A DNA stretch of 18,305 bases from Nitrospinota bacterium. Lineage in GTDB: Bacteria > UBA8248. Each line of letters starts with the position of its first letter. The stretch's first letter is position 1. Of the stretch, positions 1 through 18,305 are shown piece after piece. The notes below the pieces were generated by a model, which saw nothing but the letters and a program-made list of their open reading frames with translations, had not been told where the DNA came from and did not search any database. The stretch spans positions 1-18,305 of the forward strand of contig JAYGFR010000195.1 in NCBI GenBank assembly GCA_046581755.1. Reading direction: 5' to 3'. The translations under genes were made by a program, and so were the position numbers.

Positions 1-248
1 TTCTCCTCGGTCGCGATGATGGCGGCGTTCACCTCGGGGCGCGCCAGAAGCTCCTTGTAGTCGGCCGTGAAAAAATCGGCGCCCGTGTCCTCGGCCAGCT
101 TCCGGCCTACTTTTTCGTCGATGTCGCACAGGCCCAGCCACTCGATGCCGGGATAGTCACGCGCCAGTTCGGCGCGGATTCGCCCGATCTTGCCGCAACC
201 GACAATGGCCAGGCCAATGGGTTTTCTTGAACCGTTTCCGTTGCTCAT
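1..248 (-). CDS. Gfo/Idh/MocA family NAD(P)-dependent oxidoreductase, 5' part only (runs off the window edge); paralogue of 300..1415
   Basis: Not in the ORF track because it is truncated. Manual translation from ATG at 248: MSNGNGSRKPIGLAIVGCGKIGRIRAELARDYPGIEWLGLCDIDEKVGRKLAEDTGADFFTADYKELLARPEVNAAIIATEE. Rossmann GxGxxG motif, AAGGAG SD upstream, ungapped nucleotide similarity to 1171..1394. Confidence 0.9.
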   Translation of the reverse strand, partial: MSNGNGSRKPIGLAIVGCGKIGRIRAELARDYPGIEWLGLCDIDEKVGRKLAEDTGADFFTADYKELLARPEVNAAIIATEE

Positions 249-299
249 TCGAAACTCCTTGAGAAAAACGCTGTCATTTTGCCCGCCGCCACTGGTCCG

Positions 300-1415
300 T
301 CAGGCGTCGAACTCGTCCAGATCGAGGGGCAGGCGGAGCGCCACTCCCCGTTTCGCCGATAGATCCATCGCCATCGTCATTATCAGGTTCCGGTGGCCGT
401 CGGCGGCGGTGGCATGGGGCGTTTCGAGCCCCGAGTGGACCCGCGCGAACCAGGCGGCCGTCTCCTCGCGCATGGGCCCCCACAATTGCCCGAAGGCGAT
501 GTCGCCGGGAGGATAGCTCGCCAGGAACTCGACCTTCCGCTTCATCTCGGGCGTATAGCCCGCCGCCTGGCCGTGATCGCCCGCCATCACCAGATCGCGG
601 TGCGTGTCGTCGATGGTGATCGCCCCCTCGGTACCGACGATACCGATCTCAAGGGTGTAGACCGAGGCAGGCCAGTTCTCCGGCAACGCCCAGTTGATGT
701 TCATGCTCCACATCGTACCATCGTCGAAGGTGAAGATGCCGAAGGTCGCGTCTTTCATTCCGTAGGAGGCGCCCAGCGCAAGATCCACGTCGCGCGCATA
801 AACCTCGACGGGGGTCTTTCCTTCCATGAACCACATGGAGATGTCAAGGCTGTGGGTGCCCGAGACCACCATCGGGGTCAGGGCCGCGCGGTTCTCGGTT
901 TTTAGCACCGTGGCGATGGGGCCGAGGCGGTTCATGAATGCGCGGGTCGTCACCGAGGTGATCTGGCCGATCTGGGCCGTCCGGAGTTTTTCCTTCACGA
1001 CCAGGAATTTCCGGCGGAAGCGGTTCGTATAGCCCACAACGGCGTCGATTCCTCCCTCCTCGATGGCCTGGAGGACCTTCGCCGAGTCCCGGGCATTGGT
1101 GGCCAAGGGCTTTTCGATGAAAAGATCGTGCCCGCGCTCCACGGCAGCGAGGATGGGTGCGACGTGCTCGTGCTCCTCGGTGGCGATGATGGCGGCGTTC
1201 ACTTCGGGCCGCGCCAGGAGCTCCTTGTAGTCGGTCGTGAAAAAATCCGCCTTGGTATCTTCGGCCAGCTTCCGGCCTAATTTTTCGTCGATGTCGCACA
1301 GGCCGAGCCACTCGATGCCCGGATAATCGCCCGCGAACCCGCCCCGGATTCGCCCGATCTTTCCGCAGCCGACAATGGCCAGGCCGATGGGTTTGTTCCC
1401 ATCGTTTCTGCTCAT
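300..1415 (-). CDS. Gfo/Idh/MocA family oxidoreductase (371 aa)
   Basis: N-terminal IVGCGKIG Rossmann motif, EKPLA motif, VGYTNRF and GTHSLD segments typical of the family; GGGAG SD before ATG. Confidence 0.92.
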   Translation of the reverse strand: MSRNDGNKPIGLAIVGCGKIGRIRGGFAGDYPGIEWLGLCDIDEKLGRKLAEDTKADFFTTDYKELLARPEVNAAIIATEEHEHVAPILAAVERGHDLFIEKPLATNARDSAKVLQAIEEGGIDAVVGYTNRFRRKFLVVKEKLRTAQIGQITSVTTRAFMNRLGPIATVLKTENRAALTPMVVSGTHSLDISMWFMEGKTPVEVYARDVDLALGASYGMKDATFGIFTFDDGTMWSMNINWALPENWPASVYTLEIGIVGTEGAITIDDTHRDLVMAGDHGQAAGYTPEMKRKVEFLASYPPGDIAFGQLWGPMREETAAWFARVHSGLETPHATAADGHRNLIMTMAMDLSAKRGVALRLPLDLDEFDA

Positions 1416-1443
1416 GGCTCTCCCATTTTTTTGCGGGCGCGGA

Positions 1444-1806
1444 TCACACTTTCACCTCGACCCGAATGGCGTCGAAGGCGAAGGTGTCGCGGTTTTCGAG
1501 CCAGTGAACTCCTTCGGGATCCACCCAGAAGGGCTCGCCGTCCTTGCGCTTTCCGCTCCGGGCGACGATTTTGCCCTTGTCGCTGAAATAATCCATGTTC
1601 GGACTGGCGTTGATGATGAACACGCTCGGATTTTTGTGGGTGTGCTTTTCCTCGATCACGCCGGGGGGGATGACTACATGGAGAACGCAGACCCGATCGT
1701 TTTCGAACACGACCGTATGGTTCTCCGGGGCGGCGATGACCGAGTCGAGCTCTTCCGGCGTGCCCGGTATATAGGGCGGCCGCCGGGGAATGTGATCCGA
1801 TGACAT
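1444..1806 (-). CDS. Small cupin-domain protein (120 aa)
   Basis: FENDRVCVL...PG...HTHK and PEGVHWLEN match the two cupin metal-binding motifs; AAGGAG SD overlaps the upstream stop codon. Confidence 0.85.
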   Translation of the reverse strand: MSSDHIPRRPPYIPGTPEELDSVIAAPENHTVVFENDRVCVLHVVIPPGVIEEKHTHKNPSVFIINASPNMDYFSDKGKIVARSGKRKDGEPFWVDPEGVHWLENRDTFAFDAIRVEVKV

Positions 1807-1817
1807 CGTGACTCTCC

Positions 1818-2180
1818 TTATCCCTTGAGTTCGATCCGGATGGCCTCGAGATCGAACTCGTCCGGGTTTTCGACCCAGTGGCCCCCCTCGGGCCCCAACC
1901 AGAAGGGTGCGCCCTCCCCGGGGGGCGGCCCGAGCGCGACCTCCTCATCTTTTTCGTTGAAATATTTAATCTTGGGCCTTTTCGTTATCGTAAACACGCT
2001 GGGCCATTTATGGGTGTGCTTCTTCTCGACCTCGCCCGCGCGGACGATGACCTTTAGCACGCGCACATGTTCGTTCTCGATGAGGACCTCGTGGTTGTCC
2101 GGCGCGGCGATGACGGCATCGAGTTCATCGGGCGTTCCTGGAACATAGGGCGAAGTGCCCTTGGGGGGATCGGGAGACAT
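1818..2180 (-). CDS. Small cupin-domain protein (120 aa), paralogue of 1444..1806
   Basis: ENEHVRVL...HTHKWP and PEGGHWVEN cupin motifs; shares PGTP.ELD.VIAAP.NH with its neighbour; AGGAGG SD. Confidence 0.85.
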   Translation of the reverse strand: MSPDPPKGTSPYVPGTPDELDAVIAAPDNHEVLIENEHVRVLKVIVRAGEVEKKHTHKWPSVFTITKRPKIKYFNEKDEEVALGPPPGEGAPFWLGPEGGHWVENPDEFDLEAIRIELKG

Positions 2181-2201
2181 CGGCTCCCTCCTTTCGAGAA
2201 A

Positions 2202-3137
2202 TCAGGCGAGGATCGCCCTGGGAAGCATGGCGTGGACCCCTTTGATGCCGTTGACGATCTGGGTGACGTGCAGGTCCACGGCCAAGCTGCACAGCGTATA
2301 GGCGTCCTCGGCGCTCATGCCGCGCGTCTCGCCCAAAAAGCGAATCGTCTCGCGGAGGGCCATCTTCGCCGCGTTGTCGATCAGAGGGTCGAAACCCATG
2401 AGGATGTGGTGGTCCGCGGTCTCGGCGCGAGGCACTTCGAGCTTCATGTCCTTGCGGAGTCGAAGCTCGACCGTGCCCGTCAGGGCCGCCTCCAGGGCCG
2501 ATGTGCACGACTCGCCGTCGCCCTGGCAGCCATGGCCGTCGCCGATGGAAAAAAGCGCGCCCTCATGAAATACGGGGAAATACACGGTGGCGCCGGGGCC
2601 GAGCTCCTTGTTGTCCAAATTTCCGCCCCACACCCCCGGCGGTCCCGATCCGACCCGGCCCATCCCCGCCGGCGGGGCGACGCCGAAATTTCCGAAAAAC
2701 GGGGCCAGCGGAACCTTCACCCCCGCGCCCCAGTCTCCCGTGCCCGCCTCGGCGTCGATCTCCACGACGACCGAATGATGATAGGGAAAATCCTCGGGAA
2801 GCCCGCCCCGGAGCGGGCGGAAGACGTTCACCCCCCAATCGTAACGGGGCCTGGCCTCCAGAAAGCGCACCTCCAGCACATCGCCCGGCATGGCCCCCTC
2901 AACGGCCACCGGGCCGATCAGCATGTGGCCGCCCTCACCTTTTTCAACGTTTTCGAGGATGGCCAGAAGTTCCTTCGAGGCGCGAGATCGGACCCTCTCC
3001 ATGGCATCCATGAATCCCGATTCGGTATGGACGATGAGGCGATCGCCCGGCGCGGCGGTCAGAACCGGAGGCAGCGCTGCGTCGTAGTAGCCCCAATGAA
3101 CAGTATCGGGCGAGGCGGTGAGTTCATGGGTGGCCAA
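2202..3137 (-). CDS. Acetamidase/formamidase (FmdA/AmdA) family protein (311 aa, TTG start)
   Basis: GPVAVEGAMPGDVLEV, GGNLDNKEL and GALFSIGDGHGCQGDGE family motifs. The TTG start aligns with the ATG of the upstream paralogue (MATHEL); AAGGA SD. Confidence 0.92.
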   Translation of the reverse strand: MATHELTASPDTVHWGYYDAALPPVLTAAPGDRLIVHTESGFMDAMERVRSRASKELLAILENVEKGEGGHMLIGPVAVEGAMPGDVLEVRFLEARPRYDWGVNVFRPLRGGLPEDFPYHHSVVVEIDAEAGTGDWGAGVKVPLAPFFGNFGVAPPAGMGRVGSGPPGVWGGNLDNKELGPGATVYFPVFHEGALFSIGDGHGCQGDGESCTSALEAALTGTVELRLRKDMKLEVPRAETADHHILMGFDPLIDNAAKMALRETIRFLGETRGMSAEDAYTLCSLAVDLHVTQIVNGIKGVHAMLPRAILA

Positions 3138-3167
3138 AACGAGTCGTCCTTTCCGTTTTTTTTCGTT

Positions 3168-4102
3168 CTACTCGAAGAGCGATTTTGGCACCATCGCGTG
3201 GACGCCCTTGTAGCCGTTGACGATCTGGGTGACGTGCAGGTCCACGGCCAAGCTACACAGCGTATAGGCGTCCTCAGCGCTCATGCCGCGCAACTCGCCC
3301 AAAATCGGATCGTCTCGCGGAGGGCCATTTTCGCCGCGTTGTCGAGAATCGGATCGAAGCCGCCGAGGATATAGTGGGTCGGCGTCTCCGCGCGGGGCAC
3401 CTTGAGGGACATGTCTTTTCTCACGATCATCTCGAAGGTCCCGATCAGGCCCATCTCGATGCCGTTGATGTTGGCCTCCCCATCGCCCTGACAGCCGTGG
3501 CCGTCGCCCACCGAAAAGAGCGCGCCATCGTTGAAGATGGGGATATAGACGGTCGAGCCCGCGGTGAACTCTTTGTTGTCGAAGTTTCCGCCCCATTCGC
3601 CGGGAGGGGCGCTCGAGATTATCCCCATCGCCGGGGCCGGCGCGACGCCGAAATTCCCGAAGAAGGGCGCCAGCGGGACCTTTACACCCGCGCCCCAATC
3701 GCCCGTGCCCGCCTCGGCGTCCACCTCCACGACGACGACGCGCGTGTAGGGAAAGTCCTCGGGCAGGCCTCCCCCCAGCGGGTGGAAGCCGTTATAGCCC
3801 CAATCGTAGCGGGGCTGGATATCCTTAATGCGGATTTCGAGCACATCGCCGGGCCGGGCTCCCTCGATGGCCACCGGGCCCGTCATGATGTGGGCGCCGG
3901 GTCCTTTTTTCGCACTCGCGAGGATGGCGCGGACCGCCTCGGATGCGCGATCGCCGAGTTCGTCGAGCAGGTCGGCCCGGCACGATTCGGTGCGGACGAT
4001 GAGCGTATCGCCCGAGGCAATCGTCATGACGGGTTTGGTGGCGGCGTTGTAATAGCCCCATTGGATGGTTTCGGGCGTGGCAATCAGCTCATGCGTGGCC
4101 AT
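3168..4102 (-). pseudogene. Acetamidase/formamidase family gene with a 1-nt frameshift near the 3' end (true pseudogene or sequencing error)
   Basis: ATG at 4102 (MATHELIAT) with GGGGG SD; same motifs (GGNFDNKE, GDGHGCQGDGE). The frame breaks at the T4 run at 3301..3304, where the paralogue has T5 (TTT TTG GGC). The missing C-terminus LGELRGMSAEDAYTLCSLAVDLHVTQIVNGYKGVHAMVPKSLFE continues in another frame to the stop at 3168. Confidence 0.85.
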
Positions 4103-4230
4103 GGAGACCCCCTTTCGAGGTGTGGCGGGTTTGTGCGATAGCCCTGTCAGGCCCCGGATGCAGCGGCCTTCCGGACAGGCAACCCATTTGGCTGGACAGG
4201 ATTTTCCGATTTTTTCCGTAACCCGGAAGG

Positions 4231-4259
4231 ACTCTATCACCGGCATCCGGGAAGGTCAA
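4231..4259 (-). promoter_or_regulatory. Sigma70-type promoter for the amidase/cupin/oxidoreductase operon
   Basis: Minus strand reads TTGACC, a 17-nt spacer, then TAGAGT with an extended -10 TGn. It lies about 130 nt upstream of ATG 4102. Confidence 0.6.
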
Positions 4260-4280
4260 AAAAACACGGCGCCTTCCGCG

Positions 4281-5057
4281 TCAGTCCAGGATCGCGCTCA
4301 CCAGGGCCGGCAGAATCTCTCCCGTTTTTCCCCGCAGGAGAGCGTCACCCAAATCGTCGAGGCGGGTGGGCGAGTCGTTCACGATGATCAGCCGCGCCCC
4401 GGCCTGGAACGCCTTTTCGGGCAGCGCCCCGGCCGGGCGGACGGCGAGCGAGGACCCAGCCACCAGGAACACCTGGGCCGTCTCCGAAGACGCCACCGCC
4501 CTGCGCAGGCGATCCGGCGCGATGGACTCTCCGAAAAATACGGCGTCCGGCTTGAGGAAGCCGCCGCATCCGCACACGGGCATCTCCTCGCCCGCCAGGA
4601 CCCGCTCGTGGATGGCGAGGCGGCTCATGCGCTCCCCGCAATCCACACAGACGCAAAAATGCCTCGTTCCGTGGAGCTCGACGACCCGCTCCGCATCGTG
4701 CCCGGCTTTTTGGTGCAGGCCGTCAGTGTTCTGCGTAATCAAAAGGGAAAGTATTCCCGCCTGGGCGAGGCGGGCCAGGGCCCTGTGTCCCCCGGAGGGT
4801 TCCGCGCCCAGGACGCGGGGGTAGGTGTCCCGCGTGGCGGCCCAATAGCGCCGGCGGACCTCCCCGGAGGCCCTCCAGCGCCGGATGTCGAAATCCCTGG
4901 GGTCGAACCGATCCCAGACTCCGCCCCGCGACCTGAAATCGGGAATCCCGCTTTCGGTGCTGATCCCCGCGCCGGTCAGGAAAACGGTTCTCTCCGCGCC
5001 GCGAATCCACCCAGAGGCGCGGGCGATGAGGTCATCTGAAATACCGGTTTCGGGCAA
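4281..5057 (-). CDS. cobB: Sir2 family NAD-dependent protein deacylase (CobB/NpdA-like)
   Basis: TGAGISTESGIPDFRS, TQNTDGLHQKAG, ELHG, Zn-binding CVDC...CGC, LKPDAVFFGE and GSSLAVRPA motifs; TTG start with AGAGGAG SD. Confidence 0.92.
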   Translation of the reverse strand: MPETGISDDLIARASGWIRGAERTVFLTGAGISTESGIPDFRSRGGVWDRFDPRDFDIRRWRASGEVRRRYWAATRDTYPRVLGAEPSGGHRALARLAQAGILSLLITQNTDGLHQKAGHDAERVVELHGTRHFCVCVDCGERMSRLAIHERVLAGEEMPVCGCGGFLKPDAVFFGESIAPDRLRRAVASSETAQVFLVAGSSLAVRPAGALPEKAFQAGARLIIVNDSPTRLDDLGDALLRGKTGEILPALVSAILD

Positions 5058-5260
5058 ACCCGTTCTCCTCTATTTCCCGGATGTATTTTACGAATACGCG
5101 GGGTTTCGTATTTTCCGAATTCCCTGGGTTGCGCCCGCCCCTGGCGGCCATGAAGAAGTGCGGCTCCGGCAACCCGGTGGTAAGGTGGGCGCATCTCAAT
5201 CGGATGGACCCGGCGGAGACAAGAATGCGCGGTCCAGGCCATGAACGGGAGAACCCACCG

Positions 5261-6058
5261 ATGTTTTCGCGCCTTCGCCCCGTATTTTCCGCCCTTCCCT
5301 GGCTCGTTCTCGCGGCCATGATCGGCGGATGCGCCGAGTACGGATTCAAGGCCTCGGTAAACCCCGCCTCGGAGAAAATCCTCCAGAAATCCATCCAGAA
5401 GGAATTCGACCTCCTCGTCCGGGACTTCGATTCATTGGACGGCAAGGGCGACATGGAGTTGTGCGCGCCGGTCCGCTTCGCCGTGACCCGGTTCGCCGTC
5501 TACCAGGCGCTGGAGGAGCGGAAAAACGCCGGCATGGCGCAGATGACCCGGTTCATCATGCGGGCTCGGCGGGCGCTGACCTCCGCGCAGGCGCGGTTTC
5601 GATCCAAAACATGCGTGGACAGCGACGGCGACGGCCTGACGGACCTCGCCGAGGTCCGCCGCCACAAAACCAACCCGAACAGCGCCGACACGGATTCGGA
5701 CGGCCTGCCCGACGGCGCCGAGGTTCGCCGCCACAAAACCAACCCATTGCTTTTCGACACCGACGGCGATTTGCTGAGCGATGGAGAGGAAGTGCTGTAT
5801 CTCAAATTGAGCCCGAAAAACCCGGACAGCGACCGGGACGGCTACTCGGATGGCTACGAGGTGACACGGGGCACCAACCCGCGCGATCACTGCTCCCGCC
5901 CCCGTCGGGGTCCCCGGTTTCCCGGCCCCTGGAAAAAATGCCGGCGCAGCATCACCGGCAAAAAGCGCCGGCACCGCGGGGTGGTGGGGAGGATTCCAGG
6001 GCGGGTCCCGCTGCCTCTTTTCAACGGAGGAAACTCGAACGGCCTGCTGAACACCTGA
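5261..6058 (+). CDS. Putative lipoprotein with four Ca-binding thrombospondin-type-3-like (DxDxDG) repeats
   Basis: ATG 5261 with GGGAG SD gives MFSRLRPVFSALPWLVLAAMIGG-C (basic N-region, hydrophobic core, lipobox-like Cys). Four D(S/T)DxDxL/YxDxxE repeats follow, then a basic tail. The ORF-track start at 5081 is probably too early. Confidence 0.75.
   Translation: MFSRLRPVFSALPWLVLAAMIGGCAEYGFKASVNPASEKILQKSIQKEFDLLVRDFDSLDGKGDMELCAPVRFAVTRFAVYQALEERKNAGMAQMTRFIMRARRALTSAQARFRSKTCVDSDGDGLTDLAEVRRHKTNPNSADTDSDGLPDGAEVRRHKTNPLLFDTDGDLLSDGEEVLYLKLSPKNPDSDRDGYSDGYEVTRGTNPRDHCSRPRRGPRFPGPWKKCRRSITGKKRRHRGVVGRIPGRVPLPLFNGGNSNGLLNT
5618..5887 (+). repeat. Intragenic tandem repeat, about 4 x 69 nt (23 aa)
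   Basis: Units start at 5618, 5687, 5756 and 5825: DSDGDGLTDLAEVRRHKTNPNSA / DTDSDGLPDGAEVRRHKTNPLLF / DTDGDLLSDGEEVLYLKLSPKNP / DSDRDGYSDGYEVTRGTNPRD. Confidence 0.9.
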
Positions 6059-6080
6059 GCGAGGGCTTGCCGCCCAGGAT

Positions 6081-7781
6081 TTACCCGTCCGTAACGCAAC
6101 CCTCGGACGCCGACGATACGCACCTGGCATACTTGAGAAGCGTGCCCCGCTTCACCCGGAGCGGCGGCGCGGTCCATTTTTTCCGTCTGGTCTCGATTTC
6201 CTCTTCGCTCAGGTCCACCTCCATCGTCCGGCTTTGGGCGTCGATGGTGATTTTGTCGCCGTTTTTTATCAGGCCGATCAGGCCACCGGTCTGGGCCTCG
6301 GGTGTCACGTGGCCGACGACGAAGCCGTGCGTACCGCCCGAAAAGCGCCCGTCGGTGATGAGGGCGACGTCACTTCCGAGCCCCATCCCCGTGATGGCCG
6401 AGCTCACCGTGAGCATTTCCCGCATCCCGGGGCCTCCCCTGGGCCCTTCGAAGCGGATGACGATGACATCGCCTTTTTGAATTTTCTCTTGCTCAAGGCC
6501 CTTGAGCGTGTCCTCCTCGGAGTCGTACACCCGCGCGGGTCCCTCGAAATAAAGGCCTTCCTTACCGGTGATTTTCGCGACCGCGCCCTCGGGCGAGAGG
6601 TTGCCGTATAGAATCTGAAGGTGCCCGGTTTCCTTGATCGGGTTCGAGGGCAGGGAGATGATTTTCTGCCCCTGAGCCAGATCCGGGACGGATTCCAGGT
6701 TTTCCGCCAGCGTCTTTCCCGTCACGGTGAGGCAATTGCCGTTGAGGTACCCCTCTTTCAGGAGAAGTTTTTGCACCGCGGGCACGCCTCCGACATTGTG
6801 GAGGTCCTCCATCACGTACTGCCCGCTCGGTTTCAAATCGGCCAGGAATGGCGTCTTGTCGCTGATGCGCTGAAAGTCGTCGATGTTCACGTCCACATCG
6901 ACCGTCTTCGCCATGGCGATCATATGCATGACCGCGTTGGTCGAGTCGCCCAGCGCCATGATGATGACGATCGCGTTCTCGAACGCCTCCTTCGTCATGA
7001 TATCACTGGGCTTGATGTCGTTTTCGATGAGGTTGTAGATGGCATCGCCCACGTTCAGGCATTCGTTCCGCTTCTCCTCGCTCATGGCGGGATTTGAGGA
7101 ACTGTAGGGCAGGCTCATCCCCAGCGTTTCGATGGCGGAGGACATCGTGTTCGCCGTATACATCCCCCCGCAGGCGCCGCCGCTCGGGCAGGAATGGCGG
7201 ATGATCTGCTGGAATCGGTCCTCGTCAATCTTTCCGCTGAACAGCTCGCCGTAGGCCTGGAAGGTGGACACCACGTCCAGTTTCTCTCCGTCCAAAAATC
7301 CGGGGCTGATGGTTCCCCCGTATACCATCAGGCTCGGCCGGTTCAACCTTCCCATCGCGATGATCGAGCCGGGCATGTTCTTGTCGCATCCCGGCAGCGT
7401 CACCACCGCGTCGTACCACTGGGCGCTGACCACGGTTTCAATCGAATCGGCGATAATCTCCCGCGATTGAAGGGAGTATTTCATCCCCTCGGTACCCATC
7501 GAGATGCCGTCGCTGACGCCGATGGTGTTGAAGATGAGCCCCACCATCTTTTTGCCTTCGTTGACACTCTCCTTGACCAGGTTCGCCAGTGTATTCAGAT
7601 GGAAGTTGCACGTATTTCCCTCCCACCACATGCTGGCGATCCCGACCTGCGGATTGCCCATGTCCTTCTCGTCCAGCCCGGCGCCATACAACATGGCCTG
7701 CGAGGCCGCCTGCGATGGCGGCTGCGTGATGCGCCGGCTGAATTTGTTCAGGCCAGTTTTCTCCTCCGGCATTCGGCTCAT
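6081..7781 (-). CDS. ilvD: Dihydroxy-acid dehydratase
   Basis: [52 protein letters not shown] and [11 protein letters not shown] motifs. The start is ATG 7781 or ATG 7772; the latter has better AGGAG spacing. Confidence 0.97.
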
Positions 7782-7823
7782 CTCCTACCTTGAAAAATAC
7801 GAAACGCAAAAATGGGCCCGGCC

Positions 7824-8273
7824 TTAGCCGCGCTTGTTGATGAATTCCCGATACTTGTCGGCGAGCCTCGCTTCGCGCCAGTTGTAGCCGGTCGCATCGG
7901 CCGCCTTTTCCATCTGTTCGCTCGTCCAATTGTTCGTTTCCGCAAGGTGCACCAGCGAGCAAATCCCGGCTCGCCCAGAGGCCATTCAGTGAACAAACGT
8001 TTCGCCCTCGGCGGCCGCCTCGCTGATGGCGCGGCTCACCTCGGCGAGCGACTCATCGCTGAATTCCGAGGAAGACACCGGAACGTTGAGATAGGTCATT
8101 CCCAGCGCCTCGACCTCGGCTTTGGCGCGCTCCGGAGGAAGCTCGCCCTGGTCCTCGCTGGGCAGCCTCGTGTTAATGATGGTCTTCACCCCCTTGGCGG
8201 CAAGCGCCTTGAGGTCTTCAAGCGTCGGTTGGCCGCCGAAGGAAATATTTTCGGATGCGGAATACTGGTCCAT
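7824..8273 (-). CDS. Probable selenoprotein: DUF442/Blh-like sulfurtransferase (PTP-like fold), 149 aa, Sec at residue 96
   Basis: GGQPT..DL..LA..GVKTIINTR...E and LGMTYLNVPV are the DUF442 pattern. The track ORF stops at ETFVH-TGA (7986..7988), exactly at the catalytic Cys of the HCxxGxR loop. Read-through gives H-U-MASGRAGICSLVHLAETNNWTSEQMEKAADATGYNWREARLADKYREFINKRG-TAA (7824). GAGGAG SD before ATG 8273. Confidence 0.85.
7955..7974 (-). promoter_or_regulatory. Candidate bacterial SECIS hairpin of the DUF442-like gene
   Basis: mRNA GCGAGC-CGGGAUUU-GCUCGC: perfect 6-bp stem starting 11 nt after the UGA, with a G-containing loop. Confidence 0.7.
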
Positions 8274-8327
8274 GCTCACTCCTCGGTGAATGGTAGCGTC
8301 GCATTCCCGCAGGAAGCGTCGTTCCGT

Positions 8328-9233
8328 TTAACCTCGCTGGATAATTTCCCGGTAGCGCACGAGCCGCCGGGAGCGTTCCTCGTCGCCTTCACGGTGGAAA
8401 ATGCCGATCAGGTTGTTGAGCATGCGCTCGACCACGCGCAGGTCCGGCGTCTCTTTTAAGAACCGGATGTCAAAATGATATCCCATGCCGCGCACGATAT
8501 CGGCGCAATCCTGCACCGAGACAATCTTCCCCCGATCGAAGGGATCGATGTAGATGGGAGCGTCTGGCACTTCATACTTTAGAAGAAAGTGGCCGGGCAT
8601 GCCCACCCCGCGGAAGGACAGGTCCAGCCGCCGGCCTATCAGTATGTAAATGATCGAAAGCGCAATGGGCATCCCCTCTCTCCGGGCGAGTACCCGGTTG
8701 AGGTAGCAGTTTTCCGGATCGTAATACTTGCTCCTGCCCCCCTTGAATCCCAGTTCTTCATGAAGGTAGTAGGCCGTGTGGCGGACGATATCGCGGGGCT
8801 CGCTCACGCCCTCCAGGCGGGAGCGGAGCTCTTCCGCCATCTGGTCCAATTCGGCGACGCAATCGCTTAAATTATCGAGCGGGTATCCGAAGGATGCCAG
8901 GAGGAACACCCCTTCCTCCAACTGGGAATCCTCCCGGCCGGAAACGGACCAGTCCGAAAACACGCGCTCAAGGCGGGTGCGGTGGAACTCCTCGAGCGCG
9001 GGCGGAATGGAAATCCGGTGCCCCTCGGACTGCGATAACCGCTCGAACAGCCGCTCTCGATCATCGTCGCCCAGCACGGCAATCTGATGGTCGAGGGCCT
9101 GGAGGGTGGCGGGCTGATCTTCCTCCAGCAAGCTGCATAACGCATTCAGCTGAGATTCGCTCAGGTTCACGGCGTCACTCCCCATGGCCGCCCCTAAGGG
9201 CGAAATTGGCAAATTTTGGCGCAACCCCTCCAT
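8328..9233 (-). CDS. SirB1-like / transglutaminase-like core protein
   Basis: YLHEELGFKG...YYDPENCYLNRVLARREGMPIALSIIY, GVGMPGHFLL, YIDPFDRG and RMLNNL match the SirB1 (Transglut_core2) pattern; GGAGG SD before ATG 9233. Confidence 0.88.
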   Translation of the reverse strand: MEGLRQNLPISPLGAAMGSDAVNLSESQLNALCSLLEEDQPATLQALDHQIAVLGDDDRERLFERLSQSEGHRISIPPALEEFHRTRLERVFSDWSVSGREDSQLEEGVFLLASFGYPLDNLSDCVAELDQMAEELRSRLEGVSEPRDIVRHTAYYLHEELGFKGGRSKYYDPENCYLNRVLARREGMPIALSIIYILIGRRLDLSFRGVGMPGHFLLKYEVPDAPIYIDPFDRGKIVSVQDCADIVRGMGYHFDIRFLKETPDLRVVERMLNNLIGIFHREGDEERSRRLVRYREIIQRG

Positions 9234-9284
9234 GTTATCCCTCCATGCCGATTTGCTCAAACCGCCCCCCTTTAAAACACTGCC

Positions 9285-10649
9285 TCAAACCGCAGTTGGG
9301 GCCAAGGCTACCTCGGCGGCCCGGATGCCGCTCCGGACCGCGCCCTCACATGTTGCCGGAAGCTGGGTCGCCGTCCAGTCGCCGGCGAGAATCAGCCCCT
9401 CCACAGGCGTTTTCGCCGCCGGGCGCCAGGCCTGCTCCCCCACGCCGGTGGCCCAGGTCGCGGCCCGCTCGCGGACCACCAGGACCCGCCGGATTCCGGC
9501 CCCGGGAAAGATTCTCGCGGCCGTTCTTTCGGCCGACAGGGCCATCTCATCCCTCGATGCGGCGGCGAGGGAATCCGCCCCTCCGCAGAGGAGGGCGATG
9601 GGCGTATCTTCTTCTCCTGGATACCGCGGCCGGAAAAGCCACTGCCAGGGCTCATTCATGATCGCCTCGAAGGCCGGGCCCGGCTCGGGGCGATCAAGCC
9701 ATAAATAGACGCTCGCGATCGGACCCGGCTTCAGGCGGGAAAGTTCGCTCCAGGGGCGCAGGCCCCGAATCTCATCGGGCAGCATCCCGAGCAGGGCTGG
9801 GGGGGGGACGGCGGCGATCACCCGGGCGGCTTCCAGCAACTCGCCCCCCAAAAGAATCACTCCGCGCACCACGCCCCCTTCCACCCGGATTCGCCGCACG
9901 GCCGCGCCCATCCGAACTTCGCCGCCCCGCCGGCGAATCGCATCGCAGGCCCGATCCCCCCAAAAGGGCCCCATCGGCACCCCCGGAGATCCGAGCGCGG
10001 CCCCCGAAGGCCCTGCGCCGAATGCTTCGGCGACGACCCTCCGGAACAAATCGCCGCTTCCCTCCTCCATCCGGACATTGAGAACCGCCCGCGAGAAGGG
10101 CTCCCAAAACCATTTGCGTTCGGGCTCTCCCTGGCCCAGTCCGGCCAGAAGCCGGTCCACCGTCTCTCCCCCGGCCCCGGAAGGAGGGCTTTCCCGGAGG
10201 AGCCTGGCCAAGCCCTTCAGGATGGAAAATCTTGCAGCGGCGTTGGGGCCGCGCCACCGAAAGAGCCCCCAGAGCGCGCCCAGCACCCCTCCCCGGCCGG
10301 GAAACGCCAGGCGCTCCCGGCGAAGGCCGCCCGGGGCGCTTTCATCCGCCAGGCGGTAGGTGAGATCGAGGGAGCGATCGAACCGAAGCTGCGGTGATGC
10401 GCCGATTCGCTCGAGGAATTCCCGAATGGCGGAATTGGCCCGCATGAACAGGTGGGGGCCCCAGTCGAGTTCCAGCCCAGAGCGGGGATCGAGGAAACTC
10501 CTCGCCCGGCCGCCGGGAAGGGGGCCCGCTTCGAGCAGGAGGACGCGCCGGCCGGCATCCGCCAGGGACAACGCCGCCGAGGCGCCCGCGAATCCGGCCC
10601 CGATGACGGCGATGGGCGCGCCCTCTCCCTGACCGGAGGCGTTCACCAT
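9285..10649 (-). CDS. hpnE: Hydroxysqualene dehydroxylase HpnE (FAD-dependent)
   Basis: VIGAGFAG dinucleotide motif, GGRARSF, ERAATW and LAGDWTATQLPATCEGAVRSG. ATG 10649 overlaps the upstream stop (ATGGTGA). Lies directly downstream of hpnCD. Confidence 0.88.
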   Translation of the reverse strand: MVNASGQGEGAPIAVIGAGFAGASAALSLADAGRRVLLLEAGPLPGGRARSFLDPRSGLELDWGPHLFMRANSAIREFLERIGASPQLRFDRSLDLTYRLADESAPGGLRRERLAFPGRGGVLGALWGLFRWRGPNAAARFSILKGLARLLRESPPSGAGGETVDRLLAGLGQGEPERKWFWEPFSRAVLNVRMEEGSGDLFRRVVAEAFGAGPSGAALGSPGVPMGPFWGDRACDAIRRRGGEVRMGAAVRRIRVEGGVVRGVILLGGELLEAARVIAAVPPPALLGMLPDEIRGLRPWSELSRLKPGPIASVYLWLDRPEPGPAFEAIMNEPWQWLFRPRYPGEEDTPIALLCGGADSLAAASRDEMALSAERTAARIFPGAGIRRVLVVRERAATWATGVGEQAWRPAAKTPVEGLILAGDWTATQLPATCEGAVRSGIRAAEVALAPTAV

Positions 10650-12790
10650 ACGAAAAGGCAGAGGAAGGCCTCGCGAAATTTTGCCCATTTCGAGAGGGAT
10701 AGCCTCGGCCCCGGCCCCGGGAAATCGGCGGCCATCATATTTTCGAGAACTTTCCCGTAGACGCGGCCCATGAACCGGGCCGGGAAAAGACGCCAATGGC
10801 TGTTTTTGGGGAGAAGATCGTTTGCCTTTTGGAACAACTCCCGGGCCCGCTCCCCCTCGAACCGCAGGAGCGCCGTCAGCGCCTCGGTGCGCTCCCCGCG
10901 AAGGATGGTCTCCTCCGCCACCCCGAAGCGGCGCAGATCATCGAGGGGCAGGTAGATTCTGTCCTCGGCGGCATCCGCCCACAGATCGCGCAAAATATTC
11001 GTGAGCTGAAGGGCCCGCCCCAGGGTGCGTCCGTACCCGGTCCCGGCCTCGGAGTTTTCCCCGAACACCTTGAGACAGGCCAGCCCGACGGCCGAGGCGA
11101 CCTTGTCGCAGTAGCCGCAAAGTTCATCGAAGGTCCGGTAGCGGTTCTGATCCAGATCCATCCCCACGCCGCTGCAAACATCGAGCAGGTCTCGGGTGGA
11201 GACGCCGTAGGCCGCGACCGCGGGCTTGAGCGCCCGGAGGATGGGATGGCGGTGCTCGCGCTCCTGGAGATGGGCGACGGCATCGGCCCATTCGTCCAGG
11301 CGGCGGAGCTTTTCGCCCCGATCGCCGGGGTTGTCGGCGATATCGTCCACTGCCCGGCAGTACCCGTATATCGCCGAGAGGGCGCGGCGGCGGGCGGGCG
11401 GCAGGGAGAGAAATGCCAGGGAAAAACTCGAACGGCTGGAGCGGACATACCAACGGCAATAATTCCAGTCGGCCCGTGCGTTCGCCTCGCCGCCGATGCG
11501 CCTCCCGAGCCGGTCCGCCGGGAGAAAGGCGGCAGCAACGCAGGCCGCCTTATCGCCGGGCGTCAGGCGCGGCGAGCCCTTCAAAATATCGTGGTCCACC
11601 CGCTCGATAGATTCGAGCGCGGCAAGCCCTCCCCGGAAGATGGCCCGGAGTTCGCGCCCGAATGCGCCCCCGGTTCGCCCGAGCAGGGGAAGGCCCTCGG
11701 CAAAAAGCCCGCGTGTGCGCCTGATCTGAAAGGCCATCAGGGCCCGAAGCTCCGCTCCCGCGGTCTCGCCCGCCAACTCTTCTTCCGGCACCCCGAAGGC
11801 CGCGAGATCGGCCTGGGGGAGATACACCCTGCCCCGGAGGTAGTCCTCCTTCACATCCTGAAGATGGTTGGCAATCTGAAGAGCCGAGCAGATGGCGTCC
11901 GAGGCCCGGAACGCCTCCTCGTCCCGGACGCCATGGAGCATCAGCATGATGCGGCCCACCGGATTCGCCGACAGGCGGCAATAATCGACCAGTCCGGAAT
12001 AATCCGCGTAGCGGGAGACCGTGACATCCTGCCGGAAGGCGGCGATCAGGTCCCGGAACGGCTGAAGGGGAAGGTCATGGACGCTAATCGTACCGGCCAG
12101 GGCGGTAAACACATCTCCCTCGGCGCGGCCCTCGCCCGCGGCCTCCAGTGCCCCTTCCCACTCGTCCAGCATGGCGAGGCGCTCATCCTCCGGAGCGGAC
12201 CCGGGCAGATCGGCGAAATCGTCGGCGCACCGTGCGAAGGCATACAGAGCCGCCACATGGCGGCGCATCCGCGCCGGTAAAAATCGCGAGGCCACCGGGA
12301 AATTCTCGTAATGCTCGGCGGCCATCCGGGCGCAGGCCCGGTAGGCATCCTCCAAATTCGGCTGGGGGGATTCCGCCCGGCCGGGTGCGGGATTTTCATT
12401 CAGCATTTCGATTAAAGGTGCATCGGCGGGCAGAAAATCGAACCGGCCCAGATCGGCGGGGAGAACCCATTCATGCGCGGCGACGCCGTTGTCTTTGAGG
12501 TCGCCGCCCATCGGGCGGCACTCGTAAAAGCGCAGATGAACGATCCGGTCAGGATACGTGTGGCGGGTTTTCCACCGGAGGGAACCCACCTCCACATCGA
12601 TATCCAACTCCTCCCGAATCTCGCGAAGAAGGGCCTCTTTGTGGGTTTCGCCCGGTTCCACCTTGCCCCCGGGAAACTCCCACTTCCCGGCCAAATGCGC
12701 GCCCTCCGGACGCCGGCAGATGAGGATTCGCCCCTCACTCCGGATGATTCCGGCGGCAACCTGTGTACTGGACCGGGATTCGGTAACCAT
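10643..12790 (-). CDS. hpnCD: Triple fusion: MutT/NudG-type Nudix hydrolase + HpnC + HpnD (squalene synthesis), 715 aa
   Basis: aa 1 to about 135: HLAGKWEFPGGKVEPGETHKEALLREIREELDI Nudix box and FLPAD. Middle: HYENFPVAS, YAFARCADDFAD and LQIANHLQDV (HpnC). C-terminal: SSFSLAF, YCRAVDDIAD, VASAVGL and LQLTNILRD (HpnD). One uninterrupted frame. Confidence 0.9.
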   Translation of the reverse strand: MVTESRSSTQVAAGIIRSEGRILICRRPEGAHLAGKWEFPGGKVEPGETHKEALLREIREELDIDVEVGSLRWKTRHTYPDRIVHLRFYECRPMGGDLKDNGVAAHEWVLPADLGRFDFLPADAPLIEMLNENPAPGRAESPQPNLEDAYRACARMAAEHYENFPVASRFLPARMRRHVAALYAFARCADDFADLPGSAPEDERLAMLDEWEGALEAAGEGRAEGDVFTALAGTISVHDLPLQPFRDLIAAFRQDVTVSRYADYSGLVDYCRLSANPVGRIMLMLHGVRDEEAFRASDAICSALQIANHLQDVKEDYLRGRVYLPQADLAAFGVPEEELAGETAGAELRALMAFQIRRTRGLFAEGLPLLGRTGGAFGRELRAIFRGGLAALESIERVDHDILKGSPRLTPGDKAACVAAAFLPADRLGRRIGGEANARADWNYCRWYVRSSRSSFSLAFLSLPPARRRALSAIYGYCRAVDDIADNPGDRGEKLRRLDEWADAVAHLQEREHRHPILRALKPAVAAYGVSTRDLLDVCSGVGMDLDQNRYRTFDELCGYCDKVASAVGLACLKVFGENSEAGTGYGRTLGRALQLTNILRDLWADAAEDRIYLPLDDLRRFGVAEETILRGERTEALTALLRFEGERARELFQKANDLLPKNSHWRLFPARFMGRVYGKVLENMMAADFPGPGPRLSLSKWAKFREAFLCLFVW

Positions 12791-12806
12791 AGCCTCTCGC
12801 CGCGTT

Positions 12807-13574
12807 TCAGGAGAGCGGAGTCACCCGGCTGACGAATACGCCCGGCTCGGCACGCTCCAACGCATCTTTCATATCCTCCGCGCTCTCAAAGCGCTTGCCG
12901 GGAATCGTCAATCCCGGAAACCGGAGTTCTAGACAATCCGTATCCAGCGGCCAGGGCGATATCTCCAGGCCGCCCTCTTCCGTGGGGCGTACGTTCAGGC
13001 CGCACCGGGTCAGAGGGTGGATCTGCCCGGCGGGGGGGCTGATCTCGGGCGCCCGGCAGGTTAAAAGCGACAAGGTATCGCAGGCGCGGAGAAGGAGCGT
13101 CGCCTTCTCCCGCATCTCCATCTCCACCGGGGAGAACTCTTTCATCCATTCCGCCTGCCGCCGCGTCTGGGAGCGATCGAACTCCTTGAGACGGCTCAGG
13201 GCGCCGGGCGGCGCGCCCCGGCATCCGGCCTCGGCAAGCTGCCCGAAGTGAACGCTCACCAGGTAGCCCGAAAAAACATGGAAATCGGCGCAGGTGACGA
13301 TGCTCTCGGACCAAATCTCGGTGATCTCGTCCGAGGTGATGCCGAAAAAGCTGAACGGCAGCCGGGTCTCCGGATCGTAGAGGGGCGACTCGTCGATCTT
13401 GCACCAGCCGACATCGTGATTGTCCACCGCGAACCAGACCGGCCCCTTTATCTCGGGCGGGGGCGGGGGTATTAAATCCACGCCCGCCCAATGGCGTACG
13501 ATCGTACCCGCCGCCCTGGCGTGGTCGTGCTGGGTGATCAGGCGAATGCTATCTTCCATTTGGCGGACGATCAC
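12807..13574 (-). CDS. DUF3891-like protein
   Basis: (M)IVRQ...LITQHDHA...W and HDVGW...D..P......LPFSF, plus LVSVHF and CDTLSL, match my recollection of DUF3891. GTG 13574 with GAGG SD is preferred over the track start 13595. Confidence 0.75.
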   Translation of the reverse strand: MIVRQMEDSIRLITQHDHARAAGTIVRHWAGVDLIPPPPPEIKGPVWFAVDNHDVGWCKIDESPLYDPETRLPFSFFGITSDEITEIWSESIVTCADFHVFSGYLVSVHFGQLAEAGCRGAPPGALSRLKEFDRSQTRRQAEWMKEFSPVEMEMREKATLLLRACDTLSLLTCRAPEISPPAGQIHPLTRCGLNVRPTEEGGLEISPWPLDTDCLELRFPGLTIPGKRFESAEDMKDALERAEPGVFVSRVTPLS

Positions 13575-13811
13575 GAGGTGCGCCTCAACATTCAAACTGC
13601 AAGGCCAAAAAGTACATCAGCATTTCCGGCCTCTAACTCATGTGTCCGCCAAATGTATCAGGCCCTTCCCCGATGGCCAAGCAGATATCCCTTCCCGCGC
13701 CCCCCCGCCCTTGATGAGGAAGCCAAAAGGGAGGAAAATCCGCTCTCTTGAGAGGATTCACCCCCCGCCTCCACTGTGATTCGTGCGCCCCCGAGGGCGG
13801 TTTTTCTGGAT

Positions 13812-15248
13812 ATGAGGATTTCGAAATTGAACACCGATCCCGGCTCCGTGGGCTTGACCGAAACGAAGTATTACACTTTGTCCGGGCCGTTCCGGACCGA
13901 TTCCGGGCGGGAACTCGCAGGAGTCCGCGTGGCCTATGAAACCTATGGAGAGCTGAACGCCTCCAAGGACAACGCCCTTCTCGTCATCCATGCCCTGACG
14001 GGAGACGCCCATGCGGCGGGGGTGCACAGTCCGGACGACCCGCGCTCCGGCTGGTGGGACCCCATGATCGGCCCCGGAAAAGCTATCGATACGGACCGGT
14101 ATTTCGTCGTCAGCACGAACAACCTCGGCGGTTGCTCCGGGACGACGGGGCCTGCGTCCATCGACCCGGCCTCGGGCCGCCCGTTCGGAACGGATTTTCC
14201 AGTTGTGACCGTCGAGGATACGGTCCGGCTCCAAAAGGCGCTTTTGGACGAACTCGGGGTGCGGCGCCTTCGCTCGGTCATCGGCGGCTCGATGGCGGGG
14301 ATGCAGACCCTCGAATGGGGACTGCGCTACAGCGATTTTTGCGATTCGGTCATTCCGGTCGCCGGGGCCGCCCGGCTGACGCCGATGGGAATTGCATGGG
14401 ATAAAATCGCCCGCTCGGCCATAATGGCCGACGCCGACTGGCGCGAGGGCGTCTACAACTCGGACGGCGGGCCTCGAAAAGGCCTGAGCGTGGCCCGCAT
14501 GATCGCCCACATCACCTACCTCAGCGGCCCCATCATGTGGGAAAAATTCGGGCGGAGGGTTCGCGACGAGGGAGAGCTTTTGAACGAGATCACCGCCCGC
14601 TTCGAGGTGGAGAGCTACCTCGACCACCAAGGTGAAAAATTCGTGGACCGCTTCGATGCTAATTCCTATCTCTACCTTTCGAGGATGATGGACCTCTACG
14701 ACGCATCGGCGGGCCATCCGAACCTCGAAGCCGCCCTCGATCGGCTGCGGACCAAATGCATGCTCATCTGCTTTATTTCGGACTGGCTCTTTCCCCCGCA
14801 CTGCAGCATCGAAATCGCCGAGGCCCTTCGGAAACTCGGCCGAGAGGTGGAGCTTCACAACATCGAGTCCACCTACGGGCACGATGCGTTTCTCGTCCAA
14901 ATCGATCCGCTTACGCGGGTCGTGGGCGATTTTCTCAACCGCCTGGACGCGAACGGCCCCATCGGAATCGATACGATGCCGATTCCCCCGGGTACGCGGC
15001 GGCTGGTTTGCACCTTTCCTGCCGAGGAGGTGCGCAGGCCGGTGCTATGGGAGTTGGCGAAAAAGTTTCCTTTCGCCATCAACATCATCCGCGGTGACGT
15101 GAGCAGCGACTCGGGGTGGCAGGTGTGCGAGTTCGAGGGCGATCCGGGCGACATCGCCGAGGCGGTCGCGTATCTCAGGGACCGGGGAATCTGGGTCGAT
15201 CCCGGAGGAGGGGGGTCTATCGACCACGACCGGGCCGAGGTGGTATAA
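13812..15248 (+). CDS. metX: Homoserine O-acyltransferase (MetX, alpha/beta hydrolase fold) with C-terminal NIL domain
   Basis: AYETYGELN, HALTGDAHAAG, GWWDPMIGPGKAIDTDRYFVV; catalytic triad GGSMAG / SDWLF / GHDAFL; RFDANSY. An extra ~80 aa C-terminal segment resembles a NIL domain. Start is ATG 13812 or TTG 13827 (GAGGA SD). Confidence 0.93.
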   Translation: MRISKLNTDPGSVGLTETKYYTLSGPFRTDSGRELAGVRVAYETYGELNASKDNALLVIHALTGDAHAAGVHSPDDPRSGWWDPMIGPGKAIDTDRYFVVSTNNLGGCSGTTGPASIDPASGRPFGTDFPVVTVEDTVRLQKALLDELGVRRLRSVIGGSMAGMQTLEWGLRYSDFCDSVIPVAGAARLTPMGIAWDKIARSAIMADADWREGVYNSDGGPRKGLSVARMIAHITYLSGPIMWEKFGRRVRDEGELLNEITARFEVESYLDHQGEKFVDRFDANSYLYLSRMMDLYDASAGHPNLEAALDRLRTKCMLICFISDWLFPPHCSIEIAEALRKLGREVELHNIESTYGHDAFLVQIDPLTRVVGDFLNRLDANGPIGIDTMPIPPGTRRLVCTFPAEEVRRPVLWELAKKFPFAINIIRGDVSSDSGWQVCEFEGDPGDIAEAVAYLRDRGIWVDPGGGGSIDHDRAEVV

Positions 15249-15259
15249 ATAAGTATACT

Positions 15260-15290
15260 GGCCTGCCTTAAAAATCCGGGCGGGCCTTTT
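15260..15290 (+). terminator. Possible intrinsic terminator after metX
   Basis: GGCCTGCC...GGCGGGCC stem (one G-U pair) followed by TTTT, 12 nt after the metX stop. Confidence 0.5.
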
Positions 15291-15349
15291 CGATCATTTG
15301 AATTCCGGTTTCCCCGCAAGAGGCATTCGAAATCCTGAGGAGATCTCCA

Positions 15350-15982
15350 ATGAGCGAGTTGAAGGAACCCATTGTCGTCGTGAAATATTCGGACTTCACC
15401 TGACCCTACTGCTATGTGGCCACCGTGGGTGGCACGCCGGTCATCGAGGAAGACCCCGAGGTCCTGGTCGAATGGGTCAGCTGGGAGGGCCGTCCTCCGG
15501 GGCAGGAATTCAAGAAGCGCAAGCCCGGAGAGGGGAAAGAAAACTACGAGAAAAACCACAAGCCTCTCGCCGCGAAATACGACGTTCCCCTCAATCCGGC
15601 CAGCAGCAGTCACCGGACGACGAACGCCCACATGGCCACCTACTACGCGCGCGACAAGGGCAAGTTCAAGGAATTCCGCAACCGCATCTACAAGGCCCGC
15701 TGGGTGGAGGACCTCGACCTCGAGAGCCCCGATGTCCTCGCCCGGTGCGGGGAGAAAGTCGGCCTCGACGGAGAGGAAATCAAGCAGGTCATCGCCGAAA
15801 AGCGCTACCTCGCCTCCCTCCACAGCCAACGGGAGCAAGGCAAGAGCCTGGGCATCTTCGGCATCCCCTCCTTCGTCGTCGAGGGGAAAATTTTCTGGGG
15901 CAAGGATGTTATCGACGACGTAAAGAATGAGGTCGAGCGCGTCAAACAAGAGCGCCTGGAGAAACAAAACCAAGAAAACTAG
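15350..15982 (+). CDS. Probable selenoprotein: DsbA/FrnE-like thioredoxin-fold protein, 210 aa, U18-P-Y-C21
   Basis: GAGGAG SD, ATG 15350: MSELKEPIVVVKYSDFT-TGA(15401..15403)-PYCYVATVGG, in frame with track ORF 15416..15982. YSDFxCPxCY is the family active site. The cis-Pro motif GIFGIPSFVVEGKIFWG lies near the C-terminus. Confidence 0.92.
15415..15436 (+). promoter_or_regulatory. Candidate bacterial SECIS hairpin (DsbA-like copy 1)
   Basis: GCCACC-GUG-GGUGGC core (15419..15433), extendable by UGU/ACG with one bulged G. The extended stem begins 11 nt after UGA and the loop 21 nt after it. Confidence 0.75.
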
Positions 15983-16050
15983 GAGGGCGGGGCCGCCCGG
16001 ATTCGATCGTTTTTCACGGAGGCCCTGCCCCTGCCAAGGGAGATTCATCC

Positions 16051-16686
16051 ATGGGCGAACTCAAGGAACCCATCGTGGTCGTCAAGTACTCCGATTTCAC
16101 CTGACCCTTCTGCTACGTGGCCACCGTGGGTGGCGTGCCGATCATCGAGGAAGACCCCGACGTCCGGGTCGAGTGGATCGGCTGGGAAGGAAGACCGCCG
16201 GGGCAGGATTTCGCCGGATATTCTCCCCGGGACAAACAAGAGAACTACGAAAATAAACATAAGCCCCTCGCCGAAAAGTACAATGTACCCATCCGGCTGG
16301 CGGGAGCGGACTACCGCACGACGAACGCCCACATGGTCACCATTTACGCGCGCGACAAGGGGAAGTTCAAGGAATTCCGCGACCGCATCTACAAGGCGCG
16401 GTGGGTGGATGACCTCGATCTCGAAAGCCCAGAAATTCTCGCCCGGTGCGGCGAGGAAGTCGGCCTTGACGGAGAGGAAATCAAGCAGGTCATCGCCGAA
16501 AAGCGCTACCTCGCAACCCTTCACAGCCAGCGGGCACAAGGAAAGAGCCTGGGCATCTACGGCATCCCCTCCTTCGTCGTCCAGGGAAAGATTTTCTGGG
16601 GAATCGATGTGATCGACGATGTGCGGGCTGAGGTGGCGCGGCTCAAGGAAGAAAAGCTCGCCGAGCAAAACAGCAAGGAAGGTTAG
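16051..16686 (+). CDS. Probable selenoprotein: DsbA/FrnE-like thioredoxin-fold protein, 211 aa, U18-P-F-C21 (tandem paralogue)
   Basis: AGGGAG SD, ATG 16051: MGELKEPIVVVKYSDFT-TGA(16102..16104)-PFCYVATVGG, in frame with track ORF 16117..16686; GIYGIPSFVVQGKIFWG. Confidence 0.92.
16120..16134 (+). promoter_or_regulatory. Candidate bacterial SECIS hairpin (DsbA-like copy 2)
   Basis: GCCACC-GUG-GGUGGC, identical in sequence and distance from the UGA to copy 1. Confidence 0.75.
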
Positions 16687-16919
16687 GCCCGATATTCGGG
16701 CCGGTGGGCCGCCCGTCCTGAACCTGTCCGGTGGCGGGCGGGCAATCTGGCCGCGCCGGGGAAGTAGAGTCCCCCGAACCACCGCGCCTTTCTTGCAGCG
16801 GAAAATCCATCAAAGGAGTGTATCTATACCGCGCCGGCAAAAGATCCCTCGGCGAACGGCGGAAGGTGGCACCCGCCGGGAGAATCGGCGAGATTTTTCG
16901 GGACATTGCGGCGCTTCTT

Positions 16920-17312
16920 TTACGATGGGAGCAGGACCACCGCCTCGATCTCGACGATATCGCCCTGATTCAGCGCCCGGACCTCGACGATGGTCCGCGT
17001 GGGTAGATTTTCACCGAAATATTCCTCGTACATCCGATTGATGACCGGACGGTGGGCGCTCATGTCGGTGACGTAGACCGTCGTAGATAGGAAGGCGGAC
17101 ATCGAGCCCCCAGCCGCCTCGGCGATGGCCTTGAGGTTCTCGAAGGTGCGCCGGGCGCGCGTCTCGATGTCCGGCGCGACGAGTTTGCCCGTCGCCGGGT
17201 CGATGCCGCGCTGGCCGGCGATGAACAATAGGTTCCCGGCGCGGCGGGCCTGGGCAAACGGCCCGGTGGGGCGCGGCGCATCGCCGGTCTGGATGGATTG
17301 GGGTTCAGTCAA
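16920..17312 (-). CDS. RidA/YjgF/YER057c family enamine/imine deaminase
   Basis: APRPTGPFAQA..AGNLLFIAGQ.GIDP, FENLKAI, LPTRT (catalytic Arg retained) and VEIEAV. The start is uncertain; TTG 17312 gives the usual ~130 aa. The track's 201-aa version overlaps the upstream gene. Confidence 0.88.
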   Translation of the reverse strand: MTEPQSIQTGDAPRPTGPFAQARRAGNLLFIAGQRGIDPATGKLVAPDIETRARRTFENLKAIAEAAGGSMSAFLSTTVYVTDMSAHRPVINRMYEEYFGENLPTRTIVEVRALNQGDIVEIEAVVLLPS

Positions 17313-17397
17313 TTCAGGTCTCGTGAGGGGGCCCGCCCTCGGGGGGCCGGATGAAACCGGCGGCGCCGGGAGCCGGGGCCGCACGCCTCGGCGGGCG

Positions 17398-17622
17398 CTA
17401 TTTTTTCTTCTTTCCCTGAAACTCGGCCGGGAAGACAAGCTTGAGCCATTGCTCCGTCTGAACGGCCGCGGCGCTTTCGTCGCGCCCCGGAATAAACGCG
17501 ATCGGCTCCTTGTGCCGGGAGCCATCCTGCTCGACCATATAGACGTCGACGCCGAACCCGTAGAGGTCGTGATCGCGCGCCTCCAACTCGTACCTCACTT
17601 CGTTGTGAGAAACTTCCATCAT
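17398..17622 (-). CDS. Small hypothetical protein (74 aa)
   Basis: AAGGAG SD upstream, GC3-rich codons like its neighbours, plausible composition, fills the gap between RidA and the tRNA promoter. No family recognised. Confidence 0.65.
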   Translation of the reverse strand: MMEVSHNEVRYELEARDHDLYGFGVDVYMVEQDGSRHKEPIAFIPGRDESAAAVQTEQWLKLVFPAEFQGKKKK

Positions 17623-17737
17623 GGGTCCAATTCTCCTTCGGCCAAACCGCCGCCGATTCCGGGCGCTCGACCATCGAACCGGGTCATCATAGCGGACCGC
17701 GTGGCTCCCCGAAACCCCGCGGAGGGGCGGCTCATTC

Positions 17738-17767
17738 TTGACCCCCCGATACCCCCTGTGATAAAGC
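17738..17767 (+). promoter_or_regulatory. Possible sigma70 promoter of the tRNA
   Basis: TTGACC, 18 nt, then TAAAGC preceded by TGn, 10 nt before the tRNA. The -10 lacks its final T. Confidence 0.4.
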
Positions 17768-17777
17768 CTGACCTCGT

Positions 17778-17852
17778 GGGCCGTTAGCTCAGCGGAAGAG
17801 CGCTGCCTTCACACGGCAGAAGTCACTGGTTCAAGCCCAGTAACGCCCACCA
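17778..17852 (+). tRNA. tRNA-Val (anticodon CAC), CCA encoded
   Basis: D arm GCTC/GAGC; anticodon arm CTGCC/GGCAG with loop TTCACAC (CAC at 17810..17812); T arm ACTGG/CCAGT with loop TTCAAGC; discriminator A plus CCA. The acceptor stem has two mismatches. Confidence 0.95.
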
Positions 17853-17854
17853 GG

Positions 17855-17885
17855 AAACCGGCGAGGAAACTCGTCGGTTTTTTTT
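17855..17885 (+). terminator. Intrinsic terminator after tRNA-Val
   Basis: AAACCGGCGAG-GAAA-CTCGTCGGTTT stem-loop running into a T8 tract. Confidence 0.9.
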
Positions 17886-17991
17886 GTGGGTTCCCTCGGA
17901 TTCGTGACGTTTCCTTGCCTTGTCCGCATTGAGGAACCCGGGGGTCTCGGCTATGATCGCGACTCGGTTTGAGCAATCAGTGGGGCGAAGA

Positions 17992-18305
17992 GTGCAGGAA
18001 ATCGGAAATTCGTTGGGTCGAAAAGGGGCCATGGTGGCTGCATTGGTACTGCTCATGGGTTGCGCCACTGTGCACGCCAAACGTCCGGTCGATGTACGGG
18101 TTTTGGAGGTACAGAAGGGGCCGCCCCCTCGGGTCCAATACAAAGTGCAGTTGATCCTTCGGAACCACACCAAGAAACTACGTTGGTTCGCCATTCCGGA
18201 GAATCTGGAGCGGGGCCTCAACGATGAAATCACCGTGACGGCTCGGGAATTACGTGCCTTCAAGGAAGCCCCAGGTGCCGTGTATTTCCGATTTTCGGGG
18301 GATCG
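17992..18305 (+). CDS. Putative lipoprotein, 5' part only (runs off the window edge)
   Basis: Open frame to the window end: ...GRKGAMVAALVLLMG-CATVHAKRPVDVRVLEVQKGPPPRVQYKVQLILRNHTKKLRWFAIPENLE... with an LMGC lipobox. Start uncertain (ATG 17953, GTG 17992 or a later codon). Confidence 0.55.
   Translation, partial: MQEIGNSLGRKGAMVAALVLLMGCATVHAKRPVDVRVLEVQKGPPPRVQYKVQLILRNHTKKLRWFAIPENLERGLNDEITVTARELRAFKEAPGAVYFRFSGD

Follow-up and report, generated by a model that had tools for sequence, protein, structure and literature searches.

The 18,305-nt stretch of Nitrospinota DNA analysed here in its entirety (the window) carries two head-to-tail genes on its + strand which, as read from the sequence, occupy positions 15350–15982 and 16051–16686 with 68 nt between them. 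Both are very probably selenoprotein genes of the known FrnE/DsbA-like thioredoxin-fold family, an in-frame TGA at codon 18 of each being the predicted site of selenocysteine (Sec) insertion. The family itself has already been catalogued, and neither a new recoding mechanism nor a new family is revealed by this work. The main news lies in the truncation of these genes by gene callers and in the age and divergence of the pair.

The gene pair

The features of the pair and its surroundings are as follows, in window coordinates.

13776–15248, + strand: MetX-family homoserine O-acyltransferase gene with a NIL domain at its C-terminus, immediately preceding the first selenoprotein gene
15337–15342, + strand: SD-like GAGGAG of copy 1, 7 nt before ATG 15350
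15350–15982, + strand: copy 1, predicted DsbA/FrnE-like selenoprotein gene, 210 aa when read through, stop TAG 15980–15982
15401–15403, + strand: in-frame TGA of copy 1, codon 18, putative Sec18 where CxxC has its first Cys
15419–15433, + strand: predicted SECIS of copy 1, GCCACC-GUG-GGUGGC, loop 15425–15427, 21 nt after the TGA
15767–15813, + strand: 47-nt run identical between the copies, within the low-pS codons 91–185
15983–16050, + strand: 68-nt spacer between the copies, with a GC-rich inverted repeat (15985–15998) and the SD of copy 2
16036–16042, + strand: SD of copy 2, AAGGGAG, before ATG 16051
16051–16686, + strand: copy 2, predicted DsbA/FrnE-like selenoprotein gene, 211 aa when read through, stop TAG 16684–16686
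16102–16104, + strand: in-frame TGA of copy 2, codon 18, putative Sec18
16120–16134, + strand: predicted SECIS of copy 2, its 15-nt core identical to that of copy 1, loop 16126–16128

This layout agrees with a preliminary description of the same DNA, in which both copies begin with an SD and ATG and run through 17 codons to the TGA and then P-Y/F-C. A purine-rich element also precedes the codon-1 start in homologues, as seen in the extracted loci. ORF calling with table 11 puts the starts at GTG 15416 (copy 1) and GTG 16117 (copy 2). No + strand terminator-like site was called within the spacer, and a promoter scan of 15150–16950 returned no sigma-70-type sites; terminator-like sites in the same interval number four against 3.0 expected, which is uninformative.

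The tandem did not arise in assembly, because contigs in 4/4 DNA runs (from at most four studies, one of which may be the source sample) bridge the spacer with 99%+ identity and because both copies lie together on the metagenome contigs L063 and L065. In one run, X1, depth falls to about half of the flanking level in the contig that lies between the two 47-nt repeats, a dip seen in none of the other three, but contig depth is not copy number and nothing is concluded from it. Contigs from four metatranscriptomes cover parts of both copies, which may or may not reflect transcription and co-transcription; the TGA of copy 1 is spanned by two such contigs and that of copy 2 by one, with no letter changed.

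Divergence of the two copies

Identity between the copies is 76% for protein and 79% for DNA, and they share identical runs of 47, 22, 19, 19, 18 and 18 nt. Ahead of the TGA their differences are mostly silent, as the preliminary description had pointed out (ATT/ATC, AAA/AAG, TAT/TAC, TCG/TCC and GAC/GAT are all found in the alignment), and its claim of protein-level selection on this segment is borne out by a pS of 0.81 and a pN of 0.054 for codons 2–17, where S2/G2 is the only amino-acid difference. Along the gene as a whole, pS between the copies is 0.68–0.81 for codons 2–17, 53–90 and 186–205, 0.30 for codons 29–52 and 0.28 for codons 91–185. Since silent divergence is lower in codons 91–185, this pattern suggests gene conversion there, with partial homogenisation of the 3′ half.

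The two proteins differ in two segments, residues 53–60 and 81–88, which are loops in the AlphaFold model described below. With L029 left out, 22/23 orthologues present as a single copy show F[AS][GP]Y around residue 55, and 23/23 show [DN]xRTT around residue 88. Both motifs are found in copy 2, which is of this common type (FAGYSP / PIRLAGADYRTT), and neither is found in copy 1, a divergent ‘upstream’ type with the loops FKKRKPGE / PLNPASSSHRTT. Three class genomes possess an unlinked second copy (L079, L081 and L083, in G055, G052 and G057); the loops of these are of a third kind (FKSFTPE, IIVVSKNSYRTT) and the genes are not beside metX.

Counterparts of the pair are found in other assemblies. 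In one of these, locus L077 has a copy-1-type N-half that is 85% identical to that of copy 1, located after metX at a contig end, whilst L064, from the same assembly, opens with the last part of an upstream copy, after which comes a complete copy with 87% identity to copy 2; we infer that these two contigs belong to one pair. Amongst database proteins, the accession numbers of P0006 and P0049 follow one another, and the members of each of the pairs P0006/P0049, P0016/P0070 and P0019/P0010 come from contigs of equal length and are presumably adjacent. P0064 continues out of frame into the beginning of a second copy, ending at the Sec codon position of that copy, and would likewise form part of an adjacent pair. 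A further entry, P0005, matches a G030-type protein in its N-half and copy 1 in its C-half, and is probably a chimeric assembly.

Phylogenetic analysis of the N-half groups copy 1 of the window genome (G000) with L077, P0073, P0006 and P0016 at a bootstrap value of 99. In a second N-half tree, the upstream and downstream sets are split by a branch with support 76/98 that is present in 100% of 200 bootstrap trees. AU tests reject within-genome sister relationships for the window copies (p 4e-8) and for L077/L064 (p 4e-5), and with them a recent in-genome duplication. In a full-length protein tree built by a quick method the upstream copies are not grouped, and the C-half tree is poorly resolved, so that only the N-half separates the subtypes; loop convergence between upstream copies may have contributed. 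Taken as a whole, the pair very probably derives from a duplication older than the species, and its members are of two subtypes distinguished by a pair of loops.

We tentatively go one step further and suggest that this may be an old, repeatedly retained two-gene Sec-FrnE cassette of a marine lineage rich in selenoproteins, in which the upstream copy represents a separate, previously undescribed subtype, its substrate loops rebuilt and basic and its targets its own, the downstream copy keeps the ancestral job and both share one frozen SECIS. If true, this would offer two naturally matched enzymes with which to study the acquisition of new specificity by selenoenzymes. It is also quite conceivable that both genes encode real selenoproteins but that copy 1 serves only dosage, is redundant and drifts as selection on it relaxes, without a substrate of its own. 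Relaxed constraint fits the loop region as well as new function does, because pN/pS in codons 53–90 is 0.5 and not >1, giving no sign of positive selection, and no tandem was found in the other 50 class genomes searched, including four of the same genus. Against mere redundancy, copy 1 has kept its TGA, SECIS and intact frame with a pN/pS of 0.33 overall, there are no indels among strains across the four DNA runs, and the loop type is retained in another species (that of L077) and in further assemblies.

Protein family, fold and active site

When read through, the two proteins match PF01323 (DSBA) from position 2 to 190 with 95.3 and 92.7 bits, against a gathering cut-off of 25.6, whilst the GTG-started forms match only from 60/65 to 190 (77/72 bits). 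The active-site motif is U18-P-Y-C21 in copy 1 (codons TGA CCC TAC TGC) and U18-P-F-C21 in copy 2 (TGA CCC TTC TGC). U18 aligns with the first Cys of the CPWC of FrnE, an alignment that the preliminary description required for its reading, and the G-I-P173 of copy 1 aligns with GVP. The only Cys residues besides U18 are C21 and C133. Below the curated cut-off of 190 bits, the proteins score 39.5 and 38.6 bits against NF041057 (Rcas_1661 family (seleno)lipoprotein).

An AlphaFold model with Cys in place of Sec, built on a 56-row family alignment, has a pLDDT of 95.5, with a strand at residues 8–14 and a helix at 19–32, and Foldseek ranks FrnE first against it (E 9e-12, TM 0.77–0.84). An earlier model, built from a 26-row, mostly truncated alignment, reached a pLDDT of only 63 and its Foldseek result was set aside. 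In the better model the 17 codons upstream of the TGA provide the first strand of the thioredoxin fold. Starting at the GTG would, on this model, delete that strand, the start of helix 1 and the redox motif. Neither protein has a hydrophobic signal or membrane stretch (maximum 19-residue hydropathy 1.1/1.3), and from the absence of a hydrophobic leader a cytoplasmic location is predicted.

It is improbable that these selenoproteins act as glutathione-type enzymes (kappa-GST or HCCA isomerase-like) or as small-molecule reductases rather than on protein disulfides. The HCCA isomerase-like structure 3fz5 is the next best match (E 7e-9; TM 0.77), its C-terminal region resembles the GIFGIPSF...FWGxD seen here and HCCA isomerase is the name under which the truncated proteins appear in some sources. 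However, a 56-row family profile finds Deinococcus FrnE as the best of 31 PDB sequences at E 1.6e-38, some 22 orders of magnitude ahead of 3fz5 (6e-16), and the UxxC motif is complete. Moreover, in the genome (96.5% complete) there is no match over cut-off for glutathione synthesis, in a search comprising GCS2 (no match) and gshB (below cut-off only). DsbB also has no match there. The evidence thus favours a FrnE-like protein disulfide reductase or isomerase.

Decoding of the UGA codon

The proposal that both copies are Sec-recoded draws support from the genome’s Sec machinery, from the alignment of the TGA across homologues and from the selection seen upstream of it. The selA, selB and selD genes are found over curated cut-offs in the genome together with a tRNA-Sec, so that the machinery looked for after the preliminary description is present. 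SelD (L005, G000:C268) is itself a predicted selenoprotein, with an in-frame TGA (GG-U-GSK) and a hairpin, GGGUCC-GGA-GGACCU, after its UGA. Across the class, selA is found in 49/51 genomes, the two misses being 67% and 79% complete.

By protein search the gene has matches in 47/51 class genomes and in 41/41 other family members. Class-wide, 57/59 matches have the in-frame TGA, the other two being C-terminal fragments that start after residue 58, and all 27/27 extracted homologous loci have U-P-[YF]-C around the TGA. Eighteen distant homologues carry TGC/TGT at this position; they were selected by their CPYC pattern, and no frequency can be derived from them. One orthologue, L029 (G019:C568), has an extra in-frame TAA near codon 57 and is either a broken copy or a sequencing error.

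As the preliminary description anticipated, standard annotation from the GTG loses the active site: it is absent from 58/59 homologues in the protein database, and the remaining one has W at the TGA position. Re-annotation from the ATG corrects this error, which affects the whole clade. That gene callers treat the UGA in this way is what speaks for its being a real stop, with GTG 15416/16117 as starts giving CxxC-less proteins, or for the genes being pseudogenes. This is nevertheless very improbable: there is no SD ahead of the GTG and the base preceding it is part of a Tyr codon, codons 2–17 are under purifying selection, TGA and never TAA or TAG is found at the catalytic position in the 27/27 loci, and a GTG start would leave the fold without its opening strand and without the beginning of helix 1. 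Equally hard to credit is a variant code that assigns UGA to Trp, Cys or Gly, or an artefactual tandem, for although W stands at the Sec position in some entries from close relatives, ARAGORN finds a tRNA-Trp(CCA) and one tRNA-Sec(TCA), homologous genes of relatives end in TGA and the spacer is bridged as described above. The W entries (P0022, P0076, P0078, P0079, P0081 and P0083, of which P0076 carries an AACY02 tag) likely reflect a gene caller picking a TGA=Trp table. Selenocysteine at codon 18 is the reading that we carry forward.

The hairpin downstream of the UGA

The bacterial SECIS (bSECIS) model specifies a loop of 3–9 nt with G in position 1–2, a stem of 4–16 bp, a distance of 16–37 nt from the UGA to the loop and an MFE of ≤ −7.5 kcal/mol (PMC13188914). 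The hairpin found here lies within all of these terms, with a GUG loop, C-G closing, 6 bp, a distance of 21 nt and −8.9 kcal/mol, and its loop, which opens with G-U, follows the N1-G[G/U]-N-N2 pattern. In its local context the stem of copy 1 pairs with probabilities of 0.9–0.99 and that of copy 2 with about 0.74. A hairpin of this kind stands at the right distance after 486 of 16,509 sampled TGA triplets of the genome (2.9%).

Further support comes from codon usage. In a set of 25 close rows, which contains both copies from the window but neither L029 nor three distant paralogues, Ala24 is GCC in 25/25, Gly27 is GGT in 25/25 and Thr25 is ACC in 24/25, whilst the third base of the hairpin loop is variable; GGT accounts for 11% of the Gly codons in long ORFs of the genome. 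In a set of 24 rows, from which L029 (internal TAA) and L027 (start mis-picked) were dropped, no other of the 198 five-codon windows has a pS as low as that of codons 24–28 (0.137; median 0.64). For 30 rows, eight of them distant paralogues, 85.6% of the stem cells are paired, compared with 38–67% in slid controls. These conservation counts are not formal tests because kin are not independent.

The preliminary description had also stressed an invariant 18-nt block (15416–15433 / 16117–16134). The block is indeed identical in the two copies, but identity alone is weak evidence against a background in this pair that is equal to it, runs as long or longer lying elsewhere, and we rejected it as an argument. 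Support for the hairpin therefore comes from the homologues and from its position, not from the identity of the two copies. The SECIS check proposed at the same time gave a mixed outcome: the hairpin fits the bSECIS model, but two-sided change is seen in just 1/6 stem pairs, all within six related distant sequences, and 460/500 shuffles reach as much. True covariation is thin because the stem is near-invariant among close homologues. Regional folding energy shows no excess stability in 6/6 folds (z −0.85 to +0.61 against shuffles) and, since this is not significant, was dropped as SECIS evidence. Rfam has no match at the hairpins, its sole match in the window being a tRNA-Val. With its strong silent-site constraint, the hairpin makes a clean case of a predicted SECIS.

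Proposed mechanism and function

We envisage that translation starts at the SD and ATG and that SelB, acting on the GCCACC-GUG-GGUGGC hairpin, would deliver Sec-tRNA to the UGA at codon 18. A disulfide of the substrate would then come under attack from Sec18, which sits where the first helix begins, and the resulting mixed bond would be resolved by Cys21 to yield a selenenylsulfide; the roles of nucleophile and resolving residue follow general CxxC chemistry. Both enzymes are predicted to be cytoplasmic disulfide reductases or isomerases. Re-reduction would proceed via the NADPH–thioredoxin reductase system, a route suggested because trxB is found over cut-off in the genome, DsbB and glutathione synthesis have no match there in the search described above, and the proteins lack a C-terminal CxxxxC.

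Copy 2 retains the common loop residues, whilst the two altered loops of copy 1 likely give it different substrates or partners. From the sequences at hand, the chances that the two copies differ in substrate in this way, as opposed to copy 1 being redundant and relaxed, may be put as about even.

Neighbouring genes and further candidates

In most family-level relatives a single copy of the gene follows a metX-like gene, with ridA often nearby. The window genome encodes a third, distant DsbA-like gene (L089; G000:C356:8458-8985, − strand) with the motif SDFL-U-PWC, and its homologues carry the TGA in the six relatives fetched.

The window itself contains a third selenoprotein candidate on the − strand at 8279–7825, a DUF442/Blh-type sulfur-transferase-like protein of 151 aa (PF04273; TIGR01244 below cut-off) with its TGA at 7988–7986. 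The putative Sec codon lies in FVH-U-MASGRAG, a site that we take to be the catalytic Cys position of DUF442-type proteins, and is followed by a 6-bp hairpin with its loop 17 nt downstream. One TGA is present in each of 36/36 matches, from 24/31 family genomes, and it is at the same site in 8/8 checked. Neither PF04273 nor TIGR01244 appears in a published table of 119 selenoprotein families (PMC13188914) and our literature search found no paper on a selenoprotein DUF442 or TIGR01244; this candidate is more novel than the DsbA/FrnE-like pair.

Elsewhere in the window, a 715-aa fusion (12790–10643, − strand) joins a NUDIX domain to a pair of squalene/phytoene synthase domains and is followed by a flavin amine-oxidase-family gene at 10796–9285; together these presumably resemble a hopanoid HpnC-HpnD-HpnE-type cluster. 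Two more tandem paralogue pairs lie on the − strand, at 1444–2180 and 2202–4246, comprising two 120-aa proteins without a Pfam match and two acetamidase/formamidase-family genes. The window is rich in local duplications.

Comparison with known systems

The HCCA isomerases and kappa-class GSTs (PDB 3fz5, 2imd, 3rpp) use GSH and have Ser in place of CxxC. They share the fold and a similar C-terminal FWGxD with the proteins described here, but their profile match is much weaker. Periplasmic DsbA, the partner of DsbB, has the same thioredoxin fold with a helical insertion and appears at lower Foldseek ranks; in contrast, the present proteins have no signal or membrane segment and the genome has no DsbB match.

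The closest characterised relative is FrnE of Deinococcus radiodurans (DR_0659; PDB 5cp1, 5co3, 5cnw, 5xwh), described as a cytoplasmic DsbA-family disulfide reductase/isomerase (PMC8945050). The two have in common the fold, the N-terminal SDxxCPxC position, a cis-Pro-type G-x-P and the lack of a signal peptide. They differ in that identity is only about 22%, in that Sec would replace the first Cys here and in that the C-terminal CxxxxC of FrnE is absent, just U18, C21 and C133 being present. Regeneration must consequently differ from that of FrnE. The C-terminal CxxxxC is found in many, but not all, FrnE proteins (PMC8945050).

That DsbA-like selenoproteins are known, as the preliminary description stated, is correct. 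In two metagenomic surveys, a UxxC ‘DsbA-like protein’ (COG2761) is listed with nine Sargasso Sea sequences from 2005 (PMC1088965) and ‘DsbA 1’ (pfam01323, UxxC) with 63 GOS sequences (PMC2398784). The 119-family table includes ‘DsbA-like protein form 1’ (PF01323, UxxC) as a high-confidence prediction, not experimentally verified (PMC13188914), and GTDB UBA8248 MAGs, with 48–54 selenoprotein genes, are among the ten most selenoprotein-rich genomes of BSepDB (PMC13326102). A literature search that left most subscription journals outside its scope found no paper on a tandem pair.

Likened by description, the genes analysed here resemble DsbA-like selenoprotein form 1 in belonging to PF01323, in having a single Sec in UxxC with the SECIS right after the UGA and in coming from marine bacteria; they differ in that a single lineage carries two loop subtypes in tandem. 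A catalogued, predicted family has thereby split into subtypes that stand next to each other and lend themselves to direct experimental comparison.
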